The notes below the pieces were generated by a model that was given only the letters and a program-made list of their open reading frames with translations, was not told where the DNA came from and searched no databases. This document shows positions 1-64,000 of a stretch of DNA of 64,000 nt, one piece after another. Positions within the stretch are counted from its first letter, which is position 1. Each line of letters begins with the position of its first letter. Origin of the DNA: Lepidodermella squamata (Eukaryota; Animalia; Gastrotricha); contig JBLDXI010000029.1 in assembly GCA_047495785.1 (NCBI GenBank), positions 186,001 through 250,000 of the forward strand. The letters run 5' to 3'. The position numbers were made by a program, and so were the translations under genes.

Positions 1-866
1 ACACCCTGGGCATCTCGCTCTGCCGCGCTGGTTGGGGCCCTGGCACAGTCAAACTCAGCCGCGCCGCCCTCCCCAGCCCAAACTTCGTCTGGAGGCCGGG
101 GCACAATGAGAAGGGTTGAAGTTGCCGCAATGACTTGGCCACTCGTCGATGCGGCGACGCAAGTGTAATCACCCGCGTCCTGCGGTCTGACATTAGTGAT
201 TGCGAGGACCCTGCCTGAGTCTAACAATTGGATTCGATCATTCGCTTCAACGGGTTGGTTGAACCGTGACCAGGTCTCCAGGATTTGAGTGATATCGGGT
301 TGGCTGCCCTCGGATAGCTGAGCCTCGCAGACTAGCTCTACACTTGAACCGAGGTGGGCAGTTAGAGTTGGTGGTGGTTTTCTCGCAAAATGTAACGAAT
401 TCCCTAGCAGCTCATCCGCCAACACCTTCAGGCGGGTTCCGTTGAGAAATCGACCATTAGGAAGGGGTCGGGTCAGACCACCCTGTCGGCCTGCTGTAGT
501 CGGGGCTGTCGTGCCTTGGCTGCCCGCAGCGGCGAGTTTCACCAGCAAGCAGCGGTAAGAACCCGAATCAGCCGCCTGAGCGTGTCTAATCAGCAGAGTT
601 CCGTTCGCGAACACCCTGTAATGAACGCCATCAGGTCGGATGAGCCTCGAATCTTTCGTCCAGATCAAGCGCGATCGGGAGGTGTTAGTCGGAGCCGCCA
701 GCCGGCAGTCCATCCGAACCGGCTTGCCGAGGGCCTGCGTCATCGGGTGCATCACCTGGTGCTGAGATTCGTGAAGAGGCAATGGCTTTCGAGCCATCGA
801 AGGTTCGCCGACCTCGGCCGCTACCATTAAGAACGGCACGGCCAAGGCGGACACAAGCCAATTCAT
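1..866 (-). CDS. Ig-superfamily cell-surface/secreted protein with at least 2 I-set Ig domains (DCC/Robo/hemicentin-like); 3' part lies outside the window
   Basis: Not in the ORF track because it runs off the edge. ATG at 866 opens MNWLVSALAVPFLMVAAE (signal-like), then VRMDC..LIWTKD..NGTLLIRHAQAADSGSYRC and VELVCEA..WSRFNQ..LAITNVRPQDAGDYTCVA (two Ig C..W..DxGxYxC motifs), and a third starts at AEFDC. An acceptor-like ttatatag sits just upstream of the ATG. Confidence 0.88.
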   Translation of the reverse strand, partial: MNWLVSALAVPFLMVAAEVGEPSMARKPLPLHESQHQVMHPMTQALGKPVRMDCRLAAPTNTSRSRLIWTKDSRLIRPDGVHYRVFANGTLLIRHAQAADSGSYRCLLVKLAAAGSQGTTAPTTAGRQGGLTRPLPNGRFLNGTRLKVLADELLGNSLHFARKPPPTLTAHLGSSVELVCEAQLSEGSQPDITQILETWSRFNQPVEANDRIQLLDSGRVLAITNVRPQDAGDYTCVAASTSGQVIAATSTLLIVPRPPDEVWAGEGGAAEFDCARAPTSAAERDAQG

Positions 867-3800
867 GTCGAGCTATATAAGGATAAATTACGCGTTCCGA
901 AAACGCGTTGTCCTAAAATACATAATTAGTGAATTGGTATAGAGCCTTGAGAGATTTTCGGCTTGGGAACTAAAAGGAGAGAAATGAGAAAAGCCTCAGT
1001 TAAATCTCGCCTATAAGGAGACGAATGCAGAAGTTTGTGCAAAGAAGTGAAAAGGAATCTGGCCCCGTTGGAAACGCATGCGTTTCGATAAGTAAGCAGC
1101 ATCCTTGCTACAACGAGATGAAAACTCGAAATGTGAATGACATTCTTGGGTCTAAAGGTGAGATTGAGAAATAAACTGAGCGTCGAAGTTTCAAAAATTG
1201 CAAATACAATGAAAGATTGAATTTTTCGTGAAAAACATGGGAGTAACAAACAGCAAACAGAATTGTTTGATTTGTTGAGGGTTGAACTAGTAAAAAACAA
1301 GGTAAAAATGCACAACTTGGGTTAAAAACCACGGGCCAGAGTGTTTGTTTCTGTATTTTACGCTGCGCAGATGTGTGTGTTATTATTTACGTGTTCGAAA
1401 GTGGCGCAGTAATAGTCGATGATCGCAGCCGGACGGCGAAACGGGCCGCGCGGCAGCAAACACAGGCGGGGAGGTCAATTAGCGTCTAATGACCGCAGAT
1501 GCGCGCGCGCCTATTTTTCGGGAAAAAATGATACATGTCATTAGGGTGTTTGCGGCTGCGGGCGGGGCAACAAATCGGCGGTGCCGGTAATTTGCTGCCG
1601 GCTCGGCCGCGCGCATACTCGTAATGATAACATAACTGCGGCGGTCAACTGTTGCGGCAGCGCAAACAGTCGGCACCACTGCACGCGTTTTTTCGCATAG
1701 GCAACAATAACACGGCGCGTGTTTATTTACGCGGCGATATAATGCCATTAACGGCACTTGCCCACAACAAGTCATCATCGCAGCCGCGCTACAGCCCTAA
1801 CCCGCCACTCTATACAAGCTATTACCGGCTATTTTTGCTATATAGTGGTACCTGGGCATAAGGGCGGCTTACTGCAATCCGACACTAATCGCGGGGCTGG
1901 GTCAAAAAACAAGAAAATCTCCTGCCACGACTACGCAGCAGAAAAGAAGCTCTTCGTAACCTTGCGAAGCTACACGTTATTGCAAAGGGCGGGCACAGGA
2001 AAAAACGTATGATGACAGGATCCTTTGTCTAGGACCCTTGAAGGCGTAGCTAATTACTAGTGTTTTGAATGGATGCGCTTCATTTGGATACAAGCAGGCA
2101 AAAAGGATCCCCTTTTCAACCACTCCAGGTAGCGATTTCGTTTTCAGCAAAACACTCCGCTAACCAGTACATAATCAAGTCCGTTTCATTAAACAACAAA
2201 ATTGATAAACATGTCCAGGGGCTAACAATTAATCAATTGGAAGATGGAGTTCTCTGGAACTCCAGGCTCTTTCATCGGCTGATTTCATTTAAGAAAAGGG
2301 ATACGGACTGTCGGAAGCCGAATAAGGAGCCGATAATAGCTACTTCTTTTGCCGCGAACAGTAGATGAACATTGGATGATGCTGTGGACTCTTCATGTTG
2401 CTCCATAGGAGTTTCTCCCGGTTAAGTCGCAAGAATACTAAAAACTTAACCTTATATGCCTAAATTTGCGCCGCCAATTTTGAAATTTGTGGACAATTTG
2501 TATAATTTTCAGACATATTAGACACGCGTTACTAATCCATTTCTGCGATTTCATGAAAGAAACGTCGATGCTCGCCGGATGAGACCTGTTGGTAACTAGT
2601 TTGGGTATTACCGGAATTTTACATAATATCACCCATTTTGGTTTTCGTTTTCCTACCGCAACATTTCTCACAATTTCTCACGATAATTATGGGCATCGGG
2701 AAGTTTAATGAAGATGGCGATCAAGATGTTTCAAATTGCTTGTATGTGTAGAAATAATGTTTGTAAAAAATGTGAAAATTAGAATAAAATTTGTATAAAA
2801 ATCCTAAAATACACACTAAAATTACCGAAAGGGAGGGAAAAAATGATTCATGAAACGGGTTGCTGGGTGGCTGGAGTTAGGCTTCAATTACTCTATGATA
2901 AGCCCGGTAATAGGATTCTCATCAGAAGTTAGTGAATGACCAATCGATAATGGGATGTTGGAACTGAAAAAATGTTACATGCATATTGAACACTTGAATA
3001 GGCGAAACATGGCTTATAGCTTAGAGAAGAGGTCGGCGGGGCGAATGTGTCTTGCTTTTTTTTTAACAGATGGCAGAACAAGGTTACAGACGGGTATTAC
3101 GCATGATGTAAATAATAGAGCTAGCCTGAGCATAATCCATGTTACAGCAATGGGAACCTAAATAAGCAGGCGTCGATTGTTTTTTGGCGGCTAGGCATGT
3201 TCAGCACATTATTAGGCAATCAATTACATGCTGGCAATTTTTGCATGGCTTGAAGCAACAGCGCATCCACAACTCATCTGCAATTATTGTCATTATTTGT
3301 TTTTGCAAAATAACCCAACCAGTACAGGCTTACACATGAATGCATGCTCGATTAATCTATTGTTTTATTCTTCTGCGCGCGCTGCCGGACATGGCACGAT
3401 CTCAGTCAATGGCCGCGGGCTGCGATGGCGAAGACAAGGCGGCCGTTGCGGAGCCGAGTCTTGTGTCAACGAGTGTGTTTGTTGGCGGAAACACGCGGCG
3501 TGGCGATCAAGAGGCCCGGTCGCTCGTACTCGCCTATTCTTCCTCTTCCATCTCTATCTTCCTTCTTCCACTCTCTCTTCCCTTCTTCTTCTTCCACGTC
3601 TTCTTCCACCTCTTCCAATTGCGCCGCGGCTCTTCCTTTTCTTCCTTTTATAGAAAAAACTGGCGTTTTGAGTCACTGACGAGCCAATCACAATTCGACA
3701 AATTTCATTTCAAAAATTATTAAGGCGCATTTTTTATTAATTTTTGAATACTTTGTTGTGCGTGCAATAAGTCGCTAATTAGTTTTGCTGTTCATGACGT

Positions 3801-5479
3801 GGGCACAGCACGAAAATCTCAAAACCGTACCTATAATAAAAACGTATTTTACAACTCGTGCGGATCGAAAATAAATAGTAACACCGTAGAGCGGAAACAG
3901 AAAAAAGACAAATTGCATTGCGGTCAAATGCGGCTTGATAGAAAAATACAAAAAATACAAAAAAGTACCACCAGCAGCCACGCGTGCGGTACAACATGAA
4001 TGTGTAGTAACAGCAGCCGTCAAGTCACCTTATAATTTTCGAACACAACACACTGTTCCTACCTTTGCCGTGTCGCCATTATCAGTGAAAAAATGCATTT
4101 TTCCTCATTTGAATGTATGGTTTCTTAGTATTTCCATCAATAATTGGTCCATATATTATTATCGCCTATCGAAAATAATGCTCAAAGGCAACCTTTCCCA
4201 CAGCAGCATATTCCAGCACCTTTATAAAGCGACCTGAATTTTTCCTGGGATCAAACTGTGATATTTGAAATGGTGAGATTTGAAATGTGCAACGGCCTCC
4301 ACGCATTTTTGGGTCGGCGGTTCGCATTATTAGGGGTAATAAAATAAGGCACGCGCGCACAATAGCAAGCCACATCGTTAATTATTGCTTGCCGTCGCCA
4401 TTCTTAACATTAAGTTCGCTAAGAAAGCATAAGGCTTAGGCGTTGAATTTTTCTCAAGACTCATCTTTGATTTCTTAAATATCGTGAGTGATTAAAAATT
4501 TGTTATGTCTAGTTGCGAAATTAAACTTTTCATTTTCTGTTAGATTAAACGGCCGAATGGAACGAAACGGCCGTCCTTTAAATCATTAAACTTGGCAAGC
4601 AGTACGAATTACGGTAAGAGTGCCCTCATGTTAGTTGTCTGCTGTTAAACATTCTTATTGTTTTTCAGGTATAGTCCTTGGAGCCGGTATGGTGCTCGAA
4701 TCGAGTGAAGATGGTGAAGATGGATCATCGCGCATCTTGCCTGGCTGCGAGGGGTGATTACCGTTTGCGCGGAACCGCCCGCTGCGAGTGACTCAGCTCG
4801 AAAGAACAAGAAGACAAAGCACCCGGCGAAGAAGAAGCGGTAGGCGAAAGGGCATGTGAAGACCATGCCGCAATTCAAAAACGGAATTCTGATTGTGCCT
4901 GATGCCTACTCGCCTACTCAATTTCTCAACTTCGTATCTTTATGTGCTTCTTTTCGACACGTCTCTGGCGCTGATTTATACTTCCTGAATAAAATACTGA
5001 AAATACTGTTTATTCGCCTCTTTTTGATTTATTGAAGCTAGAGGGAAAACACGAGGTATCGGAATCACCTGGAATAACGTGGAGAAATACTGCTGGAAAT
5101 AGTTTGCTCATAGACATAATATCAGCATAGTCTGACTACTCATGAGAAAAGGGGTGTAACGCCATGGGCGCCAGATGGTCTGCTAATTCATCAATTTCTT
5201 GGAGGCCAATAATCGAAACATTCAAAATTTCAACCATCGATTTCTTAGCTATAAATGGTCAGATTACAAAGAACCAAGTGTCATCGGATATGTCTTATCG
5301 AGAGGAACACGGTGATATTTTTTCTATAATTTTAATAATTAAGGAACTGGTCAAAAATTAGGTTAGCAGTTTTCGTAGGTATTCAGAAATAAATCATGAC
5401 AACTGCTTCGAAGAAAGTTAAATTGAAGGACTTTTCAGGAAAGTAGATTCTTCACATCAAGAGCTACCTTTTGATACCT

Positions 5480-5620
5480 GAAGCGAACTTGAATGATTTT
5501 TTCCTGATTTTCTAGGGCTGACTAGATCTCAGGGTCACTCTTAGAAGTAAATACAAATATCATTTTTGAAGGTTTTCGAAAATTACAGAAAATCAGGAAA
5601 AAATCATCCAAGTTCGCTCC
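5480..5620. repeat. Inverted repeat with ~34-bp arms inside a probable MITE/foldback relic region (~5150-6550)
   Basis: gaagcgaacttgaatgattttttcctgattttct (5480-5513) is the near-perfect reverse complement of agaaaatcaggaaaaaatcatccaagttcgctcc (5587-5620). Confidence 0.7.
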
Positions 5621-7321
5621 ATAGATAAATAAGTGAGAAAAGATAGGTAACTCATGCATATGAGCAGTGTTCCGAAATTCGGCGTCAGCTCTGACCAATC
5701 GTTGAACGCTCGTACATTTTCGTTTAATCGAAATTTTGGCATTTTTTTAAGCCTCACTTCTCACTCGTATCTGCATAGCCCAACTGTCGAATAAAATAGC
5801 ACTCGCACCGTGAATCAGACCGTAGTTTCTAACGGTGGACTATGATGTCTATTTGATAGCACTTTCCCGCATCGTAGCATTGTTGAAATTCTGAAACTTA
5901 CTAATTCCTCAACTTTTTCAAACGTTTATTGATACTGGTGATCGATCACTATCGTAAGAATATCCCGACGCGAGGGCAAGTCGGGGGGTCACGTGATTAA
6001 GGCGCTGAGCGCAAAACTTCCAGAGTTAGTACTAGAACCGTAGCATAAAATCGAAAAAGAATAAAATGCGCAATATTCTTAATTAATGGGTAACCCAAAC
6101 CAGGAAAAGCGCGAAAAAGGTTACCAGAGAGGCTAGGATACTAGGGTGGTCAAATCGCGTACGTTTGGTGACGTGACATTTAGAGACATTAATGTCACGT
6201 GGCTGATTTTAGTAATTCTGTTATAACAACTGAGCGCCTATCGGAGTCTCCCAGTGAGTCTCAGTTTGGAACTATAGTAGCCCCAGGAGAGAGCTTTCAG
6301 GCGAAACAAACCCGGCCTCATTTGGATTCTCCGTCAGGGCGTCCTGGGCTCCGGAAAATAGGTTTAAAAAATCATATTTTGGTGATTTCATCATTTCAGC
6401 CACCCTGAACAGTTTTCACCAAATTTTGCTCATAATTAGCGCCAGACTATTAGGGACAATATCTAAGATGTTTGCGACGCGTTTTCAAAAGATGCATCCA
6501 AGTTTTGGAATTTTAATAACGTACCTATTCAAGGCCTGTTACTCACTCGTATCTCTTCCTCTTCCATCTCTATCTCGTTGCTGTACATCACTTTATATTC
6601 TAGCTGTCTCACACAGCCCCGTTGATGAGACGTCGCACCGAGACGACGTGCGACAAATCGTCTTGACAGCTGACAGCTTGAAACATGTCTGACACTCACT
6701 TACTTGGCAAAGATATGAACCCCGATTGCAAGAATCAAATGGCAGTCCAAAACCTCTGCGTTGGATAATGCAATCTTGATGAGGGGATTTGGCAAAACGG
6801 TTATACTGTAGGTACCAACTGAATCATATCAAGACTTGATACAAATCCCAGAGTCATTATATTTCCTCTATTTCACACAACTCGATTTGCATGGAAGAAT
6901 AAAGGATAAAGGATAGCTCGACTCCGAAGCGCTTTCTCTCATGCTGTATACTCCACAACACAGAAAATGTATGATTCATGTTTCATGCTTCATGCTGGCT
7001 AATTTATTCAATGAATTTATTCTGTTTATGGTGACAAGTGACGGAGGCATCCACCGTTTTTCTCGAAATCATCCGCGACCGCAATGATAAATATCCGTTT
7101 AGTGTTCTATCTTCTATCCAAACGTTTTTTCCTATTCAATTTCCCAGCTGAAATAAAATTGCTCAGCCCCAAAGGTATTCGCTGCTCTCAAATTTAAAGG
7201 TGTCGTCTACCTTATCCGCAATCCAATATTCCACTTGGAGACCAAACTTAGATCACTAGAGCTTGACTTCGCTTTCATGGTGGCGGAATTCACTTTTCAC
7301 TTGCCACTGGTGCTAAGCTTC

Positions 7322-8121
7322 TCATCTGTTCTGCTGGGCGCTCCCAGGATTGACCAAAGGTTGCGCAACTGCAGTTGCCGAATTCCTAGGTTTCGCAGCT
7401 GCAATAGGTCTCGGAGCAGCAGCCACTGGGGACGACCCAAGTCGAGGATTTTTGTTAGCAGTTGGCGATCCCAGCGATCCGTTGCTCAGAGACTGCTTAT
7501 TTCCCATCGTGAAATCAACCACCTCGTTTTTGGCACCTAAACCCTGCGCATCCACATCAGCAAACATTTTCTCGATCTCAGCCTTTTCATAAGACCTTTT
7601 GACACCTAGCGGCTTGACCAGAGCCTCTACAGCTTCATGAATCGGGCAGGTCAGTTCGCATAGCCGAGGAACTTGCAGGCCTGCATCTTGGTGAAGAATA
7701 CTTGTGTTTGACCACTCTTCGACCTTATCTTTCAGCTGGCTCCATAAAATGCGCGATTTCATCGTCTCCGTCTTTCTAACACCATCAGGTGCAATTAACA
7801 GAACTTTCGTTTGCAGCTGCTTCTTCTTTGCGTCGAGCACTTCGCAGACCAATCTCTTTATTTCATCAATGTCCTTAGCCACGTTTTCCATCGACTTGCT
7901 GACATATTCCTGCCCGTTAGATGAGGACTCGAGTTGCATGAACCACGCGTTTAGGTCATTTTTCATGGCATTGAGCCTGTTCTTTTGAGTTTCCAAGTTA
8001 TACAGCTCGCATCCCCTGAGCTGAAAAATGAAAGTGTTGGGCGTTTGGGTCATTAGTCAGCGACTTCACTCACCTGGCATCCCTTGAAGCACTCAGCGGC
8101 ATTGTGTGGCTGATGGGCCAT
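7322..8121 (-). CDS. Uncharacterised ~249-aa protein: short His/Cys-containing N-terminus, coiled coil, low-complexity tail
   Basis: Exon 8121-8074 (MAHQPHNAAECFKGCQ|gtgagt) splices in phase 0 to ttttcag|8020-7322. The helical stretch MENVAKDIDEIKRLVCEVLDAKKKQL resembles a B-box-associated coiled coil; family not recognised. Confidence 0.6.
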
Positions 8122-8747
8122 TTTACTCGTTATGTCCAGCGGAAATTATCAGTCTGCAGAGGGCAATTTTAGCAGACCTCTACTTATCTTCTGCGCTTTC
8201 GGCAAGCGGCAGCGAGTGTTTTATCTCTAGCAGCCAGTGAAAATTATCATTTCGTAAAAACGACAAGTCTTTATTTGTTTGTTTTTCCTCATCTGCAACT
8301 GATAGCACAATTTCAGTTTTTTGTAACAAGAAAGGAAGAGTGTGTCTCAGATCAAACTGATCAAAGCAGCACGAGATTTCATCCAGCTAAAAATGATATA
8401 ATATTCTTACAATAAATTATATGTGATATTTCCTATACAGATTTACAGGTTGAAATTATAACAAATAATATAACAATAATAATAATATCTTTCTTTTTGC
8501 GACAAAAATTAAAAGTCCGCTCAGTGTTGCTTTCAAATAATAGAAATATCTGTAAATTTTCAGCATGTAAATTACTTGCCAGTATTTCGAATGTTTTAAG
8601 TAGCTTTGGAATGAAGATCCTGATGCGATGGCATATCGTATGAAGAATTCGGAGAAGTAACAAAACGCGAGATGTGTAAAGCAATAACAATGTTATCACA
8701 AAGAAGCGCTGAACGCTTCGTCTATCAACGAAAGCTAGCCGTTTTGA

Positions 8748-11700
8748 TCATGTTCGGTTTTTCCGATAAAACACGTACGGGCTGGCTTGTTGCGATTGAC
8801 ACGACGTTGTTTTCAGGTAGCATCTGTACAAACAAAAATGTGTTACCAAACAAATCTTGACGACAGATACCCTCGAAATCCCCTTGTCCTTACTGAATTC
8901 TATTCGACTTCGTACCCTAAACTTTCTTCATTGATGTTTCCCCATAACCCAGCCATAATCTCAAATCTCAATACAATTTGTATTGCCAGCTCACTCATCA
9001 TTCCAGCTTAGGGTAGCGTCTAGCTTTACCCCATTCCTAACCCAAATTCTATCACCCAATCCCCATCATTCTTATCCCATATTCCATTTCAATCTAATGC
9101 AAGTAGCAAGTATCATTACTATCCTGACCTCTCAAAATGTTAGCTTCCCCCGTTCGTCTTCTGCTGACTGGTGTCAGTGCTAGATTGCTGAAACGTTACT
9201 TACCGATTGTCCTGAAGATCCGAGTAAGAAAAGCCCGCGCAGTCCGCACCCTGCTGGCCGCATTTAGCCGCGCACTGCTCAACAGTACAAGTCGCGCAAT
9301 GCAGGTGTAGCGGCATTAAATTGCCAGGACAGTTGCCATCCAACCGCTCGAACCCTGCAACCGTCACATTGAGACGCGGGTTGTCGCCAGTCGGACAAGA
9401 CCCGGCAGTCAGCTTCGTGCTCGCCAGACTGACACTGCCGAGACGACCGCGGCCTTGTCGCACCTCGAGTATGACTTTGAAAGGGCCATCGTCGGAGATA
9501 TCCACAGTGACGAGACGCCAATCACTGCTGGGCCCAGAGTCAGGTTGAACTATGCGTGCCGGTCGCTCGCCCTTAGCTCCGGCAAGAATTACAACCAAAG
9601 TATCTGGAGTCTGCTGCTCAAAGAAAAAACCATGCGTCAAGTTGGTGCAAAATCAATCTTGGCTTTTGTTAAGAGTTATGTAAGCTAGGTTAGGATGTAG
9701 TTAGAATGGTATGTTATTCCTATAGGATACCATAGCAGTGCTGTTCACGGGAGCATCATAAGGCTAATTGTTCACAAAACCTTAACCTTCAAGTTCAGCT
9801 TTAAGACAATTTCCTTACCTGATAGTAGAAACCTTCCATACGGACGAAGACGTGAAAGCAGGAGGGCCTTTGGCTCGGTAACAAGGTCATCTCAGGCGAG
9901 ACAAGCCTCGTCGCTGTCCAATCAGGCGCCGAAGCCCCGGCGAGGTATCCTGTTAGCGTATACGTGAAATCGAACTCTTCCTCCTGAGACGACAGCTGCC
10001 ACGACGGAGCATCGGCTTGCCAACTGCACAGACTTCCGTGGAAACTGCAATCCAGTTCAGACGAAGTATCTGCCCTAGAATCACTAGCCGGCTGCTCCTC
10101 GCAGAATGGAGCGTCATTCCAGCGTTTTGTCGGCAGGCAATCGATGACAGAGTTTCCGACCAAGTGATACCCAGCTTCGCAAGTGAAAGTCACGCTGGAG
10201 CCAACTGTAGCCGATACAGGTTCGTCCGAGGAGTAGTACGCGTTTCGAACGGCTGGTACTGCTCCACAGGTGCCCTGTACTACGGCTCTCAGAGCTGGAA
10301 CGACTGGGCTTGCGAATGCTGCGAGTTCAATGTAACCACTTTTTGACATCTCGGTTTCGATGGTCGATTTGTAGGCATACTAAAAATGATGAAATAAAAT
10401 AGGAAGACGTAATCAGGGTCAACTTACAGCCTGCAGACAAACAGTTTGCGCCACTTCACTGCGACGTAAGCTCTGAAGTTCGTTGACAGATATAACCGGG
10501 CCGGAGAGTGGGTCAGCGTAGAAAATTCTATAAAATCAATGAAAAGGCTTGTAGGTATAAAATGAACAACATTTACCCGATGAAGTCTCCCTCTTGCGCG
10601 AAAATTTGTGAATCTATCGGAACGTAGAACTGGTTGAAGCCTTTGCGGAACGCCCGACGCATGTTAGCCCCGACAAAGTGGTACTTGTTTGATGAGACAA
10701 GGCGGAAAACGCCTAAATAGACGTCGCCACCATCGTCGCGGCCTGAGTAGAATTCCCAGCGAACAATCGAACCGGCGCATGTGAAACGCATGCCAAGACA
10801 CAACGTGGTCGGATTGGTTGCGGGAAGAGTGGCAACTTCTGGAACTGGACGACCGGCTACGCATTCGACATCGGGCTCAACAGCTTCGTAGAACAACTCG
10901 AAGCCATTAGCTATTAAATAAACGCCAAGTTAGAATTTGAAAATGAGTATTGAATAAGATGATCTTAAAAACGAATAATCAAGTAATCAGTCACCTTCCC
11001 ATGTAGGATCCGAGTGAAAGTGGACGAGTAACGCACTGCCGCTTGATGTAACGGGTGGTGACGCGAAAAGGCCGCAGAACACCCCTAGAACATTCGCCGT
11101 AGTCTCATTCGCCCCGTCGAAAACCACCAGCCTGTCGTTGTAGCAGTTCGGCGACGTGGTCAGCTGAAGGGTCAGAAATGTAACCCTCACAACTTTCCCC
11201 GGTGGAGCGACAATACGCCAAGCGCAGTTGGCATTCGGCGGGTAAAAGCCCTGGTTGAAGTTAGGCGAGGCAATGTAGCCAGATGACCGCTGGAGAACTG
11301 CCGGAGCTGTTTCACTGGTGCAGGCCAGTGTCGCCGTGGCTTCATCGTCACTGGCGCTGTTGTTAGTTGCGGAATTGCCGTTGTTTGTAACCGGCGGGTT
11401 GCGACCGTTCGCAGCACTCCGGCCCTGAGCCGGGGTTGGCGAGACAACTGCCCGACTGCTGTTTGGCACGTTGACTGAGACTTGGTTCTCGATGACGGTC
11501 CCAGGCTCCAGCGTGGAAAACCTACGTCGCGTTGTAGTCGTTGTAGTCGACGGGGAATTCGTCGCTGAAGTCGTTGAACTCGCTGCAATGGTCTGGGGTG
11601 TGGTCGATGGAGTTTGGGTGATAGGAAGTCTCGGAGTGGAAGGGCGTGTCGTAGTCGTCCTAGTTGCTATTATCGAAATGGAAACACACAAAAATGTAAG

Positions 11701-14199
11701 AATCGAAAGGCAATCAACTATGTCAACAGGTTTTTGGCAGTTTCAAGTTTTTGGCGTCATAGTTTCATAAGACGCAGTGATAATGTTGCGTGATTATCAC
11801 GCGGTTTCATCAACCTCGACTAGAAGAAACCTCGACTTTTCAAGACAATTGCTTTACCGTAGCATCAAATTCGGATTAAGAATCGAGTCCTTTATAAATA
11901 ATCAATGTGACCCGTGTGACACCAGGTGACAAATTTTGACACAGCGGTATCTCAGTGACAGTTAGTACAACGAAACGGGATTTTCAGGATTATCACTTTG
12001 AATCAAAAGAAGCTCACTTGTTGTGGTAGTTGGAGGTAACGTCGGAGGCATAGTCGGAGGGGGTTGAGGTCTCTGAGGCAAAGTAGCGGGCCTATTGTAC
12101 GGCGTCGTCCTAGTCGTAGTCGGCGCCGGGTATGGCGGCCTTTTAAACGTAGTCCTAGCCGTTGACGTACTAGGTCTCGTTGTTGGGAATTCGTAGCGAT
12201 CATCAGGGGGCGCGTTGCCTTCGGAGTCGCACTGATAGGCTGTGCGCAGTTTTTTGACATCTAAGGGAGACAGGCCGTCCTGGTTGCCCAACCGCCGGCC
12301 GGGCTCGCCGCGGGCTTCCAAAGTGTGGAGTGAGGGCAGCTTAGCAAAAGCATTGTTGGGGTAGTGCATCACCGAGTCGAAATCGTAAGGCTGACGTAGC
12401 GTCGATAGCACCTAAAATCAAAAATAATCTTATGGAATTTCATTAGCAACTTGTCACTACTTCATACCTCACGGTCGTATTTTTTGAAATTATGCTGAAA
12501 ACCGGGCTGGATGTTGGGCCACAGGACGTCGACGAAGGAATCGCGGTCGAATCGCGACTGCTCGTGGATAAGGCCCAGCGCATGGGCGAGTTCGTGGACG
12601 ATGACGTAGTGCTGTATGCAGGGCCGCGTCGTGTCGAAATTGACCAGCTGCTTGCCGCCCTGTTTACCGACGAACGACCAGCAGCCCGTAGCACCGTTGA
12701 CTATGGACACATAGGACGCTTCCGAGGTTCGCGGCACCCATCGAATGCACGTCCTGTTGTGGTACTCTTCGATAGCGCCCATAATTGTAAGCTGCTCTTC
12801 GTCCGCTAAAATCATTAAACACATAAAAAATGTTTAAAAATTCAAATTTTGAAAAATTTCATGAAATCACGGGATTGACAAATTTTGACAAAAAAAAAGA
12901 AAATAAAAATCTTTTTTTCTAAATTTACTAATTCTCTTTTGATTTGCAGGGAAGGGTAATATAATTTTCCACATCTTCAAGTTCCTCCTTGCCGAAAAAA
13001 ATCACTTTCAGCAAATGTGTGCTCAGCGAGAACAAAAATGATAGTTTTTATAGCCTCGAGGTACGCAAAAAAACGCAAGGTAAAAAATCTGGGAAATTGA
13101 CCCAAAAATGAACACGCGTATTGAAAAATTAGGGCTGTTCCAAATTAGTCTTCAGCTTTGCAAGTCTTTTACAAATTATCAAGCTGCCTCTCTTGGAAGT
13201 TATAGGTGGCCATTGTTACCGTGGCAACATAAAAATGTCGAAAAATGTCCCACATGGTTAACACGTAATTTTTATAATTAAATTCTAGAATTTGTCAGAG
13301 AAGCCCTTATTTTCTGTAAATTTTAAAATAGTCCTATCATAAAAAATTCTAAGCAGAGCGTGGCCCTCTAAAAAATGTATTAGAAATTAGAAATTCGGAA
13401 ACTTACAGAAATCTGCGTCGATTTCATAGGGCACAACAGCGCCGGGCCACAGACTGTCGGCGCTGTCTAGTGGCAGCCAATTAGCCCCAGGCGCATCGGG
13501 CGTGTCGCCCGACGCCGGCGAGTCGAACAAATTAACCGCCGTCAACGGCCTGCCCATCAGCACAGGGTCGATTTTTCGCATCGGACTCACTACGATATCG
13601 GCATCGACGAAATCGAGGCAGTAGTCGGCATGCAGCGAAATTTCATCGAGCGCTATCGACCCGGGGCTGGACGGGCCGAGGAGGAGCGCCTCGAAGACGA
13701 GCGAGAAGGACTCGCGAGACGCGAACGACACGTTGGCGTAGAGCCACTCGGGCGGGCGAGGCGCGCCGGCGAACCAGACGCGGCGCATCGACGGCACGGT
13801 GCCGCCGTCCTCGAGCAGGCCGACGCTGATGGCGCCGACGTTCTGGCCGATGAAGCGGTACGTGAAGCGCAGGCAGTAGCCGTCGCGCGGCGGCAGCAGG
13901 TCGCGCGAGCGGAGGCGCGCGACCGAGCCGGGGCGGGTCCACGCGCCCGACGTCGCCTCGATGTGGCCGAGCGAGGCGTTGCGGCGCACGTGCCAGCCGT
14001 TCGGCGTGATCGTGTCGTCGGTGAGCAGCGTCGCCTCGCAGTCCGACGCGTCGAAGTCGCAGGCGAGCACGGGCGCGCGCGTGTTCAGCGCCCAGATGTT
14101 GTCGCGCTGGCCGTCCCACCGGTGCCGGTTGTTGTTATTGTTGCTGTTCGACTCGGCGAACTCGGCGATGAGGAGAGGCAGTAGCAGCCGGGTTAGCAT
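8748..14199 (-). CDS. Secreted multidomain astacin (M12A) metalloprotease: SP-MAM-pro-astacin-Pro/Thr linker-CUB-unnamed domain-CCP-MAM-PAN (~1225 aa)
   Basis: Nine exons, all GT-AG and phase-consistent: 14199-13407, 12805-12468, 12411-12018, 11666-10995, 10910-10577, 10527-10428, 10379-9819, ~9613-9204 (tandem acceptors), 8823-8748. Zn motif HELAHALGLIHEQSRFDRD, Met-turn SVMHY, CUB (GYIASPNF..YPPNANCAWRI), CCP (FTCEAGYHLVGNSVIDC..W..APFC), MAM (CDFD/CSFH..W..RLxS..YCLRF), PAN (CAAKC..CAGFSY..RCYLK). Confidence 0.92.
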
Positions 14200-14565
14200 G
14201 ACTGCGTCCGGGCGATTTCGACATGGGCCATGTAACAGCTCGGAATTGAGTGGTGGTAATTAGTTTTAAAAGGTCGCGATATCAACAAGCTTATCAATAA
14301 ATGTTGAGAAAAATCTAGAGAAATTTACAAGAAAGCTAAAATTAAATTATTGTCAATTTTCAGCAGATTAGCGCGGAACCTATTTCAAAACCAGGCATTA
14401 ACCGCGAAATAAATAGGTGAAAGTTCGTTTACGAATATTTTTATAGAATCCAGCCAGATTCTTCATTCGTTCTTTTGCAGCAGTCTTTTTTACGCAGAAT
14501 TCAAACGTATTTTTCTATCGAATTCCCAAGTTGAATGTCTAAAAGGATGAAAATAATTCGAAGTA

Positions 14566-15205
14566 CAGTAAAACCTGTTATCTCGAACTCTGTGTATCTC
14601 GAAAACCTGTGTATGTCGAAGTCTTGACGAGGAACCGTGGGTTTTTCAGCATGTAGCCCATATTATTCACTCTGTGAAGTCGAACTCTGTCTATCTCGAA
14701 AGTCGAAGGGCGGGAAAGGAACGGTAGCCATATGGTGCATTATTATGACTCTTTGAAGTCGAATGTTCGAAGCTGTTTCTTAATTTTGAGCGATACCGCG
14801 CGCGTAAGGCAAGGCGTGAAGTGGCTAAAGAGGGTCTAAGCGTGTTGTTTACCTACCTGCAGCGCTCTCGGCGAGACGCTAAAGTTGCTCGTAATCGTCA
14901 ACCCCCGCGTTGCGTAATCCTACTTGAACACTTTATTTCAGGTCACGCGGCCTATCCCAGCGCATTTAAGGCCGACAACGCGGCTTGTGACTTAAGTAAT
15001 TACAGAATATTTCAAATCTAGCGCTAATATTCAATAAAATGTTGCTATTTGTGCTCTAAAATATTGGGGTGATGAAATAAACGCTTTAAAATAGGCCCAT
15101 GGGTGATTTTATGCGATATATGTCAGTCTCCCTCTATCTCGAATCTCTCTGGAAGTCGAATGGGTCGAATGGCACCGTGAGCCTTCGAGATAACAGGTTT
15201 TACTG
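14566..15205. mobile_element. 640-bp MITE of Tc1-mariner/pogo type
   Basis: Perfect 22-bp TIRs CAGTAAAACCTGTTATCTCGAA (14566-14587 / 15184-15205), TA on both flanks, repeated subterminal ctctgt..(atc/agt)cgaa motifs, no transposase ORF. Confidence 0.9.
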
Positions 15206-18200
15206 TAATTTTAATATCCTTACTTTGGCTCCATTCAAAAGTTGGGTAGATGTGAATTTATTTTAAATTCGGAATAAGTATTCCAAGTAAATACGAGGCT
15301 TTCGCTATATCCAAAAGTTAAAACCACAAGAAATTGTAGAAATCGATAACTGAATATTGCTCAAATCTTTGAATATTCCGAAATACCTTATTTGTTCCTA
15401 TACTAAGCAGCCCGGGCTACTAACATTTTGGCCTCGAAAATTAACTTTCGGCGAATCATTCATTTTTGACTTTTGACGTATTCGCATCGACTTGACCCCT
15501 CAGCGTTTATTGGCGACTGGGCCACTATTGGAATAAATGCGGTATAGCCAAAATTACTCTACAGTTCAGCTTTTTCTCTAAAATTCTAAAATTCATTGAT
15601 GAACCGGTTTTTACAGAATTTAGGTTGCAATGACAGCGAAACAGGAAATTGCTAAATATTGCAGATGACCTCTAGCTGTTGAGGCTTTCGAGGCTTTAAA
15701 GCTCAGAATAAACGGTCTCACTTTTTAGCGAAAAAACTTTAACGTAAGTGTAATTGGACCTATACAAAATTGGAATGCCTTCAAATACGAAACCGGCGGT
15801 CGTAGTCACTGTCGTAGTCAAACTTTCTTAACCTTTTTCCCTGAAAGTATCATCTACATCGAATGAACACATTACTCGAGCAAAAGAAACATGTCTATGC
15901 GGATTCTAAATTTACACTGCAAAATTTACCAACCGCACGGGTTCCTAAAAAATAGGCGTAACGCGGCGTAGAAAAAAGTACGCGTGATTTGGCAGTCATT
16001 TCGCTGCCATGCATTTTTTTGAGAAAAAAAGACGAATCAGGCATCAGGTATCAGGTAGGCGAGTGGAGTTGTATAACATAACATACATACACCTATTTTT
16101 ACTATACAACGACATGATACGAGTGTTAACTCATGAGATGAGGTGTTACTTGTTTAGCTAAATTATAGCGTTGAAAAGCAACCAGGCGTGTCAGTGCGTG
16201 AAACTGAGTGATTATTATTATTACTACAACGACGTCTACGACAGCTTTATAGTTATTGTTACCATCATATACTTACGCGTAATACGAGCATGTTAACAAA
16301 GGCGCGATGATGGTGATGGTGATGTGAAAACGATGAGGAAAAAACGCGCATGCACCCGCGTCGCTTTTTTGTTTGTACAACGATGATGATGGTGCCGTTT
16401 TATATAAATTATTGTAAACGATATTATGTACGATGATGGGCGACACTGTGAAGTAGGCAGGCAGGTAGACTAGGAGTAAGGAGTCGGCAGGTGTATAATA
16501 CACCTGCAGCCTGGCGGCGCGGATGAGTCCCAGCGGCCGGGGTCAGCGGCGGATGGCGTCGTGTTTGCGACGCTCAGGTGCAGTTAATTACTGCGCGTTG
16601 CGTTGCTATGGCGGCGCGCGCGCGTTTGTCGACCGCAAACACGCCCATGATGATTTTTTGTTGAGCGCAGCAGCGTGTTTGCGCGACGCGTTCGTTGCTC
16701 ATCGCCGCCATGTATTACACCAGTCCCACACTGCTGCGCGTTTATCATCGTGTCTGATGCGCAGCGCCAAGCAGCAAATAATTAGCCGATTATTGCCCGT
16801 GCGCGCGCGCGCATCATCAGTCAGGTCACCGGCCTCGCCACTTGAGCGCGTGCTATGCGCCGGCTGGCTGACAGGCAGGCCGGGACGCACTCGCATGCGC
16901 ATACCTGCCTAGCAGTCACCAAAAGCCAATTTTCATACACTTAACGTTTATACATCATAAGTAGCAGTCGTTGCTTGGTTGGCGGTCGATGTGTGTTTTC
17001 GTTTAAACGTGATTTCAGCCGCAGCTAATACAGTTAGTCTAGGTCAAACGTGTTTCAGCCGACGGCTCGTCATCATCATCATGTTATTATTATTATTGGA
17101 GTGGTCGCAAAGTGACAAATTGGCGCCATCAACGTATAAGCAGGAGACTAAGTGTTCGCAATTGCAGAGTCCAATAAATTCGGCCATTTGTATTGAAACC
17201 CTTATAAGAAGTCTTGTTCCACATGGAACCGGCTCGAAGGCCGGAAACATATGTTTTGACCTCGGTAATGAAGTGTTACCATGGCGATATTATTTCTCAC
17301 TGAAAAAAGTTCGAAAATGTTCGTTACACGAGCATGAACAAGCCGTACTGTCATTTCGAAAAACTCGTTTTTTTCGAAATTTGCTTGATTTTCGGAGAAA
17401 TCCATAGCGAGATAAAAAAGATATAAGAAATCTGGTACTTTCTCCGGTTATATGAAAGATGTTCAGAATAAAATTATTCCATGTATGTCATGGAATAAAG
17501 AATGGAATCGAAATGCATGAAAATGAGAAAACATAAACAAGAATGATTTGAATGATTTGAAGCTAGAAATTTGAAACATTTTAGAGCAAATTTGGTTCCG
17601 CTCAGGAGAATAATATTTCTTCAATTTCCAGAAGTGATACAATTGGGAGCGAATAAGACGGGGCGTAATATTAGATAAATCTGGGCTATTTTTCTGGTCT
17701 TACTCTTGGCGGAACCAAATTGTGGAATTTTCAATGGGCCTAAAACCATCTCTCGAAGCTTCCAGGGATGTCGTGATCGATCAGCGTGATTAATAAAAAA
17801 ATCATCTTCAAATTCAGTGTGAAATTCTGTATAAGACGCATATTCTTCACTAGGGAATTTATTCTTTGCCTTAATTTTGTAGAAATATTCGAAAATCGAC
17901 TATTGCAGACTATTGCTTAGGTTTCGCGATATGCAGATTTGGTTCCGCTAAAAGATATTCTGCCATTTTTCGAACTTCTGTTAATAATCTAACAAAAAGC
18001 AAATGGTGCCACTTTTCTGAGCAATTCGATTTCGAAAAAATGCGAAAGCTGTTTTTTTTTCCAGGTGAGAGTTGCTGCGTCTCGAGTAGTGGGCCAAACA
18101 AACGCGTGAGACAGCGGCGGCGAGCGTGAGCAGGTTGTTAGGCTGCGAGAAGCCGGCGACGCGATGCCGCATCCATCTACTTACCTAACTTACATACCTA

Positions 18201-18907
18201 GTATTCGGAGGCAAAAGTAGGACGGCGTTAATGCGCATGCCGCAGAAATCGCTCATCTTCACATTGTTGACGATGGCCAGTCGTTGAAAGCGCGCGCGGC
18301 GATGTTTTGCTGCGGCGGTGCGAAACACGCGATCGCATCACGCAGCGACGCCGATTTGCAACAGGCGATGCGCGCATCTTTCACGCGGCGATCATCAATA
18401 TTCAAAATCATCATCGAATACAATCGCGCCGCTTAGTATGCGACCACTTGTTCGCAATATTGTATCGAAAAGTGTGCAACTTTGACCTATATCAGAACAT
18501 GAGCGAACTGTTTGACGGAAAAACGACCATATTCCGTAAATTCACAGTAATTCCGTAAATCAATCGCGCTCAACAGCGAGCGATAACTTGAGGCAGGCAT
18601 CTAAATTGTTAGTCGTCGATTTCTAACTTTTTCATGTGACCATTTAATAGGGCGATTTAATAGGCCAAGTTTTCTGCTTGAGGAATACTATTTCAGCCTA
18701 CAAAAACTCGAAACCGAAATTCTATTGTTCATTTTCTTCTCGGAAAGCATTCAGTTCAAAATTTCATAATGAAAGGTGTTTTTCCTTTTATTTTTTCAAT
18801 CGAAGAAAACCTTGGGACTACCTCGAAACTTAGGTAAAACGGCGTTGATATACGACAAAGTCCACTTTGCGTGCGTTACGTTTTTCGAGGCTTAATGGTC
18901 GTAAATT

Positions 18908-18970
18908 GGGGGTTATTTTCGAAGCTGTCTTTATGACAAAGTCGACTCTATCGATAGAGTCGGCTTTATT
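18908..18970. repeat. Dispersed repeat fragment; inverted copy at 41463-41526
   Basis: gggggttattttcgaagctgtctttatga... matches the reverse complement of ...tcataaagacagcttcgaaaataaccccc. Contains the near-perfect palindrome aaagtcgactctatcgatagagtcggcttt. Confidence 0.7.
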
Positions 18971-19459
18971 TCCTAAGGTAGACTTTAGCTAAAGTTAGCT
19001 GATCTCAGCTAGCTTATATGATAGACATCCCAGATGGGAATTTAGGACGAAAATCATAGATTTTTGAACATAGATTTTCCCCAAACGAGTGATTTGACCC
19101 TAAAATGTTTTTACTCTTCTTTTCATTCAATTTTTTTACCCGAATTCATAAAATGCAAACGTGCAAAATTGTTAGACAAATTATCTTATTATACTTTTTC
19201 GCCACAGAGTGGGCGTCGTGAAATTGAAGGGAAATAATGTCGACTCGAGGCAGCGCACGTTGTTGATATTCTGCAGCAGTAGGCACCTATGCCACGAAAT
19301 GTGCATACTACCTATTGTAGAAGAACTAATGAGATCATAGCTTAGAAATAACGCCCCGCGTGGTTTGAAGTTTGAGTCATCTCAGCTGCCGAGGTTATCC
19401 CTGGGCTTTAAAATGTGAGCTAACTGCATGGTGATAATAAAACTATCTACACTAGCAAG

Positions 19460-19567
19460 ATGTTTGCAACATATCAACAAGCTTTGCAGAATCAGTACTA
19501 TGGACTTCCTGCTCCATCATCATCGATATTAGCCCCTGCTTATTTTGAAAGCGGCTATTCGGGACAT

Positions 19568-19598
<31 letters not shown>

Positions 19599-20862
19599 CA
19601 GCCACTTCTAATAATGGTCGCAGGAGAAAATTGACGCAGCAATGCTCGGTAATTGAACGGAAATGACGGTTATTCCAACTTCTGGAACCACATATTCAAT
19701 GGGCGATTTAGCATTAAAACTTATACGTAACTACTATAATGTAAGCCATATTATTATTTTCCCCACTCATGGCTGCATCATGGACTGCGAGATATTGCCA
19801 AAACAAAATCGATTAATCAAGCCATCGAATTCACAAATTTTGGCTAGACTAAAAATTGTTGATTATTGAGCATAGATTTTCTAGCGCCTTGTCAGGCATT
19901 TCTTGAAAATAAAGAAAATCCGGGCTCAATTCGCATTAGCTGTTTTTTTCGCAGATTTTCTATTTTTCAATAAATCAAATGCTAAGATGGTGGAAAATCT
20001 GTCCACCCAATATCGCGTGCTTCAACAATTTGCAGTCGAGCAAATAGAGGCTGGTAGAGACTATAATATTATATTAGAGAATTCCCGGGTGTGCTCAGTT
20101 ATCAGAGGATGAGTGACCCCAATTATTAACTGTGCTTTTTCGATTATTATAGGAGGTCGTGGATGACGCATTGGAGAAGAAGCGAGCGAGAGCTAGGGAG
20201 GCGGCAAGGAAAAGCCGACTGGGCCGTGAGCAACGAATTTCATTTCTAGAAATGGTAAAATCCTAAGTTTCACTTAGTTTTCATTTTCAAAATTCCTAAT
20301 ATTGATTAGAATTTCTTATACATTTTCTCTCCATTCAATACTGTATGCAAAATTAGCGATGAAAGTTTAGTTGAAAACAACAAAAATTCTTAAATTTCAA
20401 TGCAACATTTTCTATGTAATTTAGAAAGCAACATCCGAGCGATACGACATTTGGAGCCTGACAGGCCTTGTGAAACGCTTCGAGAAATTGAACTGCGCCC
20501 TTGAGATGTTACTGCCTGCTGCGACTGAATCGCAACCACATAAAATCACGGAATATGCTGAGCAGGATCAAGTGATGATGATGGTGGCTGACGAGCAGGC
20601 CGCCATCGCCATTGACGGCACAACGGCCATGTTCCAGCGATTGGACGATCAGTTGTTCTCGATCGAAGACCTCGACGCTTTCGCCCTGCCCGATGATGAT
20701 GGCGCCAACTTTTGCGATGAATCGACCTTCAGCTTTGGCAACTACGTAGTGCCGTTCAGCCGATCGCTGTCGAGTGAATCGCTGCACACGCTGGTTGGCA
20801 CTGCTGACAACGGTAACTGGTGCACCGATGGCATACCGGACGACTTTTTCACTCAGCTTTAA
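19460..20862 (+). CDS. Atypical bZIP transcription factor with Jun/ATF-like basic region (242 aa)
   Basis: Exons 19460-19648, 20153-20254 (missed by the ORF track), 20425-20862, all phase 0. EKKRARAREAARKSRLGREQRISFLEMK aligns with the Jun basic region; zipper L-x6-E-x6-L-x6-F-x6-L; poly-Ser from (TCA)n; acidic C-terminus. Confidence 0.8.
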
Positions 20863-21135
20863 AACTAAATTAAAAGCTTTCGGCGAAAGTTCAAGAAAAT
20901 TAAAATTTAATAACTTCAGCAATAGAGCAATAGAGATTGATTTAGCAAAGTACCAAATTATGACAAATAATTGTAGACAACCGACATTGCTCGAAGCTTA
21001 ATGAGAGTCTAACTTGAGCAGCAAGTAAAATGAAATGAAAAATGAAGTAATTTCAAGTTTTATTCGCATATTTATATTGAATAAAAAGCAATTAAGCAGT
21101 TAATTTCTTTTCATAATCTGATTGGCTCAAGTTCA

Positions 21136-22516
21136 TCACTGTTGTCTGAATAGAATAGCTGATAATACCGCAGCGATTAATACCATCAGGCCACTTGACA
21201 GCTTTCCAGCAGTGCTCCGGCTCGAACATTCTGAAAGTCAGGAAAATCTCTCAAAAATAAATTATTGCATTTAAAAATAAAATAAAACTTGGAATATTCA
21301 AATAAATAGCAGTGCAGCCTTTATGAATCTGGGATATTATTTTATTTTAGCCACCTGGTAACCGCATAGGTCCCTAGAATTACCGATATTGGAAAAATCA
21401 CAGGTTTGGGAAATCTATAAACAAATAAAAAAAATTGAAATTTCGAAAAAAACCGTCGTATATGAAAAACGTTTAGCGCGGGAACCTTCTAATTAGGGCT
21501 ACGAACAATTTCGTTCAAACTGTTAGTTAACGCAGGCTGGAAAAAAATCTTTGAAAATCCGCTAAAACGCGAAAAATTCCAACTTTCAAATGCGAGTTTT
21601 CGGAGTATCGGAATATTTTACCTGTGGACGGTTCTGCGAAGACTTTATTGAGCGCGGTGAGGCGCGTGCAGAGGCGCGCCTCGAGCTTGGCGGCGACGCA
21701 CTCGTACTCGTCGTCGGTGCGCCGCGCCGCGTCCGGGTAGAAGAGTAGCACGCGCCACGCCTTGCACGCCGGCGCCGACGCGTTGTAGCCGGCCCAGCTC
21801 GGCTCGTACTGGTTGTCGCACAGCGCCATGGCTAGGAACGACTCGTTAGGCTCGTCCAACAGCCACGTGCTGCTGTCTTGAATTCAAAGCAAGCAAACGA
21901 TATATACTACAGCATTAATTGAACATTCAAATTGAGATAACAGACCATTTTCAAAATATTAGGAACAGTTTAAAATTCTAAATTTAAAAATTTGAAAATA
22001 AAAAAAATTGATTAAAATTTCGAAATCTCACAAGTTCAAAAATTGGGAATATTTTCAATTTTTGTGTGAAGATTTTCCTAATTTTTATGTGAATTATTTG
22101 CTTACTAAATTGCTTCCCACTGCCAGTTCGGGTGACCAGGTTGAGATTTCTGGCGGACGGGGCGACTTCATAGCGCAGCTCGCCGCTCGAGTAGACGCAT
22201 TTCGTCTTCGGTTTGCCGCCAGCCTGAAACTCGGCGTAGATGTGCGACCGGTTCGAGGCCGTAAATTTGCGATAATAGCTCGTCCACGTGTCATTAACAC
22301 CGATGGCCCAGTGGTAATGTTCGTGCCACAGCGAATTAACCAACTAATTATGAAAAATTATTAAAATTTCAAAAAATCCCATGAAACTACCTTATCTCGT
22401 GAATAATTATCGGAGACTTTGAAATCGTTCGGGTTGATGTCAGTTCGATCGCAAAGCCCAGCATAAGCCGACCCGGCTAAAGCAGCCAGAAAACAAACCG
22501 CAAGAGTTCGAAGCAT
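21136..22516 (-). CDS. Secreted, probably GPI-anchored lipocalin-like protein, paralog A (237 aa)
   Basis: Exons 22516-22391, 22343-22106, 21876-21622, 21230-21136. Signal MLRTLAVCFLAALAGSAYA and hydrophobic C-tail LMVLIAAVLSAILF. DNYSRDKLVNSLWHE, TWLLDEPNESFLAMALC and WRVLLF resemble lipocalin SCR1-3. The gene is strongly supported by paralog B; the lipocalin call is tentative. Confidence 0.75.
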
Positions 22517-24431
22517 TTTTTGTTTACTATCTCGAAATGTGGCTACTATTGACGCAAGCTGCTGATGCTGACGATACCGCCGAGGATTATCGTGTCCGCG
22601 TCTGTGTTTGATAACAATTAACCGTTGCGTATGAGGCGTGCAGACTTTTTTCACCCCGTCATCACGTGTTATGCATGAGTTGCGATAAGGCCGGCGTGAC
22701 ACTGCTACCGTGCTGAGGCTACGCTGAATAATTCTGGTTTTTTTTATTCGAATCAACAAAATGCTGACCTGCAACTGAAGGTTCGATGAAGCTCATAACT
22801 TCGAAATCATCTTTTTTTCGAACTTTTTCAAATGGCGTAAAATTCAAGGTGGTTGCAGCAATAATTGATTTTTAAGAATAATTATATATTATAAACTGGT
22901 TATCAGTTTATGGGCTTTTTCGAAAATTGACCCAAGGGTCGATATTATGAACGGAAATCTCACTATTCCATTTCTTATGCAAATGATCATCCAAAACTAA
23001 CTGCTAATTTTCCAAGTTTATTCATTAATCGCCAAAAATCAGGTAAAAATGGTGAAATCACCAAAATTAAGATAAATCATAATTTAGCTTGCGTCTGTTT
23101 CGATTGATCGCCACTGACTGACTGCTCGCCGAGGAAGTAAGTCGGTATAATGTGGACGAGAGTTACCGTCGAAAGAGCAACACAGTTCAGCACGTTTTGC
23201 GTCAGTCGAACTAGCGAGTAGTGCAGAGTCAAATCGTAAAAAGCAAGCGCAATATTGGTGACTTGAATGGCCAACACGAAAATCGTAGTGAAAAGCTTGA
23301 GGCGAGCTACTTTATCTTTATATCTTAAATTCTTTAGTTCTTTACTTTCTTTACCTCTTTAATAGAGCGTCGCATCTAGGCGTTTTTATTAAGGCGGACT
23401 TTTTATTTTTATTTTAGTTTTAAACTTTATCGAAATGACTGCTTTCCAACTTTTAGTAGACCTGCTGATGGCACAATCCGGCATTCTCATCCGACAAAGT
23501 GATAATATAAATTATGGTACTTTCGGCCTTTCAGGTCGCTTTTATAATAGAAAAAACCAATAAAGAGTAATTAACGTAATAAAGACGTAAAGAGATAAAG
23601 ACACTTCGATGTTCGCCACTGGTGCACCGAGGCCGCCATTGCCTGGGAGAAATTGTTGACGACATGCAGAATGTCTTTTTCTACTTGTTCTTCGGCACCG
23701 GCATGGCCGAGCCTCCCTACTGCAGCAACTTCAGCTTCGATAGCCGGTTTAATTTCTCGAAGATTTATCGATGGCATAGTCATAACCTGCTCGGTAGAGG
23801 AGGATCTGCACTCCTTGTAACCATAGTGCGGTTGCATGACGTTTTATTTGCCTACGACAAGTAGGCAAGGTGAAAAATCGATGGAAAGTACAGCCATAGT
23901 TTAGCATCTGCGCAGATTAATCTCCGAAGACCAATATAAACAGCCGGCTGATTGTGAAATTCACCAGATTCCCGTGATAAGAATTGCATGCTAACGACAT
24001 TCGATGTGACCGGTGACAAGTAAGTGTGGGCCGTTTGCGTGATTTTGTAAGACTTAAAAAAGGTCTGACCGCGTTATAAAATGAAGTGAAAGTGAGGGGT
24101 TTCGTTTAAACGTGAGATTCTAATGCGCTATTGTATATGGGCCTCTGAAATCGGGCCGCCGGGCTTGGGTCATCCTACTACAACCAGCGCCCTACACGAT
24201 AACTGCATCAATTCAAACTAATAAACTTCAACTCGATCAATACACTTGGGGGTATTCCGAGTAATTGTTATACATATTCATATATGGCAAAAACTGTGCG
24301 TGATCCCCTCATAATAACCCGAAACATGTGCAAAAGCTCAACTTCATATCATATTTATTTCTCAGTAAAAGGTTTTCAAGTTGTTCGAGGGACTACAAAT
24401 GTACAATTGGCGAGAATAGCGCTCGCCCACA

Positions 24432-25874
24432 TCAAGCCACTGCGCGTTGCTCCGCCCTTTTTTTGGCCCTCGCGACACTTGATTGCTTCAGGCTACCAAG
24501 AATAATCGCTCCAGCTTTCGAATGGACTACCGTATTGTGAGATTTCAGACCCCGAGGCGTCAGTTTTCGAACGTGGCATATTTGACATACGTAATTGCAC
24601 AGTTCTTTATGTTCACGTTCAATATGCCTCATGCGAGCTTTGTAGCTGTCGCTAACTTTGCCACAAGTTAAACACTCGAAAAATCGACAATGGCGATCTC
24701 TCTTCTTGCAGTAATTGTAACCGTGCACATAGAATTCCTCAACAGTGAGCATTTTCCTACCACAGTCCTTACACTGGAAATTAAGTTGGTTAGGATGGTT
24801 TTCTCGGTAGTGTATCCTCAAATTGTCCAATCGAGCGTAGACAGCCTCGCATTCGTTGCAGCGGTGATTTGCTACTACCGCATTCCCTTTCAACCGCCTT
24901 AATCGGCTCACAATGCTTTCAGACTTCCCTGAATGCATCTGTTTGTGCCGCAGTAGCGACACGTGATCGGATTTCGCACGCTGGCATATGTCACACACGA
25001 ACTTGCACAGGTCACGATGATGGTAATCGAAATGCTTCATGAGAGCAGCCCGGCTCACGCTGAGGAAACCGCACGCCGAACATGCAAACGGCCCATTCTT
25101 TCGTTGCAGCCGTGTTCCGGCGCACTTCAGCTGCTCATGCGCGTATAAATCATCTGCCGTCAAGTATTTCATCTTACAAAAGCGGCATTCAAACTTTAGC
25201 GCTTTGATGTGCTTCAGGCGGTAGTGATGGACCATGACGTCTTTTCGGCCGAAACTTCCGTTACATTCAGAGCACGAGAAGAGGCCGAGTTTCTTCTTGC
25301 TTGGCCGGCAATCGTGAGCTCGAAGCGTGGCGTTCACCCGATAGTAATATCCGCAATCCGGGCAAACTTTGTCGCATCTGTCGCCTTCAGTCGACTCGGG
25401 ATGCCACTTCCGTACATGGCTCACTAGATCATTGCTATGGCGGTAAGACCTTAGACACAAAGTGCACTTGAATTTCGATAAAAATCCTCGTCTCCATTTA
25501 CAAACTGCTTCATGCATATTTTTCGATGTCGGGTTATTGTGAACCTTTGCGCAGAACTGACACGGGAATTCCTCAGATGATGAATGCAATTTGCCGACGT
25601 GATTTGAAAACGCGGCTCCTGTTTCGAACGAAATGTTGCACGTAGAGCAGTAGTGCTTCGTGATCATGGGCGACGGCTTGTGCGGTCTCGCGGTGTGCAT
25701 GTGCAGACCAAGCAACGTGTAGAACCGGCGAGGGCACATGGTACATGCGTAGTTGCAGTGATCCTCATGTTTACGCTGCAAGTGCTTCCCAAGGCTTTTC
25801 TTGTAGTTCGCCGAGCATAAGTGGCACTGATAGCGACCTGTCGGAGTCCGACAGAATCGGGATTTGCGTGTCAT
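24432..25874 (-). CDS. Intronless multi-zinc-finger protein, paralog 1 (14 fingers: 10 C2H2 + 4 C2HC)
   Basis: Likely ATG at 25874 (MTRKSRFC). Repeated CxxC-x12-H..H/C units with the same finger order as the genes at 34937 and 45923. Confidence 0.9.
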   Translation of the reverse strand: MTRKSRFCRTPTGRYQCHLCSANYKKSLGKHLQRKHEDHCNYACTMCPRRFYTLLGLHMHTARPHKPSPMITKHYCSTCNISFETGAAFSNHVGKLHSSSEEFPCQFCAKVHNNPTSKNMHEAVCKWRRGFLSKFKCTLCLRSYRHSNDLVSHVRKWHPESTEGDRCDKVCPDCGYYYRVNATLRAHDCRPSKKKLGLFSCSECNGSFGRKDVMVHHYRLKHIKALKFECRFCKMKYLTADDLYAHEQLKCAGTRLQRKNGPFACSACGFLSVSRAALMKHFDYHHRDLCKFVCDICQRAKSDHVSLLRHKQMHSGKSESIVSRLRRLKGNAVVANHRCNECEAVYARLDNLRIHYRENHPNQLNFQCKDCGRKMLTVEEFYVHGYNYCKKRDRHCRFFECLTCGKVSDSYKARMRHIEREHKELCNYVCQICHVRKLTPRGLKSHNTVVHSKAGAIILGSLKQSSVARAKKRAEQRAVA

Positions 25875-26276
25875 GGTTAACTGCGGTACAACACAATCAA
25901 TTACTGCAAAAATACTTGCTTCTAAAAATGAAATATTACAGCATTTTCGAACCAAGGAAAAAATCAGCGAGGATTCCGTTTTACAGCTATCGGCCAAGAT
26001 GAGCTTGCATCTTGAGGAGTGGCCACAGCAGGCGTGCGCGCCTAGTTAGCACACCGGTGATGCCAGCGCATTCCATCGTGAATCCGTGAGTCTAAACCTA
26101 ACTAACGGATGCGCTGGAAAAACTTTTTATGCGCCGTACCCCTTCTTCCGGTTAACTCAGGAGGGCAGGATTTTTGATAGATCAGACTGCGGATTCAACG
26201 TTACATCAGCTTTTATTGTAACAACAGCTTTCATTACAAACGCTCCGAATAAATTTGAGAAAAATTCAGGCCAGCT

Positions 26277-28768
26277 TTACAAAACAGCCATGTAAGGTAG
26301 ACTCTCAGCGTACAGACAAATAACGAGAGACATAGCGAATCCGACCAGCAGGCCGAGATTGATGACCAGCATTCGGGCCAGATTGATGAAATGCTTGCCA
26401 TCGGTCAATAGCTTTAGATGACAGCGACTAGGCGGTGCACTCGATGGAGCGATCAGAGGCGCAGAGGTGATTTTCGAACTAGAACTAGTGTTAGAATCAC
26501 TTAATACGGCCTGGTGACCCCGCGGTTTTCTCAGCGTCCCAACTACGGCGCGAAGAAGCTGAGGCATCGCAGTGCTTAGGGTAACGTGTAAGAAGAAGGC
26601 TAGCGTAACAGCGTAAGCCCACGGCGTGATTAGTTTAAAGTAGAAGGTTCCGCATATGAAAGCACCAGCGACGAAACCGATGAACAGGAAACAGCTCGCG
26701 ATCATGCTGCAGCCGACAGCTTGGCCGATTGTCATCGCGCCGACGAAGCGCAGAAGGGCGACACCGCCGATTTTTCGAGGCAGTTCCTCGGTGAAAATGA
26801 CAAAGGAAACTGCGATTCCGTTGATGAGGCCCGAATTTGATAGAGCGGCACCGATGCGAAATCCATCAACTTGAGAAAACAGGAAAAAAGGTATTGGCAG
26901 CTAATCAAGCTAATCAAAATCTCGAGAAGCCCCTTTTTTCCTATCCTGAAGCAATAGTGACTAGCTATAGAAAATTTCCGAGAATTTCAAAATGATTTAC
27001 CCATCTTTAGAGTATTCAGGATTCGCTCAATTTTAATCTTCCTGAGTCTATTTTCGCGTAAAAAATGGCGAATGGTTTCAACTTCTCGAGTCCAGGAAAA
27101 ATGCATGTCAAATTATCTGTAGTGAAACTATATTTTGGGACATGAAGTTAACTCCCTAATTTATATTATCAATATATATGATTTAAAGTTGACTTACTGA
27201 AGGTGATGACGCATTCAGCAAAAATCAGCAGGAAAGCCGAAGCCGAGTTGACAAAAACCAGCTCGTGGCTAACCCACTGCTTGGGTACGTACTTCAAGTG
27301 TCGGCCGTCATCGGCATAATCAATCCGCGACACCGCATTGACGAGACAGCCGTTCTCGGCGTTCTCATCACTCACTTCCGTAGTGGTCGATGGCTGGTCG
27401 GCAGGCATTATGTTGACAGTTGTCGATAAAGGACCAACATTTTTATTAACACTACCACCGGTATAGACAGGCCTCGCTTGCTTTACCTTCCGGTCAAAAC
27501 ACCAAACAAGCCAGCTGCTTTTCGTAACAGGCCTCTCGGCGCCAGGCTTTGACTGGTGGTGGAAAACTTCGAGGTTGAAACTCAGAAATAACGCGACAAA
27601 AACCGTCGCTATCATTCGAGCGTAACCGAGTCGATCTGTTGCTGACATTTCGAATTTCGACGCTTTAGGCAAGTAGACTAGAATCGCCATGGACAGCAAG
27701 TGGCTGGTAGTCTGTGCGACGAAGAGCAGGAAAACATTGGCGAACCACGACCGTTTTTGAAACGGCTGAAATGCGAAACCGAGGATTGGCAACATCGCAG
27801 TTGCTGCTACGCTGATCAGACCGTAGATCCAGGCAGCGAGCAGGGCCTCATCGTCGTCGTACGGAAGAGTCGCCGGTGGATTTGCGCTCAACATGTTGAA
27901 CCTAAAAACATATAGATCATGAGCTTAATTGTTGAAAGAATAGCTTTCATTTGAATATCTCTGAATTGCATGCGCTTGATATCTTTACCCGAAATCAGTT
28001 CAAGTTGACTCTGACAAAGAAGGAAGAAGAAATGAGACGGGAATTCATCAACGTGGCACGCTACAAGACAGCCTTTGTTTCTTTGAAAACTGATGGCACG
28101 TGAAGCTGGTTTTTGCTTGACTAGCTCCTAGCTACGATCTCTTAAAACAGACTTGCCTGTTGTCAATGACGCGAGTCACTTGGCTATTCCTGAGATTTGG
28201 CGCTTCTTAGAATCTAGAATGCCTCATAATGAAAAGTTGATATGGCGAATCGTTGATCGGACAAGCGATAAGCAATATTCGTGGCCTTGTGCCTTCGGGC
28301 GAAATGTGTACACTGTAATGTGCTAACAGAGGACTACGATCAGGAAAGAAAAAAGACTGAAAATTGAAGCCTAAAAGGTCTCAGCTGGGATAATAAAAGA
28401 GATACTCAAGGAATGAGCTTGCGTTCCTCTAGCTTAGCCCTATTCTTTTCAAAAGCTTCCTTTTTTATCAAACCAAACCAGAAAACAAAAAAATGAAACC
28501 TGCTGTCTCAAATTGTGGGGCGCTCAACATCCTGCAATGCGCTTCATGGCTAAATTTCAATCTCAGTGCATGCACAACAAGTTTCGGTTAAGTAAAGTAA
28601 TTGTGCATACCTTTGAATAATCAGCGAACTTGAATTAGGCGGCGGATTCGTAGCGTTCATCGCCATTATCTGCGAAGCGTTGCTGACGAGCGTTGGAACG
28701 AGCATCGGCGTTTCGCATGTGCTGTTCAGCTCGAGAACCAGCATCGATGAGTCGTCGGGTGAGGCCAT
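26277..28768 (-). CDS. SLC39/ZIP (LIV-1 subfamily)-like transporter with degenerate metal-site motifs (~484 aa)
   Basis: Exons 28768-28611, 27901-27198, 26869-26277, phase-consistent. About 8 hydrophobic segments; AWIYGLISV at TM1; AECVITFIDGFRIGAAL..VIFTEELPRKIGGVALL aligns to LIV-1 GDGLHNFxDGLAIGA..CHELPHELGDFAVL. Confidence 0.8.
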
Positions 28769-30100
28769 TAGCCTCTTTAGTAAGTAAACACTATTAGATT
28801 GGCAAAAGTGGTGTATAATATAAGCTACAAACCAGCTGCGGTATCAAAGCGATGAAAAATCACGGCTAATTTTGCTCGCGTGTTTTTTCTTGGCTCTCGC
28901 GCCGCAAAAGGCACGCCTGAATGAGGCTCTTGAAAAATATAGATACCACCAATATGTTTTTATTATTATTGCTTTATAACTAGTGCTCGCGTCGCTCATT
29001 TGTAGCGCCCAACGATTGAGGGAGAAGACACACCCGAGCGCCTTTTTAATACTCGGGCTTATTGTTATTGTTTACTCTCGTGCATCAATATACGCGTATA
29101 TCATACAAGCGCGCCTTTTTTGCCAGGTGCGTGGATAAATAATAAATAAAAACGGGCGAGGCTGCGAGTGATACCATACACTGCCACTTTACGCAGTCGA
29201 CATTCTGTTAGCTCGACGACCCGTGTAGCCATTTGTAATTATTTTAATAGTAAATTTAGCGGCTTGTATGTTGGTGTATAACTAGAACAAATCGCTTATG
29301 GGCTATCAGAAACTACAACCTACAAATGGGACATTTGGCTCTGTCTAATAGGAAAACCAGAAATTTAACTTATTCCTGGAATGCTAAACCTGGAGTTTAA
29401 TAGCAAACCAGGATTTAAGAATGCTAAATTTCATCCCAGATGTAAGACATTTCAACGGCCCCAAGTGAGAGCTGGACAGAGGCCTCTGTTTTGTACGAAT
29501 ATCAATTTTCGCACCGACTGTAGGCGAAGGAGGGGCATCGCTAATGATATTGCCTCGCACATAGTGAGATTATATGGGATATAAGATGATAACATTAGTT
29601 TTTACATAATATTACGAAAGCTGTATTCTGTGAGCGAAAATTGGTGTTCGATTTTTTCGCATATGGCGCGTATGCCCAGTGCACGCAATAAACCCAAGGG
29701 AGCGTCAAAAATTAGATGACACTGATCCGGATTAGCCGCTGCCGCTGTTTCGCGCCGTCAGGTGAGCCTCTTCACACAGTGAATGGGGCTACCTTATTAG
29801 ATTGCGGTTGCAAGCCTTGTTAGCTGAAGCGTGAAATCAAGTGAAAAAACAGGCCAGTGCGACTTGAAGAAGATTAGCGAGTACCGGCGGTTTTTTCTTC
29901 GAGTGGCTTCTTTGTTAATTGCTTTTTTTACACCGGTGCTTTATTGTTTTGTTTTCGCTGCGATGCATCGGTCACTACACAATCGATTGACGGAGGCAAC
30001 CTGCTGCGCTTAATGAGTTATCGAGCCTACTGTACTCCATTAAGTGCTGTCGTCTTTCATTTTTTATTCGCTTGCATAAATGACAAAGAAAATCCGAATT

Positions 30101-30986
30101 TTAGGAAGTGACTGCAAGTAAATATTTCAGGAGGAAGAAGCTCAAGAACAGTTTAGATATTACAGATGTTCTATCCGTTAAATTTGAGTTGCCGCTATTA
30201 ATACCGGAACATTCTGAAAATTCAGTGACTCGTGTAAAAAAAAAACGCAAGGCTAAGATTGTTGCTCACCGTAAGATGGCGAAGCCCATTCTTTTGACAT
30301 GGCACTCAACTTCGAGCAGACCCGTTGTTCGATTTTTGACTCGATTTCGGCGTACTCGCGATCTGAACGCGTATCCGGGTCGGGGAAGAACAGCAAAACG
30401 CGCCATGATTTGCAGGAAGGCGAAGACGTGTTGTAGCCATCCCAGCTGGGTGAATACTTGTCATCACACAGGATCATAGCCATGAAAGACTCTTTTGCCT
30501 CGTCCAACAGCCACAGACTGTTATCTATAACAAGATTGAGTTAATTTGAATATTGTTCCACTTCGGTTAAGTATTCTTGCGAATATAAGCGAAGTCCAAC
30601 TTACTGAAAACGCGCCCGCTTGACGTGATAGTCATCATATTGAGATTTCTAGCAGATGGACCTAACGCATTGTCGTAAAGCAGCGATCCATTCGAATACA
30701 CGCATTTCGTTTTAGGCTTTCCGCCGGCTTTCATGTTGGCATATACTCCAGGTTGATCTTGCACCGTGAACTGACGGTAGTAGCTAGTCCACGTGTCATT
30801 TTCCACGCCTACTGTCCACTGAAAATGTTCGTGCCACACATTTGAGGTCAGTTTCTGCTGCGAGTAATCTTTTGATACCAAGAAATCATTAGGATCAATC
30901 TGGGTTCGATCACATTTCTCAGCCAGTGCTACACTTGTAAGAAGTAAATTGATTAGGACAGACAAAGTCAACAATTTGAAAGACAT
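30101..30986 (-). CDS. Secreted, probably GPI-anchored lipocalin-like protein, paralog B (249 aa)
   Basis: Exons 30986-30605, 30524-30270, 30213-30101. Shares CDRT.I.PNDF.VS, WHEH..W, NDTWTSYYR.FT, AGGKPKTKCVYS and WLLDE..ESF.AM.LCD with paralog A; signal peptide and hydrophobic C-tail. Confidence 0.75.
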
Positions 30987-31211
30987 TATAAATGTGCAGA
31001 ATCCGCTAAATACAATAGAAGACTTGATACGGCAGAATCAAGGCCTTACTATCATAACTGATAACTGATAATTATTATCAAATAATAATGATGATAGTGA
31101 TGGTAATTATCATAATTATCAACTATCTTCACAAGTGATTAAAGTAGGACTGACAAATGCATTTCGCCTGCAAAAGAAAACTATTCATAGGAATGAGGCG
31201 CACATTGACTG

Positions 31212-31540
31212 CACTGTAAAAAAAATCCCGGTTTTTAGCGGCTTTTAAGAACCCTCGTATACAGTCGAAATTAAGCTAATAAGGCCCGTCCCAGCATTCT
31301 AATTAATCCAGAAAAATAATTCGCTCGAGGTTAATTAGACTGTTAAATTATTCAGGGTTTAAAAAGCTCCTAGGTTATTTTTTTAATCAAAATGCATCAG
31401 CATCAAACAACGGTTCATAAATCGCAAAGGTTAAAAATCCCACTTCTCAAAATCTGCTTATTAATTCACTCATTTGCCGGATTTTTTAGATCGAGCCGGT
31501 CTAAAAAGACGGTCTAAGAAGCCAGCATTTTTTTACAGTG
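31212..31540. mobile_element. 329-bp non-autonomous CACTA/EnSpm (CMC)-type element
   Basis: Termini CACTGTAAAAAAA...TTTTTTTACAGTG with a 2-bp TG duplication on both sides. Confidence 0.75.
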
Positions 31541-31950
31541 TGGCAACAAGCCAACGCTGATCTTTTTATCGCTTTTTGATCCGAGAAATTCGAAAAATTC
31601 CGCCATCAAGTTTAGATAATGTTATTGTAGATTGTAGATTGTTGAACGAGAGAAATTGTTTCGATAGAGAAAAGATGCCTCCTAATCATTTCATGAAGCT
31701 TCAACAAGAACATAAACCCATTTTACAGGTGTCGTATTTTCAGCCGATTTATTGAAATCTGATAGTCTCATTAAATATTCTGTCAGATTGCCAAGCTATT
31801 GATTAGCTCCGCATTTCGATCGAAGTGCGTCATAATTGCGGTGGGGGAAATTAATAAAACATCGAGTATAGTATACCGCAAACGTCGGCTGTTTTGAAGG
31901 GTTGTAAGTGCTGAAAGTTGCATCGCATTTTACATCTCTAGCTGGTGAAG

Positions 31951-34580
31951 ATGGCATCGAATTCTCCAGCTGCTGAATCTCGACATGAAGAAACCCTAAA
32001 GAGCGTAAGTTGGATTTGATTGTGGTAAAAGTATTGTGTGAAGAAAGTTTTAAAAGCTCAGCTATATTTCATGAGCCCTTGACAGCTCATCCAACTATGT
32101 GATAACCTGCGTTTTCTTCCCAGACGTTGACCTGCCTTGTTTGTCTCAGCTATTTCAAAATACCTAAGCAACTGCCAGCCTGTGCCCATATGCTATGCCT
32201 CGCTTGTCTAGAACAGATGCCTGTTAAAGAGATAACACAAGTAGAGATACCTGTTCTGAGTCATTTCCCACCGCTGGAAACCAGCCGACGAACAGCTATC
32301 GAATGCCCAATTTGCCGCAAGCCAAGTTACATCGACAGCTCAGGAGTTGCTGGTAAGATTGAAGAAACCTGCTATAATAGCATTTAAGGTCCAAGCTCAA
32401 TTTCAGGATTTCCGACCAGTACATTCGCTCAACAAATTGTTGAGTTGACTCTGGGAACGAAACCTGTACAACAAGAGCATGATCCGGAAAGTTTCCATTG
32501 TACCCATTCAGTGTTGCTTACAGAACGAGAAATTTGCAAACATTGTGGGGAGAAGTATTGTAAATCTTGCAAGTTCATCCACATGGAATACATGAAACAA
32601 AAAGTGAATGCCCTGTTTCAAGCTAGGGTAAGGTCTTCCATGGAAAGTAATATCATCTATTATATTCCTTTCTCACTGCAGATAACCGCCGTAGGTACTT
32701 CAGAAGAAAATGACGGCAAAGCCAATCAAAGCACGCTGAGAAAAGCTGAGCTGATATTGAGATTGCCCATGACATCGACACGCTTGTGAATATGGCGCTG
32801 GATGAAATAGCGGTGTCCTTTAGGGAAAAAGCTGACGCCTTGAAGCAGCGAGCCAAGACGATTTCGCAGCAGAAACTTTTCAAATTCAAAACTTTGATTG
32901 CTGGCGCAGATAGTGACACCTCTGCCTCTGAAGCGATCGTAGCGGAATTTCTACAAAAATCTGTTCTCAGCTGTGAACTGAATGATGTGGCCGAGAAATT
33001 GGAAATCATGGGGAAGCTCAGCTCAAATGTGAACCAAGTGTCGCTAACCTCGCTAACCTCGGAAGTTTCTCCAAGTTGTGAATCGGCTTTGCGGTTGCGG
33101 CTAAAAGTCGAACCCAACTTGACAGCAAACTTGATGAAGAGCATACATCTGGTGAATTTCGGCCAGTTAATTGATGATTCAGATGAGCAAGTATGCGAAG
33201 TTTCGGCGACAACCAGTCAAACGATCAAAGATTCAACCAGTGTAACAATGGCAGACTATATGAGTGAAATCTTTGCGCCGTTACTTCGAACGGTTGCGAT
33301 AATGCCAGGCATCAAAATGCCGAATGCGAGAATACCAAAAACAGCAAACCAATCGACCAGATCGCCTAAGAAAACATCGCACACAATCAGCATTGATCAA
33401 ATTTACATTCCTTGCACAATGGCAAGCATTTCAAGAAATCACATCGTAACCAAAGACGATTCCGGCGGTAATCTTTGGGTTGGTTATTTGTGGTTGAGTA
33501 TTGAGCCCTATTAATATATCTTCAGCATCGTGGAATAACTCTGATTTCGGCTTGTTTACGCCCCTTTCACGGTCCCGTGACCGTGAAAGGTGATTAATAG
33601 TGACAAGTAAAAAAGTGGATTTTTAGCTTGGATGAAGAGGCAAAAACAACACATTTTTTACTTTTCACCTATCACCTTCAAATGGATGCAAACAAGCCTA
33701 AATCCGAGTTATTCAACGACGCTAACGATATCTTGCTGTTGACATCACTTACAGACATTGGATGTTCAAAAGCGAGAACTTATCCAGGTTGACGACGTGG
33801 ACTTTCAATTATCGGATGTTATAGTTTCGTGCGGGGAGTGGCATATCCTTGCTTTGGAGGCTAATGGTCGACGAATTATTTCCATCAAATTCAATTCCAG
33901 AGGCCTCCAAGCATCTGCAAGAGTAGCCATAAAATGTAGAAGGGATCCATTCGAGGGATTGGCGGTCATTAAAGAACGCGATCAGATTTTAACTTGCTCT
34001 GGTGATAGACTCATGGTCTTCGAGCTCAGCACTTATAAGTTCAGTCATTACGTCGAAATAGAGGAAAATGCCGCATTGGAAATCGCTCATGTCGAGTGGG
34101 GTGCAATTTACTCTGTGGAAGATGATCGTAAACGCGAATTCTTCGTGACTAATTTTTGCTATCCAATTGGTCTTAGCACGAGTCAGGTGCACTTCGTAGC
34201 AGGCTCGGTTGGATCGCTATCAACTGAATTCAGCATGGACACAGATTATGAAGGCAGAATTTATGTCCTATTCAATAGACCAGCATCAAACTCGAAGGTG
34301 AAGTCATGCAGGAAATTTCACCATCAACATGTGCCTGATTTTCCTCATTTAGGCTTCGATTCTCATTTATCCAGGCCCATCGCCATACCAACATAACAAG
34401 CTTGTAGCGATCAAGTCACTGTCTAACACGGACTATCCCTTCTGCAGCCCGCAAAGCTTTGCCGTAATGGGCTATACATCAGATCATCGTCGTCTGAAAA
34501 TAGCTGTCGGCGATGAAGAAGAAGACTCGAAAGACTCTGTTCTCAACCTGATTTTCATCGATAACTGTGACTTGGAATAG
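31951..34580 (+). CDS. TRIM-NHL-like protein (RING, degenerate B-box, coiled coil, NHL-like propeller) with a frame anomaly near 32750
   Basis: Exons 31951-32004, 32124-32352, 32407-32627, ~32682/32762-33478, 33755-34297, 34353-34580. C3HC4 RING CLVC..PACAHMLCLAC..CPICRK followed by GVAGFPT; CKHCGEKYCKSC..H; NHL-like DDSGGNLWTLD and MDTDYEGRIYV. Confidence 0.78.
33517..33730. mobile_element. Intronic foldback/MITE; related copy at 49298-49464
   Basis: Left agcatcgtggaataactctgatttcggcttgttt pairs with right aaacaagcctaaatccgagttattcaacgacgct. The terminus gagttattcaac.acgctaacgat recurs at 49441-49464. Confidence 0.7.
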
Positions 34581-34936
34581 ATTATTTTCTCACCTTGAAT
34601 GTCGATTAAAATAATTTGTTGTGATCACTCTTCACGCCATTGATCGGTGCGGTTGTGAGTGCTGGAATATCAAGCACTTTCCGCACTACATATTAATTTA
34701 GGGCTAAGGGCTAAGCAGAGGATATGCTGTGGCGAATGTCTAACCTGCAATTCATTCAGATCGAGTTTTGATTTAGAATTTAGAATTTAGTCGACTTTAT
34801 TTACAGGGGATATGGCACTAATACAAAAGAACACATTCTCTTTATAGATATAGAAAATGAAAAATGAAATGAAAAGCTTTCTTATTTTTGGTATATTCTC
34901 GTGATTAATAGGAAGTTAATTAGTGACAGGGCTAAA

Positions 34937-36433
34937 ATGAAGAAAGTGGAGCGTCGTGTCGCTGCATCTGCAAGCAGTCGCCGGAGAAAGTCCGAAGGAG
35001 CAGGCAAGAAAGTATGGCGATGTCGGTACTGCAAACGGCCGTATCTCAGCGCTCAGAGCCTGTTCTGTCACATCCAGCAATGGCATCCTGACAAGTGTCA
35101 ATATCCTTGCAACGGTTGCAAACGGAAATTTTTCTCGAAAACAGCCTTGAAAAGGCACGCCTTCATAGTTCACAGTACAGCGGAAGTAAACAAATCTTTC
35201 CACTGCGTCCCATGCGATCTTCTCCTGGAGTCGGAACAAGACTTCAGCCAGCACGCAGGGGAGAAACATTCCGCTAATTCAGATGTCACCTGCTCGTTTT
35301 GCCTAGCCGAGCTCAAATCGCCTCTTGGGAAAAATTGCCACGAGGCAGGCTGTGCGTTCCGAAGAAAACCATCGAAGTTGCAGTGCCCACACTGCCCAGG
35401 CTCGTATCGCCATTACGGCAGCCTTCATTATCACATCCGACTCTCACACCCGCAATCCGGCGATGGCGAGAAGTGCGACAAAGTTTGTACCACATGTGGG
35501 GTCTATTTTCGAGTGGAAGCCTCATTCAAGGCTCACAAATGCCTGCCTAAAGCCACTACGCCTCATTTCTGCTCGGAATGTGAGACATATTTCGGCCGAA
35601 GGGACGTCATGGTTCAGCACTATCGAAGAAAGCACCGCGATGCAATGAAGTTCAAGTGCAAAGCTTGCAACCTGAAATTTCTCTCTTTTGAAGATTTGTG
35701 TTCTCATGAGCAGCAGTCGTGCCGTAAACTTCTGCCCGACCGTATTAAGGGACCGTTTCCATGCTCAGCGTGCGACTTTGTTTGCATCAGCCGGCAAAGT
35801 CGATCCAAGCACTATGAAAATCGACACGGAGACCTTTGCACATTTGTCTGTAAAATATGTAACAAGGCGAAGCCTTCGGAGAAATCTTTGAATCAGCATG
35901 TCATTATGCATAAGCGAGCTGATAGACTCAAGCTGCCTCAATTGCTTCGGGCGAAACGTGCGCTGGAATCTCCTCATTCTGTAGCGTCCTACTCTTGCAG
36001 CGAATGTGAGGCGGAATTCTTCCGAAAAGAAGGACTGCTGAAGCACTACCGGCAGCTGCATCTGGACGCCCTCAAATTCGAATGTGCAGACTGCAGAATG
36101 CGATTTCTAGCGTCTGAAGATTTGCTCGTGCATGATCAGAAGCATTGCAAGGAGAAGGATCGCGTCAACGGGCCTTTTCCGTGCGCAGCCTGTGAATTCG
36201 TCGCCGTGAGCCTGGCCAGCCGCCTGAAACATTTCGAGAAGAAGCACAACGAATTATGCGAGTACGTCTGCGAAATTTGCAATCGGCGGAAGCAGACGCC
36301 TCGGGCTTTGAACTCCCACAAAACGGTTTCTCACTCTGTCAAGAAGGATATCATCCTTTCGAGCTTGAAGCGTGGTCACGCTTTGAAACGAGCGTCAATA
36401 CTGGTTAAACCTGCCGATGACGATTGTTCCTAA
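34937..36433 (+). CDS. Intronless multi-zinc-finger protein, paralog 2 (14 fingers)
   Basis: ATG at 34937 (MKKVERR). Colinear with paralog 1, e.g. CSEC..FGR.DVMV.HYR.KH..A.KF.C and GPF.CSAC.F. Confidence 0.9.
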   Translation: MKKVERRVAASASSRRRKSEGAGKKVWRCRYCKRPYLSAQSLFCHIQQWHPDKCQYPCNGCKRKFFSKTALKRHAFIVHSTAEVNKSFHCVPCDLLLESEQDFSQHAGEKHSANSDVTCSFCLAELKSPLGKNCHEAGCAFRRKPSKLQCPHCPGSYRHYGSLHYHIRLSHPQSGDGEKCDKVCTTCGVYFRVEASFKAHKCLPKATTPHFCSECETYFGRRDVMVQHYRRKHRDAMKFKCKACNLKFLSFEDLCSHEQQSCRKLLPDRIKGPFPCSACDFVCISRQSRSKHYENRHGDLCTFVCKICNKAKPSEKSLNQHVIMHKRADRLKLPQLLRAKRALESPHSVASYSCSECEAEFFRKEGLLKHYRQLHLDALKFECADCRMRFLASEDLLVHDQKHCKEKDRVNGPFPCAACEFVAVSLASRLKHFEKKHNELCEYVCEICNRRKQTPRALNSHKTVSHSVKKDIILSSLKRGHALKRASILVKPADDDCS

Positions 36434-36620
36434 ATGTTTCTTACCGTTCGTTGTATGAGCTGATTTTCAATGATAATTCTTGCAGTTTTTCAAAATAAAT
36501 TGGGATCAACTACTTTACTGATTTGTTGAAAAAAGCTGTAAAAATGGCGATTATTCCGATGCGGCAAGCATACTCCTTATTACTGGTATGACAAAGATTG
36601 CTCTGAATTTCAACTGCACA

Positions 36621-37127
36621 TCATAACCCGATACGGAGATACGGAAGATCGTTGCAGGTGTCATGGGGAAGGACATAGGGCCTCATTCGGAAACTTACGG
36701 TATTTATTAAACTCATAACTGTTTCTTGATGATGATGGCTTTCCACCCAATTCAGGGTTTCGCCGCTTCCACAACGGAAGCACGCCTCCGTAGATTCGAC
36801 TTTATTCTTGTTATAAAGAAGAAATTCCAGATCGTCGGCGTATTCGAGCTCTCTAAGGCGTTTAGTCGTTGGGGGCAAGACACATCGGAGTTCTCTCAGG
36901 CTAGCTTCAAGAATAGGATACGATGAATAGGACAGGGATCTGGGCGTCTCCTTGCGGCGATCCCACTCGCGTTGATACAGTTTCGCACATTGTCTACGCA
37001 CATTGTCTACGACAAGCAGCATCCCGAATTGCACCCAAGTCATTCTTTTTTCTTCACCACTCACGTTTTTATGGATTAGCTTTGAATTTGAAACAGAATC
37101 AAACAATTGTTCCTTTTCTACCTCCAT
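36621..37127 (-). CDS. Uncharacterised 168-aa ORF
   Basis: ATG-initiated (aaaaATG context) with protein-like composition and a CFRC..HHH..HDTC cluster; no family recognised. Confidence 0.4.
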   Translation of the reverse strand: MEVEKEQLFDSVSNSKLIHKNVSGEEKRMTWVQFGMLLVVDNVRRQCAKLYQREWDRRKETPRSLSYSSYPILEASLRELRCVLPPTTKRLRELEYADDLEFLLYNKNKVESTEACFRCGSGETLNWVESHHHQETVMSLINTVSFRMRPYVLPHDTCNDLPYLRIGL

Positions 37128-37355
37128 TTTTTACATTATTTCGGGCTGTCTGAATACAATGATGTATGGTTTCAAGCACAGCCGAGATAAGCGTGCAGTT
37201 GGAAAAAGTAGCAAAAAAACTTGATGCCGTTGAATGTATGACAATTTACATATAATCTTTTTTCTTACCTTTATCATGCAGCCAACAAACATTAGAAAAA
37301 AGCTCATGAAATGAATTGAAATGACTCAAACAGGAAAACCACGGCATGCTTTTAA

Positions 37356-40418
<3,063 letters not shown>

Positions 40419-40607
40419 AAAGCTACATCTTCAACCTGAATTTGCGTTATGACCAAAACTCAGAACAGTTTAACTGATGATGACAGCAAATTTTTTAGTA
40501 AATGAAAAACTGTAATATTGAATGTATGTATTGAATGGCTTGAACTAGTACTATGTATCGCATTCTTAGTAGTTATACTTGTTTAATTATTGCATAGCAT
40601 AATTATT

Positions 40608-41361
40608 CTTGGGACTAATACTGTATGGACTAGACACCAGCCACTAGGAAAAAAATCAATAATTTCGATGCGAGAAAATCGCATGAAAAAATGTTTTTTT
40701 CACCGATTTTTACGCACCATTTTTACGCTAAAATAGGAAAGGTTTGAAGAGAATACCGTATGGGCATGCCATGCCGATAGATAAAGACTTAATTTTTACG
40801 AATATCGATAGCTCAGGTCACGATCTTTGTAACAGTGCCAAGTTTGAAATTTTACGACTGTGCTACAATTTTATTTAGAATTCTATACGGAAATTGTCAT
40901 TTTTAAGAGAATAAAGAAATTGCAAAAAATTATTGAATGAGTCATGAATATTCTCTTCTATTTCTTCTGAATAAATCAGCGTGAAAAATTCGGTCATATT
41001 TTTAGAAAGCTTCACTCATACTGTTAGTAACATCAATTTAGCTAAGTAGATTCAGCACCCATCAGGTCATGTTCATACCGTTGCCAAGGTCCTCTCATGT
41101 AGAATTCAGTTGTGTAAATTTCAACACAATCCAATGTAAAGGTAAGGTGTGATACGGTACCAACGGGAAGGGACTCCGATTTCTCTCCATTTAATGGGCG
41201 CATGCGTAGAAAAGACTCGTTTAGAACGTCAATTTACGATTTTTTTTCTCGCGATTTTTGCATGACTTTACGACCAAGATTTTTTGGACGGTTTTTTGCG
41301 TCCAGCAGGATTTTAATGGAGAGATGCTAGCAGTGTCGAGTCCATAGAGTGTTAGTCCCAA
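40608..41361. mobile_element. ~750-bp MITE with ~30-bp imperfect TIRs, possibly Mutator-like
   Basis: ttgggactaatactgtatggactagacac versus the reverse complement of gtgtcgagtccatagagtgttagtcccaa. ataattatt flanks both ends (candidate 9-bp TSD, though the motif is near-palindromic). Confidence 0.7.
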
Positions 41362-41718
41362 ATAATTATTGCATTCAAGTCGACTTTAACGGACGATTTT
41401 TTTCCGAAATCAAGTTTTATTGCCAGGTAATGACGACTTCGAACATACCTGGCCGTCTATATAATAAAGCTGGCTTTATCGATTAGAGTTGACTTGATCA
41501 TAAAGACAGCTTCGAAAATAACCCCCTTTGTTTTTTCAGTTTTTTGGCACTGCAAGAAAATTCTGCTTGCTTTATTCATTTCTCGATTTTGAAAATCAAA
41601 CACAGGCAATTGTTATGAAATAATGAGCTTTAAAACGGGAGAAAAAACCAGGATTGATAATAAATACAAGGAAAGCTTTCAAGGTTAATTGATAATTGAT
41701 ACGGACGTGCAATCAATC

Positions 41719-43318
41719 TCACGTCCTCCAAGGCGTGATTCGGAAGGTGGCCCAAACTTGTGGAACCTGCGAAGAAGAGGCATCAATCAACGCCAGAGAT
41801 GCGACGTGAGTCTCCTGTTTCGGCTCAGCCTCGGTCAGCTTACGATTCCGATTCGCACGTCTCACCCTCCGAATGATGAGCGTCGCAACAGAGCCGACAA
41901 ATACCATGAACACGAAAACAGACACAGAGGCAGTTAGCCATAGGTAGGTCGGGGTGGAAATGAGTACGAACAACGGATCACACGAGTCGACAGTGATTTG
42001 ACTGTCGTCATCAACATGTAGCTGCAAATCATTATCCAAAGGTTGGTTCGAGGTGATGCGGACACAAGTCGCACTTTCACGGAACGGGCAGTGGTAGCAA
42101 GTCAACCCAGGCTTACATACGGCGATCTTCGCGCTCAAAGTCGCCGAGTCCAGATCAATGTCGCAAGCCTCGCCGCATTCTCGCACTTCGGAGACAACAG
42201 ATGACGGCAGGCACCGTGTCTCAGTTTGGAATGGCGAAGGCCTCGTAACCGACTGATCGCCAATTCTCACGGTCTCCGGCCTTTTCACCCTGAGCAATAT
42301 CGACTCGTAATAGTCGTCGCCTCTGCCCCGCCTTTTCACCGTAACATTCACATTCGGGACCACAATTGACGCTTGGATGAATTTGTTGGCCGCATCACAC
42401 TGGCATTTCCTTTCGTGGCATTTCGCGATCGATAACTGACTCGATTTTTTGTTGTAATTGATCGGAACCATCTGGTGGTAAGCTCGGTATTGAGCCACGT
42501 TGCATTCGAAAGAGTTGGCGCACACTTCGCCGATTCCGATCAGTTGGCATGAACCCGTTGTAACGTTAGTCTGGGCGTTGAAGTTTGTTTTCCAGATAAA
42601 GCCAGGTGAGCATTGGCAACGGCGATACGGGTGAGCTGGTAAACAGGCCAGGCGTTGTGACACATCGCAGGATGCTGAAGAAGCGATTCTCTCCCCACAC
42701 CTTTCACCAAATGTCCTTCTGCCTAATGAGTCGACGCACCTTCCGTTATCGTCCTGAAAATCACGAATTTGGATAGATCATTATAACGATATGTAAAAAA
42801 GCTTACAATAGTCGTCATGCTACATTTGACTAGGGCAGATTTAATTTCGCAAATCGCTCCCTCTGGCAGCATCAGGACTTCATCACCGTCTGGATTCGTC
42901 ACTCCTTTCGGCCCAACCAAACACTTTTGGCCCAGCTTCGCGATTGGCCGGCAGTCTGCCCACGGCGACCACGTATCGTTAGCTGCCTGGGCTGATCTTG
43001 GCAGAAATTGGCGGAACCCGTCGAGACAGAGACAAACCCCACTGTTGGCACCACCGCATGGCTTTTGGACCGGGTAACAACGTGCATTACGACCGCATTC
43101 TGGTTCGATGGCTGCCGGATCGCAAACTAGAAAAGTATGAAATGCGATTACAACACAACGAAAAAATGTAGGAATAGCAGCAAAATTTTGCCTCTGGGGC
43201 AAGAGTACTCGAACGTCTAATATATTGACTCACTTGATCCGAGCTGTTTTGGCAAGGCGTTAATTTGACTCGTTATGGCCGATAGTAAGAAAAGCTTAGC
43301 GACCGTTAGTGCGACCAT
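41719..43318 (-). CDS. Cys-rich (EGF/EB-module-like) type I membrane protein (479 aa)
   Basis: Exons 43318-43234 (signal MVALTVAKLFLLSAITSQINA), 43126-42807, 42753-41719. Repeated C..C.C..GF / G..C modules; TM WLTASVSVFVFMVFVGSVATLII followed by RRVRR. Confidence 0.8.
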
Positions 43319-44600
43319 TGATCGAATCACGATATCATTGTATCATATAACTGAAACCGAGCCGCTATGCCCTGCTGAAAAATCCCGCCGCATCGAGTCA
43401 GTCTTGGACCGCCGCATTCAGCCATGCGTATTGCCTCGCATGTGTGTTTGAGTGGGTTCAAAATGCCGGTGTTACATACACATGCTCGCGCATCGGCCTG
43501 GCGCGTTATTCGTGTAGTAGCGGCCATCGCGCTCTTAATCGCAATGTGATATGCGCCGCGGCCGTGATGGCTCGAACAATAAAAAGCGGGGCGCGGCCTG
43601 GGCGCTCTCCACCGTCGCGTATAATGGCGCGCGACAATGCGCGGCCGCGTGTTTTTTGCCGCGCATTGTGCCGCCGAGTGGCTATCATCACGCGCAAACA
43701 CGGCGGCTGCGTTTCGCACGCTTGTTTGTGCTGTTCGCATGATATCGCAGGCCGAGCAATTACGCAGAAGCAACACATCACCGCATACGTGCAACGCTCG
43801 ACTTGATTTCGTGAATGATGCAACTGCAACGGTGTCTGGCAGGTAAAATCCGTCATTTCCTCGCAATTAAATTAAAATGTGCTAATGAGTCAAGGAATTC
43901 TCAGTTGAAGTGAAAATGAGTGATAAGTGGGGTTTGGCGTATTTTCTGTATTTTCCAGCAAATGGCAAAACTTGTATTGACTTGAAGAGGGACGATTATT
44001 GGATTCCTAGTTATCTTACTCAGCAGTCTTTCTTGAGAATTTTGAATTTTCTAATTTCAGACCTCTAGGATGCTCCCATCCTCATCCTCCTTAAAACACG
44101 GAAAACCCCAGAGATGCCCTGGAATGTGTCATTGATTCAGGTTGTCCCACAGACATCAGCTTGATCCAACAAAATAAAACATACAGCGAGATTCCTCACC
44201 TCAGATTACCCTTGAAAATGTTGATAGCGCAAAAATTAAATTACATCTGAATTTAATGGGCGACGGATTTTTCATAATACTTACTGAAAACTCAAATGTT
44301 TTATGATTGCATATTTCTTTAAATTATAAATTTTCACCCCTTAACTTAGAAGCCCATTTCCTCGGCAACTCTGATGAATATCAACCTATTTTTCAAATCA
44401 ATCGACCGCTCGTTAATTGATATTGAAAGCGGCATCAAAATCGCACTTATCACTTATTTTCGGTCAAATACCGTTTAGCTTTTGTATATCTCGAAAACAT
44501 GAACATGTTCAAATCTGGGTTGACGCTTTTTATTTTCACGCTTATTCATGGGATCTTTACAAAGGTCTGAATTATGTCAAAACCGGGCGCCAGGGAGATA

Positions 44601-45923
44601 TCAGCTCATTCCTAGATGCACAGTCGAAACGTGGGCCAGGAGAGCCCTGCGAGTTAACGTTCGTGCCTTGCAAATTTCACACACATAGTCGCATAGCTCG
44701 TTGTGAACTCTCGCGAAATGCCTCAACCGTCCCCTGGAGCTCCGAGATACAAATTCGCAGGCTGAACACTTGAAGAGAGGGCCAGGATCGCGTTTAGAAC
44801 AACGCAGCTCGCCGTGAGAAGCAAGGTCACCGGATGTCAAAAACTTCAATTTACACGTGCTACATTGAAATTTGAGTTGATCCGAATGCCTTCGCCGATA
44901 ATGCTTCATGATATAATCCCTGCGATGGAAGTTTGCATTGCACACAAGACAAGAGTAAGTCGATTTCCTAATAGCACGCTCTGGCTTAGTTCCACCTGCT
45001 TTCAGCTCGGGGTGGCTGGTAAAGATGTGCTTATCCAAAGTCATTTGCGTCATCTTGGGGCGTTTGCAGATATCGCAGACATACTTGCATAATTTTGGGT
45101 GGAGCTTTTCGAAGTGGCCAACCAGAGTAGGTCTACTCCTACAAATCACATTGCAGGCAGAACATGGAAATGGCCCCATTGAAGGTAACTGTCGACATGT
45201 CAGCTGCTCATGGCAAGCTAAATCATCGGAGGTCAGGAATCCAAGTTTGCAGTACTGGCACATGACTTTCAGCACGGTCGGGTGGAGCTGCCGCAAGTGT
45301 ACAAGTAAAGCCCGCTTGCTTCTCAACAGACTGTCGCATTCACTACAGACGGAATCAGCCAGCTTGGTGCGACACTTGTGATACTTGTGCGACGCAACTC
45401 TCCAAAAGCGCTTCCCGCAAGTTCGGCAAACAATTTTCGCCTTGCCATTCTTTTCGGGATGCAATATTTGAATGTGGCAAAGTAATTTGTGAATGCTGGT
45501 GAGATATTCAGGACAGAACATGCATCCGAAGGGGGTGGCTCTTAGCTTTTGCTGCTTGCATCCCCATTCGTGGTTGTTTCTTGACTGAGTTGATTTCAGT
45601 TCGATGGCGCAAAACCGACATGTAACATCGGATTTCCCCGAGTGGATCGCTTTGAAATGTTCATCAAAGCTGGTGTCAGAAGAAAAGGTCTCATCGCATG
45701 GAACACAGTGATATGACGGGTTGAGCGTTTCTTTGTTATGATTACGGCTGTGGTGCTGGCCCAAAGATCTGCTTGAAGTTAAGCGTTGGGGACAGATGCC
45801 GCACTGAAACTCGCATTTTTCAGGATGTTTGCCCTGAACGTGCAGCAAGTGACCACTCGGGGACGTGTATGATTTTGAACAGAAACTGCAATTGAACGGC
45901 GGCTGCTTCTTATTTCGGCTCAT
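44601..45923 (-). CDS. Intronless multi-zinc-finger protein, paralog 3 (14 fingers)
   Basis: Likely ATG at 45923 (MSRNKKQPPFNC). Same finger order and linkers (HP.KC.F.C, SDVTC.FC..ELKS, ELCDYVCEIC). Confidence 0.9.
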   Translation of the reverse strand: MSRNKKQPPFNCSFCSKSYTSPSGHLLHVQGKHPEKCEFQCGICPQRLTSSRSLGQHHSRNHNKETLNPSYHCVPCDETFSSDTSFDEHFKAIHSGKSDVTCRFCAIELKSTQSRNNHEWGCKQQKLRATPFGCMFCPEYLTSIHKLLCHIQILHPEKNGKAKIVCRTCGKRFWRVASHKYHKCRTKLADSVCSECDSLLRSKRALLVHLRQLHPTVLKVMCQYCKLGFLTSDDLACHEQLTCRQLPSMGPFPCSACNVICRSRPTLVGHFEKLHPKLCKYVCDICKRPKMTQMTLDKHIFTSHPELKAGGTKPERAIRKSTYSCLVCNANFHRRDYIMKHYRRRHSDQLKFQCSTCKLKFLTSGDLASHGELRCSKRDPGPLFKCSACEFVSRSSRGRLRHFARVHNELCDYVCEICKARTLTRRALLAHVSTVHLGMS

Positions 45924-46312
45924 ATTTACAGTCGCGGATGAGTTAGAAGTTAGAAGAGCAAGTCGCTTCGACAATTCTATTATTTTATCTAGATAAGAGA
46001 ACCTAAAAACAACAACTCTGACTAATGATGATGGAAAACATAAAACATTACAACAAAGTTAAAATCCGTGAATGTTTTAGTCGCTTCAGTAAAGACTGCT
46101 GGTAGAACTTCAGTGCTCAGTGATTCTGAATTGAAAATTCGCACCTCTACAATGTACGCCGCCGGTGCACTAATGTGCCCAAAGGGTTGCGCACTCCTTC
46201 AAGTTCTGCTCTTTCAGCGATAATGAGAAACTCATTCTAAATCTAAATTCAAATGTATTTGTTCATTAGTCATTATTGGTCGATTTCATTTCAATTTGAT
46301 CTAATAGGGTTA

Positions 46313-46828
46313 AGGTAACCTAAATCTGCATAAAAAATGTCCACATTTGTCAAACGCTTGTCTCTCCATAATCATGGGGTTCTCACATTTTGACCATGAA
46401 CAGTCAGAAGTATTTTCAATGTTTTTCTTATTATTACCCATTCAAGCCTCAATTTTAAGCCACGATGTATCTACCTCACACTTTTTCTCTATTGACCACG
46501 TTCTTCGGCGTGTTTCGAAGTACAATTCCCGAAATCGCCAATAATGAGCGAGTATGCAGTTTATGTTCAGAAGTGAAGCTTTTATGCAGATTTATGCGGC
46601 ACCCTCGAGCGATTTTAAATTTTTGCCTTTTTGACTTTGAGCAAGGATGGCTAAAGGTGGGGAATAGGCTCATGAGATTTTGTGAGCTTACTAGAATGGG
46701 TTCTGACTGTTCATGGTCAAAATTTGAGCCCGGAGAACCTCATGGTGATAGAGTGACTATAGGTGACTATAGAGTGACTATAAGCGTTTGACAAAAGTGG
46801 ACATTTTTTATGCAGAATTAGGTAACCT
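46313..46828. mobile_element. ~516-bp MITE with ~47-bp TIRs
   Basis: aggtaacctaaatctgcataaaaaatgtccacatttgtcaaacgctt versus aagcgtttgacaaaagtggacattttttatgcagaattaggtaacct; TA flanks both ends. Superfamily uncertain. Confidence 0.85.
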
Positions 46829-47410
46829 TACCGTAGTGGCAAATAGTGGAGGTCCCTTTATTTACGCATAGTCTCAAATCGATTCCGTCAATGTTTTGAT
46901 TTATTGAATATCCCATTTTCAATTATTTGCATAACAAACAAAGCATAACAAACAACATGCAGTGCTTCCGTGAAAGTGAAGACACGAATCACAGAGTTTG
47001 AAGCAAGAAAAACACAAGATATAAGCTTTAATGGTGAGCAGTGTAATGACACGATTAATCCTGCATCTCAATGCATTTAAAAATCTCTGCCTGATGACTT
47101 TAGCTTTTCGTGTCTAGAAATCTCTTGCTGCAGCCTCTCGCCTACTTCACACCAAAGACAGGCGTTTGCTGATGAATCTTTACCACGTCATTTCCTACAG
47201 CAACGGAAACCAAAGTGAAACTATGCATTTTTTGTCGACATGTCGGCAAAGAAACACGAGTTAAAAACCTTGGAAGACGTAGGAAGTACCCATTGACCTT
47301 AGGAAGTACGTTTGAGGTGTTCAGATTCATCCAACATTAGCTAGAAAAAGTCATGCAAGCCTCTTCATTCATTTTTCAGCAAGCAGCAGAATATAAGCTA
47401 ATTCATTGAA

Positions 47411-49240
47411 ATGTTGTTCGCTCTGTTTACGCTGCTGCTGATCCCAGCCATAGCAGCTCAATCAATTTATCAATGTGATGAAGCCTCCTGGAGTCGGTTC
47501 AAGCTTACGTTCGGTAAACGGTATTCAGCCTCTGTCGATGCTAGCCGGCGGGCGTCATTTTGTGCGAATGTAGCTCGAATCAATGCCCATAACGCACAGT
47601 ATGGATCGAGATTCATCTACCGTCTACAAGTGTTTGGATCAGCTGATTCAAATTTCACGGACCCCGCTGTATTACAAGATATTCTAGGTTTCAAATCAGG
47701 CACATACGCCAAGTCCCCGGTTAGTCTAGGGGACGCACTTGCACCTGAATCGAAAGACTGGCGATCTGAGGGCAAAGTGACGCCAGTTAGGTACCAAGGA
47801 AACTGCGCTTCTTCATGGGCTTTTGCAGCCTTGGGTATGTTTCCAACCCCGATACTTAACGAAGAATGTTTCACGATCATGATCTTTTTTCCTATCATTA
47901 TTACTCATTGCAGGTGCCGTCGAATCCATGATGCTTATACAAAGCAACGTGACCGCGGATTTATCAGAGCAGGAGCTCGTCGATTGCGGTGAGGCATCAG
48001 GAAATTCTGCTTGTCGAGGCGGCTCGCCAGCCGGGGCGTTTGATTACTTGTCCGAACATGGGGTGATGTATGAGACTTCGTATCCGTATATGACGCGAGA
48101 GAGCTATTGTTATCGCAACTATTCAAGAACTACGGTGCTAAGCGAAGTCACTACTGCTTCTGTGGCCGACGAATCTGAGTTGAAGAGGGTGATTGCTCAA
48201 GTTGGGCCTGTAACTGTCGCTATCCATGCATCTTTCAACTTTTTGAATATCATGAGTGGAGAGACGGGTGTGTTCAACGAGGACTTCCTTTGCGCTGGGA
48301 AGCAGCCGAATCACGCCGTTCTTGTTGTTGGCTACGGAACTGATCCGACAACTCGCCAGCAGTACTGGATTATAAAAAACAGTTGGGGACCGGGCTGGGC
48401 TGACGGCGGCTACGTCAAATTCGCCAGGGGGTCAAACCTGTGCAATATTACCTACGAAATGGTTGTACCCATGGTACGTTCAGGTCCCTATAAAAACAGT
48501 TTTAAATATAAGGATTTTTATAGATTGACCTAGCGCCTGCAGACTCAAATTCCGTACCCGTTCAGCCTGCTGTCAGACCCGCATTGTCCTCAACTGATAC
48601 AGCTGGAAACAATGATGGAGTATTTATGGGGAATCTTCTGGCTATGCTGGCCGCGACAGCTCGAGCTGCAGACGCAAAATCGAAGCCAATGGCGCAAATT
48701 AGTCTAGCCTACTCTACAGTCGAATCAGTCACTCGTTCCTTAATCAGCCCCAACGACCAGTGCCGTTACATTGTCAACATGCTAGAGTCCACGAACGCGC
48801 CAGGTGACGGCAGGTGGTTTTGTGCAGTTGGCACGAACCTGACATTTTCATCAGATTCCAATAGAACGATGTACATACCACCGAAATCCGCAGCCTCGCC
48901 GGCTTTCATGATCGTGCAGCAAAATTGCCTTTCATCTGATGTGAGTGAAGTGTCTCTGCCTAGTGTCGCATCTTCGACGAGCAATAATTACCGCATTATC
49001 GCTTCGGACCCCAACTACTGCCCATGTCAGTCTCAAGTAATGGTTAGCGCAACGCCGACACTCAGTAGGCAAATCGTGCCCTATGCTCCGACTATCGCTG
49101 CTGCTTTGAAACAGTACGGTGGCCAGTGGACAGTAGTGACGGGCAATATTTCTGCGATTTACACGGTTTACACGCCACCTTATTACGTGTGGATGAAGGA
49201 TCTATATGACGTTGCCAGTATTCTGCATGCTGAGTGCTGA
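47411..49240 (+). CDS. Cathepsin L-like paralog with catalytic Cys replaced by Ser and the same C-terminal tandem LC8-like domain (566 aa)
   Basis: Exons 47411-47834, 47914-48473, 48524-49240, with the same intron positions as paralog 1. [11 protein letters not shown] (TCA at 47813-47815), [19 protein letters not shown]. Confidence 0.92.
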
Positions 49241-49297
49241 AAGACACAGATACAGCCAGATAGTGACTGTTAAATCAACCTTAATTATTCCTGAACA

Positions 49298-49464
49298 TAT
49301 CTTTAACATCGGTGAATAACTCAAACTAGTATACGCCAGTTCCAAGTGGAAGGTTGCATGTGAAACATCATTTGCTTCATTGCTCTTCCATTTTGTTGAA
49401 AACGCAGCTCTTTACCCTTGATACTTACAGGCCAAAATCAGAGTTATTCAACAACGCTAACGAT
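49298..49464. mobile_element. Diverged copy of the 33517-33730 foldback family
   Basis: Termini tatctttaacatcggtgaataactc and gagttattcaacaacgctaacgat match the TRIM-intron element. Confidence 0.55.
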
Positions 49465-50370
49465 TAATAACCCACAAGAACAAGCAGATGTGGAGCTTAG
49501 ATCCTATTTTGGCACATCCTAATACCTAATACATAAAAAAATTGAGTCTTGGCGAGAATAAATATAAATTATACCAAACTTGCGGCTTGCGGCAACCGTG
49601 TCAAATGTGAAGAAATTTCCGAGTGAATAAGGATGTGAAAAGAGCGCAATAAATTCAATTTATGGAGTGAGAGGATGGAATGTCAAGAAGATTCCAGTGC
49701 CAACCGGGTAGGCTTGAAGACTAAACATCTGGATTGAAAGCGTACGAACAGCCGTTTTGGTTGTTCTAGATGCGGTGTCCAGATTAATCCAAGGTTGAAT
49801 GGAGCGAATCTATGTAAAATTGAAATTCTTTGAACCATTTCTCCCATTTGGAGAGTTAGAATGCATACCCAAGCCAGAGCTGGTTACTTCAGTGGGATTA
49901 CCTGGATACATTTTTCTCTTAGAAGGTGAAAAATCGTTGAAGAACTCGCCTAGAGATCTCCGAAAGCCACCAGAGTTGCGAATGAGCGAACTTGATAAAG
50001 ACTGACGCGCAATGAGCTGCTTTCACCCGCTCGAGAACTGTTCTTGTGTACTGGACGATTTTGACCCGCCCATGTGAATTTTGGACATCTTAAGCCTTGA
50101 CAAACCTTTCCATCTTACCATTTGACTTTCACACCCATGTTTACCAGGGGAAATATGCACGCGCTTGTCTACTGTCGTGAATTCCTCAACCTATGGCCTG
50201 AGGCCGGTTAATTTCCATGACGTAGTTGGAGCTATTATCACTCAACGGTCTGCGTCTTGATTTCATTATTGATAAGCTATTTCCCAACTGGTATTTGCGC
50301 TTGATAAGGACAATTCAGGATATATAAGCACTGGGGAAACCCGATTAGAGTCATCCTTTTCTTCCTCAAC

Positions 50371-52654
50371 ATGTTTTCAATAATTCTACTTTTTGTGATT
50401 GGTCTCGGTAGCTCAACTACGGCTACATGGGTCCACCCGGAAAGTCTGGAGCTCTTCGCCGTAATGGACGGAAAAAATGGTGTGAACGACCTGTCAGGCA
50501 AGCAGAAAATCAGCTCCAGCAGCGATGCGGTGGTGAATTCCAACTACAATGGCCCTTTCAACGAGCCACAGTCGAGCTACACCGTCAAACTGAATAACAA
50601 AGCCATAGTTGAGTACAACACCACCAAGAACACGTACAGAAGCTTCACCTACACGATGTACTACAGGGCTTATACCTATGATACTGCTGGCATTTTTTCC
50701 GAGCAAAACACTGCGCCGAGAAGACTCGGTCTCATACGGCGAGAATATACGCTGGAAATTCACGGCTACAGCGGGACTCAAGAGAAATTCTCATCGAACC
50801 GCGTTGAGAAAGCCGAAGATTTCTTCAGATCCGCCGATTGGCATTTCATCGCTGTTACCTATGACGACGCTAGTAATGAAGTAACCCTCTACGACTCAGC
50901 TGGTTTTGTTAAGAAGAGCTTCAAAAACTTCCACATCGAGTCGAATTCCACGACAGGCTACGTTGTCGGCAATGCGAGGGATAGAAATGGCAATTCGTAT
51001 GGTTTGAAATCAAACGAAGCCATGGCTTGCGTGACAGTTCACAGCTCTGTTCTCAGCCCGTCTGAAATAAGCCAGCTGAGTGATGCCTGCAAATACAAGG
51101 GCGAGTACCCGCCAAGGTGGCCTTCGACCGACAACTTGATGGCCGTGTGGCCTCTCACCAATAAACACAAGTTCACAGATTTGAGCAAGAATGACTACTC
51201 GCCCAAATTCCCGACAAACGGCAATTACGTCCCTGTCAATGGTCCTTTCGGAGGGGAGCTCAACGCAATCATGCCAATAAAGGACATGCAGACCGAAATG
51301 TTCGTAGTATCGCATCCGGCGTTCAAAACTAGCAAGAAGTCTTTCACAGTCTCATTTTTCCTCAAGCTGGATAAAAAGGACTCGAAAGGAGGGATATTTC
51401 AGTTTATTTCGCAGGTGGGTTCCTCCGCTGGACTTCCACAAATTCACTACTCCGGAAATAAGGTTACCCTATCCGTCGGGAAAACCGTTGCGGGTACTGC
51501 AATGTTGAGCTCAGACTCTGTCTGGAATTTTATCAGCTTCAGCTATGACGGATATTCGCAGCTATTGACTGTTTACAACAAGCACGGTGTCGCTTACAAG
51601 AGTACAGACACGATCTCGATCGATATAAGCAATCAGGTTAATGGTGCGCAAGTTGGATATGCCTCCACAGCCGGTGGTTTGGCGCGTGCAGACAGCCTGT
51701 CCTGCTTTTCGGTTTACTACTCAGACCTATCCTGGCCCGAGGTTCAGCGTCTGATCAGCGCCTGCCGGAACACACACGAAGTCACGATGCCCGGACAGCC
51801 GAAGTTGCCGCTGTCACCGATTCCAGCTCACACGTCGACTTCGGCTCAAATCCCGCGAGCGGGCCAGTTTCCGTGGCTCGGCGTCCTTAGCAACGTATTC
51901 GGCAATGAAACCATGTGCACTGTTTCGATTATCGACGAACTGTGGGTCCTAACCTCGGCTAAATGCGTGAATTCAAGCGATGCATACAAGCTTCCAGTTG
52001 TGACCGGCGTTCACGATTTCGCAGTCTCTTCTGTCTACAAAAAGACGCATGCCATCTCCGACATTATTCAATCCGGTTTCTCCGAACGCGACATAGCTCT
52101 CCTGAAATTGAAATCACCAATCGACATGACCTCAGTATATGTAAACGACATTTCGATCTTCGGCAAGGATTCTAATAATGTCGACCAGAGTTCGTTCCAA
52201 TTCATAGCCGGCTGGGGTAAAAATGGCCGATCCGGCCCGACGAGTAAAACGCTGCCGAGATATGTCCATGGCGTGAAGGTGGACGATGAGAACTGTGTGA
52301 TTTCGTGGAATAACACAGACAGGTTCGAACCAGCGACTGACAGCTGTTTCCAAGCTGCTACTCGAGATTTGAATGTGCCCTGCGACGGTGACGAAGGCTC
52401 ACCGCTCATGTTCCAATCGCTTAACGACGCGAAATCAGGATTTGGAGACAGCCTTTTGCAGGTAACAATCATGGCTAATGATGTACGATAGTTTATCAGT
52501 TTTATTGTTTATTTTTTAGTACGGAATATATTTCGGCCGCGATGAGAAGTGCTCGGCGAATAAGTTGCCGCTGTTTGTGGACCTCGAACCCTTCGGGTCG
52601 TGGATTTCGGACAGGCTAATATGCGACATTGCCTGGGACAAGCCGAACTGTTAG
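50371..52654 (+). CDS. Secreted protein: 2 LamG/pentraxin-like domains plus a catalytically dead trypsin-fold domain (741 aa)
   Basis: Exons 50371-52461 and 52520-52654. Signal peptide; two repeats with GPF..SFT...WHFIAVTYD / WNFISFSYD; S1 motifs GQFPW, WVLTSAKC (His->Lys), DIALLKL, AGWG, CDGDEGSPL (Ser->Glu). Confidence 0.88.
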
Positions 52655-53752
52655 ACTAATTGTCCACCAGCAAACTAATTATATTATCTAACTTTAAACA
52701 TTTGATTTCGTCTCGCTTGATTCTTGCGATTAAATTTGATGTAAACAAAGGCAACATGGTTGCGATTGGAATTTGGAATTACTCCATATTGAGGTTGGCA
52801 AAATAAATTGAAATAATTGCAGCAAAAAAATCGATTATTCGGCGTTCAATCATGTTTCGCTACACTCTCAGCCTCCAACAAATTCTTTATTTTCCTTACC
52901 GCAAGTCATTTTGAGTCATTGAGTCTATGATTCAGAGAATCGTAAGAATGGTCCAACGAAGGAGATAAGGTCCGGTGAAAAGTCCCAATTTGGTTTTACA
53001 TTAAGGCTCGGAAAGATTAGATAGCACATATTGACCCTAGCAATGAGTAATGGCGGTCGTGACAGAGTAAGAAAGACACCTCAGATAAGGCCGAAAAGTA
53101 AACATAATTTATCATCTCAGACAGATGGAATGGGCGGGGCAATTTTGTCGCGGTAATCGTTTGGTTGTTTTTTTAACATCAGTTTACCATGTGGAAAAAG
53201 AGAAGCAAAAAACTCGCCATTAAGATCGCATTAGACTGAGAGGTTTCTAAGCGTTGGATATCATTTGTGGAAATTCAACAAAAAAATATTCGATATATTT
53301 TTTGAATATATATTAACAAAGCTTCGAGACTCGAGACAACGGTTTTATCGATGTTGTCAATCTTTGGGCAAACTCATTTCGATATAAAACATATTTTCGC
53401 ATTTTTCAATATTTTCTCTGGAATAATTTCACGGATATGTCAATTTGTAATGACAGTAATTTCTGAAGTCGAGTAATGCGTTTCTTTTTAATCCTATCAA
53501 CCACGTCATCATTTTGCGCAGACTAATTCACAGTAGCGACGTATGGCAAGAAGTGCGGGTATGCCATGCAAACAATGGTAGATGCTTGTTTACCAAACCA
53601 TTGAGCATTCAGTGTCATCCACCCCGATCTTTTTACTCTTCATACGCATCATTGATAGCCCAAGGTAAAAACACGCACGAGTCATTTACGTTATTCCTAG
53701 CTAATAGTTACTAACTGGACGAATTAATACTATATCTTAATAGGTAAAACCA

Positions 53753-55490
53753 ATGGAGCCAGTTCTCACAGCAATTCTTTTCGGGCTTTCAACTTTTTTG
53801 CCTCTGGTAACAGGTCGTTAGCAGATAATTGATGATTCAGAGAAGTTATGATTCCTTTATTAATCAGGTCAAATCAGTCTAACTGTTTACACTTCGCGAA
53901 CTGAGAATGCTGATAATCTCAAGCAATTATGGCACTCTGCTAACAGTCGTGGCATCGACGTCAACGTTTTGTCTCCCGATGAGTCGATGGAAGAATCCAA
54001 GGAGCTGCGGTTCGCCAAGGAAATATGCAAGAATTTGAAGGGATCCGAGAAATCCGTCGTCTTGTATGTTGACCCCGACTGCAGCTACATCATGGGCGAT
54101 GAATCGGCAATTTTGAAGAATTTCGAGGCTTCGAATAGCGATGTTGTGATTGCTGTAGAGAAAGATGCCGAAAAGGACGAATTTCGGGCTTTAACAACAA
54201 CCGGCTTCATCGGCTACAAAAAATCTATCTGCGACCTGATTTTTGGTGGAGAAATCGACAGAAGTTTAGCTGACCGGATTCGAGCCTTAGTGGAAACTAA
54301 AGTTTTGCTTGATAAGAAGTCACAGATGTTTCAGGTTTTGGATCAGAAATCGAATCCAGTTGAGCTAAAGACTGCTTCGAACCGAGCTTTCTTGGAAAAC
54401 AAGAAGACATCAAGCAGACCGTTGATCTTGATGTCGCAAATGGAGAATAGCGTCGAGTTCAATCATTTGTGTGACCTTATTTCCTACGGGACTGTTCTTC
54501 GTGACGGTAGGACACGACTTCAAGTAGAGGAAACGGCTATTTCAACCCTGTCGAAGGTTAGTTCAATAAGCCATTTCCGAAGTTGGGACAAAGAAGACTT
54601 ATCTATACATATTCACGAATTCACTTTTCCAGGACGAATCTCTGCCAACAGTGACCATCTTCCTTTCAGTCAGAACTTACAATCCACGTATAATTGAAGT
54701 CTTAGAAGCTATTCGAGATATGAATTACCCAAAAAAGCGCCTGGTAATTGTTGTCTACAACGCTGTACCTGAACACGATACTACGGTTGAAGAATTTTTG
54801 TTGTCCCTGATCAAGCCAGAACGGAGATATCTCGAGGTCGATTTTATCGGGAGCAATTTGACGATCAGTAAAACTGGAATTTATGAAGCTAAATTGTAAG
54901 CAGAAAATCCAGAAATATCTTGAATCAACGCGGTTTCTTACATTATTTCAGATCTATAGCCCGGACTTGGAAGTCTGAATACGTCTTCGTAATGGAGTCC
55001 ATGGTTCAGTTGACTAACCCCGATTCATTGAGAATTCTCGTCGCTCAACGGAAAAATGTCGTGGCACCCTTGCTCACGCTATCCGATGGCTCTGCGTCTA
55101 ACTTCAAGTACGACATTCAACTTGATCAATCGAACCAGCCAATCGAATACCAACATATTGTCACAGGAAAAAATCGGTAGGCCGAAGAGTAACTTCACTG
55201 CCAGTTAATTTTTGCCCATTCATTCGTTTTTCAGAGGTGTTTGGAAAGTGCCTTTTGCAAGCCATGCCCTGCTTCTTCGAGACGCTGTTTACGAAAAGGT
55301 TCCTGCCAAAGCAGCTGAATCAGATGAAGAATTCAATGGGGCGATAGCAGAAGCGGGCTTTCATCTTCACGTTGCGAATTTCGCTGACTTTGGTCATTTG
55401 ATCAAGCCGGAATCGCCACCCACCAGCCAATCTTCGCTCGATCAAGTTGACATCGCAAGAAAACCTGATGTGGAACACGCCGAGCTGTGA
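53753..55490 (+). CDS. PLOD (procollagen lysyl hydroxylase)-like protein with only the N-terminal GT/accessory domains and a C-terminal HAEL (497 aa)
   Basis: Exons 53753-53813, 53868-54556, 54633-54895, 54952-55176, 55235-55490. PLOD-like segments VVLYVD..ILKNF..VVIAVE, GFIGY, LDKKSQMFQVL, LPTV..MNYPKKRL..N, LTNPDSLRILV.Q..VVAPLL..SNF, RGVWKVPF, FGHL. The stop precedes any dioxygenase domain. Confidence 0.82.
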
Positions 55491-56109
55491 CAGTTTCGAG
55501 TTGAAGCAATTGTTATGTGGTTTTAGCTATACTTTGAAACCGAATGAAAGGTTAAATAATTGAGACGATTCTCATGTTGTTATTAACTGACACAAAGTGC
55601 ACGCCTGTAGCCGCGAAGAACTTCTAATGAGATTTATGAGCCAGAGCCTGTTGATGAGCCCTTCAGGAAATTTAAATAATTTTTATCACACATCGACTTC
55701 ACATAGACGCGCGCACCTTCAATCGTGATTTGCGTATAGGGTGATGCAAAATGGACCCAATGCTGTTACTGTAATTTCGAGATTGAATCAGTGAAACTAG
55801 ACGGTAATTCCTAAAGCGATTTGCCCTTAAGATTACGAAAAATAAAAAAATAAAAAATCATTTATTTGTTTATCTTCCCCGCGACTAAACGTCTGTACGC
55901 TTTCGGGTTTTGAAGAAGGCGAAGGCAAGGCAAACCAAAAGGAATTTAGTCACCATCCCCCACAACCGAGAAAATCTTATTTTTGTTATAAAATTCAAAA
56001 TCTTTCAGAGGCTCAACTATTCTTCGCCATTCAACTCGATCTAATGCCGTTGTTTCGGTAAATGTCCAGTCAACAGTCAACAGTCAACAGTCGGAAATTT
56101 CGGTTACAT

Positions 56110-57019
56110 TACTACCATCTTTACGAGGTCTGCCACGGGACCCGTCGGTTTTTTTTCTTATTATATTTTCTGTTGTAAGTCCTACTTTACTTAAACTTCT
56201 TTCAACCGCACCTTGAACCGCAACAGCCATCTAGTTCGAGGTTTCCCCACCGGTCTCTTCCATTCCTTAGGCGCAACCCACCTATATATAGGTCGTAGAC
56301 TGGCCCCGGTGGTGTCGGTTCACCTTTGTCGTCGACATAGGTCTCCATCCTTATTATATGAACTAGGTAATTAAGGCGTCGTTTTTCAATTAGTCTACCG
56401 ACTTCGATAATGTCGCCGCACATTGATAGTCTTTTATGTCTATTTTGGGAATGTAGTCCATTACAGTAATTCCTACATTTCATCGCAGCCATTTATATTC
56501 TTGGGTATTTAGCGCCCTTTCCTCGTCTTCGGTCATATTCCATGACTCACATGCATAAATCATTGCTGGAATAATAACGCATTTTAAATTTTACCGCCAA
56601 AGAGACATGTTTTCGATTGCACAGGAATGAACTTATCGCGCCAAAACAATTACCTGCTTTCGCAATGCGCGCTTTTAGTTCCTCGCAAATCTTCCCATCA
56701 TCAGTTATAATATGGGACACGGTGGCTCAGTTGGGTCGTTGAGCTACTGTGTATCTGAGGGGATATCGCTCGGGACTGGGTTCAAGTCCTAGTGACAGAA
56801 CCAGGATCGAGTCCCCCCCCCCCCCCCCCTCGGCCCCGCGGTGGTTTTACCAATCCATCGCGTTACAAAATAGAAAATTGGGAGGCTGGGAGTGTCAGCT
56901 AGACTGCACCGGTCGAAATCCGTCATACGGAAATTTTCATCTCAATCTCTTACGATAAGACCTAGGGTTAGAGTAAGTGGCATGCCCTTCTAGTCCTCAA
57001 AGTTCGCTTTGAAAAAGAA

Positions 57020-57094
<75 letters not shown>

Positions 57095-57245
57095 CTACCT
57101 AAGTCCTTGAATGGGCCTACTTTTTCAAGATCTAATTGCAAGTTATATTTTTCATTTTTCTTTGAGTCCCCTCCTATAATCATATATTGAGTCTTCGACG
57201 CGTTAATTTTGAGACCTAGTTCTTTGCCGCGTCGCAAATTCCTAG
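56110..57245 (-). mobile_element. Decayed non-LTR retrotransposon (RTE-like) RT C-terminal fragment, interrupted by a SINE
   Basis: GLKINASKTQYM, LEKVGPFKDLGSI|TDDGKICEELKARIAKAG, RRLNYLVHIIRM and GSRGRP motifs, broken by frameshifts and stops. Confidence 0.85.
56714..57093 (+). mobile_element. tRNA-derived SINE with (ATT)n tail
   Basis: GGG start, A-box TGGCTCAGTTGG (56723-56734), B-box GGTTCAAGTCC (56779-56789), poly-C tract, ~24 ATT units (57020-57093). It splits the LINE LGSIIT codons. Confidence 0.8.
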
Positions 57246-57661
57246 TAACGTCTGCTGAACCATGGATGACAAACCACACTTTAAACGCACATAATATATT
57301 ATTTTTGTGCTCAGGTGACCATTAATCGACACCGAAATGCGGAAGCCCAGATCTAGAGTGTTCTTATTTTCGCTTGGATTTTACAGTATTCTATCGACTT
57401 GATAACTATTTTCGGCCCGGATAAAATAAGGACCTTCGTAAGGTCAAAGAATGGCAGATGTTCGAGCTAACTTGGGCCAGACGTCTAAATTCGACTTGTG
57501 CCGTGACACGCGCGCTTGCTGTCCGCAAAATAATATATAACACATGGCTCTACTCGCTTTATAAACTATTTCAATTCACTCTAACGTGACTTTTGAAAAT
57601 TCATTTTCCCAACAATTCCTCAGCTTACCTGTTTGTTTAAAATTGACAACATTGCGTCAAC

Positions 57662-60600
57662 ATGAAGACCTTCACTGGTGGGGCGATTACGCTCGCCTTG
57701 TTCATGGCTCTAGTCATGAGCCAGCTGGTAACTGCGAAACAAGAACAGTGAGTTCATTGCTTTTTCTTATTTCTTAAAGTCCAAATAAATCGAAATCCCT
57801 GCATACCAGCAGATATAGTATTAGTATTCAGTAGGTAGTTTTTTATAAAATAATTTTCATTTTTTAGTTCTACATATTTTCCGTTTTAAATTATGTGAAA
57901 CCTCTAAGTAGTGCATTTTTCTATCACATGTTGTCGTTTCAAACAATTTTGCCATTCATTAATTTTCACCGTCCATTTTCAAACTCTTTCGATTTTTATT
58001 CAATGAATCCTTGACCTGTTATTTTTACTCCAACAGTGAAAAGCGCCATCACGATAATTCCGCAGAACATGGCTCTCACGCTATTCATGGGTCGTCGGAT
58101 TCCGAGAAGCCTGTCAATCAAAAGCCGGCAAGCATCACTGCTGTAAAGTTCAGCGATGCTGCAGCTCGCGGCGATCTGGCCGAAATTCGCAAAATGCTGG
58201 CCGCGGGCGATATCAACATCAACGCTGCTGATGACCGCGAGACTGAAGGCGGCAAGTTGAAGGGCGCTACACCTCTTCACCGAGCGATTGCTAACAAAGC
58301 CGCGAAGATCGACGTCATCAAAGCTCTGATCACAGCTGGAGCTGATATCGAAGCTCGCGATTCGTTAAATGGCGTCACGCCCATCGGAGTCGCTGCAGCT
58401 GCTGGGAATCTTGAAATTCTGCGATTGCTGATCGATCGCGGCGCGAACGTTGATGCGACGACTGAGCAGAACAACCACACGCCGTTGATGATTGCCGTGA
58501 TTTACAACCACGTCGAAAGCGCGAAGCTTCTGCTCGACCACGGCGCTAATATCGAAGCTCGGCAGAAGAACGGTTACACAGCTCTTCACTACGCTGCGTC
58601 AGTCGGCAATGTTGACATGGTCAGCCTTCTGTTGAACCGTGGTGCTGACATCGATCCACTGGAGAATGAAGGCCGCTCGCCTCTGATGATTGCGACGAAC
58701 AGCGATAACGCCTTGGCAGTGGCGAAGAAGCTTCTAGAACGGGGTGCTGATGCCAATATTGAGGCAAAAAATGGCTACACTGCGCTGACTTTTGCCGAGG
58801 CGAGCAAGAAGCAAGATGTTGTTACTCTCATTAAGAAATACGCCGTGAGTCATTTTTCACTTATTCTTAATTTTCCAATTTTTTGTTTGTTTCCCTTAGG
58901 ATAAAGCCAGCCAATTACCGAAGAAGAAGCACCGTCGCGAAACCGGCAGCTCAGAAGAAATCGAGTCCAGTGATGAAGAGAAGGTGAAATTCCGTCAAAT
59001 TCAAAAATTTCATGCTGACTTTTCTGTTGTCTTTCTGGGTTAAGGCTGAAAACGGACGATTGCTCGGCGAAGCGGTTGTGCAGGGCGATCTAAAGGCAGT
59101 CAAAGACCTGCTGAAATCCGGCGAAGTCGACATCAACTGGCAAGACGCTCGTGAAACCGACGGAGGCACTCTGCAGGGCGCAACTGCTCTTCACCGAGCT
59201 ATCGCTAACTCGGTATCAATCAATGTCATCAAGGCGCTGATCTCAGCTGGAGCTGACGTCGAAGCCCGTGAGACCAAGGGTGGAATCACGCCGCTTGGAG
59301 TTGCCGCTGCTACTAACAACCTAGAAGCTATCAAGTTTCTGCTCAATGGCGAGGCTAACATCGAGGCGAAGTCTCAGAAGCAAGGCGACACGCCGCTGAT
59401 GATCGCAATTATTTTCGGCAAGCTCGGCGCCACTAAGCTTTTGCTGGAGAAAGGAGCCAACATCGAAGCTCGAAACAGTGAGGGCTACACACCTCTTCGC
59501 TATGCGGCTACTGTCGGCGATGTCAAGATTCTAGAGCTGCTTTTGGAAAATAAAGCGAAGGTCGACGCTATCGATAATTCGGGTGCCACGCCTTTGATGA
59601 TCGCGAGCTACAATGGGGCGAACGAGATCGTTCGAAAGCTGCTCGAACATGGCGCGGATGTGACCATCAAGTCGAAGACTGGCGAAACGGCGCTTGATCT
59701 TGCCAAACTTCAACATAAAACTGAAACTGCCAAGATCCTAACTGCGCATAAGGTATAATTTAGCGTTTGGCATGTTGTTTTTCGAATTTTTCTCATATCG
59801 TGAAGAGTTTAACGCATGCCTTTCGTGTTTTCTATAGGTTACTTCTCAGGCTGAATCTACATCGAACGAAGGCGATGTTCAAGCTAAACAGCAGCAACTG
59901 TTGGACGCAGCTGGTCGTGGCAACTTGCAAGAAGTAAAGCGATTGTTGTCGCTTGGAAATCTCGACCTCGACTGGAAGGACGCAAACGGACTTGCGGCGA
60001 TCCACAAGGCGGTCATCTCGAAGATTCCTCAAGTCGTGGCGGCTCTGTTGGATGCTGGAGCCGATATCAACGCTCGAACCGCCGACGGCGCAACGCCGCT
60101 GATCGAAGCCATCTACCACAAGGCGAAAGACGTTGTGAAGTTGCTGCTTGAACGAGGAGCTGATATAACCATAGCGAAGACTGATGGAGCTAATGCTCAA
60201 AACTTTGCCGGGTGGAGCGGTGATAGCGAGATGATCAAGCTTCTTCAAACCCACAGCAGCAATGTAAGTTTAACTCTTGCCCTAATTTCTACCCGTAGCA
60301 ACATTTGTTTGCCTTTATCCTTAGTCATTTCATGATCGATTGTACAAATTCCCAACTTAATGTAGCATTATTTTCCGAAATTTGATTTTAATTAACTTTC
60401 TCATTTATATAGGCTCATATTGCCAACTTGAAACCAGCGACCGCAAATCAACAACAGGAGCTGAATAATGCCGCTGCGAAGGGCGATCTGGTGAAAGTGA
60501 AGAAATTACTCGCCTCGGCCAAGTTCGACCTCAGCTGGAAAGACCGATGGGGCATCAACGCTTTGCACAAAGCGGCTTACGGCAAGAATGCTGGTGTGGT

Positions 60601-60814
60601 GGTGGCTTTGCTGGATGCCGGCGCTGACATCAACGCTCGGCGAGATGATGGCGCGACGGCTTTGATCGAAGCCGCGTTCTACGGAGCTACCGATGTCGCC
60701 AAGCTGTTGCTCGAACGTGGGGCCGACAAGACAATCGAGAAGGAAACCGGCGAAACTGCGCTCGACTTTGCGAAGATGAAAGGACACGATGAAATCATTG
60801 CACTGCTTCAGTAG
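57662..60814 (+). CDS. Signal-peptide-bearing ankyrin-repeat protein with four capped modules (7+7+4+4 repeats; 837 aa)
   Basis: Exons 57662-57747 (MKTFTGGAITLALFMALVMSQLVTA-KQE), 58037-58844, 58900-58983, 59045-59752, 59838-60263, 60413-60814; GT-AG and phase-consistent. Consensus GxTPLHxA..LL..GA.I.A repeats. Confidence 0.88.
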
Positions 60815-61226
60815 TGGAACTTCGGTGTATGAAGTGTCAACGAACATAATTTTGATTTATAAATGATGCCACTCCGTCGAGTGAAAATCCGTTTTAATAA
60901 ACTTGGGTATTACTGTTTGCTTTATTTTTCAACATTCGATTCGACCCAATGTCGAGAACCTAATTTAGCGGTGGTTAATGTTCAACAGTTCTGACATGAG
61001 ATGCATTGAAAGATTGTTATGCTGAGAGCGACTTTTTAATAGGCTTTTGACAGGAAAATGTTTTATACATAACTATTATGCTACATAGAGTATAAGTAAG
61101 CCAATAATGAAGCCGAATAGATGAGGCTTTCTCTTGCTGCAGAATTAAATTCAAGTGCATACACGTGTGAGTAAATTAGTGAGCTTCAAAGCTCATTGCA
61201 TGCAATTGCTTTGAATTAGCTCTTAT

Positions 61227-62396
61227 CTACGAAAAGTAGCCATTCTGCCTAGCGACGTTGACGGCGTAGATATTAATACTCAAGAAGAATAGCGTCGCAG
61301 CTATAACACCAAAGAGATCGCTAATTCTGGCAGTGGACATCGTTAAGAACGGGAAAGCTGCCGGAGGGTTTTTAAGCCGCTGTCGATATGTTCTAGCGAT
61401 GGCCAGCATAACGAGCGAATAAACGGTACAAGCCCATGAGAAAAGTGATAGTAAATCAGTGTAATTTCCAATGAAAATGCGTCGGGGTTTTTGAGGGATC
61501 TTGCTCAACACTTGGCCCTGAAGAAATGTAAGTGCTAACAAAATCGTGATGGAGAACATCGGGCGATCGGGGACAGAGGGCGGAATAACGAAGCCCACGA
61601 GTTGAAGGCTCGACACCAACAGGCCAGGTAACATGAGGTTGAAAATGTAGTATTCCGGTTCTCGTTTAAAAGTCATCTCAAAGGCTACAAAACTTCGTTC
61701 TCCAATTATAGTGACAATGCCCGAACTTGCCCACCAGTTGACAAAGGTCCAGCCAGAACCGGCGCTCTCTGCCATGAAATCAAAATATGAAACATTGTAT
61801 CTGAAATCTAAATAATTTGCGATTGTGCATTCTGGTAACTCTTGTAGTACAAAAGAAATTGTGCACGTCTGATTATCGAAAGGAAACCACGTGTAATCCA
61901 TAGGACAATGGGAAGTAAAAACTCCGATCCTTTGCCAGAAAAAGTGCACAACCGACGGCTCATGTTCTGTAATATTTGGCGGGCCAATACTGGAGTACAA
62001 ACGGCTCGTGAACCCATCTTTCATTCGAAAATCTAGAACAGCATTTCTATGATGCATTCTCGGTTTCCAAATTTTCGATTCATCTACGAAGAATGTTAAA
62101 CCCCGGTCAGGGCGGAAGTTTTCACACGTTGCTACCCAATGGACAGATAATGCCGCAGATATTGTGAGTGTTTCTTCCGCATCATCCATATCGTGGAATC
62201 TTAGAGGTGTCAAATCAATCGTGATATTCGTAAAATTGCTATCGATGAACGACGGGCCTTCGACGCACGTTGGCGAGTAGACATATGGTCTTATGCTGGA
62301 ACAATTCCTAACCAACTCTTTGTCCAAATCTAACGCCATGCAATTCTGAGACGTGATGAGTGGGTGCAATATAGCAAAGGTCAGAAAGGGCTTCAT
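61227..62396 (-). CDS. Intronless, divergent Cys-loop ligand-gated ion channel subunit (389 aa)
   Basis: Signal peptide, IWKP, Cys-loop CPMDYTWFPFDNQTC, FKREPEYYIFNLMLP (M1), M2 DRPMFSITILLALTFL, four TM segments. Confidence 0.9.
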   Translation of the reverse strand: MKPFLTFAILHPLITSQNCMALDLDKELVRNCSSIRPYVYSPTCVEGPSFIDSNFTNITIDLTPLRFHDMDDAEETLTISAALSVHWVATCENFRPDRGLTFFVDESKIWKPRMHHRNAVLDFRMKDGFTSRLYSSIGPPNITEHEPSVVHFFWQRIGVFTSHCPMDYTWFPFDNQTCTISFVLQELPECTIANYLDFRYNVSYFDFMAESAGSGWTFVNWWASSGIVTIIGERSFVAFEMTFKREPEYYIFNLMLPGLLVSSLQLVGFVIPPSVPDRPMFSITILLALTFLQGQVLSKIPQKPRRIFIGNYTDLLSLFSWACTVYSLVMLAIARTYRQRLKNPPAAFPFLTMSTARISDLFGVIAATLFFLSINIYAVNVARQNGYFS

Positions 62397-63050
62397 GTCG
62401 TTTAGATGTTATCAACGTTGGGATAATACGAGACCTTCAAAAATAATGTTTCAGGAAAGCAAATTTCAAGGAATATTATAAGGAGGACATTCATCGACAT
62501 GCCCACCACTTTGGCCCCTGGATCGTTGTCCCACTGCATATTTATTGAAGTTGTTTATTTTATTGAGCGAGTTACATGTTCTATTTTAGCATTACCATGC
62601 TAGAGAAGACAATTAAATATATTCATTTGTCCTCCTATCTTCTATTAATAACATTAATAAATAACAAGTCTAGACGAAAAGCACATTTGTCTTCCCCCTA
62701 GTAATGCTTCTTTAATGTCCATGAGTCCAAAAAGACTGCGACAAACATGATGACCATGAAACAGGACAATTTGGAATCGATAAAGATAGATTTGATGGTG
62801 TTCACTGTCAACATTATTTACTCCTACGCGAGGCGAATTCTCATCGTCTCAGACAAATTATACCAAAATCTGGAAAGCAGAAGAGAAATGATTCTTTGCA
62901 TTCACCTTCAAAACTTAGTGATGCATTGCTGAATAAAAAACAATATTCGTGACATTGAAACGGTAATAGATTATGGAAAGTGTTGCTACTGTAAAATATT
63001 TCATTCGGCTATGTACGATTGATTACAATTGATAATCATCTATAGCAGAG

Positions 63051-64000
63051 TTAGTTTCCGCAAATACTAGGGAAATTCCCAGCGCATCCCGTTTTATCGG
63101 CGCCACGATCTATCAGCATTTGCGCTGTGCTAATCTGACCATAACGAACTGCATACAGCAACGCAGTCCAACCGTTGTTCGGGTTCTTAGCATCGATATT
63201 CGATCCGCGATCCAGCAGGAGCATAGCAATCTCGGTGTTGCCTTTATAACTCGCTGTCATCAGGGGTGTCATGCCCTGGCCATCGGAAGTGTCTGGTTGC
63301 GCGCCTTTATCAAGCAGTAGCCGCACTGATTCGAGCCATTTAGTGCCATTTGACACGCCGGATGCAAGGTGAAGGGGGGTGAAGTCACCGGTTGGAGTTC
63401 GCGACTGAACGCCCACTTGAGCATCGAGTAAGTATCGAATTGTGACGTAATGACCATCAACACAAGCCTGCCACAATTCCTGATATTCAAATTATGAATC
63501 TCTAAGAGAATTGACTAGAAAGGTAACTAACACCGGCGTTGATTCTACCACTATCTGGTGGAACCGCTATGGTTCCGCAAGACTGCTCGTCTGATGAATC
63601 GCCGCAATCGTCGGCTTCGTCGCATTGCCGGCTGTAAGCGATACAAAGGCCAGACTTCGGACTTCCATCTGGGCATGTGAACGATTGACACCCAGGCGTT
63701 GTGTTAACAGCTTGCGTTGTAGCAACTGTGGTGGTCCTGGTAGTTGTGGGAATAACAGCTGGACGGGTAAAAGTAAATCGAACAGTCGATCGAGTTGAAC
63801 TGCTAACAACATCTTGAAAAGGGGCTTTAACGTAGAAATTCAACCCGAAGTGCTGAACTTACTAACTACAGCTTGGCGTTGGCACAAGCCAGCCTGAGTC
63901 CAAGTCCCATCGCTGCGGCAGAAAACGTTCGGCTGCCCGACTAATTGAAAGCCGTCATTACAAGTAATCGCCCTAGTCAATCCGTTTGTTCCGGCCACTT
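63051..64000 (-). CDS. 3' part of a CCP-Ser/Thr linker-LDLa-ankyrin protein; 5' end outside the window
   Basis: Exons >64000-63863 (ITCNDGFQLVGQPNVFCRSDGTWTQAGLC, CCP), ~63812-63532 (Thr-rich, then LDLa CQSFTC..GLCI..QCDEADDCGDSSDEQSC) and 63479-63051 (about 4 ankyrin repeats), joined by ~50-bp GT-AG introns in frame. Confidence 0.85.

Follow-up and report, generated by a model that had tools for sequence, protein, structure and literature searches.

Ankyrin repeats in animals are nearly all intracellular. The latrotoxins of widow spiders, with about 20 ankyrin repeats, act outside the cell that produces them, and bacteria, oomycetes and plasmodiophorids have secreted ankyrin effectors, which combine export with ankyrin repeats and often form expanded families. 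The literature searched contained no paper on families of secreted ankyrin proteins in free-living animals, rotifers included. Here, we describe a gene at positions 57662-60814 of a 64,000-nucleotide stretch of the Lepidodermella squamata genome (the window; all features of the gene given below lie on its + strand), for which an original prediction, made from the sequence, had claimed a secreted-type protein with four ankyrin stacks, cut by convertases into separate binders and possibly encoded by a horizontally acquired gene.

The six-exon model of the gene (57662-60814) is in frame and encodes 837 residues. Its introns 1-5, of 289, 55, 61, 85 and 149 bases, carry GT..AG ends in five out of five cases. 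Exon 1 (57662-57747) encodes the signal-peptide-like start MKTFTGGAITLALFMALVMSQLVTA↓KQE, with a predicted cut after VTA (before 57737), and ends in phase 2, so that intron 1 interrupts a codon (CA/T, His). The remaining four introns are in phase 0, as had been claimed for the introns between the modules, which makes exons 3, 4 and 5 symmetric (0-0). A candidate TATA box (TATAAA, 57560-57565), identified from sequence only, lies about 100 nt upstream of the start codon; the ATG of exon 1 is the first one downstream of this TATA-like box, with none between the box and 57662, and no in-frame ATG was found in exon 2 upstream of the ankyrin part. At the DNA level, a search found the sequence of exon 1 to be unique within the genome. 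Exon 6 ends with the stop codon TAG (60812-60814) and is followed by a 3′-UTR (60815-60915) with AATAAA at 60896-60901 and a poly(A) site at 60915.

To this model we compared public sequencing runs over 57400-61100 (X1, X2 and X3, with X1 and X3 coming from different studies). In run X1, introns 1-4 are without depth and intron 5 has next to none, and a loose end at 60915 consists of an A-run and then the SMART cDNA-synthesis oligo, which together identify X1 as cDNA. All five splice joints are present in X1 contigs at exactly the positions of the model, a single contig spanning exon 2, exon 3 and exon 4 and running into exon 5, and the joint 60263/60413 was also found in X3, i.e., in a second study. 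The predicted splice of exon 1 to exon 2 is borne out by the joint 57747/58037, which is present in one X1 contig that extends 46 bases beyond the joint on its shorter arm. Run X2 is genomic and covers the whole locus, introns included. In summary, all joints and the poly(A) tail show that this is an expressed gene, transcribed into one mRNA chain of six exons.

A Pfam search, carried out together with translation exon by exon, gave matches to ankyrin families only, in exons 2, 4, 5 and 6 (E 1e-41, 9e-42, 5e-22 and 3e-18; PF00023 scores of 139, 139, 52 and 61 bits, with a cut-off of 21), and no match in exons 1 and 3. The first part of exon 2 (58037-58145) encodes about 36 residues that are rich in His and Ser and do not belong to the ankyrin repeats, and the rest of the exon (58146-58844) is module 1, a stack of seven repeats that include an N-terminal and a C-terminal repeat of its own. 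Module 2, also of seven repeats, occupies exon 4 (59045-59752). Exon 5 (59838-60263) encodes a polar linker of about 20 residues and module 3, and exon 6 (60413-60814) a polar linker of about 15 residues and module 4, each of these modules having four repeats; the linkers are polar throughout and 15-35 residues long. Hand segmentation together with AlphaFold models of the single modules 2 and 4 thus confirms the claimed 22 repeats in four stacks (7+7+4+4). The modelling, which for module 2 used the paralogues as alignment, returned seven helix pairs for module 2 (pLDDT 96.2, pTM 0.92) and four for module 4 (pLDDT 95.6, pTM 0.88), so that both are modelled with high confidence as self-contained stacks with the ankyrin solenoid fold. 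The Foldseek top matches of module 2 are all ankyrin structures, namely designed ankyrins, DARPins and AnkB/AnkG (TM 0.83-0.88). The proposal of four separately capped modules is supported. That these are duplicates in pairs also holds, as modules 1 and 2 are 48% identical and modules 3 and 4 57%, and modules 1 and 2 have in common the insert D-x-R-E-T-x-G-G-x-L-x-G-A-T. This insert (58224-58268 in exon 2, 59138-59182 in exon 4) is modelled as a two-stranded beta-hairpin finger between repeats 1 and 2 (AlphaFold strands 34-38/43-46 in module 2).

With the N-cap and the hairpin as query, the genome yielded about 18 modules, of which 13 lie on this contig. Their alignment gives the signature VDVNW(R/Q)D, hairpin, (N/G)(A/G)TALHRA, by which the gene is shown to belong to a lineage-restricted subfamily with the hairpin finger. 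An N-x-T sequon stands at the hairpin tip in 10 of the 16 aligned modules; in the protein studied here there is one N-x-T sequon, and both of its own hairpins are without. In one paralogue (L043), a Sushi domain (Pfam 23.9 bits) precedes the module in the same uninterrupted open frame, and among the neighbouring ankyrin genes there are first exons that look like signals, as well as a Sushi exon. The Sushi domain is an extracellular module with disulfide bonds. A further paralogue (C29:294639(-)), which seems to have a signal in frame with the repeats, is ambiguous and was not counted, as the same letters also make a good intron end that would join a Sushi exon in phase. In two paralogous genes with a layout of two seven-repeat modules, an intron follows the C-cap at the corresponding position, and the modules are joined directly. 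One module per exon, as originally noted for this gene, is not the rule in the family, since L039 and L040, two further paralogues, each have a 7-repeat module and a 4-repeat module together in one exon, behind a Thr-rich linker. The genome has more than 240 ankyrin matches, and this number and the intron positions common to the paralogues point to expansion within the animal lineage. Elsewhere in the assembly, EF1A is that of a divergent animal, with identities of no more than 78% to named animals and of 85-88% to metagenome proteins. COX1 is missing from the assembly, and searches for the arthropod cuticle R&R family and the nematode collagen N-domain, run without a positive control, gave no match.

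Outside this genome, the whole-exon homology search gave 4,448 matches, all generic ankyrins of at most 49% identity, which are uninformative on orthology. In a profile search with the N-cap and hairpin against 1.84 billion representatives, the strict signature occurs in none of the best 150 matches listed, which are giant multi-repeat proteins scoring through many partial matches, one of them (P0357) having a loose W-R-D...TALH match only. Scanned for the signature, JGI metagenome contigs contained 370 pattern matches and no relative, and a set of one genome each for 185,579 prokaryotic species contained 28 pattern matches and likewise no relative. Among 5.8 billion proteins, a region-restricted search picked out 20 candidates, none of which scored.

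The genomic run X2 contains a second haplotype, about 2.2% diverged, whose variants are partly present in the X1 RNA (58083, 58089, 58091 and 58209). Over 58041-59568, the haplotypes differ at 21 synonymous (341 sites) and 11 non-synonymous positions (1,069 sites), four of the 11 lying within the exon 2 stretch of about 36 residues ahead of the ankyrin repeats. The resulting pN/pS of about 0.17 shows that the gene is under purifying selection. A codon-based test for diversifying selection among the paralogues was set aside, as at 30-50% identity the synonymous sites are saturated. Over 15 aligned 7-repeat modules, variability is higher at the six canonical binding positions than at the others (2.49 vs. 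1.65 bits, Mann-Whitney p = 1e-8); such surface variability is expected of binders, yet it is general in ankyrin families and does not show a binder repertoire.

We looked for the destination of the protein in its N-terminus. By hand rules, it consists of a basic residue (K2), 18 residues in a row without charge, a predicted cleavage motif with V in position -3 and A in position -1 (V-T-A↓K) and then a polar region. Among Kyte-Doolittle windows of 19 residues, the only one above 1.6 is at the N-terminus (1.88), the maximum elsewhere being 1.54, and the C-terminus (..IIALLQ) is neither KDEL nor hydrophobic. The 837 residues include no cysteine, compared to 1.4% Cys in 16 paralogous frames (P(0) ~1e-5), which fits a fold that needs to avoid stray disulfides. 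The protein is thus, as had been claimed, free of Cys, of any hydrophobic segment beyond the N-terminus and of an ER-retention signal. The net charge flanking the hydrophobic stretch is +2 on the N-side and 0 on the C-side. The charge-difference rule, as Hartmann is said to have put it in 1989, reportedly places the C-terminal side in the lumen with such flank charges, so that translocation of this side would be favoured. A lumenal or extracellular location is also argued for by the Sushi-ankyrin frame and the hairpin-tip sequons of the relatives. Taken together, the n/h/c layout with V-x-A, the charge difference, the lack of Cys, the Sushi-ankyrin relative and the conserved sequons of the relatives make an extracellular or lumenal destination likely, in line with the secreted-type protein that was predicted. 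That the protein is also cleaved and secreted is, on these sequence features, probable by a modest measure.

The same N-terminus might act as an uncleaved type II signal anchor and display the modules on the cell surface or in the lumen of an organelle. For this speak the length of the uncharged stretch (18 residues is fairly long), its hydropathy and flank charges that favour N-in/C-out; a V-x-A ahead of a polar stretch is, however, a standard layout for cleavage, and Ser and Gln occur within the hydrophobic stretch, which makes an anchor unlikely. Both secretion and anchoring would place the ankyrin part outside the cytosol. This would be otherwise for an ordinary cytosolic ankyrin protein, in which the hydrophobic start is unused or is a tether with the repeats facing the cytosol. 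Such a protein would agree with what is generally known of animal ankyrin repeats and with a gene that has no disulfide domain and a single sequon, but the flank charges oppose an N-out/C-in orientation, no alternative start codon is available, and cysteine depletion, Sushi fusion and conserved sequons are found within the same subfamily. We hence regard a cytosolic protein as improbable. An exported effector that acts within cells of a prey, a host or a symbiont is suggested by the large, clustered and fast-diverging families of signal-plus-ankyrin genes, which resemble effector repertoires. Against this, neither an uptake motif nor any apparatus for delivery was observed, and the Sushi fusions of the relatives suggest extracellular work, so that an effector seems quite improbable.

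The remaining alternatives concern the processing and the origin of the protein. Exon 3 (58900-58983), both flanking joints of which lie in one X1 contig, encodes a 28-codon linker (DKASQLPKKKHRR↓ETGSSEEIESSDEEK) with a furin-type motif (KKKHRR↓E, 58921-58938), then an acidic Ser cluster (SSEEIESSDEE). A second basic site, EKR↓HH, follows the predicted signal at the start of the exon 2 stretch, which opens (H)EKR↓HH. Both sites are thus present as stated in the original prediction, which took them as cleavage sites of a polyprotein that convertases cut into four free DARPin-like binders. A dedicated linker exon with such a motif would suit this, and the genome has convertase genes, as is shown by ten matches to their P-domain family. 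However, KHRR, in the exon 3 linker and outside the folded modules, is the sole [RK]-x-[RK]-R motif in the protein; a furin-type site is thus found in one of the three linkers, linkers 2 and 3 lack a basic pair, and the other K/R-R pairs all lie within repeats. The KKKHRR linker exon was also looked for in the two paralogous genes with two seven-repeat modules and is absent from both; as far as the sequences compared go, it is a private addition of this gene. A four-piece polyprotein is therefore very improbable and this part of the prediction is not supported, with at most one cut, setting module 1 apart from modules 2-4, being possible. The prediction had further proposed a horizontally acquired gene, i.e., descent from a recent bacterial ankyrin gene that gained its introns later. 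The best outside matches to module 1 are indeed bacterial lipoprotein-like ankyrins of 43-49% identity, but modules of this very gene are identical to one another to the same degree, which is a reflection of the ankyrin consensus, and these matches are without the hairpin signature, for which the prokaryotic and metagenome scans found no relative. With paralogues that share intron positions in a genome so rich in ankyrin matches, recent bacterial descent is extremely improbable. Horizontal transfer is thus not supported by the sequence comparisons, and an ancient event would lie beyond the reach of the signature searches.

In summary, a soluble multivalent binder of extracellular ligands, in recognition or in matrix, is the most likely function suggested by the sequence features. 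A role in immunity, in symbiont control or as a toxin, as raised in the original prediction, would be conjecture. The first 25 residues would be a cleavable signal peptide, cut after V-T-A, by which a soluble ankyrin-repeat protein enters the secretory pathway. The cysteine-free stacks would fold in the ER lumen and be exported, with flexible polar linkers connecting the four binding modules. Each module would present the usual concave ankyrin surface, to which the extended beta-hairpin finger may add in the two 7-repeat modules. A furin-type cut at KKKHRR↓E might free module 1 from modules 2-4, and a trim might occur at EKR↓HH. The gene would then be a pure-ankyrin member of the large set of ankyrin proteins with export signals and extracellular domains in this genome. 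A wider reading, in which ankyrin stacks are the extracellular recognition scaffold of the animal, a natural counterpart of DARPins, and in which this gene provides a soluble, four-headed form whose valency depends on exon duplication and maybe also on a single cut by a convertase, is tentative and on the unlikely side. The leucine-rich-repeat receptors of jawless fish have a logic comparable to that of an extracellular ankyrin recognition scaffold. If the binder reading is true, an endogenous, expressed and selected animal gene exports cysteine-free stacks of a module that is treated as intracellular in animals, which raises the question of the ligands of extracellular ankyrins in this animal. 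Since it has ankyrin repeats only and every splice joint in RNA, this gene is the cleanest test case.

Among the known systems, the canonical ankyrins have the same solenoid fold in the membrane-binding domain of AnkB, AnkG and ankyrin-1 (5y4e, 7uzu; TM 0.87). They are, however, cytosolic adaptors with a continuous solenoid of 24 repeats and with ZU5, UPA and death domains, none of which was found here by Pfam. Latrotoxins, like the protein described here, are animal proteins with about 20 ankyrin repeats, but in them one single array comes with a large wing/body region at the N-terminus, whereas Pfam finds only ankyrin here, in four stacks. In place of the large N-terminal non-ankyrin domain that is typical of latrotoxins, about 36 non-ankyrin residues follow the predicted signal. 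The ankyrin effectors of microbes act inside host cells, while the gene studied here is an intron-bearing animal gene with Sushi-fused relatives. DARPins and designed consensus ankyrins are also cysteine-free, self-capped short stacks, they include the nearest solved folds (4o60, 6moj; TM 0.83-0.88), and their variability lies at the same surface positions. Designed ankyrin proteins function as extracellular receptor parts (PMC4678647), which makes the biophysics of extracellular ankyrins plausible. Unlike DARPins, the case described here is a natural gene with its own signal exon, four stacks per chain in 7- and 4-repeat sizes, and a hairpin finger between repeats 1 and 2; if its products are indeed exported, evolution would have arrived at the design that protein engineers picked for DARPins.

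The genomic run X2 contains a second haplotype of the six-exon signal-plus-ankyrin gene, about 2% diverged, which covers window 58083-59704 and 60166-60173. Part of this haplotype is also found in the cDNA run X1, and hence both alleles of the gene seem to be transcribed. In addition, X2 has a 7-base insertion immediately 3′ of 58983, within intron 3. A further X2 contig is about 90% alike over exons 5-6 (window 60181-60605), with a stretch of intron 5 replaced and 73 bases in place of 15 in exon 6; this contig may represent a diverged extra copy that is missing from the assembly.

Just 5′ of the gene, a reverse-transcriptase fragment (containing KINASKTQYMIIG, window 56968-57279) leads into a long ATT-type microsatellite. 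On the other side, in convergent orientation to it, lies an intronless frame of 389 codons (61227-62396, minus strand) with weak matches to Cys-loop channel domains (Neur_chan_LBD, E 1e-10). At the window edge, a further ankyrin exon (63051-63476, minus strand) opens an adjoining ankyrin gene cluster, which extends to about position 307000 of contig C29.

Elsewhere in the window, a 706-codon frame (50371-52491, plus strand) encodes a trypsin domain together with a ConA-like lectin domain (Laminin_G_3), and there are three long, single-exon C2H2 zinc-finger frames (24432-25997, minus; 34901-36433, plus; 44601-45974, minus). The genome also encodes a divergent, intronless EF1A-like paralogue of 487 residues on contig C17 (L024:1399-2859, minus strand), in addition to a canonical EF1A with introns on contig C7.

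A paralogous ankyrin module on C29 (294540-295000, minus strand; L017:4540-5000) allows two readings of the letters that precede it: they may encode a signal peptide, MNKMKMVLLMLCIFQG, or they may be an intron end, tctttcag|GGG, that makes an in-phase joint to a Sushi exon upstream. This case is a caution that signal peptides can be mimicked by T-rich intron ends.

On contig C85, a single unbroken frame (273771-274544, plus strand; L043:1213-1986) encodes a Sushi/CCP domain (Pfam, 23.9 bits) followed directly by an ankyrin module that shares its hairpin subfamily with the gene studied; the insert that defines it is modelled as a beta-hairpin between repeats 1 and 2. In an alignment of 16 modules from contigs C29, C54, C42 and C85 (alignment A1), an N-x-T sequon stands at the hairpin tip, immediately ahead of TALH, in 10 modules; at this site the studied gene's own two hairpin-bearing modules carry G.
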